Shown: positions 1 through 64,000 of the stretch, piece after piece
Position numbering within the stretch: position 1 is the stretch's first letter
Layout of the letters: every line of letters begins with the position of its first letter
NCBI GenBank assembly: GCA_903823865.1
Contig: CAIJUJ010000021.1
Span: 6,732 to 70,731, forward strand
DNA: 64,000 nt
Direction of reading: 5' to 3'
From: an uncultured bacterium
Lineage (GTDB): Bacteria; Patescibacteriota; Minisyncoccia; Phycocordibacterales; GWA1-40-21
Made by a program: the position numbers and the translations under genes
The notes under the pieces: model-generated
Seen by the model: only the letters and a program-made list of their open reading frames with translations
Database searches by the model: none
What the model was told of the DNA's origin: nothing

Positions 1-252
1 CTGTTACATACAATTTCTTCCGCTACAATTGCATTGTTTATTAGTTATAATTTTTTTGACAAAAAAGTTGAAAAAACGGTTTATACAGTTTTAGGTATTA
101 TTGTAGCCGTTTTTGTACACGGGGCATTCAATTATTTTATGCTGGGGAACCAAGGTGCATCTGTTACTGCATTGGAACTTATTTGGATTGCTGTTATAAT
201 AGTTCTTATAGCCTTTGAAAAAATTAAGAAAATTAAACTCGAAAAAATTTAA
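1..252 (+). CDS. C-terminal fragment of a multi-pass membrane protein (possibly PrsW/CPBP-like intramembrane protease); reading frame is open from base 1
   Basis: Frame-1 ORF runs from the window edge with no stop; hydrophobic segments; 'FVHGAFNYF' His-containing C-terminal motif. Confidence 0.3.
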   Translation: MLHTISSATIALFISYNFFDKKVEKTVYTVLGIIVAVFVHGAFNYFMLGNQGASVTALELIWIAVIIVLIAFEKIKKIKLEKI

Positions 253-285
253 TTTTATATTTATTAGATTAATTATTTTAAATAA

Positions 286-735
286 ATGAAGAAAAAATCT
301 TTTTTTGAAAAACTGACTGGGATAATTAGAGTTGATGATGATAAACAAGAACTTGAAGCCGAAAGTGATATCGAAAATGAACTTCTAGATGCTGAATCAG
401 AAGAAGAAGGTCAACTCGCTGTTGATATGTATCAAACTCCATCAGAAATAATCATAAAAACGATGATTGCAGGTGTTAAACAGGAAGATTTAGACATTTC
501 TATTACAAGAGATATGGTTGTGATAAAAGGACATAGAGAAGAGTCAAACGACACACTCGGGAATGATTATTTTCACAAAGAATTATATTGGGGTTCATTT
601 TCAAGAACAATAATTCTTCCACAGGAAATTAATGTTGATGAATCTGAAGCGATAAATAAAAATGGTTTACTTGTAATAAGGATGCCAAAGATAGACAAAC
701 ACCGACAAGCGAAATTAAAGATAAAAAGTGCGTAA
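286..735 (+). CDS. Hsp20/alpha-crystallin family small heat-shock protein
   Basis: ACD-like C-terminal half with 'GLLVIRMPK' and acidic N-terminus; followed by a terminator. Confidence 0.85.
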   Translation: MKKKSFFEKLTGIIRVDDDKQELEAESDIENELLDAESEEEGQLAVDMYQTPSEIIIKTMIAGVKQEDLDISITRDMVVIKGHREESNDTLGNDYFHKELYWGSFSRTIILPQEINVDESEAINKNGLLVIRMPKIDKHRQAKLKIKSA

Positions 736-737
736 AA

Positions 738-771
738 TAAAAACTCCCCGTAACTTACTGGGGAGTTTTAT
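738..771. terminator. rho-independent terminator (bidirectional)
   Basis: ctcccc-gtaacttact-ggggag hairpin flanked by an A-run and a T-run. Confidence 0.7.
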
Positions 772-773
772 AT

Positions 774-1220
774 TCACCATCCAAAACGTTTTTTATGATT
801 TTTTCTACGAGCATTTTCATGCTTTTTACAAAGTGTGGAAAACCAGGAATAAATTTCCACTGTTTTACCCGGCTTACCGCATTTTTCGCATGTTTTATAA
901 GAAAGACCCTCTGCCTCACGGACGTATTCTTCGAATTCTTCTGGGGAGCATGTCGTATAATATCTTAGCCCGCCATATTTTTCCTTTATATCTGTAACGT
1001 TGTACATTTCGTACCGCTCAGGATTTTTGTCGTACACGGCTTTAATTTTTGTACACATATCCCATATTAACTTATACCAGCCCATTCCAACCAAAGGATA
1101 GTAAAATTCGCGAGATTTCCATATTTTTTTACCACCTTCCAACACAACATATTCCCTGAACCATGGAAATGTATTAACGAGCTTTGTCCACTTCTTTGTT
1201 GCGACATCAATTCTTTTCAT
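774..1220 (-). CDS. hypothetical protein with C-terminal CxxC motif
   Basis: 148-aa ORF; 'CEKCGKPG' near the C-terminus; no family recognised. Confidence 0.45.
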   Translation of the reverse strand: MKRIDVATKKWTKLVNTFPWFREYVVLEGGKKIWKSREFYYPLVGMGWYKLIWDMCTKIKAVYDKNPERYEMYNVTDIKEKYGGLRYYTTCSPEEFEEYVREAEGLSYKTCEKCGKPGKTVEIYSWFSTLCKKHENARRKNHKKRFGW

Positions 1221-1371
1221 TTTTCACCCCCCTATTTTTTAATTACTCATGACAATGCGTAGCATTACGTCTGATTTAAGATTACAATAAATTTAAAATA
1301 GTGCAATATAGAATCAAAGCAGTTTGTTTGACTTTCTTATCACAAAAAATAATGCGAAAGCGTTATTTTTG

Positions 1372-1563
1372 TTGTGCCAAGGGCCGGAATCTCTCCTTCA
1401 CCTTTCATTTCATCGCCACTCAATTCGGGCTAGGCACCAGTTCATTCACCCCGCAAGCTTGCGGGGTATCATTCCGCTGTTCTCGTCCGGACAGAAGCAA
1501 AGCAGTTTGCTTCCTCCCTCAAGCCAATTTTAAAAACACCAAATGTTGGTGTTTTTAAAATTG
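1372..1563 (-). mobile_element. tRNA-3'-linked miniature element, family I (Phe copy): terminator + GAAGCAAA-GCAG-TTTGCTTC hairpin + inverted T-arm copy + 17-nt direct duplicate of the tRNA-Phe 3' end
   Basis: 'ttgtgccaagggccgga' at 1372-1388 duplicates 1561-1577; hairpin 1494-1513; terminator hairpin 1532-1556; 'gttctcgtccggac' is an inverted copy of the T-arm. Confidence 0.5.
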
Positions 1564-1636
1564 TGCCAAGGGCCGGACTCGAACCGGCGACCACATCCTC
1601 TTCAGGGACATGCTCTACCAACTGAGCTACCTTGGC
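1564..1636 (-). tRNA. tRNA-Phe (GAA)
   Basis: Manual cloverleaf: acceptor GCCAAGG/CCTTGGC, D GCTC-AGTTGGTA-GAGC, anticodon loop CUGAAGA, T GCCGG-TTCGAGT-CCGGC. Confidence 0.9.
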
Positions 1637-1707
1637 AATGACAATTTGTTTAATTGTTATTTTAGATATTACACTATTTAGTAGAAAAATTCTAGGGTTA
1701 AATCAAT

Positions 1708-1974
1708 TTATTTTATTATATTCGTTATAGAAGTAGGAATTTTACTTGTTACCGATTTAACACTATTTATATTACCTTGTAAGTTCTGGTATGCTTTAAG
1801 CGCAGCATCTAAATACGGTTGAATGAAATTATATGCGATGACTGCTACGACAATAATTATTATCCAATAAATAATCCTGAGGATTGAAGACCAGCGATTT
1901 GCTCGTCTCATCCCCTTGAGCATATGGTTGTTTTCTTTTACTAAATCGTAAATTTCTTTTTCGTTTGGGTTCAT
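1708..1974 (-). CDS. small membrane protein, hypothetical
   Basis: 88-aa ORF with one strong TM helix. Confidence 0.4.
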   Translation of the reverse strand: MNPNEKEIYDLVKENNHMLKGMRRANRWSSILRIIYWIIIIVVAVIAYNFIQPYLDAALKAYQNLQGNINSVKSVTSKIPTSITNIIK

Positions 1975-1997
1975 AGAAAGATTATATCATAAAGTTG

Positions 1998-2069
1998 TGC
2001 CGCCAGTAAGAATCGAACTTACATCTATCCCTTAGGACGGGACTGTTCTATCCATTGAACTATGGCGAC
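1998..2069 (-). tRNA. tRNA-Arg (CCT)
   Basis: Manual fold: acceptor GTCGCCA/TGGCGGC, anticodon loop GUCCUAA, T GTAAG-TTCGATT-CTTAC, A73. Confidence 0.75.
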
Positions 2070-2103
2070 AGGCTATGAGAAATATAGCACAAAATAACTA
2101 ATC

Positions 2104-2149
2104 AAAAAAACCGCCTGCCTGCGCAGGCAGGTTTTTAGGCGGTTTTTTA
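2104..2149. terminator. bidirectional rho-independent terminator
   Basis: ccgcc-tgcctgcgcaggcag-...-ggcgg nested palindrome with an A-run and a T-run. Confidence 0.7.
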
Positions 2150-2150
2150 T

Positions 2151-2390
2151 TTATTTAATTTCTAGCAATTCCCTCAATCTGTCTTCATCAAAACCCTTGA
2201 CCATTTCATCATCAACAAATATTACTGGAACGCCCATCTGTCCACTCCTTTCTACCATTTCTTTTCTTTTAACTAAATCTGTTTGCACGTTAAATACTTC
2301 ATAAGAAATATTGTAATCATGAAAAAAATCCTTTGCTAAATTACAATAATGACAAGTTGGTGTTGAATACATTACTACTTTTTTTTGCAT
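2151..2390 (-). CDS. glutaredoxin-like protein (NrdH/Grx family, CHYC active site)
   Basis: 79 aa; 'TCHYC' redox motif in the N-terminal beta-alpha unit; thioredoxin-fold size. Confidence 0.8.
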   Translation of the reverse strand: MQKKVVMYSTPTCHYCNLAKDFFHDYNISYEVFNVQTDLVKRKEMVERSGQMGVPVIFVDDEMVKGFDEDRLRELLEIK

Positions 2391-2460
2391 ATTTTTATTT
2401 ATTAACTTATAACTTTTTTATTATATCATAAGTTTTAAAAAGCAATACTTAATTTTATTA

Positions 2461-2603
2461 TGTGCGAGTGGCGAGAATTGGCTATTACTTAGCCAGGTGC
2501 TTTTCCGCCTCACTTCGCTCGTATATAAAAGCCTTTCGATTCTCGCCCACAAGCAAAGCAGTTTGCTTGTTCACTCGAATTTAAAAACTAATCGTTTTTA
2601 AAT
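2461..2603 (-). mobile_element. tRNA-3'-linked miniature element, family I (Gly copy)
   Basis: 'tgtgcgagtggcgagaat' at 2461-2478 duplicates the tRNA 3' end at 2604-2621; hairpin CAAGCAAA-GCAG-TTTGCTTG at 2550-2569; 'ttcgattctcgccca' is an inverted T-arm copy; body homologous to the Met copy at 57243. Confidence 0.5.
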
Positions 2604-2605
2604 TG

Positions 2606-2676
2606 TGCGAGTGGCGAGAATCGAACTCGCGCCCGATGCTTGGGAAGCACCAGTTCTACCACTAAACTACACTCGC
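2606..2676 (-). tRNA. tRNA-Gly (CCC)
   Basis: Manual fold: acceptor GCGAGTG/CACTCGC, anticodon loop UUCCCAA, T GCGAG-TTCGATT-CTCGC. Confidence 0.85.
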
Positions 2677-2814
2677 CCGGTAGTAGAATTTGGCATCAAA
2701 AAGTTTTTCAACCAAATTTTTCTACAATTATCTATTCAACTATCAAACTACCTTATAACAACATAAACATCAATATATAACTTTTTAAAAACAATGCCAA
2801 ATTTCACTACGGGG
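2677..2814. mobile_element. MITE-like element with ~20-bp terminal inverted repeats, immediately upstream of tRNA-Gly
   Basis: CCGGTAGTAGAATTTGGCAT (2677-2696) and ATGCCAAATTTCACTACGGGG (2794-2814) are inverted repeats; AT-rich ~100-bp interior; second copy at 6933-7072. Confidence 0.45.
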
Positions 2815-2823
2815 CTCACATGA

Positions 2824-3201
2824 TTATTTAAAAATACTCCAAAAACTTGCCCAAAATCCTTTGTTCCCACTACTATTCTGGCTGGAAGTACTACTGCTGC
2901 CATTTATAACAACAACGACAGTTTCCCCCGGTTTTGCCACATTGAACTTACTTCGTATTTCTTCCTCCACTCCGTTGTCAGTTTTTAATCTGCCTATTTC
3001 TGAATTTAGCATATCCTTTCGTGCATTCAAACTGTCATACTGCTTTTTTATGGTTGCATAATTTTCTGCATTTAACTTGTATTTTTGATAAATATTGTAA
3101 GTTGCTTTTGCTAAAAAAATAATGATAATAAACAAAATTACCAATGTAAATTTTGAATACAGAAACTTATTTAGTTTTTTCTTTTGTTGAAAATCTATCA
3201 T
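2824..3201 (-). CDS. FtsB/DivIC-like septum-formation initiator (TM + coiled coil)
   Basis: N-terminal TM helix, coiled-coil heptads, Ser-rich tail; size typical of the family. Confidence 0.45.
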   Translation of the reverse strand: MIDFQQKKKLNKFLYSKFTLVILFIIIIFLAKATYNIYQKYKLNAENYATIKKQYDSLNARKDMLNSEIGRLKTDNGVEEEIRSKFNVAKPGETVVVVINGSSSTSSQNSSGNKGFWASFWSIFK

Positions 3202-3477
3202 TTTGGTGTATAGTTAGTATATAACATTTTAAAAGAATAATTAACCAATAAAACTTGTCCAGTTAAAAATTCAATGGATGTGAATAAAAAGAGAAATATT
3301 ACTAAATAGTAAAATGTAAATGAGTCGAAATAGTTTAATAATTTAAAATTTTGTACTGGGATGCTTTTCCACAAAAAAACTAGAAAATTTATGAAATATG
3401 CTTGGATTGTAATTGGAGCTTTACTAATTCTAAGTATGATTGTGCTTTATTCTCCTTTCTTGAGGTAGTTTAAATTC

Positions 3478-3507
3478 AAAAGGCGGGCCGTAAACGGCCC
3501 GCCTTTT
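3478..3507. terminator. rho-independent terminator downstream of lepA
   Basis: aaaaggcgggccg-taaa-cggcccgcctttt. Confidence 0.8.
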
Positions 3508-3511
3508 GAAT

Positions 3512-5323
3512 TTATTCACTCTTCATCATCTTCAAAAATACATCCTGTGTTATATTTACTTTTCCTCTTTCTTTCATTCTCTTTTTTCCTTTCTTTTGCT
3601 TTTCTCTCAATTTCATTTTTCTCGTAATATCACCTCCGTACAAATAGTCCGTAACATCTTTTTTCATTCCAGAAACAGATCTTGATGCAAGAATTCTTCC
3701 CGTGGCTTTTGCCTGGATTTTAAAATTAAACATTGTTCTTTCAATTGCTCCATGAAGTTTTTCAACTGTTTGGTCAGCTTCCTCTTGCATTCTTCTTCTG
3801 GCAACTATTTTACAAAATGCTGGAACTGGTTCATCCGCAACTAAAACCTCCATTTTTACTACATCGGCTTCCTTCATAGGCATTGCTTCATAAGAAATTG
3901 ATGCGTAACCAGAAGTCATACTTTTTAATTCGTTGAAAAAATTTCTCATAAGTTCTCGAAGTGGCATTTCAAGCGTAAGTGATGTTCTATTATCTCCAAA
4001 ACTTTCAGAATCTCCTATTACAGCCTCGTGCTCATAAAGTTGCTGCATTATCGCACCTATATACTGTCCTGGAGTTATAATTCTTACCCTTACCCATGGC
4101 TCCATAACTTTGGCTATCATATGGTCCTCGGGAAATAATGATGGCGAAAAAATCATTTCTTTCTTTCCATTATTAAAAGTTACTTCATAATTTACGCTCG
4201 GTGTTGTGACAATGAGTTGTAAAGTAAATTCTCTTTTTAATCTCTCAACAATAATTTCCAAATGAAGCATTCCTAAAAATCCACATCGGAATCCTCTTCC
4301 TAATGTTCCGGAAGTTTCTTCGTCAAAAGTAAAAGACGAATCTGAAAGTCTAAGCTTTCCTAGTGCAAGTTTTAACATTGCAAAGTCATCAGCACCTTCT
4401 GGATAAATAGAAGCCCAAACAACTGGTGATGGTCTGAAATATCCATGTAGTGGTGGTTGATTATCATTCACATGAGAAATAGTATCTCCAACAGAAGCAA
4501 TGTCTGATTCTTTAATTCCGGTAGTAATATATCCTATCTCACCTGCAGATAAAGTTTCTGTTGCTAGCTCAGATGGGGAAAAAATACCGACTTCTGTTGC
4601 AGTAAATGATTTTCCAGAAACCTTAAACGTAAGTGGAGTATTTCTTTTTGCTTGTCCATTAAAAACGCGCACAAAAACTGTGACACCACTATGATTTGAA
4701 TATTTAAAATCAAAAACTAAAGCTCTAAAAGATTTTTCATTTATTTCTAATTTATAATTTTCTTCACCAAATTCCCCACGTGGTCCAGGAATTTTTTTTA
4801 TAACTTCATTCAAAAGTTCGGAAACCCCTTCACCTGTTTTTCCGGAAACTTCTAAAATCGTGCTTACATCAATATTTAAAAGTTTTGCAATTTCTTCTTT
4901 GACTTCAGCTGTTCGTGCAAGTGGTGAATCAGTTTTGCTAACAACAGGAATTATCACGAGATTTGATTCTCGTGCCATGTTTAAAGTGGTTAAAGTTTGC
5001 GCTTGAACTCCCTGAGTTGCATCCACTAAAAGTATAGATCCCTCAACGGCTTTTAGTGCCCTAGAAACCTCGTAGGAGAAATCAATATGCCCAGGCGTAT
5101 CAATGAGGTTCATCACATATTCCTCGTTATTTAGGTGCCATTTCATGCGAACTGGCTGCATTTTAATGGTTATTCCACGCTCTCTTTCAAGCTCCATACT
5201 ATCAAGAACCTGGTCCATCATTTTGCGTTTTTCTATGGTGTTTGTAATCTCAAGCATACGATCTGCTAGGGTCGATTTTCCGTGGTCTATATGCGCTATA
5301 ATACTAAAATTGCGTATATTCAT
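3512..5323 (-). CDS. lepA: elongation factor 4 (LepA)
   Basis: 603 aa; G-domain 'AHIDHGKST', 'DTPGHIDF'; LepA-specific C-terminal domain. Confidence 0.95.
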   Translation of the reverse strand: MNIRNFSIIAHIDHGKSTLADRMLEITNTIEKRKMMDQVLDSMELERERGITIKMQPVRMKWHLNNEEYVMNLIDTPGHIDFSYEVSRALKAVEGSILLVDATQGVQAQTLTTLNMARESNLVIIPVVSKTDSPLARTAEVKEEIAKLLNIDVSTILEVSGKTGEGVSELLNEVIKKIPGPRGEFGEENYKLEINEKSFRALVFDFKYSNHSGVTVFVRVFNGQAKRNTPLTFKVSGKSFTATEVGIFSPSELATETLSAGEIGYITTGIKESDIASVGDTISHVNDNQPPLHGYFRPSPVVWASIYPEGADDFAMLKLALGKLRLSDSSFTFDEETSGTLGRGFRCGFLGMLHLEIIVERLKREFTLQLIVTTPSVNYEVTFNNGKKEMIFSPSLFPEDHMIAKVMEPWVRVRIITPGQYIGAIMQQLYEHEAVIGDSESFGDNRTSLTLEMPLRELMRNFFNELKSMTSGYASISYEAMPMKEADVVKMEVLVADEPVPAFCKIVARRRMQEEADQTVEKLHGAIERTMFNFKIQAKATGRILASRSVSGMKKDVTDYLYGGDITRKMKLREKQKKGKKRMKERGKVNITQDVFLKMMKSE

Positions 5324-5485
5324 AACTATGGTTTAATTTGAAAAACAGACTCAAAAATTGAGATGCTTGTCCCGTAGCTAACTTTTTCCTTCAAAAAAGT
5401 TATGGTACTGGGATGGGCAATAATACTGAAGTTTCGAATATTCATGTTTGTCCATATTAGCAGAAAAATAGTGAAAAATGAAATG

Positions 5486-5516
5486 AAAAAAGCCCCAGCG
5501 CGTGGACGCTGGGGCT
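5486..5516 (-). terminator. rho-independent terminator for ORF 5530-6042
   Basis: agccccagcg-cgtgga-cgctggggct hairpin followed by a T-run on the minus strand. Confidence 0.65.
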
Positions 5517-5529
5517 CGAGTTTGAATCT

Positions 5530-6042
5530 TCACTGTTGGAATATTGATACTGTGATATCATACAGAGCTTCAACAACTTGTTTATTGTATTTTAAGTTCG
5601 GATATTTTCCGAACTTATATTCCTTGAGTTTGGTGTCAAGGATACTATAATACTTCTTGGATATTCCATCTCTATTAAAATGGAATTCTCCTGTTCTTAA
5701 ACAATAAAGCAGGGAGTTGATAAAATATCTTCCCTGTTCTATGCTTCTTGTTACATAATCGAGTTTGTCTTTATGGTTGTGAACTTTAACAATTACTAAA
5801 TCTGAATCGTAATTTTTTGTTAAATCTGTCCCATCTCTTGAACCGATTGAGACAGCCCACTCTACGTCATTTACTTTAAAAAAAGCTACTTTGCTATATA
5901 TCATGAAACCTATACTTCCATGATATACCGTGACGACTTCTTGAACCGCCGTCACATTTACTTCTTGGAAATTATATCTCTTTTTTAATGATTGATACAG
6001 TTTTTCCAGTACCTCTCTTGCTGTAATTCCTGACTGCTCCAT
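5530..6042 (-). CDS. hypothetical protein
   Basis: 170-aa ORF with its own terminator and an upstream palindrome; no family recognised. Confidence 0.5.
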   Translation of the reverse strand: MEQSGITAREVLEKLYQSLKKRYNFQEVNVTAVQEVVTVYHGSIGFMIYSKVAFFKVNDVEWAVSIGSRDGTDLTKNYDSDLVIVKVHNHKDKLDYVTRSIEQGRYFINSLLYCLRTGEFHFNRDGISKKYYSILDTKLKEYKFGKYPNLKYNKQVVEALYDITVSIFQQ

Positions 6043-6136
6043 TTAATCCCCCTATTTTTATGCCTTGGATTTGATTTGTCCTTTTGGGACTTCCAAAGCG
6101 AGAACACCTAATCATTTTATAGCATGAAATAAGTTT

Positions 6137-6178
6137 ATTGCAAAGTCTTAATTTTTTTCAAAAGGTTAAGACTTTGCA
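6137..6178. promoter_or_regulatory. perfect 14-bp inverted repeat (TTGCAAAGTCTTAA-N14-TTAAGACTTTGCAA), candidate operator upstream of ORF 5530-6042
   Basis: Exact palindrome arms read directly from the sequence. Confidence 0.4.
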
Positions 6179-6179
6179 A

Positions 6180-6215
6180 CAAAAAACCAGCCGTTGAAAT
6201 TATCTCAGGCTGGCT
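6180..6215 (-). terminator. rho-independent terminator for ORF 6223-6762
   Basis: On the minus strand: agccagcc-...-ggctgg followed by tttttt. Confidence 0.6.
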
Positions 6216-6222
6216 TAATACT

Positions 6223-6762
6223 TTAAACCTTTTTTATATTGGAAAGAGCACTCTTGCTTTTGGAAATGTCTTCAGATATTTCATTTGTTCTTTTTGCGGC
6301 CGCTTCTAGAGTCTTAGACAACATGTCTAAGAAAAAGAAAAAACGAGGGTCGGCTGGATTCTCAGCGAATTCTTTAATATAAGCTTTCGTGAATTCTTCG
6401 CCGAGCTCACGGTACAAAATGTCTATAGCTTTTCCACAGCATTCTTCAATTACTTGCAGGCCTAGAACTCTGTTCACTATGTATGATTGGTCTCTTCTTT
6501 CAGGGTGATTTGTTCCACAAAACTCACATGTGACAGGACCGTATGTTCCATGAGCATCGTTATTCCACCCAAATCCGCCTTCAGGTATTTCACTTTCCCC
6601 AAAAGGTTTAGAAACGATCGGTGCTTTTATATGCATATTGGACCTCCGTCCATCAGAATTTTGAGCTTTAACTTCTAATGAAAGTAAAGCATAGTTAATT
6701 TGGTAAATCAAGAAATTGACGGACATAAAATTCGGGTCCATCACATAAGTGCATCCTAGCAC
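6223..6762 (-). CDS. hypothetical protein (true start possibly Met at ~6636)
   Basis: ORF with 'CEFCGTNHPERRD' Cys/His cluster; the N-terminal 40 aa overlap the tRNA-Tyr terminator region. Confidence 0.45.
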   Translation of the reverse strand: MLGCTYVMDPNFMSVNFLIYQINYALLSLEVKAQNSDGRRSNMHIKAPIVSKPFGESEIPEGGFGWNNDAHGTYGPVTCEFCGTNHPERRDQSYIVNRVLGLQVIEECCGKAIDILYRELGEEFTKAYIKEFAENPADPRFFFFLDMLSKTLEAAAKRTNEISEDISKSKSALSNIKKV

Positions 6763-6773
6763 TTACTCTGGAC

Positions 6774-6812
6774 GCACAAAAATAAAAACGCCATAGAAGC
6801 GTTTTATTTTTG
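6774..6812 (-). terminator. terminator hairpin directly following tRNA-Tyr
   Basis: gcacaaaaataaaaacgc-catagaa-gcgttttatttttgtgc; the stem includes the tRNA 3' nucleotides. Confidence 0.6.
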
Positions 6813-6894
6813 TGCGCCGGGAGGGACTCGAACCCCCGAAGGCCGAAGCCGCAAGATTTACAGTCTCGTGTAATTGCCACTATACGACCGGCGC
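6813..6894 (-). tRNA. tRNA-Tyr (GTA), long variable arm
   Basis: Acceptor GCGCCGG/CCGGCGC, anticodon loop CUGUAAA, variable-arm hairpin GCGGC-UUCG-GCC, A73. Confidence 0.85.
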
Positions 6895-6903
6895 AGTAAA
6901 AAC

Positions 6904-6931
6904 ATAGTATCATTTATTTTTCAGAATTTCA
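6904..6931 (-). promoter_or_regulatory. candidate sigma70-type promoter for tRNA-Tyr (TTGAAA-16-TACTAT)
   Basis: -10 ends ~9 nt before tRNA +1; lies between the MITE-like TIR and the tRNA. Confidence 0.35.
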
Positions 6932-6932
6932 A

Positions 6933-7072
6933 ACCCAGTAGTGAATTTTGGCATTATTTTTTAAAAAATATTTTGTATTCTATTTCTACAATAAAACGTT
7001 TGCAAATATATTAAAAAACAGATTATTTTTGTGAATAAAAAATATTTTTGATGCCAAAATCTACTACAGGGC
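6933..7072. mobile_element. MITE-like element with ~21-bp terminal inverted repeats, upstream of tRNA-Tyr
   Basis: CCCAGTAGTGAATTTTGGCAT (6933-6953) and ATGCCAAAATCTACTACAGGGC (7051-7072); homologous to 2677-2814. Confidence 0.45.
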
Positions 7073-7077
7073 AAACA

Positions 7078-7116
7078 AAGAGGGGTTTCGCTTCGCGAAA
7101 CCCCTCTTTGTTTTTT
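7078..7116. terminator. rho-independent terminator downstream of clpB
   Basis: aaagaggggtttcg-cttc-gcgaaacccctcttt followed by tttttt. Confidence 0.75.
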
Positions 7117-7126
7117 GAATTGTATC

Positions 7127-9802
7127 TTAAACACTTTCAACTAATTGTCTTTCCAATATCATCCCCTTTCTCCCTTTCTTAACACTGAAAGACATCTCAT
7201 CATTTTTTATATCAACTATTACTGTTCCGCCTTTTAATATTCCTTCTGAAATAATAAGAGATGCGATGTGATTCAAAATTTTGTCCTGAATCAATCTTTT
7301 AAGTGGTCGTGCACCATATTGAGGATTGTATCCTTTTTCAGAAAGATATTCTAAAGCTTTGTCTGAAATTTGCATGACAATTTCTTTGGTTTGCAATCTT
7401 TCTTTGACTAAATTTATTTGTATATCAACAATTTTTTTAATAGCTTCTTTTGACAAAATATCAAAAATAATTACATCATCAAGACGGTTCATAAACTCTG
7501 GTCTGAAAAAATCTTTCAAGCTAGCAAGTATTTTTTCTTTGACTAAATTGTATTCATTTTTCTTTTCATCTTTTGCCGTAAAACCAATTTGCTCCATTTT
7601 ATCTATAAATTGAGCCCCAATATTTGATGTCATAATAATCAAAGTGTTTTTGAAATTGACCACTCTGCCTTTTGAATCAGTAAGTCTTCCATTATCAAGA
7701 ACCTGAAGTAATAAATTAAATACTTCTGGATGTGCTTTTTCTATTTCATCAAATAAAATAACTGAATATGGTCTGTGGCGAACAGTTTCTGTAAGTGCTC
7801 CACCTTCTTCATAGCCAACATATCCTGGAGGTGAACCAATAAGTTTTGAAGTAGAATGTTTTTCCATAAACTCTGACATATCTACTCTTATCAAAGCTCT
7901 TTCATCATCAAACATAAATTCTGCTAGTGCTTTTGTGAGTTCGGTCTTTCCTACTCCAGTTGGACCCAAGAAAATAAATGAACCGATCGGTCTGTTTGGG
8001 TCGGCAATTCCAGCACGAGATCTTTTTATCGTGTCAGCAATTTTTCTAACCGCTTCATTCTGACCAACAATTCTTTTTTCAAGCTCTTGTTCCATTCTAA
8101 CAAGCTTATGTGCTTCGCTTTCAAGCATTCGAGAAACTGGGACGCCTGTCCATTTTGAAACCACTGAGGCGACATCCTCTTCTGTAATTTCTTCTTTCAA
8201 AACTCTTCTTGAAGTTTGGAGTTTTTTCAATTTTTTAAGTTTTACATCCAATTCTTTTTCTGCTTCAGGGATTTTTCCATATCTAATCTCGGCAGCTTTT
8301 GAAAGATCTGCTTTTATTTCTGCATTTTCCGCTTCAATTCTCAAAACTTCTAATTGTTTTTTGAGAGATTTAATGCCACTCAAAATTTCTTTTTCAGTTG
8401 TCCATCTGAGCTCAAGATCAGAAGTTTTTTCTTTCAAATCAGCAATTTCTTTTTCAATTATCGCAACTCTTTTTTTAGTTTCTTTCTTTTTTTCTCCTTC
8501 AACTTCTTTTTTGAGTGCTTCTTTTTCAATTTCAAGTCGCATAACTTTTCTTCTTGTCTCTTCAAGAATAGGCGGCATATTTTCCAAAGATATTTTTAAC
8601 ATTGATGAGGCTTCATCAATGAGGTCCACTGCCTTGTCTGGCAAAAATCTATCGGTAATATATCTTGAACTTAAATTCACGGCAGACAAAATTGCATCAT
8701 CAGTAATTCTGACTCCGTGATAAAGTTCGTATTTTTCTTTGAGACCCCGAAGTATTGCAACAGCATCTTCTACTGATGGTTCGGCAATCATCACAGACTG
8801 AAAACGCCTTGTTAATGCGGGGTCTTTTTCGATTTTTTGATATTCCTTTATTGTTGTCGCACCAATGGTTCTAAGTTCGCCTCGCGATAATGCTGGCTTT
8901 AACATGTTTGAAGCGTCCATTGAACCCTCAGCAGAACCAGCACCAACAATAGTGTGTATTTCATCAATAAACAAAATTATTTTCCCTTCTGATTTTTCAA
9001 TTTCTTTTATTATTCCTTTTAATCTTTCTTCAAACTCTCCCCTGTATTTTGTTCCGGCAATAAGAAGTCCAAGATCAAGAGATACAAGCTCTTTGTCTTT
9101 CAAAGATTCTGGAACATCGTTTGTTGCAATTCTAATTGCGAGACCCTCAACGATTGCTGTTTTTCCTACACCAGCTTCACCAATAAGTATCGGATTATTT
9201 TTTGTTCTTCTAGAAAGTATTTGAATTATTCTTGAAATTTCATTGTCTCGCCCAATAACTGGGTCAAGTTTATTATCTTTTGCGAGCTTGGTAAGATTTC
9301 TAGTGTATTTTAAAATTGCTCGGTATTTTTTGGGCTGATCTATATCACTCCCCTTCAAAGTTTTTAATTCTGAAAGAATTTTTAATATGGTTGTTTTATC
9401 AATTTTAAATCTCATCAAAATATCTCGGGCAGAAGTTGGTGTATCAAGTAATGCCAAAAAAAGATGTTCAGTTGAAATAAATTCGTCTTTCAAATCTTGT
9501 GCTTCTTTTCCAGACAAATCCAAAACTTTTGCTAGATCCGGAGTTAAATAAATTTGATTTGCTGGAGAAAGGGTTGTTGAGCCAGTACTCGATTCGATTG
9601 CTTCAAGAATTGAATCAGTAAATAAAATTAAATCAATTTCTAATCTGTCCAAAATTGAAGAGACAACGCTTTCCTCTTGAAGTACAAGTGCTGCCAAAAG
9701 ATGTAAAGGATTTACATGATTTTGCCCACGTTCAATAGCAAGCTCATGAGCTCTTCTGATTACTTCTTTCGCTTTAGTTGTGAAGTTGTTAAATGGTGGC
9801 AT
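7127..9802 (-). CDS. clpB: ATP-dependent chaperone ClpB (two AAA+ modules, coiled-coil M-domain)
   Basis: 891 aa; N-terminal Clp-N repeats; two Walker A sites 'GEAGVGKT' and 'GPTGVGKT'; long coiled-coil between the AAA domains. Confidence 0.95.
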   Translation of the reverse strand: MPPFNNFTTKAKEVIRRAHELAIERGQNHVNPLHLLAALVLQEESVVSSILDRLEIDLILFTDSILEAIESSTGSTTLSPANQIYLTPDLAKVLDLSGKEAQDLKDEFISTEHLFLALLDTPTSARDILMRFKIDKTTILKILSELKTLKGSDIDQPKKYRAILKYTRNLTKLAKDNKLDPVIGRDNEISRIIQILSRRTKNNPILIGEAGVGKTAIVEGLAIRIATNDVPESLKDKELVSLDLGLLIAGTKYRGEFEERLKGIIKEIEKSEGKIILFIDEIHTIVGAGSAEGSMDASNMLKPALSRGELRTIGATTIKEYQKIEKDPALTRRFQSVMIAEPSVEDAVAILRGLKEKYELYHGVRITDDAILSAVNLSSRYITDRFLPDKAVDLIDEASSMLKISLENMPPILEETRRKVMRLEIEKEALKKEVEGEKKKETKKRVAIIEKEIADLKEKTSDLELRWTTEKEILSGIKSLKKQLEVLRIEAENAEIKADLSKAAEIRYGKIPEAEKELDVKLKKLKKLQTSRRVLKEEITEEDVASVVSKWTGVPVSRMLESEAHKLVRMEQELEKRIVGQNEAVRKIADTIKRSRAGIADPNRPIGSFIFLGPTGVGKTELTKALAEFMFDDERALIRVDMSEFMEKHSTSKLIGSPPGYVGYEEGGALTETVRHRPYSVILFDEIEKAHPEVFNLLLQVLDNGRLTDSKGRVVNFKNTLIIMTSNIGAQFIDKMEQIGFTAKDEKKNEYNLVKEKILASLKDFFRPEFMNRLDDVIIFDILSKEAIKKIVDIQINLVKERLQTKEIVMQISDKALEYLSEKGYNPQYGARPLKRLIQDKILNHIASLIISEGILKGGTVIVDIKNDEMSFSVKKGRKGMILERQLVESV

Positions 9803-10027
9803 TTACCCGAAAAAATTTTTACTGATAAAAGTTGTTTTGACCTTTATTACTAATTTAATATACTCTTTCTAAAAAATAAGTGCAAATATTCATATTTTGA
9901 GCAAAATAAACAACTTTTTTGCATTATGTGCTTTTTAAAAAGAAGTAATTTTTATATACTTATAGCTAATTATAAATATTTTTTGACTCCAAACACTAGC
10001 TACGCACATAATGCGTCAGTAAAAACT
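9803..10027 (-). promoter_or_regulatory. structured 5' leader/promoter region of clpB, homologous to the RNase J leader (blocks at 10004-10027, 9911-9933, 9803-9836)
   Basis: Three conserved blocks shared with 28524-28728; block 3 ends at the ATG; blocks 1/3 and 1/2 are mutually complementary. Confidence 0.45.
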
Positions 10028-10042
10028 TTAACGGGTGAAGGT

Positions 10043-10906
10043 TTATTGAGCTTTTTTCTGTGAGTCAGCAAGCGCATTTAGTGCATTTTGGATATCTAGG
10101 CTTGGAGTAAACAAATCTGACTTTGAACTATCCATATATATAGTCTTGATTCCGACAAGTTCTCCAGAAAGATTTAATAACAAACCACCAGAAATAAAAT
10201 TGGCAGGAACTGATGTTTCTATTGAGGATATTTTAGTAGTAACTGGTGTAGATGTAGAATTATCAGTCGGCTGGATTTGTTTAACAGATAATGTTGAGAC
10301 AATTCCTGTTGAAACTGAATCTTTTGATTCTCCTCCAATATAAATTACTGATTGTCCTAGTTTCAAATCATTTTTTGAAATAGAAACTGTATTATATTTT
10401 ACAGGATTTTTTTCGTCATTTTTAATTTTTAATAATGCTACTTGTTCTCCTGATACAGATCTTAAAACAGAAAGATCTATTAATTTATTATCTGAATTGG
10501 TAATAAAATATTTTCCACCATCTGAAATAAGATTATTATCTGTAGCAATCATGCCGTCTGTACTTATAATAACCCCTAATCCAACAAATACCATAGAATT
10601 TGATCCAGATGATGGATCTGTATTTGTTCTATAAATTCTTATCAAACTATTTTTATTTTTTTCTACAGCTCCAACTATTTGATCGTCTGTGCTTACTACT
10701 ACGGTTTCTTTAACAACTGTTTGGGTTTCTTTTGTTGGACCTGTGACTGTTTCAATTGTTCTTTCTACAACTTTATTTATTGTTTGAACCACTCCAACTG
10801 GAGCTTGGTTCATAAGTGCAACAGTAACAATACCCGTCGCAATAGACGTAACAAAACTTACCAAAAGCGCAAGTAAAATTAATTGTTGTTTGGTTAAATT
10901 CTCCAT
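10043..10906 (-). CDS. membrane-anchored trypsin-like (DegP/HtrA S1C-like) protease-domain protein, possibly degenerate
   Basis: N-terminal TM helix; 'ISGGLLLNLSGELVGI' resembles the HtrA GNSGGPL Ser region; no clear catalytic His; no PDZ domain. Confidence 0.5.
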   Translation of the reverse strand: MENLTKQQLILLALLVSFVTSIATGIVTVALMNQAPVGVVQTINKVVERTIETVTGPTKETQTVVKETVVVSTDDQIVGAVEKNKNSLIRIYRTNTDPSSGSNSMVFVGLGVIISTDGMIATDNNLISDGGKYFITNSDNKLIDLSVLRSVSGEQVALLKIKNDEKNPVKYNTVSISKNDLKLGQSVIYIGGESKDSVSTGIVSTLSVKQIQPTDNSTSTPVTTKISSIETSVPANFISGGLLLNLSGELVGIKTIYMDSSKSDLFTPSLDIQNALNALADSQKKAQ

Positions 10907-10954
10907 ACACTAATATTATATATTATTTAAAACAAAATAGAAACTTAAAAAAAA

Positions 10955-11287
10955 TTAAGAGAATCTATATAAAATACTCAAAGAAATTATGCCAAGTAAA
11001 ATACCAATAATTTCTATGGCTGATAGCTTCTCGTGAAAAATAAAAACGCTAATACCAGTGACCATAATAATACAACTTAGACCAAAAATGACTCCAAGGG
11101 TAGAAAGCTTCATACTTTTCATAACCAATACCCATCCGATTGCACTTATTCCATATATTACAGCACCAATTAACAAAGACTTATTCCAAATATTTGGAAG
11201 CTGAGATGCTTTTTTAATAAAATAATCTGCAAGCACTGCAATCGCCGATAATATTATTGCTGTAATAAATGCTAAGAATTTTGACAT
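10955..11287 (-). CDS. small 4-TM transporter (SMR/EamA-like, DMT superfamily)
   Basis: 110 aa with four hydrophobic helices; overlaps the next gene by 16 nt. Confidence 0.5.
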   Translation of the reverse strand: MSKFLAFITAIILSAIAVLADYFIKKASQLPNIWNKSLLIGAVIYGISAIGWVLVMKSMKLSTLGVIFGLSCIIMVTGISVFIFHEKLSAIEIIGILLGIISLSILYRFS

Positions 11288-12444
11288 AATTTTTTCAATG
11301 TATTTAGTAACTTTATTATATCACTTTTTTTTGTTTCCTTACCCATTGAAAATCGTAGGGTTGATTTTGCTCTTTCACTTGAACTAATTTTTTTTACAAC
11401 TTCAGATTCCCCACTGCCAGAAGCACATGCACTTGATGAAGAGCAAATTATTCCCGCTTCGTCGAGTCTAAATACCATCATTTCTCCATCAAATCCTGGA
11501 ATTGAAATATTTATATTATTTGGAAGACGCTCTTCCAAGTGGCCGTTAATAATTGCGTTCGGGACGAATTTTTTGACAGAGTCAAAAAATTCATCTCTCA
11601 TCTTTATCAATCTTTTACTTTCCTTCTGTTTATTTTTTTGCGCTAATTCAAAAGCATAAGCCATACCAACTATAAGTGGAATATTTTCTGTTCCACTTCT
11701 TCTATTATTTTCCTGACCACCACCAAATAATATTGGTTCAATTTTAATTCCATCACGAACAAATAAAGCACCGACTCCTTTTGGTCCATACATTTTTTGT
11801 GCATCTAAAGTCATAAGATCGACGCCTAGCTCTTCAACATTTACATTCAAATAAAGCCCAGCCTGTGAAGCATCTAGGTGCAAATATGGAAAATTAATTC
11901 CAGCTCTTTCAAATTCTTTTCTTTTGTGGCGAATTTCTTTTATTATTTCTTTGATTGGTTGTACCACGCCAATTTCGCTATTTGCATATCCAATTGAAAC
12001 GAACGCAGTTTCGGGTTTTATTAATTTTCTCAAATCTTTTGAATTTACAATTCCAAATTCATCAACTTTTAAATAATCTACTTTACATCCACCTGATTCA
12101 AGCTTTTTAAAACATCCAAGAATTGAGCTGTGCTCGATTTCTGTAGTAATCAAATGAATATCAGAATATTTTTTACCATTTTTAATTAAATTATTTACAA
12201 CTCCAAAAATAGCTAGATTATTTGCTTCTGTTCCGCCCGATGTAAAAACTATTTCCCTATCATGACCAACAATAATATCAGCAATAGTTTTTCTAGCTTT
12301 TTGTAAAGCCACTTTAGCTTTAACACCCATTGAATGAATAGAGCTTGGATTGGCAAAATCGATTGACCAATATTTGGCCATTTCGAATAAAACCTTTTTG
12401 TCTAAAGGTGTGGAAGCTGAATTATCTAAATAAATCTTTTTCAT
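11272..12444 (-). CDS. cysteine desulfurase (class V aminotransferase, IscS/NifS-like)
   Basis: 'FTSGGTEANN', PLP-Lys region 'DAQKMYGPKG', active-site Cys loop 'SSSSACASG'. Confidence 0.85.
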   Translation of the reverse strand: MKKIYLDNSASTPLDKKVLFEMAKYWSIDFANPSSIHSMGVKAKVALQKARKTIADIIVGHDREIVFTSGGTEANNLAIFGVVNNLIKNGKKYSDIHLITTEIEHSSILGCFKKLESGGCKVDYLKVDEFGIVNSKDLRKLIKPETAFVSIGYANSEIGVVQPIKEIIKEIRHKRKEFERAGINFPYLHLDASQAGLYLNVNVEELGVDLMTLDAQKMYGPKGVGALFVRDGIKIEPILFGGGQENNRRSGTENIPLIVGMAYAFELAQKNKQKESKRLIKMRDEFFDSVKKFVPNAIINGHLEERLPNNINISIPGFDGEMMVFRLDEAGIICSSSSACASGSGESEVVKKISSSERAKSTLRFSMGKETKKSDIIKLLNTLKKLCQNS

Positions 12445-12462
12445 CTTAAAAACTATAACAAT

Positions 12463-12987
12463 TTGAGCACCTTTTTACAACAATTAATAATTGCAAAAAA
12501 AACAAAAAAATATATAATTAATCTCATGAATTTTGAAATATACACAATTGTTGGAGTTGCTTTAATTATTTTATTACTATTAGTTTGGATTATTCGACTT
12601 GAAATTAAGCTGAAAAAACTTCTTGGAAGTAAAAATGGTTCAATGGATGATGTTATAAGTACTTTAAGAAAAGATACAGATATTTTAAAAAAATATGCGC
12701 AGAAAACAGTTGAAGAATTAGATATAGTAGATAAAAAGCTTAAAAAGACCGTGTCTGGAAATCAAACTGTAAGATTCAATCCATTCAAAGGTGACGGCTC
12801 TGGAAGTAACCAAAGTTTTGCTACAGCCCTTGTAAACAAAGAAGGTGATGGTGTTATCATATCTAGTATATATTCTCGAGATCATTTGAGCGTTTTTTCG
12901 AAGCCTGTAAAAAATATGTCTTCCGAATATGAACTTACTCCAGAAGAAAAAACCGCCTTGCAAAAAGCCAAAGAAAGCATTGTCTAG
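12463..12987 (+). CDS. membrane-anchored protein, DUF4446-like (start probably the Met at ~12523)
   Basis: TM helix then 'VRFNPFKGDGSGSNQSFATALVN...YSRD' resembling DUF4446. Confidence 0.4.
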   Translation: MSTFLQQLIIAKKTKKYIINLMNFEIYTIVGVALIILLLLVWIIRLEIKLKKLLGSKNGSMDDVISTLRKDTDILKKYAQKTVEELDIVDKKLKKTVSGNQTVRFNPFKGDGSGSNQSFATALVNKEGDGVIISSIYSRDHLSVFSKPVKNMSSEYELTPEEKTALQKAKESIV

Positions 12988-13025
12988 TTATAAGCTATCA
13001 GCTTTTAGCTGTTAGTAAAAACAAA

Positions 13026-13064
13026 TACAAAGACCGAGTTTCGCTCCGCGAAACTCGGTCTTTG
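13026..13064 (+). terminator. terminator hairpin
   Basis: acaaagaccgagtttcgc-tccg-cgaaactcggtctttgt. Confidence 0.5.
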
Positions 13065-13116
13065 TATTCCTAGAAGCTAACAGCTTGGCAAAATAACTGG
13101 TAAAAAGACCATTAAA

Positions 13117-14664
13117 ATGCTAAACTGGCAACCTATGCACAAAAAACTCTCTGAAAACTCAATAATCAAGCGCTCTCCTATTGTTTGTGTAATGGGTCAT
13201 ATTGACCATGGAAAATCAGCCCTCTTAGATTATATAAGAAAAACTAATATCGTAGATACCGAAGCAGGTGGAATCACCCAGAGAATTTCTGCTTATGAAG
13301 TTATTCATAAAATACCAGACACAAATAAAGATGAGAAAATTACTTTCTTAGATACTCCTGGACACGAGGCTTTTGGTGCAATGAGAACCTGTGGTACAAC
13401 CATTGCCGATATTGCAATTCTTGTTGTCTCTGCAGAAGAAGGTGTAAAAAAACAAACACTTGAAGCTTTAAAATGTATTACAGAAAGCAAGATACCTTTT
13501 ATTGTTGCTATCAGTAAAATTGATAAGCCGTCTGCAAATGTTGAAAAAGTAAAAAATAATTTGGTTGAAAATGGAATTTATATTGAAGGATATGGTGGTT
13601 CAATTCCGTTTGTTCCAATTTCTTCAAAATCTGGGGCAGGAATTCCAGAGCTTTTAGACATGATTCTTCTTGTCGCTGAAATGGAAGAACTAAAGGGTGA
13701 TAGTAAAAAACTTGCCGAAGGTTTAGTTATAGAAGCCAATCTTGATAAACAGAAAGGTATTACAGCAGTTCTTGTCATTAAAAATGGCCATATAGAAAAT
13801 GGAATGTATGTTGTTGCCGGAGATAGAATTGCTTCAACAAGAATGATGGAAAGTTTTTTGGGCAAAAAAATAGATGAAGCAATATTCTCATCCCCCATCA
13901 GGATTATTGGTTTTGATAAACTTCCAAAGGTTGGTGGTCCCTTTATGACCTTCAAAACAAAGAAAGAAGCTGAACAATATATTTCAGATGAAAAAGAAAA
14001 GGAGAAAAAAATTCCAATTAAAAATTATAATAATGATGCCTCTGCAGATGATGCGGATCTAAGCTACATAAGAATAATGATAAAGACTGAGGCGGCAGGC
14101 TCGATCAATGCAGTTGAGCATGAGATAAACAAAATAGTCAGCGATAAAGTAAAAATAAAAATTATTGGTGCAGGAATCGGAAATATTTCAGAAAATGACG
14201 TCAAACTTGCTTCCGGAAGAAATCCAGCAATCATACTTGGTTTTGATGTTGGAATGGATGGTTCTGCTAAAGAATTAGCCGAAAGATATAAAGTTGAAAT
14301 AAAAACTTTTGATATAATTTACAAAATTGCTGAATGGTTAAATGAAGAAGTCACAAAAAGGACGCCAAAAGTAATGGTTGAAGAAGTTACAGCTGAAGCA
14401 AAAGTTTTAAAAGTATTCAGTTCTATGAAAGACAAGCACATTATTGGCGGTCGTGTCGAGAAAGGAACTGTTTTTGTTGGTGAAGAGGTTAAGATAATGC
14501 GAAAAGATACAGAAATCGGGAGAGGAAAAATCCGCGAATTACAACAGCAAAAACAAAAAACTGGTGAAGTCCGTGAAGGTGTTGAATTCGGCTGTCAATT
14601 TCAATCTGAAATCACTCCAGCACCTGGAGATAAATTACAAATATTTAAGTTGATAGAAAAATAA
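13117..14664 (+). CDS. infB: translation initiation factor IF-2 (short form, G2-C2 domains)
   Basis: 'VMGHIDHGKSALLDYIR', 'DTPGHEAF', 'ISKIDK'; followed by rbfA. Confidence 0.9.
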   Translation: MLNWQPMHKKLSENSIIKRSPIVCVMGHIDHGKSALLDYIRKTNIVDTEAGGITQRISAYEVIHKIPDTNKDEKITFLDTPGHEAFGAMRTCGTTIADIAILVVSAEEGVKKQTLEALKCITESKIPFIVAISKIDKPSANVEKVKNNLVENGIYIEGYGGSIPFVPISSKSGAGIPELLDMILLVAEMEELKGDSKKLAEGLVIEANLDKQKGITAVLVIKNGHIENGMYVVAGDRIASTRMMESFLGKKIDEAIFSSPIRIIGFDKLPKVGGPFMTFKTKKEAEQYISDEKEKEKKIPIKNYNNDASADDADLSYIRIMIKTEAAGSINAVEHEINKIVSDKVKIKIIGAGIGNISENDVKLASGRNPAIILGFDVGMDGSAKELAERYKVEIKTFDIIYKIAEWLNEEVTKRTPKVMVEEVTAEAKVLKVFSSMKDKHIIGGRVEKGTVFVGEEVKIMRKDTEIGRGKIRELQQQKQKTGEVREGVEFGCQFQSEITPAPGDKLQIFKLIEK

Positions 14665-14665
14665 A

Positions 14666-14989
14666 ATGTCTGATAATAGATCTGATAAAATTATTAAAAT
14701 AATTAAAAAAGCCGCTGCTGAATTTATGCAGAAAGAATCAAATGGTGCATCACTCGTTACAATTACTGATGTGAAGCTTTCAAATGATGAAAAATATGCT
14801 AATATTCTTTTTACAGTTCTTCCAGAAGATAAAGAGGATGCAGTCTTGGAGTTTACCAAAAGAATAAGGTCTGAATTTCGACAATATATCAAAATCAATA
14901 CAAAACTTGGTAGAATTCCGTCATTTGATTTTCAAGTCGATTTGGGTGAAAAACATAGACAAAAAATAGACACTATTCCTCTTAAATAA
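14666..14989 (+). CDS. rbfA: ribosome-binding factor A
   Basis: Classic position after infB; 'LVTITDVKLSNDEKYANILFTV' KH-like core. Confidence 0.75.
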   Translation: MSDNRSDKIIKIIKKAAAEFMQKESNGASLVTITDVKLSNDEKYANILFTVLPEDKEDAVLEFTKRIRSEFRQYIKINTKLGRIPSFDFQVDLGEKHRQKIDTIPLK

Positions 14990-14993
14990 TATA

Positions 14994-15065
14994 GGCCTGG
15001 TTGCTAAGTGGTAAAGCATTCCTCTGCAAAAGGAATACGCGGGAGTTCGATTCTCCCCCAGGCCT
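14994..15065 (+). tRNA. tRNA-Cys (GCA)
   Basis: Acceptor GGCCTGG/CCAGGCC, anticodon loop CUGCAAA, U73. Confidence 0.9.
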
Positions 15066-15312
15066 CAAGAAATATCATGAAATGATATTTCGGGGAGAAT
15101 CGAAAGACGGAGTGAGCTTGGGTTGGGACCCAAGCGCAAGACCTGTGATAGTTTTATATGAGTGAAAGCGAAATATAAAACAGAACAGGTATACAGATTC
15201 TGTAAGAATCACGAAGTCCGTTTTCAGCAGAAAACGGGTGCGAGTCGGGGTCGAGAAAATTTGTGAGCGACGGCGAACAAATTATTCGTGACCGATTCAC
15301 AGTATTATTAAT
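15066..15312 (+). repeat. tRNA-3'-linked element, family II (Cys copy)
   Basis: Terminator 15069-15091; 'ggggagaatcgaa' is an inverted copy of the tRNA-Cys T-arm; conserved 'gaaagacggag..gagc', hairpin cgtttt-CAGCAG-aaaacg (15219-15236), 'tcgtgaccgattc'. Confidence 0.5.
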
Positions 15313-15396
15313 GCCTGGGTGGCGAAATTGGTAGACGCTAGAGACTTAAAATCTCTCGGTGGCAACATCATGTGGGTTCGATTCCCACCCCAGGCA
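15313..15396 (+). tRNA. tRNA-Leu (TAA)
   Basis: Acceptor GCCTGGG/CCCAGGC, anticodon loop CUUAAAA, long variable arm, A73. Confidence 0.9.
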
Positions 15397-15758
15397 CAGA
15401 TTAAAAGTGACCCATTCCTTGGGTCACTTTTAATTTGTCAGGTGGGAATCGAAAGACGGAGCGCGACGGCGCGAGTCAGGGTCGCGAGATTTTTCAGCAG
15501 AAAAATACTTGTGACCGATTCCCTAATCTTGCTTACGTGTGGGAATCGAAGAACCTTGAGTATATTTTTGAGCATGTACCCATGTGAAAAAATACGAAAG
15601 GTGTACCGTCCATGTAATGGAAGATAAGCGAAGCGGTCCCACCGTTTCTTTAATTTTATTCGGGGTGGGACCCAAATAAAATTTTGTCGAAAAATACTTG
15701 TGACCGATTCCCCAGTTTTAATTGATTTTCCTTCATTTTTCTGATATTTTATTGACAT
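15397..15758 (+). repeat. tRNA-3'-linked element, family II (Leu-TAA copy, two tandem units)
   Basis: Terminator 15402-15433; 'ggtgggaatcgaaagacggagcgcgac'; hairpin attttt-CAGCAG-aaaaat 15489-15506; 'gtgaccgattccc' twice; 'gaaaggtgtac', 'catgtaatgg', 'ggggtgggaccc' modules. Confidence 0.5.
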
Positions 15759-15831
15759 GCGTCCATAGCTCAGCTGGTAGAGCAAATCCCTCTTAAGGAT
15801 AAGGTCGTTGGTTCGACTCCAACTGGACGCA
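15759..15831 (+). tRNA. tRNA-Lys (CTT)
   Basis: Acceptor GCGTCCA/TGGACGC, anticodon loop CUCUUAA, T GTTGG-TTCGACT-CCAAC, A73. Confidence 0.8.
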
Positions 15832-15835
15832 CAAT

Positions 15836-15866
15836 TAAAAAACACCACTTATGTGGTATTTTTTAA
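15836..15866. terminator. bidirectional terminator
   Basis: aaaaaacaccac-ttat-gtggtattttttaa. Confidence 0.75.
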
Positions 15867-16225
15867 TCTTTAAAAGGTTTTTTAATAAAATTAGTTAAAC
15901 TATTTATTTTATCTTTCAAATCCTGTCTAAATTTTTCTTTTCTTTTTTCTTTCAAAAATTTTTCATTTAGTCTTTGAACTGCTTCTTTTGCCAATTTTGG
16001 TTTATTTTCATTAATATATTTAAATAAATCTTGCTTATCTATAAAATTATCATAGTCAATACTGTTCTTTATTTCTTCAGCAACTTCTAATTCTCTTTTG
16101 TAACTTAACAATCTTTGGTCAGGGGTCATAACCTCATCAGCAATGTTTTCTAATTCTTTTATAGAAATAGAATCATTGGAATCTTGATTTTTATTATATA
16201 AATTTGGTTGATTTTCTGAAAACAT
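15863..16225 (-). CDS. hypothetical acidic/coiled-coil protein
   Basis: 120-aa ORF with a terminator at its 3' end; no family recognised. Confidence 0.45.
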   Translation of the reverse strand: MFSENQPNLYNKNQDSNDSISIKELENIADEVMTPDQRLLSYKRELEVAEEIKNSIDYDNFIDKQDLFKYINENKPKLAKEAVQRLNEKFLKEKRKEKFRQDLKDKINSLTNFIKKPFKD

Positions 16226-16335
16226 ATGATTAATTAAATATTAAAATCCATTATATATGATAATTCTTTTTGTTTAAAAAAACAACCAAATTATTGATTT
16301 TAATGTTATTTCAGTATAGAATGCAATCCATAAAT

Positions 16336-16416
16336 GCACGGGTGGTGAAATGGCAGACACGCTAGCCTTAGGAGCTAGTGCCGTAAGGCATGGAGGTTCA
16401 AGTCCTCTCCCGTGCA
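16336..16416 (+). tRNA. tRNA-Leu (TAG)
   Basis: Acceptor GCACGGG/CCCGTGC, anticodon stem CTAGC/GCTAG with loop CUUAGGA, long variable arm, A73. Confidence 0.85.
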
Positions 16417-16690
16417 CAGTAAGAAAACGCCGATAGGGCGTTTTTCTGTGCGCAGGAGAGGACTTGAAAGACGGACTGAGCAAAGGCGAAGGAGCCGGGG
16501 TCGCGCAAATTTTCAGCAGAAAATTATGCGTGACCAAGTCCTCTTGTGAAATAGAAAAAATACGAAGACTATACTGACCATGTAATGACCAAGATTCCTC
16601 TCCCGTGTCGTGTATTTAATTTGGGGTGGGACCAAAATTAAATACTCGTGACCACATTCTATTTTATTTATGTTTTGACATTTAACCAAT
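16417..16690 (+). repeat. tRNA-3'-linked element, family II (Leu-TAG copy)
   Basis: Terminator 16423-16446; 'aggagaggacttgaa' inverted T-arm copy; 'gaaagacggactgagc'; hairpin aatttt-CAGCAG-aaaatt 16508-16525; direct T-arm/3'-end copies 'aagtcctct' and 'cctctcccgtg'. Confidence 0.5.
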
Positions 16691-16752
16691 ATTAATGTAT
16701 TGTCATTTCAGATTAAAAATTCGTACACCCAAAAAACAAGGAGGAACAAACT

Positions 16753-17226
16753 ATGTTAGGAAAAGGAAAGTGTGAAAAATGCGGTGTTATTAAAAAAGTA
16801 TACAGGAACAGAAAAACGGGCAGAATAATTTGCATGAATTGCGGGAAACGCTTAAAATATCACGACCATCTGACACACGAAAGGTGCGTAAGTTGTGGAA
16901 AAATTGCGCATGTACAAGGACGTGATAAAGATGACGAACCTTTGTGCGTAAACTGTTGTACAAAAAAATACCGAAATAATTTGGAAAAGCACCAAAAATG
17001 CTCAATGTGTGGAAAGGTTGCTCCTGTCATAGAGAGAAATGAAAACGGAGAACCTATATGTCAGAGCTGTTATTTAGATAAGTATGTAAAAAATGTTTCA
17101 AAGCATGAAAAATGTGTCATGTGTGGAAACATTTTACCAGTCCATACAAGAGATGAAAATGGGAAACCTCTATGTAATAACTGTGGTTTCCTATTCAAAA
17201 AAAATAAGAAAAAACTCAATGTCTAG
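16753..17226 (+). CDS. cysteine-rich protein with four tandem CxxC-x14-18-CxxC zinc-ribbon repeats
   Basis: Strong SD 'aaggagg' 8 nt upstream; four repeats 'C.KCG...C.NCG'; own terminator. Confidence 0.6.
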   Translation: MLGKGKCEKCGVIKKVYRNRKTGRIICMNCGKRLKYHDHLTHERCVSCGKIAHVQGRDKDDEPLCVNCCTKKYRNNLEKHQKCSMCGKVAPVIERNENGEPICQSCYLDKYVKNVSKHEKCVMCGNILPVHTRDENGKPLCNNCGFLFKKNKKKLNV

Positions 17227-17230
17227 ATTA

Positions 17231-17266
17231 AAAAGCCGTCGCTTGCGACGGCTTTCTTTTTTTTAA
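17231..17266. terminator. bidirectional terminator
   Basis: aaaaagccgtcgc-ttgc-gacggctttcttttttt. Confidence 0.8.
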
Positions 17267-17269
17267 ATT

Positions 17270-19543
17270 TTACACGACTTCACACGTTCCCCCCGCACAA
17301 GCCAACTCCTTTTTCATATCGGAAACATCTGTCTTTTCATAAGTAATGATTTTTGAAAAATCTATATTACCAATTTTCTTTACAAGCTCATTATATCTTG
17401 CTTCATTTATTTCTTCATAAGGGGCTAGCTGATATACATGATCATTTCTTGGTAAAAATGAAAGTCCGCCAATAATATCCCAATTGCTATAAACCCAATT
17501 TGCAACCTCAATCCATTCACTTTCACTAACATAAATAGTAACTGATGGATTGTGCTCTGTATAATTTACTTTTACCATTTTCCAAAATTCAAGTTGGTCA
17601 ATTGCAGAGATATCATTTTTAACTACCGCTCCTTTTGGTGCCCTAACTGGAAATTCAAAAACATAGGTTGTCGCATTTTCTTTTGATTGTCCTACTTCTG
17701 GTTGATAAGGAACCCCTTGGTCGCGAATCATTTTAAATAGTGAATCTGTAGCGGCAATTCTAATTCTTCGAATATAGTATGGTGCATATCTTGGATGCAT
17801 ACCTGATGCGCAATCAACTGTCTGGGAAACTGTTCCAGACGGCTTCACACAAGTGACACAAGTTGAAGGATTTATTTTAAATCTCTTTGCAAAGTTTTCA
17901 TTTGCTTTTATTGCTTCTTTTCTTAATTTTGCCAAAACTTTTTTATCACGAACAACGTGACAATCCCACTGTCCAGTAATAGATACTCCGAGTAATCGCT
18001 CTTTTTCACAATTATCTTTCCATTCTTTTGAAAGATATTGAAAGTTTGTAAGTGTTGCCTGATATGTTCCAAGAAGTGTAGCTAATTTAATTTTCCTTAA
18101 TAAATTAGATTCTGTATCATTTGCTCTTGCAACAACTTCAGAAAGATTACAAAACTGTTTTGATTGTAAAATAATTTCTCCACAAGGATTAGTACCAAGA
18201 TTTCCGATAAAACCTCCAAGTTTTTTCAGCCTTCTTTCTGGTAGTGACGTTGCTAAACTACCTCTATTAAATATCCCCCTTTCTCCTGAGCCTGATTTCA
18301 TAAGTGCAATCCATTCATCAAAAAACTCAGTAGCTGATGGTTTATGCATATACACAGCCGAATTGTTAGCTATACTTCTTTGTGGCTCTGTAAGGTAAAA
18401 TTGGCCCTTTTTTGCATCTCTCATTGCCTCATCATCCAAATCTGACAAAGAAATAAGGGCACTTCTCCTGACTCCACCAGCAACAACACAATCCCCAATT
18501 GCACAGATAATATCATGGGCATCTAGATTGGATAATCGTCTCCCCTGCTTTGCAAATACTTTTGTCCTTACCAAATTCATTAGTCTGATTAATGGATCAG
18601 GTCCTGAAGCTTTACCGCCCATTGTTTTTAATCTTGCGCCCGCTGGTCTGATTTGAGAATAATCAAATTCAACATCATTTCCATCATACCAAGTTTTTAG
18701 TCCAAAAGTTAAAGCGTCTGCCCAACCTTCTTTGCTATCCGCAACAATATGTTTTGCTAATTTTTTTCCAGTTTGAAATTTAATTTGTGGAAGCGACTGA
18801 ACATTTTGACTTTCGACTGAAAAACCAACTCCTGTTCCACACATTGAGATGTACATTATTTCTGCAAAGTCAGTTAACATTGATGGAGCAATAAAAGAAC
18901 AATTGTATGCGCAGACATTTGTTCTATCAACTGCTGACCCAGCAAATTGTAAGAGTCTCATTGACGGCATAACTTCCTGATTTAATATTGCTTCTCTCAA
19001 ATCATTGTATTCAGAATCTTTAATTAGCTTTCCAAGTTTGCCTTTCATAAATGACATATACCTATCTACGGTTTCAATCCATGTTTCTCTTCTGGACTCT
19101 GAATCAATCCACTTAGAATAAGTTCTATAATAAACAAATTCACCAAGTTGATTTTTAAAATATTTTTTACTGTCTGATGTAAGTTTTTTTAATTTTGCTG
19201 GCACTTGTATTCCAACGTTTCGAAGTTTTGCTCTTTCTTGTCTATAAATTATGTATTCTTTCGATGATTTTACATATTCACTAAGTATAAGTTCCCTCTC
19301 AACAATATCCTGAATACCTTCAACATCCGGCATGAAATCCTTAAATTTCTTAGCTATTTTTACAAGTTCAGCCAAAACTTTATTTGCAACAAGCTCTGCT
19401 TCTTCTGGTGACCCCTCTCCACAAACTGACATTGCTTTATTTATTGCTGATGTAATTTTTGACAAATTAAAAGGGACAATTTGTCCGTCTCTTTTTTTAA
19501 TGCTTGTTATAAGATTCGCTCGTCCACTTCCTGTTTTGACCAT
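17270..19543 (-). CDS. ribonucleotide reductase catalytic subunit with N-terminal ATP-cone; likely class II (B12-dependent), no NrdB nearby
   Basis: 757 aa; ATP-cone 'IKKRDGQIVPFNLSKI'; active site 'GTNPCGEI'; C-terminal redox tail 'CAGGTCEVV'. Confidence 0.8.
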   Translation of the reverse strand: MVKTGSGRANLITSIKKRDGQIVPFNLSKITSAINKAMSVCGEGSPEEAELVANKVLAELVKIAKKFKDFMPDVEGIQDIVERELILSEYVKSSKEYIIYRQERAKLRNVGIQVPAKLKKLTSDSKKYFKNQLGEFVYYRTYSKWIDSESRRETWIETVDRYMSFMKGKLGKLIKDSEYNDLREAILNQEVMPSMRLLQFAGSAVDRTNVCAYNCSFIAPSMLTDFAEIMYISMCGTGVGFSVESQNVQSLPQIKFQTGKKLAKHIVADSKEGWADALTFGLKTWYDGNDVEFDYSQIRPAGARLKTMGGKASGPDPLIRLMNLVRTKVFAKQGRRLSNLDAHDIICAIGDCVVAGGVRRSALISLSDLDDEAMRDAKKGQFYLTEPQRSIANNSAVYMHKPSATEFFDEWIALMKSGSGERGIFNRGSLATSLPERRLKKLGGFIGNLGTNPCGEIILQSKQFCNLSEVVARANDTESNLLRKIKLATLLGTYQATLTNFQYLSKEWKDNCEKERLLGVSITGQWDCHVVRDKKVLAKLRKEAIKANENFAKRFKINPSTCVTCVKPSGTVSQTVDCASGMHPRYAPYYIRRIRIAATDSLFKMIRDQGVPYQPEVGQSKENATTYVFEFPVRAPKGAVVKNDISAIDQLEFWKMVKVNYTEHNPSVTIYVSESEWIEVANWVYSNWDIIGGLSFLPRNDHVYQLAPYEEINEARYNELVKKIGNIDFSKIITYEKTDVSDMKKELACAGGTCEVV

Positions 19544-19812
19544 GTTAGTAAAAATTAATGATTAATAAAATTGTAGAATAATTTTACACCTAAAATGAAC
19601 AAAATAGAACAGGAAAACAACTTTTTTACAAAAAATAAACTAAAATTTATGAGCTGTAAAGCAGAGTGTTATTACATGCTTAAAAATATAGATGTTTTGA
19701 CACACAAAAATTTTTTTTAATTAATTACGGTTTTTTGTTTTAAAACAAATTTGAAAAAATTGCCTTTTAAAAGGGATTTTTATGAAAAATATTAGAAAAA
19801 CCATTAAAAAAA

Positions 19813-20331
19813 TTAATTTGAATTAAAAATAATTTTGTCACCAACTTTTATATTATTTTTATCACAAAAACTGGCAGAAACTTCCAAAACATACTTCGCA
19901 AAATATTTTTCTCCGAATGAGTTGGGGTATGTACTTGGCGAAAGAGATTTTTCTATGCCAACAATTTCAAAATTATCATTTATCCACAAAATATCTATCG
20001 GAAAATTCATATCTTTCATCCAAAAACCATGATTACCAGCTTTATCAAAAATAAAAATCATACCAGAGCTCGAAGCAAGACTATCTCTTCCAGAAAGACC
20101 GAGTTCCATATCATTTTTACTTCTGGAAACTTCAGCGTGTATTGTTGAACTTGCAAAAGTTATATCAAGATAACATCCTTTTGTTGGTTTTTCTGTGGAA
20201 GGATCCCCATGTTTAATCCATTCCCCATTTTTACATAACCAAGTATCTTCATTACCAGAAAAAATTCTGACTACAATAAAAATAATGACAACTATAATTA
20301 TTATTCGAAATATATTTTTAAAAATTTTCAT
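19813..20331 (-). CDS. DUF192 family secreted/membrane-anchored protein
   Basis: 'GMIFIFD...FWMKDMNFPIDILWI' matches the DUF192 core; N-terminal TM helix. Confidence 0.6.
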   Translation of the reverse strand: MKIFKNIFRIIIIVVIIFIVVRIFSGNEDTWLCKNGEWIKHGDPSTEKPTKGCYLDITFASSTIHAEVSRSKNDMELGLSGRDSLASSSGMIFIFDKAGNHGFWMKDMNFPIDILWINDNFEIVGIEKSLSPSTYPNSFGEKYFAKYVLEVSASFCDKNNIKVGDKIIFNSN

Positions 20332-20344
20332 AAATATTTAAAAA

Positions 20345-21154
20345 TTAATTACCAAAAGTCATAAAATTTGAACTTTCATATCTTCTAACTGCTCTATTAA
20401 AAATAAAAATGGAAAATATAAACCAAAATATTGTTAAAATAATTAGTAGTAGTAATTTATCCAAAGAAATATTTCTAACTATTTCAACAGGCAAAGTACC
20501 TATTAGAAGTGATGGAATAAAAAATGTAAAAACAAATCTCATCACCCCCTGAAAAGCACCTCCATGAAAAAGTGCTGGAGTAAAAAACAATTCAAATATT
20601 CCACTTGTCACTGTATTTGCATCTGTAAAGAAAAAACTTGTTGAGTAAATTAATATTATCATTGATAAAAAAGTAATCGTTGATATTATAAGCAATAATA
20701 GTACTAAAAATATTTGGGATATACTTGCACTTATAGCAAAAGAATAAATCACCATACATACAATTCCAAAAACAACGTCCCCGATTGCCGAAACACCAAA
20801 AGATGATGTCGCTATTCTTATGAGTAGATTTTTTGGTGAAAGCATAAAACGATCAAGTGCTCCAGACGCGGTATAGTCTGCGATTTTCCTTAGTCCATTC
20901 GCTGTAGAAAGGATAGTTCCATAAGACAGAGCAATAAATCCTTGTAAACCAACGATATCCATAGCAGTCCACCCACCAATCACCCCGACCGATTTAATTA
21001 GAAACATCCATATAATTATAAAAGCTATGTTATTTATAGCCATACCAACAATATTCATTAGAAAACTCGTGCGAAGCTCCGCACTGCTTTGAATATTTTT
21101 TTTTATTGCATATAATGCAAATTTTAGTTCTTTTTTCATAAAATTATCCTCCAT
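20345..21154 (-). CDS. ABC-2 family transporter permease
   Basis: 6-TM hydrophobic protein in an operon with the ABC ATPase. Confidence 0.7.
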   Translation of the reverse strand: MEDNFMKKELKFALYAIKKNIQSSAELRTSFLMNIVGMAINNIAFIIIWMFLIKSVGVIGGWTAMDIVGLQGFIALSYGTILSTANGLRKIADYTASGALDRFMLSPKNLLIRIATSSFGVSAIGDVVFGIVCMVIYSFAISASISQIFLVLLLLIISTITFLSMIILIYSTSFFFTDANTVTSGIFELFFTPALFHGGAFQGVMRFVFTFFIPSLLIGTLPVEIVRNISLDKLLLLIILTIFWFIFSIFIFNRAVRRYESSNFMTFGN

Positions 21155-21944
21155 TTACTGATACTTTTTGTTTTGCCTTTTTAAACATAAAATAAACAAC
21201 TAAGCCGAACAAAATAATCCAAAACAATTGAATGCCGACGAGCTGATACCAATTATTTTGCCAAGATTCATATACAGTGTGTGTTACAAACTGAGCAGCA
21301 CCAAAGGGGCTATATAAAGCAATCTTATACATAAAGGCTGGAAATAAAGCGACTGGAAGATATGATCCACCGAGAATCATAACCGCTTTATCAACAATCC
21401 AAAAAACTGGATTTATATCTTCTATCCAAAAAGACAAGAGACCAACAACTGAATATAAAAGCAGTGAAAGAATTGACGCACAAACAAAAGTTAATATTAA
21501 TGTTGGAATAAAAATACCAATTGTCATAGTTTCTGGAAATCCAATGATGAATCCGAGAGCAATTACAGCCAAGGTTGTTATAACAACGAAAGAATAAAGG
21601 CCAGAACCTATTTGCCACCATATCCTATAAAAAAGATAAGAGATCGGTTTACTAAATAAGACTTCAACATTTCCGGATTGAATATCTTGCATCATTAATC
21701 TTGAAATATCTCTCAAACGCAACACGGAAAATGAGAAGTAGAAAAAAATACTCCATGCAGCAAAAACAAAAGTCGTCCCGCTTATAACTCCGTTATTTAT
21801 TTTAAAAATATACCAATATAAAATTAGAAGTACCCCACATCGTGCAATAACACCAAAAGTATCTATAATAAGTCTGCTTGGATAATGCAAACAATCTTTT
21901 ATAAGTGTTTTGATTATTTTTTTTGCTAATCTAATTCCTTTCAT
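21144..21944 (-). CDS. ABC-2 family transporter permease
   Basis: Second permease, overlapping both neighbours. Confidence 0.7.
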   Translation of the reverse strand: MKGIRLAKKIIKTLIKDCLHYPSRLIIDTFGVIARCGVLLILYWYIFKINNGVISGTTFVFAAWSIFFYFSFSVLRLRDISRLMMQDIQSGNVEVLFSKPISYLFYRIWWQIGSGLYSFVVITTLAVIALGFIIGFPETMTIGIFIPTLILTFVCASILSLLLYSVVGLLSFWIEDINPVFWIVDKAVMILGGSYLPVALFPAFMYKIALYSPFGAAQFVTHTVYESWQNNWYQLVGIQLFWIILFGLVVYFMFKKAKQKVSVNGG

Positions 21945-22917
21945 ATATATTTCTTATAACCGTTTCTAGGTCAACATTATATACATCAATATCTTCAACT
22001 TCAAAAATGTTAAGTAATTTTCGCAAAGACTCTTGGATATTTATTTTTTTAATATTAACAACTACAATAATTTTATCTTTGTCCTTTAATGAATAACGTA
22101 TTCCCTCTGGTAACTCTGGAAAAGAGTTAAAAATGTTTTCTGGAATAAGGTCAATATATTTTTCATTTACAAAAGTTGTTGATAGCTCTTCAGTAGGCAA
22201 ATCTTTAATTACGACTCCATGATTTATAACGATTGTTCTTTCACACAAAAATTCAACATCACCTACGTCATGCGAAGTTAAAAAAATCGTTGTGTTTTCT
22301 TCTCTATTTATCTTTAATAACAAATCGCGGAGAGATTTTTTGGCAACAACATCAAGACCAATCGTAGGTTCATCCAGCAATATTATTTTTGGTTTATGTA
22401 TTAAAGAAGCAGCTACTTCAGCTCTCATGCGTTGGCCAAGTGAAAGTTTACGAACTGGCTGGTCAATAAATGAGCCGAGGTCAAATAATTTTATGAGTTC
22501 AGCAATTCTTTTTTTGATATCACTATCAGACAAATCATACATCACGCCAAAAAATTCAAGTGAGTCAGTCAGTGGAAGATTTGGAAAAAGTTGTGAACGC
22601 TGACCAAACACTGTACCTATTTGATACGCAAGTTTTTTTCTATCTTTTGTTGGATCTAAACCTAAGATATTTATTTTGCCGGAAGTTGGAAAAAGTATAC
22701 CAGTAAGCATTTTAATAGTAGTGGACTTACCTGCCCCGTTTGGACCAATAAATGCTATCCTCTCACCACTTTTAACGGAAAAGGAAATATTATTAACTGC
22801 AACAATTTCTTTTTTTTCTGGAAAAAATAAATTTTTAAGCCATCCAGAAGCTTTATTTTTAACTTGAAAGGTAAATTTCTTTGTAAGGTTAGAAACAATT
22901 ATTGAATCATTATTCAT
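21931..22917 (-). CDS. ABC transporter ATP-binding protein
   Basis: Walker A 'GPNGAGKST', signature 'LSLGQRMR', Walker B 'ILLDEPT'. Confidence 0.9.
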   Translation of the reverse strand: MNNDSIIVSNLTKKFTFQVKNKASGWLKNLFFPEKKEIVAVNNISFSVKSGERIAFIGPNGAGKSTTIKMLTGILFPTSGKINILGLDPTKDRKKLAYQIGTVFGQRSQLFPNLPLTDSLEFFGVMYDLSDSDIKKRIAELIKLFDLGSFIDQPVRKLSLGQRMRAEVAASLIHKPKIILLDEPTIGLDVVAKKSLRDLLLKINREENTTIFLTSHDVGDVEFLCERTIVINHGVVIKDLPTEELSTTFVNEKYIDLIPENIFNSFPELPEGIRYSLKDKDKIIVVVNIKKINIQESLRKLLNIFEVEDIDVYNVDLETVIRNIYERN

Positions 22918-22975
22918 AATAATTTGATTTTATCATGAAATCATTTTTTATAACAATCGACAAAAATATCACGCG

Positions 22976-23062
22976 CGGAGGGTAAGAGATTTGAACTCTT
23001 GATGGAGTTTCCCCCATACCACCTTTCCAGGGTGGCGCACTAGACCGCTATGCGAACCCTCC
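22976..23062 (-). tRNA. tRNA-Ser (GGA)
   Basis: Acceptor GGAGGGT/ACCCTCC, anticodon loop CUGGAAA, long variable arm, G73. Confidence 0.85.
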
Positions 23063-23109
23063 ATAAAAACAATTTCATATTACCTTAATAGAAATGTTTT
23101 TCAACTAAA

Positions 23110-24003
23110 TTAATTAATATTCATTCCAATAAGAGCTTTTACTCTTTCTTCAACTGGAGGATGTGTGCTAAATAAATTTGAGATTTTTCTGCCAGCTCCA
23201 CCAAAAGGATTCGCAATAAAAAGATGCGCAGTGGCATTGTTTGGATTTTTCATTGGAATATTTGCATTTGATATTTTTTGAAGCGCGGAAGCAAGACCCT
23301 CTGGATATCTTGTGAGTAATGCTCCTGATGCATCAGCAAGAAATTCCCTCTTTCTTGAAATCGCCAGCTGTATTAAAGTCGCAACTATCGGAGAAAGAAT
23401 TACAAAAATAATTCCAATAATCATAAATATACTACCGGCTTCATTTTTTTCTCTACTTCTGCCACCTCCAAGCAAACTTCCCCTCATAAATATATTTGCA
23501 AGGATTGAAATGAAACCAACAAGAACAACGACTACTGTGGAAAGCAAAATATCTCTATTTCCTATGTGAGAAAGTTCATGTGCGATTACACCTTCAAGTT
23601 CAGTTTTGACTAAAATTCTTAATAATCCAGTCGTCACAGCAACAACGGCGTGCTCTTTATTTCTTCCGGTTGCAAAAGCGTTTGGTGATGCATCATTGAT
23701 AATATAAACTTTTGGCGTTGGGAGACCGGCGGTAATAGAAAGATTTTCAACTATGTGATACAAATCGATGTAGTCATCACGATTGGCTTCTACAGCTTTC
23801 GACATGGACAAAACTATTTTATCGGAGTACCAATAACTCATTATATTCATGACAATACTAAATATCACAGCAAAATATAAAATTCCCGGGCTATTAAAGT
23901 AGTATGAAATAAAATATCCCAAAGCTATGACCACAACAAAAAACACGGCCATCAAAAACCAGGTTTTTGTCACGTTTTTAGATTGTTGAGTATAGAGTGT
24001 CAT
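23110..24003 (-). CDS. htpX: zinc metalloprotease HtpX (M48)
   Basis: 'HELSHIGNRD' HExxH in a 4-TM protein. Confidence 0.9.
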   Translation of the reverse strand: MTLYTQQSKNVTKTWFLMAVFFVVVIALGYFISYYFNSPGILYFAVIFSIVMNIMSYWYSDKIVLSMSKAVEANRDDYIDLYHIVENLSITAGLPTPKVYIINDASPNAFATGRNKEHAVVAVTTGLLRILVKTELEGVIAHELSHIGNRDILLSTVVVVLVGFISILANIFMRGSLLGGGRSREKNEAGSIFMIIGIIFVILSPIVATLIQLAISRKREFLADASGALLTRYPEGLASALQKISNANIPMKNPNNATAHLFIANPFGGAGRKISNLFSTHPPVEERVKALIGMNIN

Positions 24004-24015
24004 ATAAATTATTAT

Positions 24016-25689
24016 TTACCAACTACCTCCTCCGCCACCTCCACCGCCACCTCCTGCAAAACCTCCTCCTTTTGAGCCAGATGCAGCCGCAGTATTTGTA
24101 AATGATGAAAAATTATTAATACTATTTGCAAAAATAATTGCACTAAACATTGTCATTCTACGGTCAGAGTACCATTTTGGTTGCTGTGTGTATATTCCAT
24201 CAAATTCTTTTGCCCACGCTTTTTCTACTCCAAAAATCATTGCGTACGGTAATAGTTTCTCAAAAATTTCTGGTTTTTTATCTGGAGCATTGTTAAAATT
24301 TATTCTATCTTTTTCAGCAATATTTAAATATTCTTTTAGTCCTAGCAAATATTCTTTTGTTCTTAAGCCTTTTTCTGTCCTCGCAGGCATAAGAAATGAA
24401 AAGATTAATGCTATTACAGATGAAACAAACATACAAATTTTAAAAATCGGAAAAGTTAAAACCGAACTAGAGTCTGTAACTTTAAACCCAATAAACAAAT
24501 AAACAATGAAGAAAGCATAGCACATCATTACCAACTTATTATTATTTTTTAAATATTCGTTACTAACAAGCCTCTTAAAACAATTTTGAACAATATTTTT
24601 TATATTTTGATAAAATTTATTTTTTAATGACGACATTTTTAATTCTGTCGCATTTTCTGAATAAGAGTATAAAGAGTCCATAAGTAATTGGTCCGTCTCA
24701 TTTGTTGGGACTGAATTAGAAACTTTAGTTAATATATAATCGTCAGATTCAAGAAACAAACCTTTTGTTTCAGTTTTTTCTATTTTTAAATAACCATTTA
24801 TTGCCAAATATATTATTTCTGCTGAAATCGCTGTTCCATCACTAACACCTCCGATTATTTGTGCCGCCTCTATCGGAGTAAGATTATCGGGTACATCATA
24901 TTCCGCAATAATTGTACGATTTGATTTTGGATCTTTTCCATATTTTTTCCACTTTTTGAATAAAAACACAAAAGTTATAATCGGCACCAAAATTGGTAGG
25001 CATGCAAAAATTATAAAAATAAAATCCATGGAATGGTCTGGAAGTTGAACTATACCTTTAGTAAACCCGACAGCAATAGTCATACCATACCCCGGCTTTA
25101 ATTCGCTGTTGTAAAAAAAATTAGTATCTATGTTGTTTATGCATGATAATTTAGAATTTAATGGACCACAATAACTGGAGGTTTGGACTACACCTGCTCC
25201 ATTTGGCAAATGTATATATGCTTCAGTCTTTTCAATTGGAAATTGCCACTCATTTCCAGTAACATTCCAGTAAATCTCATCATATTTATCAAAATAACCT
25301 AGAGCGTTAGTAATTTTATATCTAATTACGTAGTCTCTATCTCCTACAAAAGTCGAGTTGGGATCACCAATTTTCAAGGAAACTGTATCAATTTGTTTTG
25401 TTTCAGTATATGGATAATTATTACCATTTATATCTGATATGGATATATCTGATATATGTAAAAATTGATTATCGTATGATTTAAGCCTAATGTTCCTAAA
25501 TATTCCGTGTTTTTCCAAACCACCAGAATTATATTTTATTGTTTCAACTACATTAATACTAGAGTCAGTGTTAATAGTAATATCAGAAATGAAAGAATTA
25601 ATTTTTTCGGAAGTTTGTGCAAGTACAGGCAAAAAGCTTAAACAAAATCCTAATACAACAAAAAATAAAACAAATATTTTTTTATTCAT
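24016..25689 (-). CDS. DUF2207 membrane protein (LemA partner), Gly-rich C-terminus
   Basis: Signal peptide, large ectodomain, multiple TM helices, 'GGGGGGGGGGSW' tail; immediately downstream of lemA. Confidence 0.6.
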   Translation of the reverse strand: MNKKIFVLFFVVLGFCLSFLPVLAQTSEKINSFISDITINTDSSINVVETIKYNSGGLEKHGIFRNIRLKSYDNQFLHISDISISDINGNNYPYTETKQIDTVSLKIGDPNSTFVGDRDYVIRYKITNALGYFDKYDEIYWNVTGNEWQFPIEKTEAYIHLPNGAGVVQTSSYCGPLNSKLSCINNIDTNFFYNSELKPGYGMTIAVGFTKGIVQLPDHSMDFIFIIFACLPILVPIITFVFLFKKWKKYGKDPKSNRTIIAEYDVPDNLTPIEAAQIIGGVSDGTAISAEIIYLAINGYLKIEKTETKGLFLESDDYILTKVSNSVPTNETDQLLMDSLYSYSENATELKMSSLKNKFYQNIKNIVQNCFKRLVSNEYLKNNNKLVMMCYAFFIVYLFIGFKVTDSSSVLTFPIFKICMFVSSVIALIFSFLMPARTEKGLRTKEYLLGLKEYLNIAEKDRINFNNAPDKKPEIFEKLLPYAMIFGVEKAWAKEFDGIYTQQPKWYSDRRMTMFSAIIFANSINNFSSFTNTAAASGSKGGGFAGGGGGGGGGGSW

Positions 25690-25720
25690 AATAAATATTT
25701 TACCACAAATTGATTAAACA

Positions 25721-25750
25721 AAAAAATCCGACTTTTAAGTCGGATTTTTG
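25721..25750. terminator. intergenic hairpin/attenuator between lemA and DUF2207
   Basis: atccgactt-ttaa-agtcggat with flanking A-run and T-run. Confidence 0.45.
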
Positions 25751-26305
25751 TTAAAATTTTACTTCAACCGGCTGTTTTGCTGCAGCTTCACCCTCATCCA
25801 GAGTGAAAAGTTCCATTTTTACAAAGTGAAAAATGTTTGAAATTATGTTGCTTGGAAATGAATCAACTGCAATATTCAAATCTCTAACATTTCCGTTATA
25901 AAATCTTCTTGCTGCTTGTATTTTATTTTCGGTATCTGAAAGTTCTGATTGGAGAGAAAGAAAATTTTGGTTTGCTTTCAAATCTGGATAAGCCTCCGCA
26001 ACAGCAAAAACAGTTTTTAAAGCGCTTGCTAACATATTTTCTGTTTTTCCTTTATCAACTATATTTTGTGCGCCCATCGCTTGGGCTCTTGCTTTTGTAA
26101 CATTCTCAAAAGCATCACTTTCATGAGTCGCGTAACCTTTAACAGTATTTACAAGATTTGGAATAAGATCATATCTTCTTTTTAATTGGACGTCGATATC
26201 TGACCATGCTTCTTTTGCTCTATTTATAAGAGTCACAAACTTGTTGTAGCTAAATACTCCCCACAAAACAACTACTATCAAAATAATTAACAATATTGTT
26301 CCCAT
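25751..26305 (-). CDS. lemA: LemA family protein
   Basis: N-terminal TM helix; 'WSDIDVQLKRRYDLIPNLV' LemA core. Confidence 0.85.
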   Translation of the reverse strand: MGTILLIILIVVVLWGVFSYNKFVTLINRAKEAWSDIDVQLKRRYDLIPNLVNTVKGYATHESDAFENVTKARAQAMGAQNIVDKGKTENMLASALKTVFAVAEAYPDLKANQNFLSLQSELSDTENKIQAARRFYNGNVRDLNIAVDSFPSNIISNIFHFVKMELFTLDEGEAAAKQPVEVKF

Positions 26306-26440
26306 TTTTTTAATTTTTATAACTAATAATTAAAAACGTTATTTTTTGTTTCGAAAAACAAAGAAAAGCTTTCAACATAATATGAAAAAGCTTCCTGTAT
26401 ATTATATCACAAAAAACTATCATAAAAAAGCAAAAACCTT

Positions 26441-26713
26441 GTGTTTTTTATCCATTTTGCTATACTCTTTCTCGTAATGACAGACCTAGCCACATATATA
26501 CCTTACATACAAATAATTCTTGCTATTCTTATAATAGCAGCTGTTTTGGTACAACAATCAGATGCTAGCTCAGGAGGTGCCTTTGGCGGTGCAGACAACT
26601 GGAATGCTGGATATCACACAAGAAGAGGTTTTGAAAAAGTTACATTTAATACCACAATCGTGCTCGGCGTACTTTTTGCATTATTCTCACTTTTAGCTAT
26701 AATTATTAAGTAA
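26441..26713 (+). CDS. secG: preprotein translocase subunit SecG (start possibly the Met at ~26477)
   Basis: 'LVQQSDASSGGAFGG' SecG signature between two TM helices. Confidence 0.65.
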   Translation: MFFIHFAILFLVMTDLATYIPYIQIILAILIIAAVLVQQSDASSGGAFGGADNWNAGYHTRRGFEKVTFNTTIVLGVLFALFSLLAIIIK

Positions 26714-26765
26714 ATTTGCTTTGTTGATTAGTCCTTGGTACAATATTTAGTATCATTTTTGACTC

Positions 26766-28523
26766 GTGAAAGAAAAGATTAAAAAAATTCTCAATAAAAA
26801 ATGGGAGATTAGATTTTTTGAAAATCTCTCAGATATGACAAAAAAATTCAGTATATCTGAAAAATTGTTATTTTATACCCTAAGTACAATACTAGTAATC
26901 TCCGGACTAGTCATATTAAACAAGGTTAATGATTCTGTTTCCGTACAGGTTCCAACGAACGGTGGGTATTTAAAAGAAGGTATTATCGGCACACCTAGAT
27001 TTATAAACCCAGTTCTCGCCGTTTCTGATGTCGACCACGATTTGGCTGAGCTTGTATATTCTGGATTACTAAAATTTGGACAAGACAATTCTATAATAAA
27101 TGATTTGGCTAAAAGCTATGATGTTTCAAACGACGGTCTTGTTTATACTTTCACACTTCGTGATGATATTTACTTTCACGATGGAACAAAAGTTACAACA
27201 GACGATGTTGAGTTTACAATAAATAAAATTCAGGACAGCACAATTAAAAGCCCAAAGAGACCAGGATTTTATGACGTAAAAGTTGAAAAAGTTGATGATG
27301 AAACGATTAAATTTATTTTGAAAAAACCATACTCACCTTTCTTGAGCAATCTTACAGTTGGAATATTACCCAAACATTTGTGGGACAACTTAACATCAGA
27401 TCAGTTTCCTTTAAGCCAGTACAACGTTGAGCCAGTAGGTTCTGGACCATACAAAGTGACAAAAATGGAAACCTTACAAAAAAACAGTTTGCTTATTCCA
27501 ACATATTACGAATTAAATGCTTTTGACGGATATGTTTTTGGTAAACCATTTGTTGAGCAGCTTATTATAAATTTTTATAAAGATGAAACTAGTTTAATCG
27601 ACGCATACAATAGACGTGAAGTAGAATCAATAAATTCAATTTCACCAGAAAAAATAATCAGCCTAAATAAAGATAATGGATCAAAAATAAATGTTTCTCC
27701 CCTACCAAGAGTTTTTGCAGTATTTTTTAATCAAAATCAATCGGAAGCTTTAACATACAAAGAAGTCAGGCAGGCATTAAATATGGCAGTAGACAGAAAT
27801 GCAATTGTAAACAGTGTTTTATCTGGCTATGGTAGCCCACTTTATAGCCCTATACCAGCGGGGTTACTAGACGATTCAAATAACAATATAACCGACAACA
27901 ACATTGATGGAGCTATAAGTTTACTTACAAAAGCAGGCTGGGTAAAAAGTACGAGCACGGGTATCATGACTAAAAAAATTAGCAAAACAAAAACAGTTGA
28001 ACTTTCATTTACAATTTCTACATTAAATAGTGACGACCTAGTAAAAGCTGCCCAGCTAATAAAAAGTGCTTGGGAAAAAATCGGCGCAAAAGTTGATATC
28101 AATCAATTTGATTTTGGAGATTTACAACAAAATATTATTAGACCAAGAAAATTTGAAGCACTTCTCTATGGAGAAGTTATTGGTAGAGATATGGACTTCT
28201 TCGCATTTTGGCACTCATCTCAAAGAAATGATCCTGGTCTAAATATCGCAATGTATACAAATGCAAAAGTTGACAAACTTTTGGAAGATGCAAGAACAAC
28301 ACTTGATACATCAGCAAGAATTACAAAATATAAAACATTTGCTGATGAAATTCAAAAAGATACCCCAGCAGTATTTTTATACTCACCAGAATTTATTTAC
28401 ATAACACCAGCAAAAATCCAAGGATTTACGCTTGGTACTGTTACACTACCATTCGAAAGATTTCTTGATATCAATAATTGGTATATTGAAACAAACAATC
28501 TTTGGAAGATTTTCACCCGTTAA
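26766..28523 (+). CDS. ABC transporter substrate-binding protein, family 5 (OppA/DppA-like), solitary
   Basis: 585 aa; N-terminal anchor; family-5 SBP architecture; no permease genes adjacent. Confidence 0.7.
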   Translation: MKEKIKKILNKKWEIRFFENLSDMTKKFSISEKLLFYTLSTILVISGLVILNKVNDSVSVQVPTNGGYLKEGIIGTPRFINPVLAVSDVDHDLAELVYSGLLKFGQDNSIINDLAKSYDVSNDGLVYTFTLRDDIYFHDGTKVTTDDVEFTINKIQDSTIKSPKRPGFYDVKVEKVDDETIKFILKKPYSPFLSNLTVGILPKHLWDNLTSDQFPLSQYNVEPVGSGPYKVTKMETLQKNSLLIPTYYELNAFDGYVFGKPFVEQLIINFYKDETSLIDAYNRREVESINSISPEKIISLNKDNGSKINVSPLPRVFAVFFNQNQSEALTYKEVRQALNMAVDRNAIVNSVLSGYGSPLYSPIPAGLLDDSNNNITDNNIDGAISLLTKAGWVKSTSTGIMTKKISKTKTVELSFTISTLNSDDLVKAAQLIKSAWEKIGAKVDINQFDFGDLQQNIIRPRKFEALLYGEVIGRDMDFFAFWHSSQRNDPGLNIAMYTNAKVDKLLEDARTTLDTSARITKYKTFADEIQKDTPAVFLYSPEFIYITPAKIQGFTLGTVTLPFERFLDINNWYIETNNLWKIFTR

Positions 28524-28728
28524 AGTTTTTACTGATGCATTATGCAATTTCCATATTTACTAAAGTAATAAAAATTAATTATTCATTGTTTATAAAAAAT
28601 AAAATAAGAAAAATAACATTGCATAATGCAAAAAAGTTATTTAAAAATATTATCAATAATAAATTTAAATAAGTTATAGAATTTAGTCACTCATAACTTT
28701 TTATCAGTAAAAATTTTCTCGGGTAAAT
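28524..28728 (+). promoter_or_regulatory. structured 5' leader/promoter of RNase J, homologous to the clpB leader (blocks 28524-28547, 28617-28638, 28695-28728)
   Basis: Same three blocks as upstream of clpB; begins at the stop codon of the preceding gene. Confidence 0.45.
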
Positions 28729-28738
28729 AAAACAAAAC

Positions 28739-30763
28739 ATGATATATAATCAACAAAATCAAAACAATCACGGTGGAAGAAAATTCATACCAAAAAGAAA
28801 TCCTTCTTTCGGACAAAACCATTCTACAACCCACCACACAAATAGTGGATCGTTTTCTGCTACTACACATGTGGTAAATACAAACACCAAATCTTTTGTA
28901 GCTGAAAATTTAAATAGACCAGAGACATTATTGGCAAATCAAACAAAAAAGAAACTCATCTTTGTAAGAAAAAGCCCAACGCACAACAACACAAATCAAA
29001 ATAACCCACAAAAACATACAGTAAAAAAACATGGCGTCAGAAAAGTAACATCTGAGGTTGCCACAAAAAAAGAACAAGTTATTCCAGCACTTGCCGAAGG
29101 AAACATAAGAATAATTCCGCTTGGAGGTGTTGAGGGTATAGGACAAAATATGACCGCCATTGAATACGGCGATGATATAATCGTCATAGACGCTGGTATA
29201 CAGTTTAAAACAGAAGAAACTCCTGGAATTGACTACATTCTTCCAAATACCAAATATCTCGAACAAAGAAAAGGCAAAATACGTGGTTTAGTAATAACAC
29301 ACGGCCACTTGGATCACATTGGTGCAATACCTTTTGTTATGGAGTCTTTGGGTAACTGCCCAATATACACAAGAGAATTTGGTGCGCTACTTATTAAAAA
29401 ACGACAATCAGAATTCCCCCACCTTCCAGAGTTAAATATAAAAATGATAGATAAAAATACAGATTTTTTACCTATTGGCACAAATTTAAAAATTAAGTTC
29501 TTTGGTATTACCCACGCTATTCCAGATTCAGCTGGCGTAATCATAGCAACACCGCACGGAGATATTGTTTGTACCGGTGATGTGAGAGTTGATAATACTA
29601 ATGGCACACCAAAAGAAAAGGAGTTCGAACAGTACAAAATGTTTAAAGACAGAAAAGTTTTATTGCTTATGATGGATTCTACTGGAATTGAAAAACCAGG
29701 TTGGGGTATATCTGAAGACTTAGTCATTTCAACAATTGATAATATTGTAAAAAATGTCACGGGTAGAATAATCATTGCTACTTTTTCATCTCAGGTGGAA
29801 AGAATTTTACATTTTATAAGAATGTCAGAAAAATATGGTAAAAAATTAGTCATTGAAGGAAGAAGCATGAAAAATAATGTGGAAATTATTAAATTTCTAA
29901 AACTTGCTGACACAAAACATATTATTGATGTAAAAGATATGCACGACTACCCTCCTCATAAACTCATGATACTTTCAACAGGGGCACAGGGTGAAGAGTT
30001 TGCTGGTTTGATGAGAATGTCAAATAACACTCACAAAGAAATTAAATTAAACAAAACAGACACAATTATTTTGTCTTCATCAGTTATCCCAGGAAATGAA
30101 AGAGCCGTTGCAGACTTGAAAGACAATTTGTACAGACATGATTCTAAAATAATTACTTATACTGACACGGATGTTCACGCTGGTGGTCACGGAAAAAGAT
30201 CTGAACTTGAATGGATTCATAGACAAATCCCCTACAAATTCTTCATGCCATATCACGGCCATCATTATATGCTTAAAATGCATGCCGAACTTTCAATGAA
30301 TATTGGTACTCCGAAAGAAAATATTATTGTACCAGATAATGGAAGTGTAGTTGAAATAGTAGAAAATGGTTCAAAAATAAAAATGTTAAAAGAAAAAGCA
30401 CCTTCGGGAATTGTGATGGTGGACGGATTCTCTGTTGGAGATGTTCAGGAAGTTGTTATTCGTGATAGACAAATGCTTGCACAAGATGGAATGTTTGTAA
30501 TTATTGCAAGTATAGATGTAAATCTTGGTAAACTAAAAAAATCTCCAGATATTATTTCAAGAGGTTTTGTTTATTTGAAAGAATCACAAGATTTACTGAA
30601 AAACACCAGAATTATTATTAAGAGAACAATTGAAGAAGGCGCTATTGGTAAACCAATAAATTTTGATATGCTAAAGGATGCGATTACTGATAATGTCAGT
30701 AGATATTTATTCCAAGAAACAGCAAAAAAACCGATGGTGATACCTGTGGTGATTGGGGTCTAA
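28739..30763 (+). CDS. rnj: ribonuclease J (beta-CASP metallo-beta-lactamase) with ~110-aa low-complexity N-terminal extension
   Basis: 'ITHGHLDHIG' MBL motif; beta-CASP region; N-terminus rich in N/Q/H/T. Confidence 0.85.
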   Translation: MIYNQQNQNNHGGRKFIPKRNPSFGQNHSTTHHTNSGSFSATTHVVNTNTKSFVAENLNRPETLLANQTKKKLIFVRKSPTHNNTNQNNPQKHTVKKHGVRKVTSEVATKKEQVIPALAEGNIRIIPLGGVEGIGQNMTAIEYGDDIIVIDAGIQFKTEETPGIDYILPNTKYLEQRKGKIRGLVITHGHLDHIGAIPFVMESLGNCPIYTREFGALLIKKRQSEFPHLPELNIKMIDKNTDFLPIGTNLKIKFFGITHAIPDSAGVIIATPHGDIVCTGDVRVDNTNGTPKEKEFEQYKMFKDRKVLLLMMDSTGIEKPGWGISEDLVISTIDNIVKNVTGRIIIATFSSQVERILHFIRMSEKYGKKLVIEGRSMKNNVEIIKFLKLADTKHIIDVKDMHDYPPHKLMILSTGAQGEEFAGLMRMSNNTHKEIKLNKTDTIILSSSVIPGNERAVADLKDNLYRHDSKIITYTDTDVHAGGHGKRSELEWIHRQIPYKFFMPYHGHHYMLKMHAELSMNIGTPKENIIVPDNGSVVEIVENGSKIKMLKEKAPSGIVMVDGFSVGDVQEVVIRDRQMLAQDGMFVIIASIDVNLGKLKKSPDIISRGFVYLKESQDLLKNTRIIIKRTIEEGAIGKPINFDMLKDAITDNVSRYLFQETAKKPMVIPVVIGV

Positions 30764-30773
30764 AAAACAAAAC

Positions 30774-30812
30774 AAAAGGCCGATTTGCTTCGCAAATCGG
30801 CCTTTTGATTTT
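30774..30812. terminator. bidirectional terminator
   Basis: aaaaggccgatttgc-ttcg-caaatcggcctttt. Confidence 0.8.
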
Positions 30813-31983
30813 ATAGTGTGTCTTTGATAGTTAAAGTATATCTTATGGCAAATATCATCAATAATCCTAAAATATAAAAAATACCATATATGGGCATAAA
30901 CATCATTAGAATAACAGCAATCAGTGGAGCAACAACGTACGCAAAAGAACCCACAAGTCTGTAAAAGTTTATAATGCTCAAGTTTTTATCATTAACCTGC
31001 TTGAAAAAATAGGTGTCATTCATGACCTCAACTATAGCAGCTCCAGTTCTTCCAACAAACAAAATAATTGTCCAAATTAGAATACTTCTATTGTGGACGA
31101 GCGGTATAATTGCAGTTGAAACCCCCATTAAAATATAACCCAGAGTAAGTAACTCTTTTTCGCCTAATTTTTTATCTGCCAAATAACCAAGCGGTATTTG
31201 AACAACAACGAATGGAATGAGTGCTATCGAAAAAATAATTCCACTTGTAACAAAATCAAAACCAACATAATGATTTAAATAAATTGTTCCGTAAATTACC
31301 ATCCAAGAGTAAAAAAACTGCAACATAAAACCAGAGGTTATAATATTCTTAATGTTTTTGTTCGAGCTAATACTTTTAATTGTTTCAAACATATTAAATG
31401 TTGTATAATCCGGATCTTTAAAATCTTTTAGACTCGAGGTGATAATAAAGAGTATCGGTATCATAATCAGTGCAACAATTAAATAAATCATTCTGAATGA
31501 AAATTGTTCAACGATAATACCGGCAAGCCATGGGGAAAATAGCCAAGCAAGATTTAAACTCGTTAAATATGTACCCCTTATCCCACCCGTTACCATATCG
31601 GGAGAATTATGTTCAATAAAGATATCAAAATTAAAATATATAGCTGTAGATAAAGCTCCGGAAATCAGGAAACAAAACAGTACAAGAAAAGTACTGTGGA
31701 AAAATGCTAGCCCCAAAAAATTTATAAAATACAATATTGATAAATAAAGGGTAATTTTATAATTGCCAAACTTTTTTAATAATTTTGGTATATAAATTAA
31801 AGCCACCAAAGAAAAGACGGCATTGAGTGCAAAAATAAGCCCCACTGCCTGTTGTGTCGTAAGACTTTGAATAAAACTGGAATTAATATAAGCTGGTATA
31901 GAAGCCGTAAAAGCAAAAATAAAACTTAAAATATACAAAATAAATAATTTTGATTTTCTAAAATTTGAAAAATTTATGCTCAT
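30811..31983 (-). CDS. MFS transporter
   Basis: 390 aa, ~12 TM helices. Confidence 0.75.
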   Translation of the reverse strand: MSINFSNFRKSKLFILYILSFIFAFTASIPAYINSSFIQSLTTQQAVGLIFALNAVFSLVALIYIPKLLKKFGNYKITLYLSILYFINFLGLAFFHSTFLVLFCFLISGALSTAIYFNFDIFIEHNSPDMVTGGIRGTYLTSLNLAWLFSPWLAGIIVEQFSFRMIYLIVALIMIPILFIITSSLKDFKDPDYTTFNMFETIKSISSNKNIKNIITSGFMLQFFYSWMVIYGTIYLNHYVGFDFVTSGIIFSIALIPFVVVQIPLGYLADKKLGEKELLTLGYILMGVSTAIIPLVHNRSILIWTIILFVGRTGAAIVEVMNDTYFFKQVNDKNLSIINFYRLVGSFAYVVAPLIAVILMMFMPIYGIFYILGLLMIFAIRYTLTIKDTL

Positions 31984-31990
31984 GTTTTTA

Positions 31991-32770
31991 TTATACTATA
32001 TTTTTATTTATTTTAATTGTCTCAATACACATAAACATTGGTATTTCCTTTCTAGCAACATCTTCAGCTTTTTGTCTTGGTCCATTTTGACTCTTTTTAT
32101 TGGAAATCCATTCTTCAAGCTTTGAAACAACAAAATGATTCTCATTAAGCGCTCGGAAATATGACTGCAGTGGCCTATGAAAAGATTTGGTGTATTGTTT
32201 AAATTTTTGTATCTTTTCTCCGGGGTTCATATCAATATTAATATTTATTTCTGACAAATATTTCTCAACTTTTCTAAATTGAACTTTATTTTTAACATCA
32301 TATCCCCAATCGCTCTTTTTTGGTACACGAAAAGCTGGATGATTTAACACGACAAATAATTTTCCGCTGTCTTTCAAAACTCTTGCACATTCTTTCACAA
32401 CAGCACTAAAATTTTCAATATTTTGAAGTGCTAAAACAATTGAAATCTTATCAATTGTTTTACTTTGTATAAAAAGCAAACTATCTGCAGAAGAAACAAA
32501 ATAAGTTTCATTCGTATTAGAGTTTTTCTTCGCAAGTTTAATAAGTTCCTCAGAAATATCTACCCCTATTACTTTTTCACAAAATTTTGCATATTCATGA
32601 GAGAAAAAACCTTGCCCACAAGCAAGATCCAAAACCGTATCGGTTTTATTAATTTCCATCAATTTTAACAAGTTTGGTAAAATTACTTGATTTTGATAAG
32701 TATTTTCTTTTTTAAGCAAATCATTATACCAATTTGATACATTCCCCCATGAAGTCAGCTGCTTTTTCAT
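31991..32770 (-). CDS. class I SAM-dependent methyltransferase
   Basis: Motif I 'VLDLACGQGFFS', 'VIGVDIS'. Confidence 0.8.
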   Translation of the reverse strand: MKKQLTSWGNVSNWYNDLLKKENTYQNQVILPNLLKLMEINKTDTVLDLACGQGFFSHEYAKFCEKVIGVDISEELIKLAKKNSNTNETYFVSSADSLLFIQSKTIDKISIVLALQNIENFSAVVKECARVLKDSGKLFVVLNHPAFRVPKKSDWGYDVKNKVQFRKVEKYLSEININIDMNPGEKIQKFKQYTKSFHRPLQSYFRALNENHFVVSKLEEWISNKKSQNGPRQKAEDVARKEIPMFMCIETIKINKNIV

Positions 32771-32772
32771 TT

Positions 32773-33222
32773 TTATTTTAATATTACTGGAATAAATATT
32801 GACTGGTCAAAATCTGGATTGCCAGATGGATTATCCTTATTCAAAACTAATAATGCTCTTCTGGTGCTTGTCGCTTTTGTATAAGTAAGTTCTGCATTAA
32901 AATTTACAAAATCAGTTGTCATCCAATCACTTTCTGCTTTTGCTGCCGTTGAAGCTAAAATATTTCCATCTGCATCAACAAGTTGGATTGGAAAAGATGC
33001 TTCAAAAAACCAGTTTCCTCTTGCTTTACCAACTATTTTTATTGGGTTTGAAACGACTTGGTTATCTTTAATATTATTCACAACAATCGGCATTTCAGTA
33101 GTTGAAGTTGAATTCACATCAATTTGTGATAATTTAGTTCCTCTTCTTCCCCAATCAAAAACGAGCACAAGCAAAGTGATGATAATTATAATTATTACTG
33201 TAAATATAATAAATCTTTTCAT
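32773..33222 (-). CDS. Gmad2-type immunoglobulin-like domain protein, membrane-anchored
   Basis: TM anchor; 'PIKIVGKARGNWFFEASFPIQLVDADGNIL' Gmad2-like core. Confidence 0.5.
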   Translation of the reverse strand: MKRFIIFTVIIIIIITLLVLVFDWGRRGTKLSQIDVNSTSTTEMPIVVNNIKDNQVVSNPIKIVGKARGNWFFEASFPIQLVDADGNILASTAAKAESDWMTTDFVNFNAELTYTKATSTRRALLVLNKDNPSGNPDFDQSIFIPVILK

Positions 33223-33236
33223 ATAAATATAACCAA

Positions 33237-33680
33237 TCAGTTATTCTTTGTTGTGGTTGAGTTTATTGTAGAGCTAGAGGAAATAATCCATGTCGGATAA
33301 CCTTGAATACCTTTGTCTATACAAAGTTGGGTATTGTCTGGACATTCAACATAGTTAATATATTTGAAAGAATCTCCAAAAGCAGCTTTCTGGTCTTTAC
33401 AGTGAGGACACCATTCAGCGCCATACATCACAGCACCTTTTTGAGTCAAACATTTAGCAAATTCATCATAATTTTTATTTGTTGGCAAAACACACTCTGT
33501 ACTTGATGCAAGTGTTTGCATTGTTTTTTCTCCTTCAAATCCTTCAATCCTAATACCATTATTTGATATAACGGGTTTAGAAGTTTTGTACAAAACAGCA
33601 AATATAAGAACAGCGATAATAACTAACACAGCAAAACTCATAATTATTATATTCCCCTTGCTTATTTTTTCGTCTTTCAT
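33237..33680 (-). CDS. membrane-anchored thioredoxin-fold protein (CPHC)
   Basis: TM helix; 'AEWCPHCKDQK' active site. Confidence 0.7.
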   Translation of the reverse strand: MKDEKISKGNIIIMSFAVLVIIAVLIFAVLYKTSKPVISNNGIRIEGFEGEKTMQTLASSTECVLPTNKNYDEFAKCLTQKGAVMYGAEWCPHCKDQKAAFGDSFKYINYVECPDNTQLCIDKGIQGYPTWIISSSSTINSTTTKNN

Positions 33681-33692
33681 TTTATTTTAATT

Positions 33693-34184
33693 TTATTTTT
33701 CATCACAACAATTCACGAGTTTGGCCATAATATCGTTCATCGTCATTGGTTTATTTTCGCTCGCTGTATTTGGCACATTAACTATTTTTAATCTTATCGC
33801 AAAAAACATATTGAACATTTTGTAAGCATTTTGAAACATTTCTTTTGCTTCTTCCTTTTTGTTATCAGATTGAAGTTTGGTGCCAACTTCCATAAGCCTC
33901 ATTGATGTCGCCAATAAATGTTTTGAAATACACCAAGCCTCACCTTCGGTTTTATCTATCATTCTTGCTAGAAGTTTCGCACGAAGAGAACGAATTTCCT
34001 GCAACATATCAAAATATTCAGGTTTATTTATTTTTGCACCAGTAAAGAAAAAATGCTCTTCGAGACTGATGAGATTCATAATGGCTATTGCCAAATCCTC
34101 TTCTGTAGAAAGATCAAGATTTTTACCTTGCTTAAATGCTTCAACCTTCTTCATTATTTCTTCATAATTCATTTCTTTTTTCAT
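33693..34184 (-). CDS. hypothetical helical protein within the thiol-disulfide cluster
   Basis: 163-aa ORF between the thioredoxin-like gene and ccdA; ends '...NCCDEK'. Confidence 0.4.
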   Translation of the reverse strand: MKKEMNYEEIMKKVEAFKQGKNLDLSTEEDLAIAIMNLISLEEHFFFTGAKINKPEYFDMLQEIRSLRAKLLARMIDKTEGEAWCISKHLLATSMRLMEVGTKLQSDNKKEEAKEMFQNAYKMFNMFFAIRLKIVNVPNTASENKPMTMNDIMAKLVNCCDEK

Positions 34185-34224
34185 AAAATTTTACTTTATA
34201 TACTTTCGACTTTCTAACTAATTC

Positions 34225-35013
34225 TTAGTTTATCATAAAAACCAACGAACCCAAAAGTATCATTATAAGTGCAATCCAAATTCTCGCTTGTTTCGTTTCT
34301 GCCTTTCTGATTTTATCCATCGTCTCCAAAACCTTTTTGTTTACAGCAATACCAAGGGCAACAAGCAAAGGTAAAACAAACATAAAATTATAAAACAAAA
34401 GATAAGCCGTACCTTTCAAAATATTATGCTGGTCATGCAAAAGTCCCAAAACAAATAAATATGGCCCACCGGTGCATGGGAATTCAAAAAGACCAACAAC
34501 AATACCAAGAATAAAAGATGCGGGTAAAGTTGCTTTTTCTATAAGCACTGAGATTCTCCCGTAAGCAAATTTTGGAATTTTTAGTTTGATTGGGAAACTT
34601 GGAAAAAATTCATTAATAAGTGCAACTAAACCAAAAAGGATTAAGGCAGTGGCACCAACTTTTGACATTAGGTTTGGAATATTAAATAGACTTAATGCTT
34701 TTAACAAACCCAAACCAATAAAAATATAAGTGGCGAATATTCCAAAAACATAAGCGAGTCCAGCCCAAACAATATCCCTTCTTTTTCTTCCAAGGCTAAA
34801 TAAAAAAGTTATAGTTAAAAATAAAACAGAAAAAGCACATGGATTTACGCTATCAATAAGTGCCGCGGAGCCAACAAGTGCCGGCATCCAACCTTTATAG
34901 GTTCTCATATCTGGGACATGAAGCTGAAAAACGCCCGAATATAAAAGTATTAGTCCAACGATAATTATAAGAAAAATTGCAACGGAAAAAATTTTGCGTT
35001 TATCAAAATTCAT
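34225..35013 (-). CDS. ccdA: cytochrome c-type biogenesis/thiol-disulfide transporter CcdA (DsbD family)
   Basis: 6-TM protein with 'NPCAF' and 'PCTGGPY' conserved cysteines. Confidence 0.8.
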   Translation of the reverse strand: MNFDKRKIFSVAIFLIIIVGLILLYSGVFQLHVPDMRTYKGWMPALVGSAALIDSVNPCAFSVLFLTITFLFSLGRKRRDIVWAGLAYVFGIFATYIFIGLGLLKALSLFNIPNLMSKVGATALILFGLVALINEFFPSFPIKLKIPKFAYGRISVLIEKATLPASFILGIVVGLFEFPCTGGPYLFVLGLLHDQHNILKGTAYLLFYNFMFVLPLLVALGIAVNKKVLETMDKIRKAETKQARIWIALIMILLGSLVFMIN

Positions 35014-35099
35014 AAAATGATTATAACATAATTTATTACTTTTCGAAGATGTAATATCAATTAATAGCTTTAGTTAAATATTTATATAAAAAAACCCCC

Positions 35100-35399
35100 C
35101 TATACAAACTGGGGGGCTCCTCTAACATAAGTATTAAGTTCGATGATAGCCATTCGATGTTCGATCGTAATCTCCGGTAATTTTACTTTATTTGACAGAA
35201 TATCGAGACAGTAATCCTCGACAAATTCTGGAACATCTGCAACAAACAAGCGTTTACTGCTATCTATTTCGCAAAATTCCAAAAAATATCCCATAATACT
35301 TTTTTGTGATATCTTTGGTACTTTTTTTTCAAATGCAAAATGAAAAAGGACAATTGGGTGAATGTTATATCTTATACAGACCAGTATAAACATTTCCAT
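35100..35399 (-). CDS. hypothetical protein
   Basis: 99-aa ORF, no family recognised. Confidence 0.3.
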   Translation of the reverse strand: MEMFILVCIRYNIHPIVLFHFAFEKKVPKISQKSIMGYFLEFCEIDSSKRLFVADVPEFVEDYCLDILSNKVKLPEITIEHRMAIIELNTYVRGAPQFV

Positions 35400-35511
35400 A
35401 TCACACCTCCCAATTCAGATTTTGAAACTAAAGCGATTACTATTTGTTCATCTAGTGATAATAATGTACTATTTCGATATTATTGTAAAGACGTGCATAT
35501 TATTAAATAAT

Positions 35512-35540
35512 AAAAAACACCCCACCGGGGTGTTTTTTAA
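35512..35540. terminator. bidirectional terminator
   Basis: aaaaaacacccc-acc-ggggtgtttttt. Confidence 0.75.
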
Positions 35541-35547
35541 AATACTA

Positions 35548-35664
35548 TTTAATTTTTCTCTTTCTATTTGCAATTCTTGCATTTTTTATTGCAAGTCGCT
35601 TTTTTGTTTTTTTAGAACGAGAAGCTTTATTCTTAGTATTTACTGCCATTCGTTTTGCCATAAT
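35548..35664 (-). CDS. very basic small protein (38 aa, Lys/Arg-rich), possibly ribosomal-protein-like
   Basis: 'MAKRMAVNTKNKASRSKKTKKRLAIKNARIANRKRKIK'; the longer ORF upstream overlaps the divergent aminotransferase, so the short form is chosen. Confidence 0.3.
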
Positions 35665-35743
35665 ACTCACATCATATACTAAATTCCTAAAAATAACAAC
35701 AAACATTGGTGCAAAAATTACAAAAAAATGATAAAGTTTTATT

Positions 35744-37045
35744 ATGCGAAACAATATTGTATATGAAGGTGCAGACCAGCTTACGTACGAAATACGCGAG
35801 ATTGTAAATGTTGCCGAAAAAATTGCAAAAACTGGCGTAGAAATCGCTTGGGAAAATATCGGCGATCCAGTAGCAAAAGGTGAAAAAGTCCCACAATGGA
35901 TTAAAGATGTCGTTTCCGATATTACCAAAAATGACGATAGTTCATACGGCTATTCCCCTACTCGTGGACTTTTGGCAACTCGTGAATATATATCAAAAGA
36001 GAGAAATCTTGAAGGTGGAATTCAAATAAAACCTGATGATATTTTATTTTTCAACGGACTTGGAGATGCAATTTCAAAAGTTTATACATATCTCAATTCC
36101 AAAGCTAGAGTCATTGGACCAAACCCAGCATACTCAACACACTCTTCTGCTGAAGCTGGACACGCGGACTCACCACACATTACTTACAGACTAGATCCAA
36201 ACAATCATTGGTATCCGGATTTGGAAGATTTACGTGTAAAAATAAAAGCGAACAAAGATATAAGCGGAATTTTGATTGTAAACCCCGACAATCCAACTGG
36301 AATGGTTTATCCGAAAGAAATTTTGAAACAAATAGTTGAGATTGCAAAAGAATTTAAACTTTTTATCGTTTCAGATGAGATTTATTCAAATCTTTCTTAT
36401 GGTGCCGAGCATTTTAAACTTGCATCTGTCATTGGTGATGTTCCTGGACTTGCACTTCGTGGCATTTCAAAAGAATTCCCTTGGCCAGGAGCAAGATGTG
36501 GCTGGGCTGAATTTTATAATTGTGATAAAGATGCAGATTTTGCACGATACGCAAAAACACTTTTGGATGCAAAAATGCTTGAGGTCTGCTCTACGACTTT
36601 GCCACAAAAAGTTTTGCCAAAAGTTATGAGTGATTCAAGATATTATCCATATTTAGCTGAAAGAGGGAAAAATTATCAGAAAAAAGCAGACATTGCTTAT
36701 GAAATATTTTCAAAAATTTCAGAGCTTATACTTCACAAACCAAATGGTGCTTTTTATATGACAGTGGTTTTTAAAAATAACGTTTTAAATAATAAACAAA
36801 AACTTTTACCAGCCAATCCCGAGGCTTGGAAAATTATAGAAAAAATTGGTGACACAGACAAACTTGATAAAAGATTTGTTTATCAACTTCTCGCCTCTCG
36901 TGGTATTTGTGTTGTTCCTCTTTCTTCTGGTTTCAATTCAGACTTATATGGTTTTCGCATAACTTTACTTGAACAAAATGAAGAAAAATTTAAGAAAATT
37001 ATTGAAACAATAGCAGAAGCGATAAAAGAATATATAAAAATTTAG
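35744..37045 (+). CDS. PLP-dependent aminotransferase, class I/II (alanine-aminotransferase-like)
   Basis: 433 aa; fold-type I aminotransferase layout. Confidence 0.8.
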   Translation: MRNNIVYEGADQLTYEIREIVNVAEKIAKTGVEIAWENIGDPVAKGEKVPQWIKDVVSDITKNDDSSYGYSPTRGLLATREYISKERNLEGGIQIKPDDILFFNGLGDAISKVYTYLNSKARVIGPNPAYSTHSSAEAGHADSPHITYRLDPNNHWYPDLEDLRVKIKANKDISGILIVNPDNPTGMVYPKEILKQIVEIAKEFKLFIVSDEIYSNLSYGAEHFKLASVIGDVPGLALRGISKEFPWPGARCGWAEFYNCDKDADFARYAKTLLDAKMLEVCSTTLPQKVLPKVMSDSRYYPYLAERGKNYQKKADIAYEIFSKISELILHKPNGAFYMTVVFKNNVLNNKQKLLPANPEAWKIIEKIGDTDKLDKRFVYQLLASRGICVVPLSSGFNSDLYGFRITLLEQNEEKFKKIIETIAEAIKEYIKI

Positions 37046-37047
37046 TC

Positions 37048-37614
37048 ATGAAAAAAGAAGTTGAAATATTAGTTGAAGTTTTTGATAAAAAGAAAAAAGC
37101 CATAAAAAAGCTCAGTATGTGTAAATTTTTAGGAAATAATAAAACCTTAGATATTTATATATTTGATCCAAAAAGTAATTCTTTGAAACCTGATAAAAAT
37201 GGACAGCTTAAAAATTGTCTACGTATCAGAAGTAAAAATAGAAAAACTTATGTTGCTTATAAAGTTGATTATTTTGATAAAAAAGGAATTTGGTTATATT
37301 CAGATGAACATGAAATAGAAACTTCTGATTTTAAAAACACACTACAAATATTTAAAAAATTAGGATACAAAGAATTAGTAAAAATAGAAAATATAAAATC
37401 AACATTTATAACACCTAAATATGAAGTGGTACTTGAGGATGTAAAAAACCTTGGTTATTTTATGGAAGTCGAAAGACATAATGTAAAATCTAATGAAAAT
37501 ATAGTAAAAGTAAAAAAAGAAATTTGGGCTTGGATACAAAAACTTGGTATAAATGTTGGATTAGAACTTAAAATGGGTAAACCGGAATTGATGTTGAGGA
37601 AAAGAACAAAATAA
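37048..37614 (+). CDS. CYTH-domain protein (CyaB/ThTPase-like)
   Basis: N-terminal 'EVEILVEV' ExExK-type motif; ~180-aa beta-barrel size. Confidence 0.55.
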   Translation: MKKEVEILVEVFDKKKKAIKKLSMCKFLGNNKTLDIYIFDPKSNSLKPDKNGQLKNCLRIRSKNRKTYVAYKVDYFDKKGIWLYSDEHEIETSDFKNTLQIFKKLGYKELVKIENIKSTFITPKYEVVLEDVKNLGYFMEVERHNVKSNENIVKVKKEIWAWIQKLGINVGLELKMGKPELMLRKRTK

Positions 37615-37622
37615 ATTTTATT

Positions 37623-37910
37623 ATGGCAAAATTAACTTTAGGTGGAAAAATTACGAATAGTCATTCATCTCTTACTGAAACCGCTGAAAAATTGGTTGTA
37701 AAAGCAGTCAAATTAGAACTTATCTCAAAAATCAGCATTTCAACAATTACGCATGTTGGCGGTGGAAGAAAAAGTTTAAAATTTCTCCCCATTACCGGTG
37801 GTGTTAAAGCTGTTGTTCGCGGTAGCGGTTCAGTTCAAGATATTTATATTTACACAACAAATCCAGAAGTTACAAAATTTGATTTGGAAAAAATATTCTT
37901 AAATATTTAG
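37623..37910 (+). CDS. hypothetical protein
   Basis: 95-aa ORF immediately downstream of the CYTH gene. Confidence 0.4.
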   Translation: MAKLTLGGKITNSHSSLTETAEKLVVKAVKLELISKISISTITHVGGGRKSLKFLPITGGVKAVVRGSGSVQDIYIYTTNPEVTKFDLEKIFLNI

Positions 37911-37999
37911 TTTTTGTGCGAAGCAAACTATGTTAGACTAATATAAAATATATTATGTCAAAAATAATAAAAAACCCATTAAAGAATTTTCTAAGAATT

Positions 38000-38111
38000 G
38001 GTCTTTGCGAGTAAAATGTGAGGAAGCAAAAGTCTTTGCTTCCGCAAGACCTTGAATGTTTTGTAATCAAAATGTGAAAGGTGTACAGTTCCTGTAAGGA
38101 ACAATCCAGGT
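38000..38111. repeat. intergenic repeat modules related to the tRNA-linked elements
   Basis: ggtctttgcgag...GAAGCAAA-AGTC-TTTGCTTC...cgcaagacc nested hairpin (38000-38051); 'gtgaaaggtgtacagttcctgtaaggaacaatccaggtt' shares 'gaaaggtgtac' with family II. Confidence 0.4.
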
Positions 38112-38127
38112 TAAATAAATAAACATT

Positions 38128-39240
38128 ATGTTAAAATTTAAAAAAAGTGAAAATTCACATAGGGCTAGTAAAAAAAATTGGCTTGTAATTAGTATTTCAT
38201 GTTTGCTGATTTTAATACTTTTCATTTTTATTTTTGGTAGAAGTACTTCTTATAAAGTTGATGCTGATGGGAATGTCATTAAAAAAATTTCCCAGCTTGA
38301 TGTAAAAGAATACGACAGAAGATTAAATATGCTTGCTCATATTGCTACAAGCACTGCAACGAGCACTCTTGCTTCAACGACGTCTGCAACTTCCACTGCA
38401 TCAACTACAAAAAAAAGTCTTTGGCCAGTAAAAACTGTTTACCCAAATGCTGGGGCAATATTACCCTTCAATCGCATAGTGGCTTATTATGGAAATCTTT
38501 CATCAAAAAGCATGGGGGTTTTGGGGCAATATCCAGAAGAAGAAATGTTAACAAGATTACAAGCAGATACGCAAAAATGGACTGACGCGGATCCAGAAAC
38601 ACCAGCAATTCCAGCACTTCACTACATCGCTGTAACAGCTCAAGGTCTTCCTGGCGTAGATAAAAAATATAGATTACGCATGCCCGATTCTGAAATAGAT
38701 AAAGTGGTAACGATGGCTAAAAAAATCAATGCTATCGTAATACTTGATATACAGGTAGGTTTAAGCACGATACAAGATGAACTTCCATTACTTGATAAAT
38801 ATATTAAAATGCCACAAGTTCATATTTCTATTGACCCTGAGTTTTCTATGAAAAATGGGCAGCGCCCTGGTTTTGAATATGTCGGAACATATGATGCGAC
38901 AGATATAAATTATATTATTGATTATTTGGCAAAAATAGTTGATGAAAATAATCTTCCGCCAAAAGTTTTAGTAATTCACCGCTACAGACAAGAAATGGTT
39001 ACAAATTATAAATTAATTAAAACTGTACCCGAAGTGCAAATAATTATGGATATGGATGGATGGGGTCCAAAAGATCACAAACTTGCAAGCTACACAAAAT
39101 ATATTTACAAAGAACCAGTTCAGTTTACAGGTTTTAAACTTTTCTATAAAAATGATTTGTGGAAACCAAGCACTGGTATGATGACGCCAGAAGAAGTATT
39201 AAAATTAACTCCATCGCCTATTTATATCCAGTATCAATAA
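38128..39240 (+). CDS. membrane-anchored extracytoplasmic protein, possibly TIM-barrel hydrolase-like
   Basis: TM anchor, Thr/Ser-rich linker, 270-aa globular domain; no confident family. Confidence 0.45.
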   Translation: MLKFKKSENSHRASKKNWLVISISCLLILILFIFIFGRSTSYKVDADGNVIKKISQLDVKEYDRRLNMLAHIATSTATSTLASTTSATSTASTTKKSLWPVKTVYPNAGAILPFNRIVAYYGNLSSKSMGVLGQYPEEEMLTRLQADTQKWTDADPETPAIPALHYIAVTAQGLPGVDKKYRLRMPDSEIDKVVTMAKKINAIVILDIQVGLSTIQDELPLLDKYIKMPQVHISIDPEFSMKNGQRPGFEYVGTYDATDINYIIDYLAKIVDENNLPPKVLVIHRYRQEMVTNYKLIKTVPEVQIIMDMDGWGPKDHKLASYTKYIYKEPVQFTGFKLFYKNDLWKPSTGMMTPEEVLKLTPSPIYIQYQ

Positions 39241-39246
39241 AAAAAA

Positions 39247-39272
39247 GGACGACCGCGAAGCGGCCGTCCAAA
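39247..39272. terminator. terminator hairpin
   Basis: ggacgaccgc-gaag-cggccgtcc with a flanking A-run. Confidence 0.6.
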
Positions 39273-39273
39273 A

Positions 39274-39567
39274 TCATAATTTCCACGCGCTAGGAGGAAT
39301 TTTTAATTCCCCCTTAAATTCGATTTTCACAGCTTGAGCGCCTAAAAAGGCGGCCACCAAACCACAAAAATACATCCAGCCTTGAGGCGTTAACCAGCTG
39401 TTCTGATCAATACACATCACGATTTTGACCAGAAAAAATAAGAACGCTAACACGGTAAACAAGTCGACAAAAAATCTTATCTTCTTGTTCTCATGTAGCA
39501 TTAATATTAAGGCCCCGGCTACTGTAGATATTGCTACAAATACCACGAATATAAGTGCTGTTTTCAT
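39274..39567 (-). CDS. small 3-TM membrane protein, locally GC-rich
   Basis: 97 aa; the ORF sequence is visibly more GC-rich than its surroundings. Confidence 0.45.
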   Translation of the reverse strand: MKTALIFVVFVAISTVAGALILMLHENKKIRFFVDLFTVLAFLFFLVKIVMCIDQNSWLTPQGWMYFCGLVAAFLGAQAVKIEFKGELKIPPSAWKL

Positions 39568-39645
39568 ACAGCCTCCTTTTATTTAGTTTTAACGTTCCTT
39601 CTCCCTTAATCTAATACATAATAAGATTTTTGTAAATAGACAATA

Positions 39646-39690
39646 AAAAGGACGGCTCGTAAGCGAGCCGCCCTTTGTATTTTTATTTTA
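39646..39690. terminator. terminator hairpin
   Basis: ggacggctcg-taag-cgagccgccc with flanking T-run and A-run. Confidence 0.55.
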
Positions 39691-39719
39691 CTAAATACTT
39701 TATTCTATATACTGTATTC

Positions 39720-40244
39720 TTATTTCTTCCCTTTCTTTTTAACAACTTTTTTTATTTCTTTTTTGGGTAAAGAAACTATCATGCTTTTAACAACTTCTTT
39801 TTTTGCTGAATGTGTTCCTGAAAGATTCTCAATGGAAGCAATAAGTTTGTCTAGTTTAAAATTCAATGATTCTAACTGCTTTTTTACATCGTTGTTTACT
39901 GGTGATGAATCATTTGCTGGGAAACTTGGTCGAGCTGGTCTATCATTAAAGTCTCTTCTAGGAGCTCTGTCTTGACCTGCGCCTTGGCTTCTAAAGCAAT
40001 CATTACAATACACTGGTTTGCCTGCTGTAGGCTTAAATGGGACCTCACAGGGCTTTTTACAAGCATCACATGTGACTTTTGTCATTGTGACTGGGCCTCT
40101 GTCTTCTCTTCTAAAACTTGGCCTCCCACCATCTCTTCTACCTCCAAAACCACCTCTATTACCACCGCCAAATCCTCCACCTCCTCGATTAAAATTTCCC
40201 ATCCCGTTAGAGATTAAAGCGTTATGTATTGGCACTTTAATCAA
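39720..40244 (-). CDS. Gly/Arg-rich (RGG-like) protein with CxxC-x16-CxxC zinc ribbon and Lys-rich tail
   Basis: 'GGGGFGGGNRGGFGGRRDGGR' then 'CDACKKPC...CNDCF'. Confidence 0.5.
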   Translation of the reverse strand: MIKVPIHNALISNGMGNFNRGGGGFGGGNRGGFGGRRDGGRPSFRREDRGPVTMTKVTCDACKKPCEVPFKPTAGKPVYCNDCFRSQGAGQDRAPRRDFNDRPARPSFPANDSSPVNNDVKKQLESLNFKLDKLIASIENLSGTHSAKKEVVKSMIVSLPKKEIKKVVKKKGKK

Positions 40245-40382
40245 ATTATTTTATAAATATATTATTGACTTGCTTGGCTCCAATAGTACAACGGAAATCA
40301 CAGATTTCCTATCTCTAACGGGACCATTTTTTTATAATTAGTTAATAATACTTAATACATAGAGTATGCAATATTTTTACAT

Positions 40383-40470
40383 AAAAAGCAAGCCGGGTAG
40401 TGATTTGTCTTTGCGAGGAACAAAGTGACAAAGCAATCCAGGTTTGAATTACCATGTCTTTGCGAGCAAA
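40383..40470. repeat. intergenic repeat modules (two 'gtctttgcgag' units, 'caatccaggtt')
   Basis: Shares 'GTCTTTGCGAG' and 'aatccaggtt' with 38000-38111. Confidence 0.4.
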
Positions 40471-40584
40471 GACACAATTTTTGACTAATACTCAATTAAG
40501 GATTACCTAAGCTGAAGGCAGGCATAACAAAGTAGCTCTCTTGATGAGTGCTTTTTTGTTGATTACTATAATAATTAGCACCTA

Positions 40585-40676
40585 TTGCATAATTATAACA
40601 GTCTATGATATAATACTGATATCACTACGAAAGAGACCCCGATACAGATTCGTCTGTATTGGGGGCTTTTTCTTTT
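40585..40676 (+). ncRNA. candidate short sRNA: promoter TTGCAT-18-TGATATAAT driving a ~50-nt transcript ending at an intrinsic terminator
   Basis: Extended -10 'TGATATAAT' (40606-40614); hairpin ccccgatacaga-ttcg-tctgtattgggg (40637-40665) + T-tract. Confidence 0.25.
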
Positions 40677-40710
40677 ATCACAGATTTAGAGCAAAAAGGT
40701 TTTTAACGCC

Positions 40711-41193
40711 TTACAGCTTATTTGAAAACTTATGATATAAGTCGTTTAAAAAAGTTATTTCAATATTTTTATTTTTTAATAAAATAGAACACTTTTTCTT
40801 ATCAGGTGCTATTATGCTTTTAATTGATTTTTTCTCCTGCAAAAACTCAACCAGACAACCAAAATCACCATCACCAGTTATTAACATGCAAGAAGAAAAA
40901 GATTTTTCATAAAAATCAGATACAGTCTTCAATACCAGTTCCGCATCACAATTTCCTTTGATTTTTTCTCCAATTGAAACTGTTTGTTTAAAAACTAAAA
41001 TATAATCACAACTTTGAAGATGCTCGTAGAATTTTACTCTCTCAGGCACAAGCCCAATAAATAAATAGACTAATGCTGGATTGTATTTCTGACGAAGCCA
41101 TCCTCGATATTTCTTATAATCAATTTCAAAACCCAGCTCTTTGGCTGAACGATATAAGTTATTGCCATCAATGTAAATATTTATTTTGTTCAC
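40711..41193 (-). CDS. NYN/LabA-like (PIN-fold) domain protein
   Basis: 'IYIDGNNL', 'ITGDGDFG' motifs of the NYN family. Confidence 0.7.
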   Translation of the reverse strand: MNKINIYIDGNNLYRSAKELGFEIDYKKYRGWLRQKYNPALVYLFIGLVPERVKFYEHLQSCDYILVFKQTVSIGEKIKGNCDAELVLKTVSDFYEKSFSSCMLITGDGDFGCLVEFLQEKKSIKSIIAPDKKKCSILLKNKNIEITFLNDLYHKFSNKL

Positions 41194-41269
41194 GTTAAGA
41201 TTATATCATGCAGTTATAATAAATATATTAACATAAAAAAATAAAATTTAATGTAGAAAAATACAAAAT

Positions 41270-41302
41270 GCGGGGCGACTTCGTCGCCCCGCCTTGCTTT
41301 AT
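41270..41302. terminator. bidirectional terminator
   Basis: aaaatgcggggcgac-ttcg-tcgccccgcc. Confidence 0.75.
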
Positions 41303-41347
41303 TTATCTACTTTTAACTTTCAAACTTGAAACTTTTAATCTATCTTC

Positions 41348-42976
41348 CTATTTCACCGGCAACTCCACAAAGAAAGTGCTTCCCTTTCCAGCACCAGCAG
41401 ACTCAAACCAAACTTTACCTTTATGTTTTTCAACAACACCTTTTACAAAAGCCAAACCATATCCAGAACTATTTACATTTATTTTTATTGATTCACTGCC
41501 AACACCACCTGCTTTAAATAATTTATCTTTGTCTTCTTTTTTAATTCCAACACCAGTATCTTTTACAGACAAAAGGACTTTTCCACCGGCTTGTTTCAAA
41601 CGAATTGATATTTCTCCACTTGGCGTATAGTGCATAGAATTTTCTATCAAGTTTCTGACTGCTTCCCCAAGTTGAATGCTATCACCCAAAATATTATATG
41701 CTCCATTTGCAATATCCACACTAAGTTTCAAACCTTTCTTTTCAATTGCTCCTTTTATTTTTTCTATAACAACGGAAACTATTTCTTTAAAATCAACTGG
41801 CTTCATATCAAAAGTAAGCGAACCGCTTTCGGCACTATCACCTCTCAAAATACCAGTAACATATTCCACTCCACCCTCAGAATTTTCCTTTCCTTTCATA
41901 ATTAAATCCTTTGCTTCTTCTGGGACTTTGCCATAATCGTCTGTCAAAAGTTCCGCAAATATGTTTCTGTTTATACCGAGATATCCTTTAATCTGGTGAT
42001 TCATAATGTGAATAAGATTTTTTTGCCCATCATTTGCTACTAAAAGTTTTTCATTCAAAATATCTTCTTTTTTTACAGAGCGAACAAGAATAAGACCGAG
42101 AATACTAGAAATAACTAAAGTAATTGATGTTAATATTTTTACAGTTAAACTAGAATCTTGTAAATAAAAGAATTGGGAACCAATTAAGATAACTGATGCC
42201 CAAACAAGAGCTTGTGCACCAATAAGTTTAATATTAAATGTTTTAAATTTGACAATGAGAATACTGATATAGATCATAAATATTACCATTCCAAAAAGTC
42301 CGTATATTTCAATTTCTGAATTTGGCAACACTCCTGTTTTTGTGAGATAAGTTGCAACAAATTCCATACCAAAAAAGGAAAAAAGAAACAATTCAATACC
42401 CGCCCCCATGAGAATTACTTGTTTTTTAAAACTAGAATCTGAGGTACGATATTTACGGATAAGCAAAATCAATATCCAAATCATAGCCAAAAAACCAAGA
42501 GAGCTTGCATAAGTTTTCAGCGACAGAGATTCAAAATCGAAAGCATCACAATTTGTTATGTTAAAACCGCCTACATTAAAATTAGTAGGTGCTAAAATTA
42601 AAATAGGAGCAAGCAATGTTAAAAAAATGATTTTAATTCGAACTAAAACATTTTTTTTATCCAAAAACACGTATATAAAATAAATACTGAATATGGCAAT
42701 AAGGCCAAGAATTAAATTGTAAAATGGCCAAACAAAAGCCATTAGACCTCCGTCATTACCAGCCCACACAATAAGTGTTGTAAATATCCAGAGCGAAAAA
42801 AGAATTGTGATTAAAAAGAGAAGACGATTTAATAATATTTTTTTGCCATTCAAAAAAATATAAAAGCCCAACAAAAGAGCTATTATTGTTGCTGGAATTT
42901 GAGCATAATACAATAATGCTGGAACATCATGAGAGAATAAAAGATATGTTGGTGCAGAGTATAAATAACAAATCAT
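41348..42976 (-). CDS. sensor histidine kinase with multi-pass N-terminal membrane domain (orphan, no response regulator adjacent)
   Basis: ~8 TM helices; H-box 'IMNHQIKGYL'; HATPase_c N/G boxes 'NLIENSMHYT', 'DTGVGI', 'GYGLAFVK'. Confidence 0.8.
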   Translation of the reverse strand: MICYLYSAPTYLLFSHDVPALLYYAQIPATIIALLLGFYIFLNGKKILLNRLLFLITILFSLWIFTTLIVWAGNDGGLMAFVWPFYNLILGLIAIFSIYFIYVFLDKKNVLVRIKIIFLTLLAPILILAPTNFNVGGFNITNCDAFDFESLSLKTYASSLGFLAMIWILILLIRKYRTSDSSFKKQVILMGAGIELFLFSFFGMEFVATYLTKTGVLPNSEIEIYGLFGMVIFMIYISILIVKFKTFNIKLIGAQALVWASVILIGSQFFYLQDSSLTVKILTSITLVISSILGLILVRSVKKEDILNEKLLVANDGQKNLIHIMNHQIKGYLGINRNIFAELLTDDYGKVPEEAKDLIMKGKENSEGGVEYVTGILRGDSAESGSLTFDMKPVDFKEIVSVVIEKIKGAIEKKGLKLSVDIANGAYNILGDSIQLGEAVRNLIENSMHYTPSGEISIRLKQAGGKVLLSVKDTGVGIKKEDKDKLFKAGGVGSESIKINVNSSGYGLAFVKGVVEKHKGKVWFESAGAGKGSTFFVELPVK

Positions 42977-43389
42977 ATATTTATATTATTTGAATCATTA
43001 ATAAGGTTAGTTTGGGTGTTTATTTGTGTATCCACTAGTGTCTGACAAGTATTATCATTATTACTGGTTACTTTGTTACAATATGTTATAGAACATTTAC
43101 GGTCAGTCGGAAGACAAATATTAGAAGTCGCGCAGTCTGTTATATCGATTCCACATTCTTTATATAAATCTGGTTCATATTTTTGCATTTTAGAATAATA
43201 GTCTGGCTTTGTGCATGCATCATCATCACAACTCATAAAACACTTCCCTGTAGCCGGATCACATGAACCATGATAACCAACGATATAATCATGCTTAACC
43301 ATAAAACGATGGTAAGAAAAAACAACAACAAAAAATACACCTAAAATAAGTATTAAAAAGAAGAAATGATCGCGAAAATATATTTTCAT
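42973..43389 (-). CDS. membrane-anchored cysteine-rich small protein (paralog of 47824-48228)
   Basis: TM helix then 'SCDPATGKCFMSCD..AC..YY..C...C...C..YCN' 8-Cys pattern. Confidence 0.5.
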   Translation of the reverse strand: MKIYFRDHFFFLILILGVFFVVVFSYHRFMVKHDYIVGYHGSCDPATGKCFMSCDDDACTKPDYYSKMQKYEPDLYKECGIDITDCATSNICLPTDRKCSITYCNKVTSNNDNTCQTLVDTQINTQTNLINDSNNINI

Positions 43390-43444
43390 AGAAGTAAATA
43401 GATTATATCAAATATAATTCATCACGTGAAGTTAAAATAAAGAC

Positions 43445-44359
43445 TTATTTCATAAAAAGTAAGTATGTTCCAATTCCTGTTATACAAATAGCAAAAATCT
43501 TCTGCCATAAATGTTTAGCTTGTATTTTTTCAGATGCTATATTTTTGAAAAAGACTGTTAGAAATATTCCTATAGCAAGCACAAAAACTGGTTGAAAAGA
43601 ATTTGTTAATAGAACAAGTGACACAGGAGCCATTATAACTACAAATGAAAAAATAACATTGCCAAGAACATACAAAGCTTCATTTAAAAAATTAAAAGCC
43701 CAAATTTTTTTTGAATTATTTTTAATTGCCAGTAAAAGGTTTTCTCGGTACTTGCGAATAAATATAAATATTAAGATTCCAACTACAGCTAATGTTAAAT
43801 TTTCCCAAAAAAGGGATCTAACGACATTCTCTTCAAGAGCAACCATTTTAAATACAGTTTCACCAGCTGCCCAAAAAAAAGCTGCCGCAAGCATTGGGAG
43901 AACTACTTTTCGGCGAAGTTTAAACTTATTATCTATATCTATCTCGAAAGAAACTATAGTGGTTCCAAAAATCACTAATGCCATAGCTATTAGTTGTAAT
44001 TTAGTAAGATTTTCCCCCAAAATTAAATATCCTAATATGTATGCAAATATAGGTACTAATTGATAAAACACAATTACAACTGATGCTTCATCATGTTTTA
44101 AAGCTATTAAATAAAACCACAACACTAATAAATGGAAGATAGCTACTACAACTAAAACCAACATATTACTTAAGCTAACGTTAAATATTGACGGGTCGGC
44201 TAAGAGCAAGAATGGAAGAGCCAAAACAGAAAAAATAGCAGAAAAAAGAAAAAGTGTACCTATTCCACCCTTAAAATACTTTTCTAGAAGTATTTTGTCT
44301 AAATGATTTGTGCAAGCGTAGAAAAATGTACCAATTAGAGCTATAAAAAACCAAGTCAT
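43445..44359 (-). CDS. DMT-superfamily (EamA-like) transporter
   Basis: 304 aa, ~10 TM helices in two repeats. Confidence 0.75.
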   Translation of the reverse strand: MTWFFIALIGTFFYACTNHLDKILLEKYFKGGIGTLFLFSAIFSVLALPFLLLADPSIFNVSLSNMLVLVVVAIFHLLVLWFYLIALKHDEASVVIVFYQLVPIFAYILGYLILGENLTKLQLIAMALVIFGTTIVSFEIDIDNKFKLRRKVVLPMLAAAFFWAAGETVFKMVALEENVVRSLFWENLTLAVVGILIFIFIRKYRENLLLAIKNNSKKIWAFNFLNEALYVLGNVIFSFVVIMAPVSLVLLTNSFQPVFVLAIGIFLTVFFKNIASEKIQAKHLWQKIFAICITGIGTYLLFMK

Positions 44360-44374
44360 GGTTTATATTATATA

Positions 44375-45313
44375 TTATTTATCAATAAAAGAAACCTTGT
44401 ATTTTTTTAGGAAACTTATTGGGCGATAACTTATTTTTGATTTTCTTAAATTTTCAATACCTAAATCTTGTTCCCAGTTACAAAATTCTACGCCTTCATT
44501 TTTTAAATGTTGGGATAGTTTTTTATTTAAGAAAACATTAATGTCCTTATACAAAGGATCAACTTTAGAAAAATGAGCTACAGCGTATTTTTGTGGCAAT
44601 ATCTCATCAATCTCAAAACCTATAAGATTATCATTTAAATAACAGGTAAAAATTACGAGGTTTTTATTTTCCATTTGTAATATTTTATTAAGCGCCTTTT
44701 TTTCACTCTCAAGACCTAGATTTTCTGTTTCAGAATTTGATTCTTTTCTTACTGTCAATTTTTGCAATAAATTAATAATATGCTCACGAACAATAGAATT
44801 TATGAAATTTTCAGATTTAAAAACTATATTTGGATACAAAGTTAAGCATTTATTTACCTCCTGTCTTTTTGTTTTATATTTTGCACCTCTAAAAATAGCT
44901 ATTTGTGAAGTTGAAAAAATATAATCAAAATTGTCTCTGTCCTCTTCAACTTTAAAATCGTGGCTTTCTAGTCCATTTATTGATTCTTCAGGTACAAATC
45001 GAAGAATCGGAGATATCCCAGATTTTTCAGCAAAATATATTAGTTCTTGCGCTGTTTCCTTGGGTTTGTTATTACCTAGAAAAGAAAAACAAATTTCACT
45101 TGTCTCATAATCGGTAAATCGTACAACTAGATTTCCATTCAACGTAGAAACCATACGTTTACCAATTACGTCCCACGCCCACAAACTCGTAAAATTAAAA
45201 TCCGAATAAGGCTTATACTGGTAGGTGTACGACTCGATGATTTTTCTATCTTCAATATCAATTTTTTTAAAATTAGGAAATGCAGGAATCATATTGTAAG
45301 GGTAATTAGACAA
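44375..45313 (-). CDS. DUF2156/MprF-C-terminal-like (GNAT-fold aminoacyl-transferase-like) protein
   Basis: 312 aa, soluble; weak resemblance to the lysyl-PG synthase C-domain family. Confidence 0.35.
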   Translation of the reverse strand: MSNYPYNMIPAFPNFKKIDIEDRKIIESYTYQYKPYSDFNFTSLWAWDVIGKRMVSTLNGNLVVRFTDYETSEICFSFLGNNKPKETAQELIYFAEKSGISPILRFVPEESINGLESHDFKVEEDRDNFDYIFSTSQIAIFRGAKYKTKRQEVNKCLTLYPNIVFKSENFINSIVREHIINLLQKLTVRKESNSETENLGLESEKKALNKILQMENKNLVIFTCYLNDNLIGFEIDEILPQKYAVAHFSKVDPLYKDINVFLNKKLSQHLKNEGVEFCNWEQDLGIENLRKSKISYRPISFLKKYKVSFIDK

Positions 45314-45319
45314 AAATAA

Positions 45320-45826
45320 TTAAATTAGATTCTTTAACGGATACCTTGTGCCGCGCTTAATAAAATTTGTTTCCGCATCTGATAATTTAAAAGCTTCGGT
45401 AAAATAGTCTATTATTGTTTTTGAATCTAAATTTGATTTACATGTATATACATCAGCGCTTATAAAAAGACGTTTCGGAAAAGTGTGTAATGATATATGA
45501 CTTTCTGCAATAACAACAAAACCACTCCATCCACCTGGATCATTTTTATCATTATCTGGTGCAAAATAGACTTCTGGTTTTGAGAGTTTTTTCATACCAA
45601 GAATTTCTGGTAAATCATTTAATACCTTTAATACTAGATCTTTATCATTCAGTCTATCAAAGTTTCCATTATATCCATCTATTGTTAAATGTTCTCCAAA
45701 ATTAATCGTTTTTGTTTCCATCCAACAATTATACACAAATATTTCCAAAAGAAAAACCACCAACTTTTTCAAGACTGGTGTTTTTTCTTTTGGAAATATT
45801 ACCGACATACCACCATATATAAGCAA
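45320..45826 (-). CDS. S-adenosylmethionine decarboxylase proenzyme (pyruvoyl-dependent, small SpeH type)
   Basis: 'AESHISLHTFP' processing/active-site motif. Confidence 0.75.
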   Translation of the reverse strand: MLIYGGMSVIFPKEKTPVLKKLVVFLLEIFVYNCWMETKTINFGEHLTIDGYNGNFDRLNDKDLVLKVLNDLPEILGMKKLSKPEVYFAPDNDKNDPGGWSGFVVIAESHISLHTFPKRLFISADVYTCKSNLDSKTIIDYFTEAFKLSDAETNFIKRGTRYPLKNLI

Positions 45827-45850
45827 AAACGAAGGGAGTCTCTTCGTTTT

Positions 45851-46438
45851 TTAAAATTTTTTGTTTTTAATTTCTTCTTTAGTATAAGAGCCCCTATTCC
45901 AACCACCATGGATTTTTGTGATAAATTTTTTCAATTCATCATCAGACATAATTTTAAGTCCTAATTCGGAAGCCACTACACCCATTTCTTTTAATGCTTT
46001 TGTTACTTCTTTTTTATTATTTACCATTATCTCCATCTCACAATGAAAACCCCAGCTTTGAGTATACTTGATTGCAAATTCAACATTTTTATACAAATAA
46101 TTGTGACGATTTTGATAAGAGTACATGTGATTAGTAAAACCAAGAAGTTTAAATATTTTTATTATTTTATCAGCGTCCTCACGAGAAAAGTTTACATCAA
46201 TTTCTTCAAAATCACTACCTATACCAATCTCTTGAAGTTTCAATGTGATTTTAGCATTATTTTTTGAAATGTTATCAGTAACTTTAAGTAATTTATTAGG
46301 CAAAATAAAAAAATGTGAATCTTTATGATCCTCACCAAGATATTTTCCATTTTTTGCCAAAAAACGATTTAATTCAATAAATTGTTTTTCATCTATCAAT
46401 GCTCTTAATTCAACCTCAATATTTTTATCTAGTTTCAT
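45851..46438 (-). CDS. CYTH-domain protein (second copy)
   Basis: N-terminal 'IEVELRALI' ExExK motif. Confidence 0.5.
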   Translation of the reverse strand: MKLDKNIEVELRALIDEKQFIELNRFLAKNGKYLGEDHKDSHFFILPNKLLKVTDNISKNNAKITLKLQEIGIGSDFEEIDVNFSREDADKIIKIFKLLGFTNHMYSYQNRHNYLYKNVEFAIKYTQSWGFHCEMEIMVNNKKEVTKALKEMGVVASELGLKIMSDDELKKFITKIHGGWNRGSYTKEEIKNKKF

Positions 46439-46446
46439 CTAGTTCT

Positions 46447-47808
46447 TTAAATTTTTGTAAGTATTTCTGTCACCATCTTTGGAACATCTTCAAAAGAAAT
46501 TTCAGTTTGTTCGCGAGATATGACATTTTTTATTTGCACAGTGTTTGTTTGTTTTTCTTTATCCCCTGCTATCAAAACAACTGGGATTTCTTGGGTCAAA
46601 GCATATGACAACTGACCTTTCAAATTTATTTCTTTTCCAAGATAAATTTCAGAATCAATATTATTTTTTCTCAACATTGTAACTATCTTCTGACAATAAT
46701 CTTCAGATTCTTTATCAAAATTTAGAACTATAGCTTTTGTAAGAGTTTTGCTCTTTTTTATTAAACCAAGTTTTTCCATTCCGACAAAAAGACGGTCAAC
46801 TCCGACAGAAGCTCCAACAGCCGGAAGATTTTGCGCGCTGAAACGAGAAACTAGGTCGTCATATCTTCCACCAGACAAAACACTCCCGATTGAAGGTAAA
46901 TCTGTAAGAACAGTCTCAAAAACAGGACCAGTATAATACCCAAAACCACGAGCAATTGAAAGATCTATCTGCCAAGATTTTTCTGGTACACCAAGAGCTG
47001 AAATATTTTTAGTCATTTCAATTAATTCATTTATTCCTTCCATCGCTACCGCTGAGCCACTCATTAACTCCGAAATTTTATTAATAGTTTCTGAAAATGG
47101 TAGAGAACGAAAATCCAAAAATTGTTTTAGTTTATCAATTTGACTTTCATCAAGCTTCACAACCTCTTTCAATTCTTTTACAACACCATTCCATTCAATT
47201 TTTTTTAGTTTATCAATGATGCGCAAAACATCAGCGTTTGATTTGCTGTCATAACCAATAAAATCACTTAGTCCGTTTAAAATTTTGCGATTATTTATTT
47301 TTATTTGAAAATTTTTCAATCCAAGAGCAATCATCACCTCATACATAAGTGCCACAATTTCGGCGTCCGCACTCATTCTGGCAGAGCCAACAATATCTGC
47401 ATCAAACTGTACAAACTCTCGAAAACGGCCGGCTTGTGGTCGCTCACCTCTCCAGCATTTACCCATCTGATAGCGTTTAAATGGCCTTGGAAGCTTGTCT
47501 TGATAAAGAGACACAACTCTGGCGAGAGGCACTGTAAGGTCAAATCTTAGGGCCAAATTTTCATCACCACCTTTTAGGCCAGCGCGAAAAATCTGCTTGC
47601 TAAAATTGGCGTCCCCACCTGTCAAAACTTCTTCTTTTTCAATACCAGGAGTGTCTAGTGGCAAAAAACCAAAACGCTCGAAAGTTGCACGAATTTTATC
47701 GCACATCATTTGACGGATAATCATTTCCTCTGGCAAATAATCTCTGAATCCGCTTTCTAATTCTAAATTTATGTTTTTTTGTTTGGTCATTTTTAATAAT
47801 TTACCCAC
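46447..47808 (-). CDS. hisS: histidyl-tRNA synthetase
   Basis: 'GFRDYLPEEM' motif 1 region; class II aaRS core; 453 aa. Confidence 0.85.
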   Translation of the reverse strand: MGKLLKMTKQKNINLELESGFRDYLPEEMIIRQMMCDKIRATFERFGFLPLDTPGIEKEEVLTGGDANFSKQIFRAGLKGGDENLALRFDLTVPLARVVSLYQDKLPRPFKRYQMGKCWRGERPQAGRFREFVQFDADIVGSARMSADAEIVALMYEVMIALGLKNFQIKINNRKILNGLSDFIGYDSKSNADVLRIIDKLKKIEWNGVVKELKEVVKLDESQIDKLKQFLDFRSLPFSETINKISELMSGSAVAMEGINELIEMTKNISALGVPEKSWQIDLSIARGFGYYTGPVFETVLTDLPSIGSVLSGGRYDDLVSRFSAQNLPAVGASVGVDRLFVGMEKLGLIKKSKTLTKAIVLNFDKESEDYCQKIVTMLRKNNIDSEIYLGKEINLKGQLSYALTQEIPVVLIAGDKEKQTNTVQIKNVISREQTEISFEDVPKMVTEILTKI

Positions 47809-47823
47809 CTAAATAACATAGCA

Positions 47824-48228
47824 TTATTCTGCACATTGTTCACCTTCTGCAAGCGTGGATGGATTACAATATGAATATGTGCAATCTTTCTCCCTTGTCG
47901 TGCAAGACAACTCTTCATTGCAGCCAATTTTTTCTGTGGTTTGTTCGCAAAGGAAAATTGTTTCGGCTTTTTTGCTTATATTTTTATAATATGTAATTCG
48001 TTCTGTAGTAGATGAGGCAGCAGAGCAAGCTTCGTCAGTTGTCGGATCGCAAATACTCATAAAACATTTTTCTATTTTTGGATCACAAGAAACCTGACTA
48101 ACAATTTGATAATTTTTCAAAATAACTATTTTTAAAAAAGTTACAGCAACAGAAAGAATAATGAGTGAGAACATCACTATATAGAATATCTTGTTTTTCT
48201 TGTCTGGTTTTTGTTCTGTGGTTTCCAT
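47824..48228 (-). CDS. membrane-anchored cysteine-rich small protein (paralog of 42973-43389)
   Basis: 'SCDPKIEKCFMSICD...AC...YY...C...C...C..YSYCN' aligned with the first copy. Confidence 0.5.
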   Translation of the reverse strand: METTEQKPDKKNKIFYIVMFSLIILSVAVTFLKIVILKNYQIVSQVSCDPKIEKCFMSICDPTTDEACSAASSTTERITYYKNISKKAETIFLCEQTTEKIGCNEELSCTTREKDCTYSYCNPSTLAEGEQCAE

Positions 48229-48264
48229 AGTGTTATTTTAACATAATTTAATATATTTATTAAA

Positions 48265-48756
48265 TTATTTTTTCTTATTCAATTCAACTGCTTTTTTCAT
48301 GATTCTGTCGCCAATTTCCTGCCAATAAAAATATTCTTTATAATCTTTTGGATCAATTAATTTTATTTCTGTGATATCTTCATCTGGATCAGAAACAAAT
48401 GGACCATACGGCTCAACAATACAAAACGAACGAGTTGTTCTTGTTATACCAGTTGGTTCATAAAAATCACAAAACCCGATAAGTTCTTGATGTAAGACTT
48501 TCATATTTGATTCCTCTTTTACCTCACGAATAACTGCTTCTTCATATGTTTCTCCTTTTTCTATGCCACCACCTGGCGGAGTCCACTTTTTTGTTTTATT
48601 CGCATAAACTAAAACAAATTTATCTCCACAAAAACAAAAAGCATGAACACCTTTAAGATTTCTGCCTTTTAAATCTTTCGTTGGATCAATCCCTTCATAA
48701 TAAATGTAGTCAATTTTTCTACCATCACTATCTGTATAAGTCGATTTAATTTTCAT
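48265..48756 (-). CDS. NUDIX hydrolase
   Basis: Nudix box 'GGGIEKGETYEEAVIREVKEESN'. Confidence 0.8.
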   Translation of the reverse strand: MKIKSTYTDSDGRKIDYIYYEGIDPTKDLKGRNLKGVHAFCFCGDKFVLVYANKTKKWTPPGGGIEKGETYEEAVIREVKEESNMKVLHQELIGFCDFYEPTGITRTTRSFCIVEPYGPFVSDPDEDITEIKLIDPKDYKEYFYWQEIGDRIMKKAVELNKKK

Positions 48757-48768
48757 ATGATTTTAATT

Positions 48769-49185
48769 TTATCTATCCGAACGGCCTAATAAAATTCTTG
48801 TTAAATAGTGTGCTAAATTTTCTAACTTTTCCAAATATAAATCATGCTTAGCTTTTGAAGCTTTATTTTTTATTAACTCATTTTCGCAAGATTTGTCATA
48901 ATCATATAGTAAAACGTGAATCAATTCATGAACAAGCGTGTATTCCTCATCTCCTCGAAATGGATTCCATGTCATGAGAATTGAAGCAGTTTTCTTCTTT
49001 GGATTTGCAATAAAATCTCCACTTTGGCGATAGTCTGTTCTTTTAAAATCAACTATCTGCAAATCAAGTTCCCAATCAGTCATCTGCAACTTTTTCTGCC
49101 ATTTATTTAAAAGTTTATTTAAATTTACTTTTGACTTACCATTTTTTTGTTTTATATCAAATATAATTTTTCTGTTTGATTTCAT
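48769..49185 (-). CDS. small HExxH (zincin-like) protein
   Basis: 'LVHELIHVLL' motif; 138 aa. Confidence 0.35.
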   Translation of the reverse strand: MKSNRKIIFDIKQKNGKSKVNLNKLLNKWQKKLQMTDWELDLQIVDFKRTDYRQSGDFIANPKKKTASILMTWNPFRGDEEYTLVHELIHVLLYDYDKSCENELIKNKASKAKHDLYLEKLENLAHYLTRILLGRSDR

Positions 49186-49209
49186 GAATTAATAATAACA
49201 TAAAAATAT

Positions 49210-49845
49210 TTAGTCCAAATGCGCATGGTCGTTCCAAATCCACAACCACCAAGGCGAATATTTTTGTTCTTTATCATAACCAAAAACTGTAATTCCAGTG
49301 TTTTCCATGTGAAGTTTATGAACAAATCTTGCACATTCATCTCCGGTAAGCTTTTTACCAAATAGTGCATATGCCATAACAACTCTCATAAAAAAACCAT
49401 GTGTAACAACAAGAATGTGTTCCTCGGGCATATCTTCTAATAATTTTAAAGCCTTCACTGCCCTTTTTTTCAAATCATCAAAATTTTCTTCATCAGAGTA
49501 GCGATAGCCTGGAAGATGAAAATTGGCAAAAAAAATTTTTTCTGCTTCTAGACCCTTTGGGTCATCTTTTGGTACATTGTATGCCTCTTTTGCTCTACGA
49601 CGTTCAACAAATAAATCTGAGTACTCAATCGGTTTCTTTGCTTTCTCCAAAATAATATCAGCGGTCTGTTTTGCCCGCACCATTGTGCTACATATAACAA
49701 TTTCAATTGGAAGTTTCGCACATCTTTTTGCAACAATACCTGCTTGTTTTTGCCCTTTCTTTGTAAGGGGTGACTCTTCTGATGAACGAATCAGGCCAGC
49801 GTTCCCCTCGCATTCACCGTGTCTTACAAAATAAATCTTTTTCAT
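49210..49845 (-). CDS. histidine phosphatase family protein (phosphoglycerate-mutase-like)
   Basis: 'YFVRHGECEGN' RHG catalytic motif. Confidence 0.85.
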   Translation of the reverse strand: MKKIYFVRHGECEGNAGLIRSSEESPLTKKGQKQAGIVAKRCAKLPIEIVICSTMVRAKQTADIILEKAKKPIEYSDLFVERRRAKEAYNVPKDDPKGLEAEKIFFANFHLPGYRYSDEENFDDLKKRAVKALKLLEDMPEEHILVVTHGFFMRVVMAYALFGKKLTGDECARFVHKLHMENTGITVFGYDKEQKYSPWWLWIWNDHAHLD

Positions 49846-50297
49846 AATAGATTTCGTGTTTTTGTATAATCTTTATAAATAACGTGTGGTTTATTATCAT
49901 TCGATAAAATATAGTCTTTCATAATTTTTGGTCTAATATCAGTTTTGGCAAATTCTGAAATGGGACATTCTACTAGCTTAAATTCTTTAACATTTATCTT
50001 TAGTTCATCTGGCACTTCATAAAAAAAACATATTTCATGAAATTTCTTTTCATTCTCAAAAACAAAAAAATTCTCAAGTGTGGTTTTGAAATTAACTTTA
50101 TCAACTTTAATACCTGTTTCTTCAAAAAACTCTCTTTTTGCAGCTTCTTCAGAAGTTTCATTTATCTTTATTCTTCCACCAACAAAATATAAATAACCAT
50201 CTGGATTTTTTTCAAACAAATAACCATTTTTTGTATGAGCAAGTATAACGACTCTGACATTTAATATAGAATCTTTTACTGAAATTGTGAGGTCCAT
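49842..50297 (-). CDS. NUDIX hydrolase
   Basis: Nudix box 'GGRIKINETSEEAAKREFFEETG'. Confidence 0.75.
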   Translation of the reverse strand: MDLTISVKDSILNVRVVILAHTKNGYLFEKNPDGYLYFVGGRIKINETSEEAAKREFFEETGIKVDKVNFKTTLENFFVFENEKKFHEICFFYEVPDELKINVKEFKLVECPISEFAKTDIRPKIMKDYILSNDNKPHVIYKDYTKTRNLL

Positions 50298-50354
50298 ATA
50301 TTTGGATAGTTTAGAAACGAATAATAACTTTTTTACACGATAAAAACAAGCGAA

Positions 50355-50861
50355 TTATTTAAATATTTTTTTATCTATAAAATCATTGATATCCTTAAAT
50401 GAAGATAGAATAATCAACTTATTTTTATAAGGCTTTATAACATCCATGTGAGTTGGTTTCCCTTTTTTGTAACTAAGCCCATATCTTTTATAAAAAACGT
50501 GCTTCATTAATTTGATGGTTGCTATAAAACTTTTATCATTTCTTTCGAAGTGTCTTTTTAAAATAGTAAACCATTGAGAAAAAATATTATTATATTTAAG
50601 ATAAATTATTATATCAGAAGAATTTAAACCTTCTTCCAACAGCCAATGTGTTGTCCCTTCGACAATCCATTTATCACCTTTATAAATCTGATTAATTTTA
50701 TTAACGGCTTCTTTTCTGTCCCTTGGTTTGGTAAATTTTATCTCATAATAAAAATCATCTGTTGAATAATTATTTATCCTGAGTTTTTTTGAAAGTTCCG
50801 AAGCTAAGGTTGTTTTTCCACGACCAGCATCTCCAATAATGATTATTTTATGATTAATCAT
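50355..50861 (-). CDS. P-loop NTPase/kinase (adenylate-kinase-like fold)
   Basis: Walker A 'GDAGRGKTT' at the N-terminus; 168 aa. Confidence 0.55.
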   Translation of the reverse strand: MINHKIIIIGDAGRGKTTLASELSKKLRINNYSTDDFYYEIKFTKPRDRKEAVNKINQIYKGDKWIVEGTTHWLLEEGLNSSDIIIYLKYNNIFSQWFTILKRHFERNDKSFIATIKLMKHVFYKRYGLSYKKGKPTHMDVIKPYKNKLIILSSFKDINDFIDKKIFK

Positions 50862-50932
50862 AATTTTATTTTAGCATATATTTTATTATTTGAACGAAGT
50901 GGTTTTAAAATATGTCATGAGTGTCTGTCCAG

Positions 50933-52360
50933 TTATATTTTTGATGAAATATTATTTAAATCAAAAGTTTTGTTAAGTTTTATTTTCTCAACAAAATACC
51001 TATCATGACTTACTACAATAAGAGTACCGCTGTATTTCCTTAGGCCATTCTCTAGTTCTTCAGTAGCTTCTAAATCGAGGTGGTTGCTTGGTTCATCAAG
51101 AATAATACAATTTGGTTTCATGGCTACAAGCTCAGCAATTATCAAGCGAGAATATTCACCCGGACTAAGAAAAGAAATATGTTTTTTTACATCTTCAGTT
51201 GTAATTCTGAATCTGTTAAGTAACTTCCTAGCCTCTGTCTCTGGTATTTTTGTTATTTCTAGAAATTCATTTATTACTTTTTTATCAGATCTATTCAGCC
51301 ACCTTTCCTGAGAAATATATCCAATTTTAATATTTTCTCCTTTTTCAACTGTTCCAGAGTCAGCTTTTATTTCTTCAGTAATTATTTTTAATAATGTGGT
51401 TTTTCCTGTTCCATTATTTCCAATAATATGAAATCTGTCACCATAACTAATTGAAAGATTTATTGGGCCAATTTTTCTTATACCAATTTTCTTTTCAGCA
51501 TCTTTGATATTAAATACCTTGACACCACCTTTTTCGTTATCAAATACAATCTTGAGGGGCAATTCGTATACTGGTTTAACTACATCGCTTGAATTTTCTT
51601 CATACCTTTTAAGTTTATCTTTCGTTATTTTAAGACGCCTTGCCGCTTTTCCATCAGCTCCTTTCCAGTGTACATTTGTGGAATCATCTTCTTTTGCTTT
51701 TTTACCTTTTTTCTGGGATTCTATTTTTTTAAGCCAGTTAGATTTTAATTCTATGTTGGTAGAAATTTTTTTTGTTTTATCAACCTTATCATTATATTCT
51801 TTCCATTGTCTTTCAATTTTTGCTTTTCTTTGCTCGGTGTAATTTGAATAGTTTCCTTCATAAATAAAGGATGATTTTGTAATAATATCTATCTCAACAA
51901 TCTTTGTCACAATTTTATCTAAGAAAGCCCTGTCATGAGAAACTATTAAAAAAGCTCTTGCGCTTTTATTGATGAAATTTTCAAGCATTTTTAATCCATC
52001 AAAATCAAGATTGTTTGTTGGTTCATCAAGAATAAATAGGTCTGCATCAGATGACATTATGGGTGTAAGGATTTTTTTTGCAATTTCCCCACCACTAAGC
52101 TTTTCACTTTCTAAATGTATTTGGGGAAGATATTTAATTTTGAGTTTTTTAGAATAAGAGATATCACCGTTATCTTTTTCTAAATTATTTGCAATTATTT
52201 TTAATAAAGTTGTTTTTCCAGAACCATTTGGACCAGTCAAACCGATTTTTTCATTTTTTGAAATAGTAAAAGATATATCCCTTAAGACCTCTACTAGTTC
52301 AAATTTTTTTGAGATATGACTACAGGAAAAAATTACAGATTGTTGATTTTTATTATTCAT
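50933..52360 (-). CDS. ABC-F family ATPase (two NBDs, no TMD; short inter-domain linker)
   Basis: Two Walker A sites 'GPNGSGKTT' and 'GNNGTGKTT', two LSGGE signatures, coiled linker. Confidence 0.8.
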   Translation of the reverse strand: MNNKNQQSVIFSCSHISKKFELVEVLRDISFTISKNEKIGLTGPNGSGKTTLLKIIANNLEKDNGDISYSKKLKIKYLPQIHLESEKLSGGEIAKKILTPIMSSDADLFILDEPTNNLDFDGLKMLENFINKSARAFLIVSHDRAFLDKIVTKIVEIDIITKSSFIYEGNYSNYTEQRKAKIERQWKEYNDKVDKTKKISTNIELKSNWLKKIESQKKGKKAKEDDSTNVHWKGADGKAARRLKITKDKLKRYEENSSDVVKPVYELPLKIVFDNEKGGVKVFNIKDAEKKIGIRKIGPINLSISYGDRFHIIGNNGTGKTTLLKIITEEIKADSGTVEKGENIKIGYISQERWLNRSDKKVINEFLEITKIPETEARKLLNRFRITTEDVKKHISFLSPGEYSRLIIAELVAMKPNCIILDEPSNHLDLEATEELENGLRKYSGTLIVVSHDRYFVEKIKLNKTFDLNNISSKI

Positions 52361-52498
52361 AGATAAAGATTCCGCTACGTAAATTAAATTAAATTATTAA
52401 TGTAATATTTATCTTTATATTTTCACTGACGTATTTTATTTTTTTAAATCAAACTTATTTTAATGTCTAAACGCACCAAAAAACTTTACGGTGAAAAG

Positions 52499-52569
52499 CT
52501 GCGGGACTTGGGCTCGAACCAAGATTCCATGCTCCAGAGGCATATGTCCTACCATTAGACGATCCCGCA
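52499..52569 (-). tRNA. tRNA-Gln (CTG) with U1-A72, G73
   Basis: Acceptor UGCGGGA/UCCCGCA, anticodon loop CUCUGGA, T CTTGG-TTCGAGC-CCAAG. Confidence 0.8.
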
Positions 52570-52631
52570 ATAAACTAAAGAATACTTGAAAAGTAGTAAA
52601 TATTCAAGCCTGCCTGCACAGATAGATTAAA

Positions 52632-52666
52632 AGGCATCTTGACTATTGAGCCAAAATGCCTTTTAT
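52632..52666. terminator. bidirectional terminator downstream of ftsX
   Basis: aaaaggcat-...-atgcctttt. Confidence 0.7.
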
Positions 52667-52678
52667 AATTAAGTAAAT

Positions 52679-53611
52679 TTAATTCTTCAAATACTTTTGT
52701 ACAGCTAGATAGCTTGCGATAGAACCAAAAATAATACCACCACCAAGAATTGAGCTAAATATGGCTAAGAAATGATTTAGATAATACGAAAATAAATCGA
52801 ATCCCATAAAATATTCGCCGTAATAATGATTAATTGTAAAAGTAATAAGAGCAAAAGCTAATAAAATAATTATTGCCGAAATAATGCCACACAAAAGTCC
52901 ACTTACTATAAATGGTCCTTTTACGTATGTACTTGATGCACCAACAAGTCTCATAACTGATATTTCATCACGGGCCATAAAGATAGTGAGACGAATTGTA
53001 TTAAAAGTGACAATAATCGAAATGAGAATAAAAATAATTGCAAACCAAATTCCCAAGACATTTACTGAATCAATAATTTTTGACAATCGGTCGATAACTA
53101 TTTTATTTTGAGAATAATTAACTTTATCTATAATATTGGAACCATTCTGAGAAAGAGTGTTATCACTTGCATCAGACAAATATTTTGCAATACCAGCATA
53201 TTGCGATGGGTCTTTGGCTTTTATATTTAAAGTTGCTCCAAGAGGATTTGCGCCCAACTCATCTAAAGCTTGCAGGGTAAGATTGTCATTTTGATGCTTA
53301 TCTTTGAAATTTACTAAGGCTTGGTCGCTTGAAATAAATTCAACAGATGAAACCTCTGGCAACGCTTCAAGTGATTTTTTAACCGACAAAATATCATTTT
53401 CTGATGCAGTTGTAACAAAATAAACATTTACATCAACTTTGCCTTTTACTTGATCCAAACTGTAGTTTAAAAAACCCCCGAGTAAAATGATTGATGTAAG
53501 TATAAAAAGTGTAACCGTCATAACTAAAACGGAAGACAGTGAAACAAAACCATTTCTTATAAAATTTTGTAATCCTGATTTAAATATTCTTTTTGTAGCA
53601 AGCCAAATCAT
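52679..53611 (-). CDS. ftsX: cell-division ABC transporter permease FtsX
   Basis: 4-TM with large periplasmic loop, downstream of ftsE. Confidence 0.85.
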   Translation of the reverse strand: MIWLATKRIFKSGLQNFIRNGFVSLSSVLVMTVTLFILTSIILLGGFLNYSLDQVKGKVDVNVYFVTTASENDILSVKKSLEALPEVSSVEFISSDQALVNFKDKHQNDNLTLQALDELGANPLGATLNIKAKDPSQYAGIAKYLSDASDNTLSQNGSNIIDKVNYSQNKIVIDRLSKIIDSVNVLGIWFAIIFILISIIVTFNTIRLTIFMARDEISVMRLVGASSTYVKGPFIVSGLLCGIISAIIILLAFALITFTINHYYGEYFMGFDLFSYYLNHFLAIFSSILGGGIIFGSIASYLAVQKYLKN

Positions 53612-53627
53612 AATTATATTATATCAA

Positions 53628-54344
53628 CTATAAAACATATTTGCCCGTCTTATCATCACGAACAACTTTACCCTTTTCCATTGTTATTACCCTTTTGCCA
53701 AGTGAATCTATAACTCCTTTATTGTGGGTTGTGAGAATAATTGTGGTACCAAGATCATTTATCTTTTTCAAAATCTGAATAATTTCATTTGTGTTTATTG
53801 GGTCAAGATTCCCTGTTGGCTCATCGGCGACGATAATATCCGGCTGATTCACAATCGCACGAGCTATCGCAACTCTTTGTTTTTCTCCACCAGAAAGCTC
53901 ATGAGGAAAATTATAAGACTTGTTGGTCAAATCCACCAAATTTAATACATGTGGGACATCAGCACAAATTTCATCGTCACATCTTCCAGACATTTCCATA
54001 GCAAAAGCTATATTTTCATAAACGGTTTTGTTTGGTAAAAGTTTAAAATCTTGAAAAACTGTGCCTATTTTTCGTCTAAAATGGTGAATTTCGTGCTTTT
54101 TTAGGTGATTTACGTTTAAAGATTCATAAAAAACCTTGCCTGAGCTAGGTTTTTCTTCAGATAAAAGCATCTTTACAAGAGTTGTTTTTCCAGCCCCCGA
54201 ATGGCCAACTATGGAAACAAATTCTTTTGGTTCAATAATCAAACTCACTCCTTCCAAAGCAATTGTGCCATCTGGGTATATTTTTGTAACTTTATCAAAA
54301 ACTATCATTAGATTCATTATATCACCCAAGACGTACTGAGACAA
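53628..54344 (-). CDS. ftsE: cell-division ABC ATPase FtsE
   Basis: 'GHSGAGKTT', 'LSGGEKQR', 'ADEPTGNLD'. Confidence 0.9.
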   Translation of the reverse strand: MSQYVLGDIMNLMIVFDKVTKIYPDGTIALEGVSLIIEPKEFVSIVGHSGAGKTTLVKMLLSEEKPSSGKVFYESLNVNHLKKHEIHHFRRKIGTVFQDFKLLPNKTVYENIAFAMEMSGRCDDEICADVPHVLNLVDLTNKSYNFPHELSGGEKQRVAIARAIVNQPDIIVADEPTGNLDPINTNEIIQILKKINDLGTTIILTTHNKGVIDSLGKRVITMEKGKVVRDDKTGKYVL

Positions 54345-54386
54345 GATAAAAGGCCAGCTTTGCTCTGAAAAACTAGCCTTTTATCT

Positions 54387-55262
54387 TTAATTCAAGCTTT
54401 TCTCCGCATCAATAAATTCATTGAGCTCACCATTAAGTACTTTGTCAATATTATTTGTTTCAATATTTGTTCTATGATCCTTAATCATTTTGTATGGATG
54501 AAAAACATAGGAACGAATCTGACTCCCCCATTCTATAGACATCGTTTTACTAATATGCAAACCTGCATGTCTGGTTATATTTTCTTCTTCTTTTAATTTA
54601 AATAATTTACCTTTGAGAATTTGAACTGCTTTTTCTTTGTTTTGTAACTGCGACCTCTCTGAGGCACCGCGAACAGATATTCCTGTGGGGATATGAGTAA
54701 TTCTCACTGCAGTCTCGCGTTTATTTACATTCTGTCCTCCTGGACCACCAGCTTTTGATGTTTCAATTTTTAAATCACTTTCTGGTATTTCAATATCTCC
54801 ATCTTTTTCTATTTTTGGTACTACTTCTACTAAAGAAAAAGAAGTTTGCCTCAAATTTTTTGAATTAAACGGAGAAAGTCTTACAAGACGATGAACTCCA
54901 GATTCGTGCTTTAATAATCCATATGCGTTTGGGCCTAAAATTTCAAGAGTAATATTTCGGTAGCCGCCATGGTCATTCTCTGTTTCGTCTAATATTTTAT
55001 AATCCCAATTATTTTTAATAAAATATTTTGAATACATTTCAAACAATATCCTAGAAAAATCTTCCGCATCATCTCCACCCGCACCAGAAAAAATTGTCAT
55101 TATGGCATGTCCTTTATTATATTTATCTTTACCAAGAATTTCAGATTTTAGAAAATTAAGCTCTTTCAATATTGCTTGTGCCTTATTTTTGTCAGCCCAA
55201 AAATCCGGAGCCTGCATCTCTTTTTCTAACTCTTGAATTTTTTTATTTATTTCCTCTTTCAT
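54387..55262 (-). CDS. prfB: peptide chain release factor 2, short form without N-terminal frameshift segment
   Basis: 'SPF' tripeptide, 'GGQNVNK' GGQ motif; 291 aa; ATG 2 nt from the tRNA-Thr 3' end. Confidence 0.85.
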
Positions 55263-55263
55263 G

Positions 55264-55336
55264 AGCCACCTCCCAGGATCGAACTGGGGACCCCGTCTTT
55301 ACGAAAGACGTGCTCTACCAACTGAGCTAAGGTGGC
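55264..55336 (-). tRNA. tRNA-Thr (CGT)
   Basis: Acceptor GCCACCU/AGGUGGC, anticodon loop UUCGUAA, U73. Confidence 0.85.
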
Positions 55337-55348
55337 ACCTCCCAGCAG

Positions 55349-55421
55349 AGCCATTGACCAGGATCGAACTGGTGACCTCGTCATTACCAATGACGTGCTC
55401 TACCGACTGAGCTACAATGGC
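55349..55421 (-). tRNA. tRNA-Thr (GGT)
   Basis: Acceptor GCCAUUG/CAAUGGC, anticodon loop UUGGUAA, U73. Confidence 0.85.
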
Positions 55422-55567
55422 TTAAACACAGCTGAATATTAAGCGATTTTTGCCTTTTTTGCAAAGAAAATATTATATTTGCACCCAACATATAAAAGTT
55501 ACCGTATTAATATTTAAGGTCAGACATAATCGATTGTCTACAGTTTATTAAAATAATATTTAAATTT

Positions 55568-56380
55568 ATGAGTAATAAAAAATATGTTTCTATTGGTTTG
55601 GTATTAGCGATTATTGGATTAGGACTAATTACAGCTCCAGCATTGGCAGCGACAACATCAACAAATACACCTAGATATGCTGGCCATGGAACTGGGCCAA
55701 GAGGAGTTGGTCAAGAAATAAAACCAACAATTGTTGGGACAGTTTCTTCCATAAGTGGCAATAGTATTATTGTAACTGGAAGACAAGGTTTTGCTTTTGG
55801 TCAAAAAAATAAAGCGACATCTACACAACCAGTTTCCAGTGTCACATATACTGTTGACGCATCAAGTGCAACTGTAATGAAAAGTAATGCAACAAGTTCA
55901 GTTTCAAATATTTCTGTCGGCGATACAATACTAGTTCAAGGTACAATTAGTGGTACAAATATCACTGCAACTTTAATCCGTGATGGAATTATTAATAACG
56001 GACAAAACAGAATGCAAAATCAAAATGGAGATCAAAGAAATTTTTCTTCATCAACAATTCAGGGAAATGGACAACCTGTAATTGCCGGGACAATATCAGC
56101 AATTAATGGCTCGACAATAACTGTTACAAACAAAAGCAACGTCACCTATACAATAGATGCAACAAATGCAAAAATCACGCAAGGTCAAAATATAGTTACC
56201 ATTTCAAATATTGCAGTTGGAAATAATGTAATGATTCAGGGAACAGTAAATGGAAACTCAGTCGTAGCATCTTCAATTATCACTCAGGTTAATCAGACAA
56301 ACACTAATGCTCCAGCAAAAAAGCCCGTAGGCTTCTTTGGAGCGATTGGTAATTTCTTTAAGAATTTGTTTGGGTTTTAA
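55568..56380 (+). CDS. secreted beta-rich repeat protein (three ~70-aa repeats, DUF5666-like)
   Basis: Signal peptide 'LAIIGLGLITAPALA'; repeated 'VxGTxSxIxGxxIxVT...TYTxDA' units. Confidence 0.5.
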   Translation: MSNKKYVSIGLVLAIIGLGLITAPALAATTSTNTPRYAGHGTGPRGVGQEIKPTIVGTVSSISGNSIIVTGRQGFAFGQKNKATSTQPVSSVTYTVDASSATVMKSNATSSVSNISVGDTILVQGTISGTNITATLIRDGIINNGQNRMQNQNGDQRNFSSSTIQGNGQPVIAGTISAINGSTITVTNKSNVTYTIDATNAKITQGQNIVTISNIAVGNNVMIQGTVNGNSVVASSIITQVNQTNTNAPAKKPVGFFGAIGNFFKNLFGF

Positions 56381-56404
56381 TTTGAGTTAAAAATTTATTA
56401 GATA

Positions 56405-56442
56405 AAAAATTCCCCAAAATTGAGCATTGGGGAATTTTTTTG
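56405..56442 (+). terminator. rho-independent terminator
   Basis: aaaaattcccc-aaaattgagcatt-ggggaatttttttg. Confidence 0.75.
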
Positions 56443-56466
56443 TAAGCCAATTTATAATAAAACTAT

Positions 56467-56934
56467 TTATTTGAAATATTTGATTAAAAAATCTTTTGTT
56501 TGTTCTGGCCAAATAGTTAGGTTTTTTATTTCTTTTACATCAACCCACATTGGATTATAAATATTTTTTTCTGATGCCCTTCCCACCTCAACGCTATCAT
56601 TTGCCAATTTTGGTACACCGGAAATGTATTTACATAAACAAATATGATGTGTTCTTCCATTTATGTCTATCAAAGAAAAGAGTTTTTTATCAAAGTCGGC
56701 CTTAATTGATGTTTCTTCTAATAACTCACGGGTTGTAGCATAAGCTAATGTCTCACCTTCTTCGACATGACCTCCTGGTAAAACATAATACTCATTATCG
56801 TTTTTGTGACGAAAAATCATTAAAACTTTATTATCCTTGTAAACAAATGCTGTGGCCCTATCGCCTATCATGAAAAAAATTATACCATAAATCATACGAA
56901 CCGGCTGGCCGGAGTTTCTAAGATTTCGAGTCAT
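56467..56934 (-). CDS. NUDIX hydrolase (start more likely the Met at ~56892)
   Basis: Nudix box 'LPGGHVEEGETLAYATTRELLEETS'; the annotated N-terminus runs into the family I repeat. Confidence 0.75.
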   Translation of the reverse strand: MTRNLRNSGQPVRMIYGIIFFMIGDRATAFVYKDNKVLMIFRHKNDNEYYVLPGGHVEEGETLAYATTRELLEETSIKADFDKKLFSLIDINGRTHHICLCKYISGVPKLANDSVEVGRASEKNIYNPMWVDVKEIKNLTIWPEQTKDFLIKYFK

Positions 56935-57117
56935 GCTGGCCGGAGTTTCTCCCTCGACTAAAGCCTCGTCTTCACTCGGCTTTGTCTGGGCACCAGCTCA
57001 TTCACCTCGCAAGCTTGCGAGGTATCATTCCGCTGTTCGAATCCGGACGCAAGCAAAGCAGTTTGCTTGCTCCAGCCGCGCAAATAAAAATAACCACTTT
57101 CGTGGTATTTTTATTTG
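56902..57117 (-). mobile_element. tRNA-3'-linked miniature element, family I (Asp copy), with an extra partial tandem duplication of its distal end
   Basis: 'gctggccgga' at 56904-56913 and 56935-56944 duplicates the tRNA 3' end at 57122-57131; hairpin GCAAGCAAA-GCAG-TTTGCTTGC at 57049-57070; 'gttcgaatccggac' inverted T-arm copy; body 'tcattcaccYcgcaagcttgcgRggtatcattccgctgttc' shared with the Phe copy. Confidence 0.5.
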
Positions 57118-57191
57118 CGCGGCTGGCCGGATTCGAACCGGTGACCTCTCCCGTGACAGGGGAGCGCTCTAACCAACTGAGCTACAACCGC
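57118..57191 (-). tRNA. tRNA-Asp (GTC)
   Basis: Acceptor GCGGUUG/CAGCCGC, anticodon loop CUGUCAC, G73. Confidence 0.85.
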
Positions 57192-57242
57192 ATTTATTGA
57201 CAAACAAAACAATAACAGAAAAATGTTGTTTCTACAATATTT

Positions 57243-57395
57243 TTCTTGTGTCGACGGGTGGAATCTGCTACTACATAGCCAGGTATTTTTCCACCTCGCT
57301 TCGCTCATACGGAAAAATCTTTCAATTCCGCCACGGAGTGAAGCAGTTCACTCCTCTCGCACTCGAATAAAAATGAATATTCATTTTTATTCTTG
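57243..57395 (-). mobile_element. tRNA-3'-linked miniature element, family I (Met copy)
   Basis: 23-nt 'ttcttgtgtcgacgggtggaatc' at 57243-57265 duplicates 57390-57412; hairpin GAGTGAA-GCAG-TTCACTC at 57336-57353 with compensatory stem changes; body homologous to the Gly copy. Confidence 0.55.
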
Positions 57396-57469
57396 TGTCG
57401 ACGGGTGGAATCGAACCACCGACCTTAGCTTTATGAGTGCTATGCTCTAGCCAACTGAGCTACGTCGAC
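57396..57469 (-). tRNA. tRNA-Met (CAT), elongator-type (or tRNA-Ile2/LAU)
   Basis: Acceptor GUCGACG/CGUCGAC, anticodon loop CUCAUAA, G1-C72 paired, A73. Confidence 0.75.
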
Positions 57470-57520
57470 ATATAAAAACCAAAATTAATATAACATTTTT
57501 TCGCCTAAAAACAAATGAAA

Positions 57521-57895
57521 CTACTTGTTTAGATAGTGTTTTAATTGTTTATTTAAATATTTTCTTCCAGAACCACCTTTTAGAAATTTCTCTCTACCAA
57601 CCGCATCATCTATATTCAAATATGCTTCATAATAAACAAGTTTCCAGTTGGTTTTATCTTTTGTAGTTCTACACCCCTTTCCTCTTAGATGGTCAGTGAT
57701 TCTTTGTTTTAGATTTGATGAATATCCAATATAAAAACTCTTATCTTCATTTTGTAAAACATATGTATAATACATTTGGTCATTATCACTTTTATACAAA
57801 AATAAATCAAATTTTTGGCCTGCCACGAGACAAAAACTACCTTGGCCGCGCAAAATAAATTGATTACAATTTATCGCCCGGCTCACGAAAAACAA
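57521..57895 (-). CDS. GIY-YIG nuclease-family protein (UPF0213/YhbQ-like; start probably the Met at ~57772)
   Basis: 'YYTYVLQNEDKSFYIGYSSNLKQRITDH...W.LVYYE' GIY-YIG core. Confidence 0.6.
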   Translation of the reverse strand: MFFVSRAINCNQFILRGQGSFCLVAGQKFDLFLYKSDNDQMYYTYVLQNEDKSFYIGYSSNLKQRITDHLRGKGCRTTKDKTNWKLVYYEAYLNIDDAVGREKFLKGGSGRKYLNKQLKHYLNK

Positions 57896-57898
57896 AAA

Positions 57899-57930
57899 CT
57901 ACCGATAAAATCAGTAGTTTTTGTTTTTCG
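57899..57930. terminator. terminator hairpin
   Basis: aaaaactac-cgataaaatca-gtagttttt. Confidence 0.65.
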
Positions 57931-58004
57931 TGGTTGCGGGGGCCCGAATTGCACGGACGTCTCCAGGTTATGAGCCTGGCGAATTACTGCTACTCTACCC
58001 CGCT
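57931..58004 (-). tRNA. tRNA-Met (CAT), initiator-like, with genomically encoded CCA
   Basis: A1xA72 mismatch; D GAGU/AUUC; anticodon stem CCAGG/CCUGG with loop CUCAUAA; T GUCCG-UGCAAUU-CGGGC; 3' A-CCA encoded; promoter-like TTGAAC..TAAATT upstream. Confidence 0.55.
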
Positions 58005-58085
58005 GTAATTTACATTACAACATAAAAGTTCAAAAAGCAAACAGTTAATAAATAACCAACATAGTAAACAAATAACTAATTTGAA

Positions 58086-58814
58086 CTATATTATTTCAAA
58101 CTCTTCAAAAACTGACTCGTACAATTTAATAACCCTTTTTGCCTCTCTTTGTGTTAGGAGAAATTCTGATCCTTGGTGAGCAATAGCATTTCTAATTTTA
58201 TGTGCTTCCCACGCCTGCTCTAAATGATTAAAATCACTAGGCTCAATCTTTTTTAATTTATCACCTATACTTTCACCATGTAATTGTAAACTTTCCAAAA
58301 GATCATTCAAAATAATATCTGCCTCTAGTATCGCAAGTCTCCACTTACTTGCATCATCGGAATTAATATGTGACTCAACTAATTTCCACTTAGGATTTTC
58401 TATAACAGCGTCTTCTAAATGAATCTTTACTTGTTCACCTTTTGGTAAGACTCTTTCCATAATTTTTTTTCTTATTTTATTTTCTCGAATTATATAAATG
58501 ATAACTAAAATAAAAAGAAAAAAACACAAAAAAACAGAGAAAATAACGAATCTAGCATAAAAATTAATAATGGCAAAAATAATCTTATCAAAAACTGGTT
58601 TCCAACTATCAATATTTTTTGTTACCCAATTATAGGCAATTGTCGCCATACCAACAAGCAAGGATAAAATTACTATAATTTCGAAGGCGGCTAGTGAAAG
58701 GCCTGATTTAATTTCTTTTTTTTCTGCCATATAGATATTATACCATTTTTTATAATTCTCCCAAGAAGTTTTTACCAACAAAAAATAGCTTATCTTCCCT
58801 GCTGTAATCAGCAA
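58086..58814 (-). CDS. membrane-anchored protein with C-terminal HepT-like HEPN domain (start probably the Met at ~58730)
   Basis: Two TM helices; C-terminal 'W..AHKIRNAIAHQG' matches HepT/DUF86 'W..I.g.RN.laH.Y' (Rx4H). Confidence 0.45.
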   Translation of the reverse strand: MLITAGKISYFLLVKTSWENYKKWYNIYMAEKKEIKSGLSLAAFEIIVILSLLVGMATIAYNWVTKNIDSWKPVFDKIIFAIINFYARFVIFSVFLCFFLFILVIIYIIRENKIRKKIMERVLPKGEQVKIHLEDAVIENPKWKLVESHINSDDASKWRLAILEADIILNDLLESLQLHGESIGDKLKKIEPSDFNHLEQAWEAHKIRNAIAHQGSEFLLTQREAKRVIKLYESVFEEFEII

Positions 58815-60246
58815 TAAATTGAATTCCTATTGGTAAGTCTTTTCCATCAATTTTTTTCGTTCCAGATGGAATTGAGATTGCAGGAACCCCAGCCAAGTTT
58901 ATAGGCACGGTAAAAATATCTTCAAGATACATCTGTAATGGATCATCAATTTTCTCACCAATTTTAAATGCAATTCCTGGTGTTGTTGGCGTAGCAATAA
59001 TATCAACCTTTTTAAATGCTTTTTTGTAATCTTCTTTAATTATTTCACGAACAATATTTGCTTTATTGTAATATGCATCATAATAACCAGAAGATAGAAC
59101 ATAGGTGCCAAGAATAATTCTTCTCTTAACTTCCCTACCAAGTCCAGCCTGTCTTGAAAGAAAATAGTCTTCAATTCCTGTAGCACCACTTACTCTTTTT
59201 CCATAACGCATTCCGTCATATCGTGCCATGTTTGAAGAAACTTCTGCTGGAACGATGACGTAATAAACAGCCAAAGAATATTTTAAATTTGGTAATTCAA
59301 TATCAACGATCTCATGACCGAGTTTTTTTAATTTACTTAATGAATCTTCAAAATTTTGAATTATATCTTTATCAATTCCACCAATCTTAAGAAAATCTCT
59401 TGGTACTCCAATTTTTAATTTATTAATTGATAGCTTTTCATCTTTTTTATCTGGAATGGTCGTGCTATCCATTCTATCTTGCCCTTTTATCACATTAAAA
59501 AGTATTTCTGCGTCTTCAACAGTTTTTCCAAACGGACCAATCTGATCAAGTGAAGAACCCATAGCCATTACACCATATCTTGAAACAGCCCCATAAGTTG
59601 GTTTCAAACCGACAATGCCACAAAAGCTTGCTGGCTGCCTAATAGAGCCACCAGTGTCAGAACCAAGCGCTACAAGAGCCATATTCCCAGCCACGGAAGC
59701 CGCAGAACCTCCAGAAGAACCCCCCGGGACTCTTTCTAAATCGTGTGGATTTTTTGTTGGTCCGTAAGCCGAATTTTCGGTTGAGCCCCCCATTGCAAAC
59801 TCATCCATATTTGTTTTTCCAAGAAAAACCACACCCTCTTTTTTGAGTTTTTCTATGACCGTTGCATCATAAGTTGCGACATAATTCTCTAAAATTTTTG
59901 ATGCTGAAGTTGCAATTTTGTCTTTTATTAAAATATTATCTTTAACAGCAATCGGGATTCCGGTAAGCATTCCAGCTTTCCCACTTTTTATTATTTCATC
60001 TGCTTTTTTTGCTTGTGGAATCACATCATTAAAAACAGAAAGATATGCGTGGATATCTTTATCGGATTTTTTAATCTGCTCTAAATATGCAGTTGCCAAT
60101 TCAACAGATGTGTACTCGCCTGTTACGAGTGAATCATGAGCTTTTTTTATTGTTAAATTTTTTAAATCAATAACCATATTATTTTTTTTCAACAAATCTT
60201 CCGTCATTAAGTTTTTCACATTCATTCCATTTATAAATTCTGCCAT
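58750..60246 (-). CDS. gatA: Glu-tRNA(Gln)/Asp-tRNA(Asn) amidotransferase subunit A (start probably the Met at ~60177)
   Basis: Amidase signature 'GGSSGGSAA', Ser-cisSer-Lys triad region. Confidence 0.9.
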   Translation of the reverse strand: MAEFINGMNVKNLMTEDLLKKNNMVIDLKNLTIKKAHDSLVTGEYTSVELATAYLEQIKKSDKDIHAYLSVFNDVIPQAKKADEIIKSGKAGMLTGIPIAVKDNILIKDKIATSASKILENYVATYDATVIEKLKKEGVVFLGKTNMDEFAMGGSTENSAYGPTKNPHDLERVPGGSSGGSAASVAGNMALVALGSDTGGSIRQPASFCGIVGLKPTYGAVSRYGVMAMGSSLDQIGPFGKTVEDAEILFNVIKGQDRMDSTTIPDKKDEKLSINKLKIGVPRDFLKIGGIDKDIIQNFEDSLSKLKKLGHEIVDIELPNLKYSLAVYYVIVPAEVSSNMARYDGMRYGKRVSGATGIEDYFLSRQAGLGREVKRRIILGTYVLSSGYYDAYYNKANIVREIIKEDYKKAFKKVDIIATPTTPGIAFKIGEKIDDPLQMYLEDIFTVPINLAGVPAISIPSGTKKIDGKDLPIGIQFIADYSREDKLFFVGKNFLGEL

Positions 60247-60670
60247 TCATAGCAATATAAACACCGTCTTCCAATAAATTTAAAGCTCCAATTGCAACAC
60301 CAATATTAAATTCCGCATCTGATTCTCTAAATTTGTATGGCTGAGAAGCACCGGTCAAAACAATTGCTTTGCCTTTTATGCTACTCAAAACTTTTGCTGT
60401 TTTTACCATTGTGTCTGTACCATGAGTTATTAATATTTTATTTTCAACAACACTTTTGCAAGATTTTTTTATAATTTGTCTATCGGCATTTGTCATATTT
60501 AAACTATCTTTTGCCAATAAACTTTCAACATCATAATCAAAATTTAATTTTATTTTTCCCCCAGCCATTTCCATAACGGCCTGCTTTCCAAAGGAAAAAT
60601 TCAATGTTCCCTTAACTTCTGAATACTCCTTATCTATAGTTCCCCCTACAGTAAAAATTTTTATTTTCAT
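60179..60670 (-). CDS. L-asparaginase/glutaminase N-terminal-domain-like protein inserted between gatC and gatA
   Basis: 'FTVGGTID' and 'ITHGTDTM' asparaginase motifs; 163 aa (N-domain only). Confidence 0.6.
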   Translation of the reverse strand: MKIKIFTVGGTIDKEYSEVKGTLNFSFGKQAVMEMAGGKIKLNFDYDVESLLAKDSLNMTNADRQIIKKSCKSVVENKILITHGTDTMVKTAKVLSSIKGKAIVLTGASQPYKFRESDAEFNIGVAIGALNLLEDGVYIAMNGRIYKWNECEKLNDGRFVEKK

Positions 60671-60681
60671 AATTTTTATTA

Positions 60682-60966
60682 TTATAATATTTTTTCAACT
60701 TTCAAATAATTATCTTGAGAATTTGGCATACCTGCAACAATATTTTTTGTGTTTGCTCCAGTTTCGTTTTGGTTTTCATCATTTCTTACAACGTTTCGTA
60801 ATTCACCAGCTTTTTTTTCTTCACCAATCTTAGAAACAATCTCTTTTAATTGGGTTACATAATCCAAAATTGGGTCTACTTCTTTAAGCAGTCTTTGCAT
60901 TTCCTCTCTAGTGAGTTCTATTCTTGCTAGTTTGGCTAATTTCTCTATATCTTTAATCTCTAACAT
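60682..60966 (-). CDS. gatC: amidotransferase subunit C
   Basis: 94 aa; 'LAKLARIELTREE' GatC N-terminus; position upstream of gatA. Confidence 0.8.
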   Translation of the reverse strand: MLEIKDIEKLAKLARIELTREEMQRLLKEVDPILDYVTQLKEIVSKIGEEKKAGELRNVVRNDENQNETGANTKNIVAGMPNSQDNYLKVEKIL

Positions 60967-61005
60967 AGAAATAATATAGCATTTTAGACGGCAAAAAGAA
61001 AATAA

Positions 61006-61413
61006 TTAAACCAATTGAACTTTGTCACCGTTTAAAGTAAACAACTCAGTTTCGATAGACAAATTTGGAAACTTTTTGAAAATAGTTAATTTTGCTTTTT
61101 TTAATTCTTCCTCATGAAATTCAATTTCTTGGTTCTGTGACTTAAATTTTTTGCTGCCACCATAAGCCCTACAATCTGTATGGTTTGTTAGAATTAATTT
61201 GTGTGGATGGTGTAATTTTATCGATAACCCGATGTTTTCTAATAAAGTAATTCTGTCCTCTTCTTCAAGTGGTGAGGTAATATTTTTACTAGAACCAGCA
61301 ATTTCAATCAAATCAAAATCACCATATTTTTCTTTTAAAATAGGTAGTGCTTGGGGCCAAAAACGATAATCAATACATAATAATACTAAAGATAAATTCT
61401 TGATTTGGTTCAT
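61006..61413 (-). CDS. short beta-carbonic-anhydrase-like protein
   Basis: 'CIDYRF' (CxDxR) and 'HTDCRAYGG' (HxxC) zinc-ligand motifs; only 135 aa. Confidence 0.4.
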   Translation of the reverse strand: MNQIKNLSLVLLCIDYRFWPQALPILKEKYGDFDLIEIAGSSKNITSPLEEEDRITLLENIGLSIKLHHPHKLILTNHTDCRAYGGSKKFKSQNQEIEFHEEELKKAKLTIFKKFPNLSIETELFTLNGDKVQLV

Positions 61414-61419
61414 TGTAAG

Positions 61420-62472
61420 TTATGGATGGAAAAAGAAAGCCACAGCGATAATAATATATGCCATTACAAGCTGAACCCCCTCAAACCAATTGCACTCACC
61501 ATCCTCAATGATTGCATTAACAATAAATACTGAAAAAATAATTGCGACAAGTTCAAAGGTATTAAAAACCAAACTCATATTGGTTGGGAAAAACAAACTA
61601 ATCAAAACAAGAGCGGGAGCAACAAACATAGCAATCTGGGTTGTGGAACCAATTGAAACTTGAAGTGCAAGATCCATTTTCCCCTTTATGGCCATTGTTA
61701 TCGCCGAGGTGTGTTCTGCGGCATTACCAATAATTGCGACAAAAATGACACCGATAAATAACTCTGTCCAGCCAAAACTTGCGACTAACGGCTCAATTGA
61801 GCCAACTAAGATTTCGCTCATAAACGCAACGGCAACAGTCGATATTAAAAGTATTATTATACTTTTTTTAATACTCCATTTTGCTTCATACTTCCCAACA
61901 TCTTCTGTGTACAAATGTTTATGCGTAAAAAGTGAGAATACCAAACTTGCCAAATAAGAAATAATCATGATGACAGCAATCAAGATACTTAGTTTTTCTA
62001 TAACTCCACCAGTTGCCGAAATTTTAGAAGTCTGAAAAAATATCGCTGGAATCACAAGTGCAATAACAGCCAAAAGTAATGTAGATGCACTGGCTTTTGC
62101 TGCCGTGCCATTAAATGTTTGTTTTGGTCTTTTTACTCCACCAAAAAAGATAGCTGTGCCCAAAACCAAAAGAAGATTTCCTAAAATAGAACCTGTAAGT
62201 GATGCTTTTACAACTTCCGTAAGGCCAGCCTGTAAAGCAAAAATACCGATGATTAACTCTGTCGCGTTACCGAAGGTGGCATTTAGAAAACCGCCCAAAG
62301 CTGGGCCGGTATAAACAGTCAATTCTTCCGTAGCCTCGCCAATATATTTTGCGAGTGGTATAATTGATATTGCGGATAAAATAAATACAAAAATTGCGGG
62401 TAAATTTAATAGGTGCGCGATAATTGTTATTGGTATAAATATTAAAAGAACATTAAAAAATTTATTTAGCAT
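61420..62472 (-). CDS. Ca2+/H+ (CaCA family) antiporter
   Basis: Alpha-repeat motifs 'GNATELII' and 'GNAAEHTSA'; ~10 TM helices. Confidence 0.85.
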   Translation of the reverse strand: MLNKFFNVLLIFIPITIIAHLLNLPAIFVFILSAISIIPLAKYIGEATEELTVYTGPALGGFLNATFGNATELIIGIFALQAGLTEVVKASLTGSILGNLLLVLGTAIFFGGVKRPKQTFNGTAAKASASTLLLAVIALVIPAIFFQTSKISATGGVIEKLSILIAVIMIISYLASLVFSLFTHKHLYTEDVGKYEAKWSIKKSIIILLISTVAVAFMSEILVGSIEPLVASFGWTELFIGVIFVAIIGNAAEHTSAITMAIKGKMDLALQVSIGSTTQIAMFVAPALVLISLFFPTNMSLVFNTFELVAIIFSVFIVNAIIEDGECNWFEGVQLVMAYIIIAVAFFFHP

Positions 62473-62583
62473 ATATAATTTTATTTGTTAATAATAAGTA
62501 AAATTATATCATAGCCAATATTTTAGACTAGACCCAATGTATTATATAAAACCGCAATAATTATAAATAATTAATAAAACACC

Positions 62584-62871
62584 ATGGAAATAAAGAAAAT
62601 TTATGCCTCAAAATATGGCCAGACTGTGCACACAATGAAACCCCAATATGAGGTAAGGGGTGATGCCGTTTATAGGACTATTTATCACCCGCTCGGTGGT
62701 AATGCAGCATTGCCAGATTTTAAAATAAGAGGTGATAAAATGTATACGACAGCCCACCACGAGGCAGGAGCTCAACCAAATGCTTGGTATACTATTAAGG
62801 ACGGTGCAATACATAATACTGGTTATCATCCTGAGGGAGTAAAAGCAAGGGCATCATTTCACCTAAGGTAA
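62584..62871 (+). CDS. small protein with three ~25-aa repeats ('RGDxxYxTxxHxxG'), locally GC-rich
   Basis: Repeats 'VRGDAVYRTIYHPLGG / IRGDKMYTTAHHEAG / IKDGAIHNTGYHPEG'; own terminator. Confidence 0.4.
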   Translation: MEIKKIYASKYGQTVHTMKPQYEVRGDAVYRTIYHPLGGNAALPDFKIRGDKMYTTAHHEAGAQPNAWYTIKDGAIHNTGYHPEGVKARASFHLR

Positions 62872-62875
62872 ATAA

Positions 62876-62903
62876 TAAATGGCGGCTTAAGGCCGCCTTT
62901 TAT
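62876..62903 (+). terminator. rho-independent terminator
   Basis: ggcggc-ttaa-ggccgcc + ttttatt. Confidence 0.75.
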
Positions 62904-63043
62904 TATTTAATGATTTTTATAAAATCACTTTCATTTAATATTTTTACTCCAAGTTTTTCTGTTTCGCACCAAGCTAATTCGCTTTCCATCTTAAGGGAGC
63001 GGGCTTGGTGCATGGACTCCGCTACAATGTGATTGTAATTATT

Positions 63044-64000
63044 TTATTGTTTAATTAGAGATATGAAATCTTTTTCTGAAAGAATCTTAACATTTAACCG
63101 CTCCGCCTTATCAAGTTTTGAGCCTGGATTTTCTCCACAAACTAAATAAGAAGTTTTTGAAGAAACTGATTCAGAAATATCTCCACCACGTGCACGGATT
63201 TCATCTTTTGCCTCATCGCGTGACATTGATGAAAGTGTTCCCGTAACAACAAAAGATTTCCCTAATAATTTTCCCGCACTCACCCCGAGGTTCAACCTCG
63301 TGATTTCTATTTTTACTTGTTTTAGAAGCCTATCAATAAGTTTGCTATTTTCTTTATCTAAAAACCAATCATAAACAGACTGTCCAACAATATCTCCAAC
63401 CCCATTTATTTTTTGCAATTCTAAAACATCAGCTTTTTTAATTTTATCCAGTGTGCCAAAATTTTTTGCTAAATCTATTGCTGTTTCTTCTCCCACTTGC
63501 GGAATAGAGAGTGAAACTATAAATCTGTTTAGGGCGACTTCTCTTGCATTTTCTATTGACGAGAGGAGGTTATCTACTGATTTTTCTGCAAATCTTGGTA
63601 ATGCTAGCAAATCCCCCTTTTTAAGAGTAAAAATATCATCAAAATTTGTTATAAGACCATTATCAAGCAATGCGTCTATTATTCTTGGCCCGCACCCATC
63701 CATATTAAAAGCTTTTTTTGAAACAAAATGATAAAACTTTCTTTTTTGTTGTGCAAATGAATTTTTATTTACACATCTCCAAGCAGCTTGCCCAGGAATT
63801 CTTTCTATCTTTCCATCTCCTCCACAAGCATCTATTTTTTTAGGAAAAACAAAGACTTTTTCTTTTCCCGAACGTAGCTCTTTCAAAACTTCCACAATAT
63901 CTGGAATAACATCACCAGCTTTTTGTAAAATAACTGTATCTCCAATTCTAATATCTAATCTTTTTATTTCATCTTCGTTATGAAGTGTAGCGCGAGAAAC
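63044..64000 (-). CDS. ligA: NAD-dependent DNA ligase LigA, C-terminal part (N-terminus beyond the window end)
   Basis: Reading frame open to 64000: '...ATLHNEDEIKRLDIRIGDTVILQKAGDVIP', Zn-finger 'CGGDGK...C', HhH and BRCT 'FVVTGTL'. Confidence 0.9.
   Translation of the reverse strand, partial: VSRATLHNEDEIKRLDIRIGDTVILQKAGDVIPDIVEVLKELRSGKEKVFVFPKKIDACGGDGKIERIPGQAAWRCVNKNSFAQQKRKFYHFVSKKAFNMDGCGPRIIDALLDNGLITNFDDIFTLKKGDLLALPRFAEKSVDNLLSSIENAREVALNRFIVSLSIPQVGEETAIDLAKNFGTLDKIKKADVLELQKINGVGDIVGQSVYDWFLDKENSKLIDRLLKQVKIEITRLNLGVSAGKLLGKSFVVTGTLSSMSRDEAKDEIRARGGDISESVSSKTSYLVCGENPGSKLDKAERLNVKILSEKDFISLIKQ

Follow-up and report, generated by a model that had tools for sequence, protein, structure and literature searches.

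Gene organization at the gatC-gatA locus

Three genes lie head-to-tail on the minus strand, in the order gatC, a 163-aa ORF and gatA, in the window, that is, the whole stretch of 64,000 nucleotides that was analysed. The gatC gene (60682..60966, minus strand) encodes amidotransferase subunit C (94 aa) and matches PF02686 as well as TIGR00135, the latter at 54.6 bits (cut-off 47.1). The ORF that follows (60179..60670, minus strand) encodes a short-chain L-asparaginase (scASNase) resembling RrA, with 86 bits against PF00710 and 100 bits against RrA chains in the PDB. The gatA gene (58750..60177, minus strand) encodes amidotransferase subunit A (475 aa) and scores 598 bits against TIGR00132 (cut-off 481). 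All three genes are where the initial annotation had placed them, and the two motifs that it had recognised in the ORF, FTVGGTID and ITHGTDTM, are found at residues 6-13 and 81-88 of the translation.

Read from the sequence, the gap between the gatC stop and the start of the 163-aa ORF is 11 nt. The stop of this ORF (60181-60179) is separated from the gatA ATG by 1 nt, which leaves no space for a C-domain. The ATG at 60177 was taken as the gatA start (the mechanical ORF reaches 60246) because TIGR00132 matches the 475-aa version from residue 16 onwards and because the orthologue at a related locus, L085, is also 475 aa; that orthologue is called immediately past the asparaginase stop. The 11-nt and 1-nt spacing makes it probable that the 163-aa ORF shares a transcript with gatCA and is coupled to it in translation. 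A scan of positions 57400-63000 gave 29 promoter matches (24.4 expected in shuffled sequence) and five terminator matches (2.8 expected), both near expectation, and says nothing either way on an operon. In the same scan there was no terminator-like site at the gatC-asparaginase or the asparaginase-gatA junction, and the three genes themselves contain a single such site, a weak one within the gatA coding sequence (59320-59307).

Both flanking genes reach equivalog scores for their GatCAB subunits, and the amidase-signature motifs of GatA are intact. GatA scores 485 bits against Aquifex aeolicus GatA (3h0l) and in the alignment is identical to it over IAVKDNIL, VPGGSSGGSAASVA and LGSDTGGSIRQPASFCG. 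A full GatA equivalog with its amidase-signature motifs as in solved GatA suggests that an extra amide donor is unneeded. The earlier statement that gatB lies outside the window agrees with our scan, in which no GatB- or GatE-type domain was detected among the window ORFs covered (most of those of at least 290 aa). HisRS is the only synthetase found in the window.

Family and predicted catalysis of the 163-residue protein

The match of PF00710 (Asparaginase, N-terminal) to the 163-aa ORF is well above chance level (E 2.7e-24, against a cut-off of 22.5 bits) and covers profile positions 1-163 of 193. The top solved relatives are eight RrA sequences (97-100 bits, E about 1e-27), while the best long asparaginase, 1wls, reaches 48 bits; in a family-profile search the corresponding scores are 118.7 bits for RrA and 55.5 bits for a long asparaginase. 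The 172-aa RrA of Rhodospirillum rubrum (PDB 8UOO/8UOU) is the prototype of the scASNase family, whose members are 160-185 aa in length (Zhang et al. 2024, PMC10949315). The homologues of our ORF match this published range, with lengths of 147-170 aa among the 86 that were aligned and mostly 158-175 aa among those listed of 5341 matches. The ORF and RrA each consist of one asparaginase N-domain (about 160-170 aa), lack a signal peptide and are about 40% identical. In protomer size, in consisting of the N-domain only and in being nearer to RrA than to the long class 1 asparaginases, the ORF belongs, as an intact gene, to the known RrA-type scASNase family. It differs from RrA in its host, a Patescibacteria-like bacterium from a phylum absent in the survey of PMC10949315, and in its gene setting between gatC and gatA; the tetramer and the activity are known for RrA and predicted for our ORF.

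The type I cytoplasmic L-asparaginases (AnsA/TIGR00519, for example Pyrococcus horikoshii 1WLS) have the N-domain fold and catalytic residues in common with the ORF and rank next after RrA as its matches in sequence (48-55 bits) and in fold (TM about 0.79 for the N-domain). They are, however, two-domain proteins of about 330 aa, whereas the ORF is the N-domain alone, and their dimer architecture is unlike that of RrA (PMC10949315). Identity as a two-domain type I enzyme was rejected, as TIGR00519 scores 60.3 bits (cut-off 260.5) and is matched only at profile positions 3-151 of 337. A domain fusion in two longer homologues (212-213 aa) was likewise rejected; their N-terminal extra 50 residues hold no GatC or other domain and resemble read-through from a miscalled start.

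The AlphaFold2 model of the ORF (pLDDT 77.6, pTM 0.79) has the fold of the RrA protomer, with low confidence at residues 11-26, the active-site loop. The best 25 Foldseek matches in the PDB are all RrA chains (TM 0.77-0.82, 38-42% identity, E down to 2e-14), and the match to RrA 8uor/8uoo has a TM of 0.81. The RrA catalytic residues T16, K19, Y21, D57, S58, T87, D88 and K158 correspond to T11, K14, Y16, D55, S56, T85, D86 and K153 of the ORF, so that both the family-specific lysine (Lys19 in RrA) and the C-terminal catalytic lysine are present. Across the 86 homologues, which come from many phyla, each of these columns is fully conserved apart from T85, found in 85. Asn26 of RrA, an active-site residue acting in trans, aligns to Gly21 of the ORF, in a column that holds G or S in 80 of the 86 homologues. 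Asn24 of the ORF is invariant among close homologues and sits in the poorly modelled loop; it may stand in for Asn26 of RrA.

RrA is an almost pure asparaginase with a glutaminase turnover at least 1000-fold lower, forms self-contained homotetramers and has a millimolar Km (3.6 mM). By homology, the product of the 163-aa ORF would be a cytoplasmic RrA-family short-chain L-asparaginase and would likewise assemble as a homotetramer. Thr11 would attack the side-chain amide of free L-Asn, with proton transfer helped by Tyr16 and by the family-specific Lys14 contributed from the neighbouring protomer, while Asp55 and Ser56 would hold the alpha-amino and alpha-carboxylate groups of the substrate. 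The Thr85-Asp86-Lys153 triad would then finish the hydrolysis to L-Asp and ammonia. Such an enzyme would work without a C-terminal domain and without a partner protein, and its physiological role would be the salvage of Asn to Asp and NH3.

Gene order and selection in relatives

With the asparaginase ORF denoted ANS, the order gatC-ANS-gatA is confined to the closest relatives, in which GatA is at least 81% identical. These are L005 (ANS 94% and GatA 92% identical), L085 (89% and 85%) and L088/L089 (85% and 81%), and in L005, L085 and L088 the gene just upstream of the asparaginase is an orthologue of gatC. Among 80 metagenome loci with a GatA 47-78% identical to ours, none has the asparaginase ORF within 3 kb of gatA. 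The conservation of this gene order, which the initial annotation had named as a point to check, is real among the nearest relatives and absent from all 80 of the more distant GatA loci. In nearly all of these loci where tblastn located gatC it abuts gatA, for example in L093 (78%). Loci L094 and L095 retain ligA-gatC-gatA-TM242, and the window and L005 bear two extra insertions. The placement of the asparaginase gene between gatC and gatA is ascribed to a recent, lineage-specific insertion. An alignment of the insertion junctions revealed no duplication and no mobile-element scar, and an 'empty' ancestral site, sought in the window by way of the relatives' rplI, rpmA, S1, RNase HII, deaminase and SelR genes, was not found, none of these genes being present there. 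In the literature on asparaginase with GatCAB, and on CPR with AsnRS, we found no description of a gatC-asparaginase-gatA arrangement.

Elsewhere the scASNase gene occurs at about 80 other loci without a conserved neighbour, in settings such as S1-ANS-RNase HII, L9-ANS-deaminase or SelR, and RRM-ANS-ATP synthase. Clustering of the neighbours at about 84 scASNase loci gave no partner common to more than five of them. Where it occurs, the gatC-ANS-gatA arrangement is stable: three or more related lineages retain it, with its tight spacing, at a dS of about 0.8-1.0. Compared with L005, the asparaginase ORF has a dN/dS of 0.036, and compared with L085 one of 0.083; for GatA the value is 0.083 in both cases. 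Values of 0.04-0.08 indicate that the asparaginase gene is under purifying selection.

Relationship to the amidotransferase

The restriction of the gene order to one narrow Patescibacteria-like lineage suggests that the 163-aa protein most likely works on its own, as an ordinary enzyme, and is not a new amidotransferase subunit. We consider it very probable that the ORF encodes a stand-alone RrA-family scASNase with predicted activity, recently inserted between gatC and gatA and outside the amidotransferase. Its location would then be due to the gene having been inserted recently, within a single narrow Patescibacteria-like (CPR) lineage, and the asparaginase would not be a component of the enzyme encoded around it. 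One of the two proposals of the initial annotation, a stand-alone asparaginase co-transcribed with gatCA, fits this evidence, with co-transcription suggested by the 11-nt and 1-nt spacing.

The enzyme might instead be coupled to gatCA metabolically, without physical association, its conversion of Asn to ammonia and to Asp, on which the indirect pathway acts, making co-expression selectively favoured. This supposes a reduced genome in which Asn-tRNA(Asn) is made solely by a non-discriminating AspRS and GatCAB, so that imported Asn is not directly chargeable. The operon-like spacing is consistent with such coupling, as are the retention of the arrangement in L005, L085 and L088 at a dS of 0.8-1.0 and a purifying selection on the scASNase gene equal to or above that on GatA. 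Across many Patescibacteria MAGs, moreover, scASNase remains about 70-75% identical while GatA drops to 55-63%, and a further small-genome group is represented among the homologues by MAGs labelled Micrarchaeota. Yet beyond the nearest relatives scASNase never adjoins gatCAB, so any coupling would work without linkage, and the millimolar Km of RrA also argues against it. We regard metabolic coupling as improbable. There is a similarly slim chance that the unusually conserved scASNase serves the indirect Asn-tRNA pathway as a housekeeping partner, both here and perhaps in other small-genome organisms of the Patescibacteria and DPANN-like groups. Scavenged Asn, not chargeable where AsnRS is lacking, would in that case be turned into Asp for the non-discriminating AspRS and GatCAB, and the insertion would represent selected co-expression or even a loose complex.

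The other proposal of the initial annotation was an accessory subunit like archaeal GatD, docked on GatCAB and giving ammonia for tRNA-dependent transamidation. Archaeal GatD, the glutaminase subunit of GatDE and itself asparaginase-like, resembles the ORF in the fold of its class 1 asparaginase N-domain and in the Thr nucleophile motif, and a genomic association with tRNA-dependent amidotransferase genes is common to both; the position between gatC and gatA and the weak matches to the GatD HMMs also favour this reading. GatD, whose partner is GatE, has an N-terminal domain of its own as well as an asparaginase C-domain. The 163 or so residues of the ORF have room for neither of these domains, its neighbours are the bacterial gatC and gatA, and the window ORFs scanned include none with a GatE-type domain. 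The GatD HMM scores (41.6 bits for TIGR02153, cut-off 324; 41.7 bits for NF003217, cut-off 310) are far below threshold and below the 60 bits of the type I model and the 100-119 bits of RrA, long asparaginases reaching at most 55 bits in the sequence and profile searches. The GatD profiles, of 405-420 positions, are matched at positions 64-210 and 77-222 only, that is, over the asparaginase N-domain part, and the best 60 sequence matches in the PDB include no GatD chain, also when a profile is used. The nearest characterised relative, RrA, is an asparaginase, in contrast to the glutaminase GatD, with at least 1000-fold less glutaminase turnover and self-contained homotetramers. The conserved motifs of GatA are the same as in solved GatA, and the gene order is missing from all 80 of the more distant GatA loci. 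We therefore consider a GatD-like role very unlikely. The initial annotation had named, as findings that would count against it, absence or a different location of the ORF in all relatives and best homologues that are full-length type I asparaginases; of this pair, the first holds for every relative except the nearest, but the second does not hold, the best homologues being short-chain enzymes.

Least probable of all is that the ORF is a pseudogene, a truncated remnant of a full-length type I asparaginase: it does hold the N-terminal domain only (PF00710 profile positions 1-163 of 193), but this reading is refuted by a length of about 160 aa that is common to thousands of homologues, by the conservation of all its catalytic residues and by the dN/dS of 0.04-0.08, and the scASNases are a distinct clade of active enzymes not born of repeated truncation (PMC10949315).

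A bacterial GatD-like third, amide-donating subunit would, if true, alter a core pathway of translation in a notable way; our evidence gives it no support. With the 163-aa protein taken as a stand-alone scASNase, our results modestly widen the range of this family, whose description dates from 2024: it now takes in Patescibacteria-like bacteria as well as MAGs labelled Micrarchaeota, and its conservation there is strong. They also raise the question of why a low-affinity asparaginase is retained by organisms with minimal metabolism.

The locus and its amidotransferase genes

A 163-aa ORF with asparaginase motifs (60179-60670) lies between gatC (60682-60966, 94 aa) and gatA (58750-60177, 475 aa), all three on the minus strand, and every detail of this row in the initial annotation was confirmed. 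Both gat genes score above the cut-offs of their NCBIfam equivalog models (gatC, TIGR00135, 54.6 against 47.1; gatA, TIGR00132, 598 against 481). In the ORF, Pfam PF00710 (Asparaginase, N-terminal) is hit at 86 bits (E 2.7e-24), the alignment covering positions 1-163 of the 193 in the profile; FTVGGTID stands at residues 6-13 and ITHGTDTM at residues 81-88. The mechanical gatA ORF reaches 60246; the true start is the ATG at 60177, because in the 475-aa version the TIGR00132 match opens at residue 16 and the orthologue in a related locus, L085, was called at 475 aa, starting directly after the asparaginase stop. The spacers are 11 nt from the gatC stop to the ORF start and 1 nt from the ORF stop to the gatA start. 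The ORF is presumably co-transcribed with gatCA, a point on which a promoter and terminator scan of the locus was uninformative. As had also been noted, gatB is missing here, none being found among the window ORFs scanned, which comprised most of those of at least 290 aa.

GatA aligns with Aquifex aeolicus GatA (3h0l) at 485 bits, and IAVKDNIL, VPGGSSGGSAASVA and LGSDTGGSIRQPASFCG, which we take to carry the Lys, cis-Ser, Ser catalytic triad of amidase-signature enzymes, are identical in the two. Judged from its sequence, GatA should require no helper.

A short-chain asparaginase of the RrA family

The ORF adds a member to the known short-chain L-asparaginase (scASNase) family, that of the Rhodospirillum rubrum enzyme RrA described by Zhang et al. 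(PMC10949315). scASNases are cytoplasmic enzymes of 160-185 aa, found in about 7% of surveyed bacterial species, and their sequences cluster apart from type I and type II enzymes (PMC10949315). [quoted passage not shown]

The closest solved relatives of the ORF, at 97-100 bits (E about 1e-27), are eight sequences in PDB entries 8uoo to 8upc. The construct in these entries has 185 residues and the label 'Asparaginase', and it is the 'atypical asparaginase from Rhodospirillum rubrum'; the top long asparaginase, 1wls, reaches 48 bits. A profile built from close homologues gives RrA 118.7 bits against 55.5 bits for the top long enzyme, and the ORF scores 60.3 bits on the type I asparaginase model, where the cut-off is 260.5. 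The 25 top PDB fold matches of its AlphaFold2 model (pLDDT 77.6, pTM 0.79, with a low-confidence loop at residues 11-26) are all RrA chains (TM 0.77-0.82). In an alignment of RrA with 86 homologues from many phyla (147-170 aa), RrA T16, K19, Y21, D57, S58, T87, D88 and K158 correspond to ORF T11, K14, Y16, D55, S56, T85, D86 and K153, and these eight are kept in 85-86 of the 86. The one difference is RrA Asn26, which aligns to Gly21 in the ORF and is the sole RrA active-site residue without conservation. Compared with its orthologues in L005, the closest related locus, and in L085, the ORF has a dN/dS of 0.036 and 0.083, respectively; for GatA the value is 0.083 with either locus. Given the RrA match, the kept catalytic residues, the length, the fold and the dN/dS, the gene is intact and constrained and is no truncated remnant.

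The protein is predicted, by homology to RrA, to be an asparaginase and most likely a homotetramer. Thr11 would attack free L-Asn at its amide, proton transfer would be helped by Lys14 and Tyr16 of a partner protomer, Asp55 and Ser56 would hold the substrate, and the Thr85-Asp86-Lys153 triad would finish hydrolysis to L-Asp and NH3.

Gene order in relatives

We compared 80 genome loci in which the ORF has a relative, taking 5-kb flanks where the contig allowed. Direct same-strand gatC and gatA neighbours were present in only one, L005 (asparaginase 94%, GatA 92% identity); two more close relatives, L085 (89% and 85%) and L088/L089 (85% and 81%), also have the gatC-asparaginase-gatA order. At 75% identity or below the asparaginase occupies other sites (S1-asparaginase-RNase HII, L9-asparaginase-cytidine deaminase or SelR, RRM-asparaginase-ATP synthase), and when three genes on each side were clustered across about 84 loci, every neighbour was limited to five loci at most. 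Conversely, the ORF was lacking within 3 kb in all 80 metagenome loci whose GatA is 47-78% identical. In nearly all of those where tblastn located gatC it adjoins gatA directly, including the closest, L093 (78%). Two loci, L094 and L095, read ligA-gatC-gatA-TM242, by synteny an older arrangement; the window and L005 have it with two interruptions, a CaCA/ProCA2/orf95 block and the asparaginase gene. The gatC-asparaginase-gatA order is a recent, lineage-specific insertion and no conserved operon, and the position of the ORF is incidental. The ligA-gatC-gatA neighbourhood takes insertions repeatedly.

The ORF enzyme might instead be metabolically coupled to gatCA, salvaging Asn to Asp for a putative AsnRS-less indirect pathway. 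This is possible because the arrangement is stable in a small clade and the ORF is unusually conserved in Patescibacteria (about 70-75% identity against 55-63% for GatA), but the linkage is plainly not needed elsewhere, and we regard the coupling as unlikely. The accessory amide-donor subunit resembling GatD proposed at first is very improbable: the RrA-family match contradicts it, the ORF scores 41.6-41.7 bits on GatD equivalog models with cut-offs of 310-324, no GatD chain appears in the 60 best PDB matches to the homologue profile, and in the loci compared other than L005, L085 and L088/L089 the ORF is located elsewhere. That the ORF is a pseudogene is less credible still, given a dN/dS of 0.036-0.083 and the near-invariant catalytic residues.

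Neighbouring features and host lineage

The block inserted between ligA and gatC, both in L005 and in the window (61006-62871), comprises a Na/Ca exchanger (CaCA), a 'putative carbonic anhydrase' (Pro_CA_2) and, on the plus strand, a 95-aa ORF without family match; in L085 CaCA is present and tblastn found no Pro_CA_2. Downstream of gatA lies a 242-aa membrane ORF, for which no family scored above cut-off. Its TTG start is at 58814, so it shares 65 nt (58750-58814) with the 3' end of gatA, an overlap that an internal ATG near 58730 (MAEKKEIK...) would abolish. This ORF is followed at 57117-58004 (minus strand) by tRNA-Met, a GIY-YIG gene (57521-57895), a second tRNA-Met and tRNA-Asp. The RF2-like gene prfB (54387-55262, minus strand) is only 291 aa and scores 357 bits on TIGR00020, just below the 370 cut-off. 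Its residues 44-286 align to profile positions 109-350 of 353, so about 100 N-terminal residues (domain 1) appear to be missing, and two tRNA-Thr genes (55263-55336 and 55348-55421) abut its 5' end, leaving no space for an upstream frameshifted segment.

The commonest neighbourhood found, recurrent in Patescibacteria (L004, L011, L015, L016, L017) yet lineage-restricted, is scASNase, a small membrane ORF and the ATP synthase operon; RF1 and an RRM protein precede scASNase in L004, L015 and L017. Homologues at 46-60% identity also occur in MAGs labelled Candidatus Micrarchaeota (L018, L020, L034, L074), DPANN archaea, a group outside the bacterial survey of the RrA paper (PMC10949315), although a binning error is possible. 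Directly upstream of scASNase in L020, on the opposite strand, is a fragment (94-447) of the amidase-signature type, GatA-like at 33% identity.

Close homologues of the ORF with an organism label are mostly from Patescibacteria, Nomurabacteria or Paceibacterota, and Patescibacteria are absent from the taxa listed in that survey (PMC10949315). We found no paper describing an scASNase within gatCA. The host lineage and the operon position are the only additions to the scASNase family.
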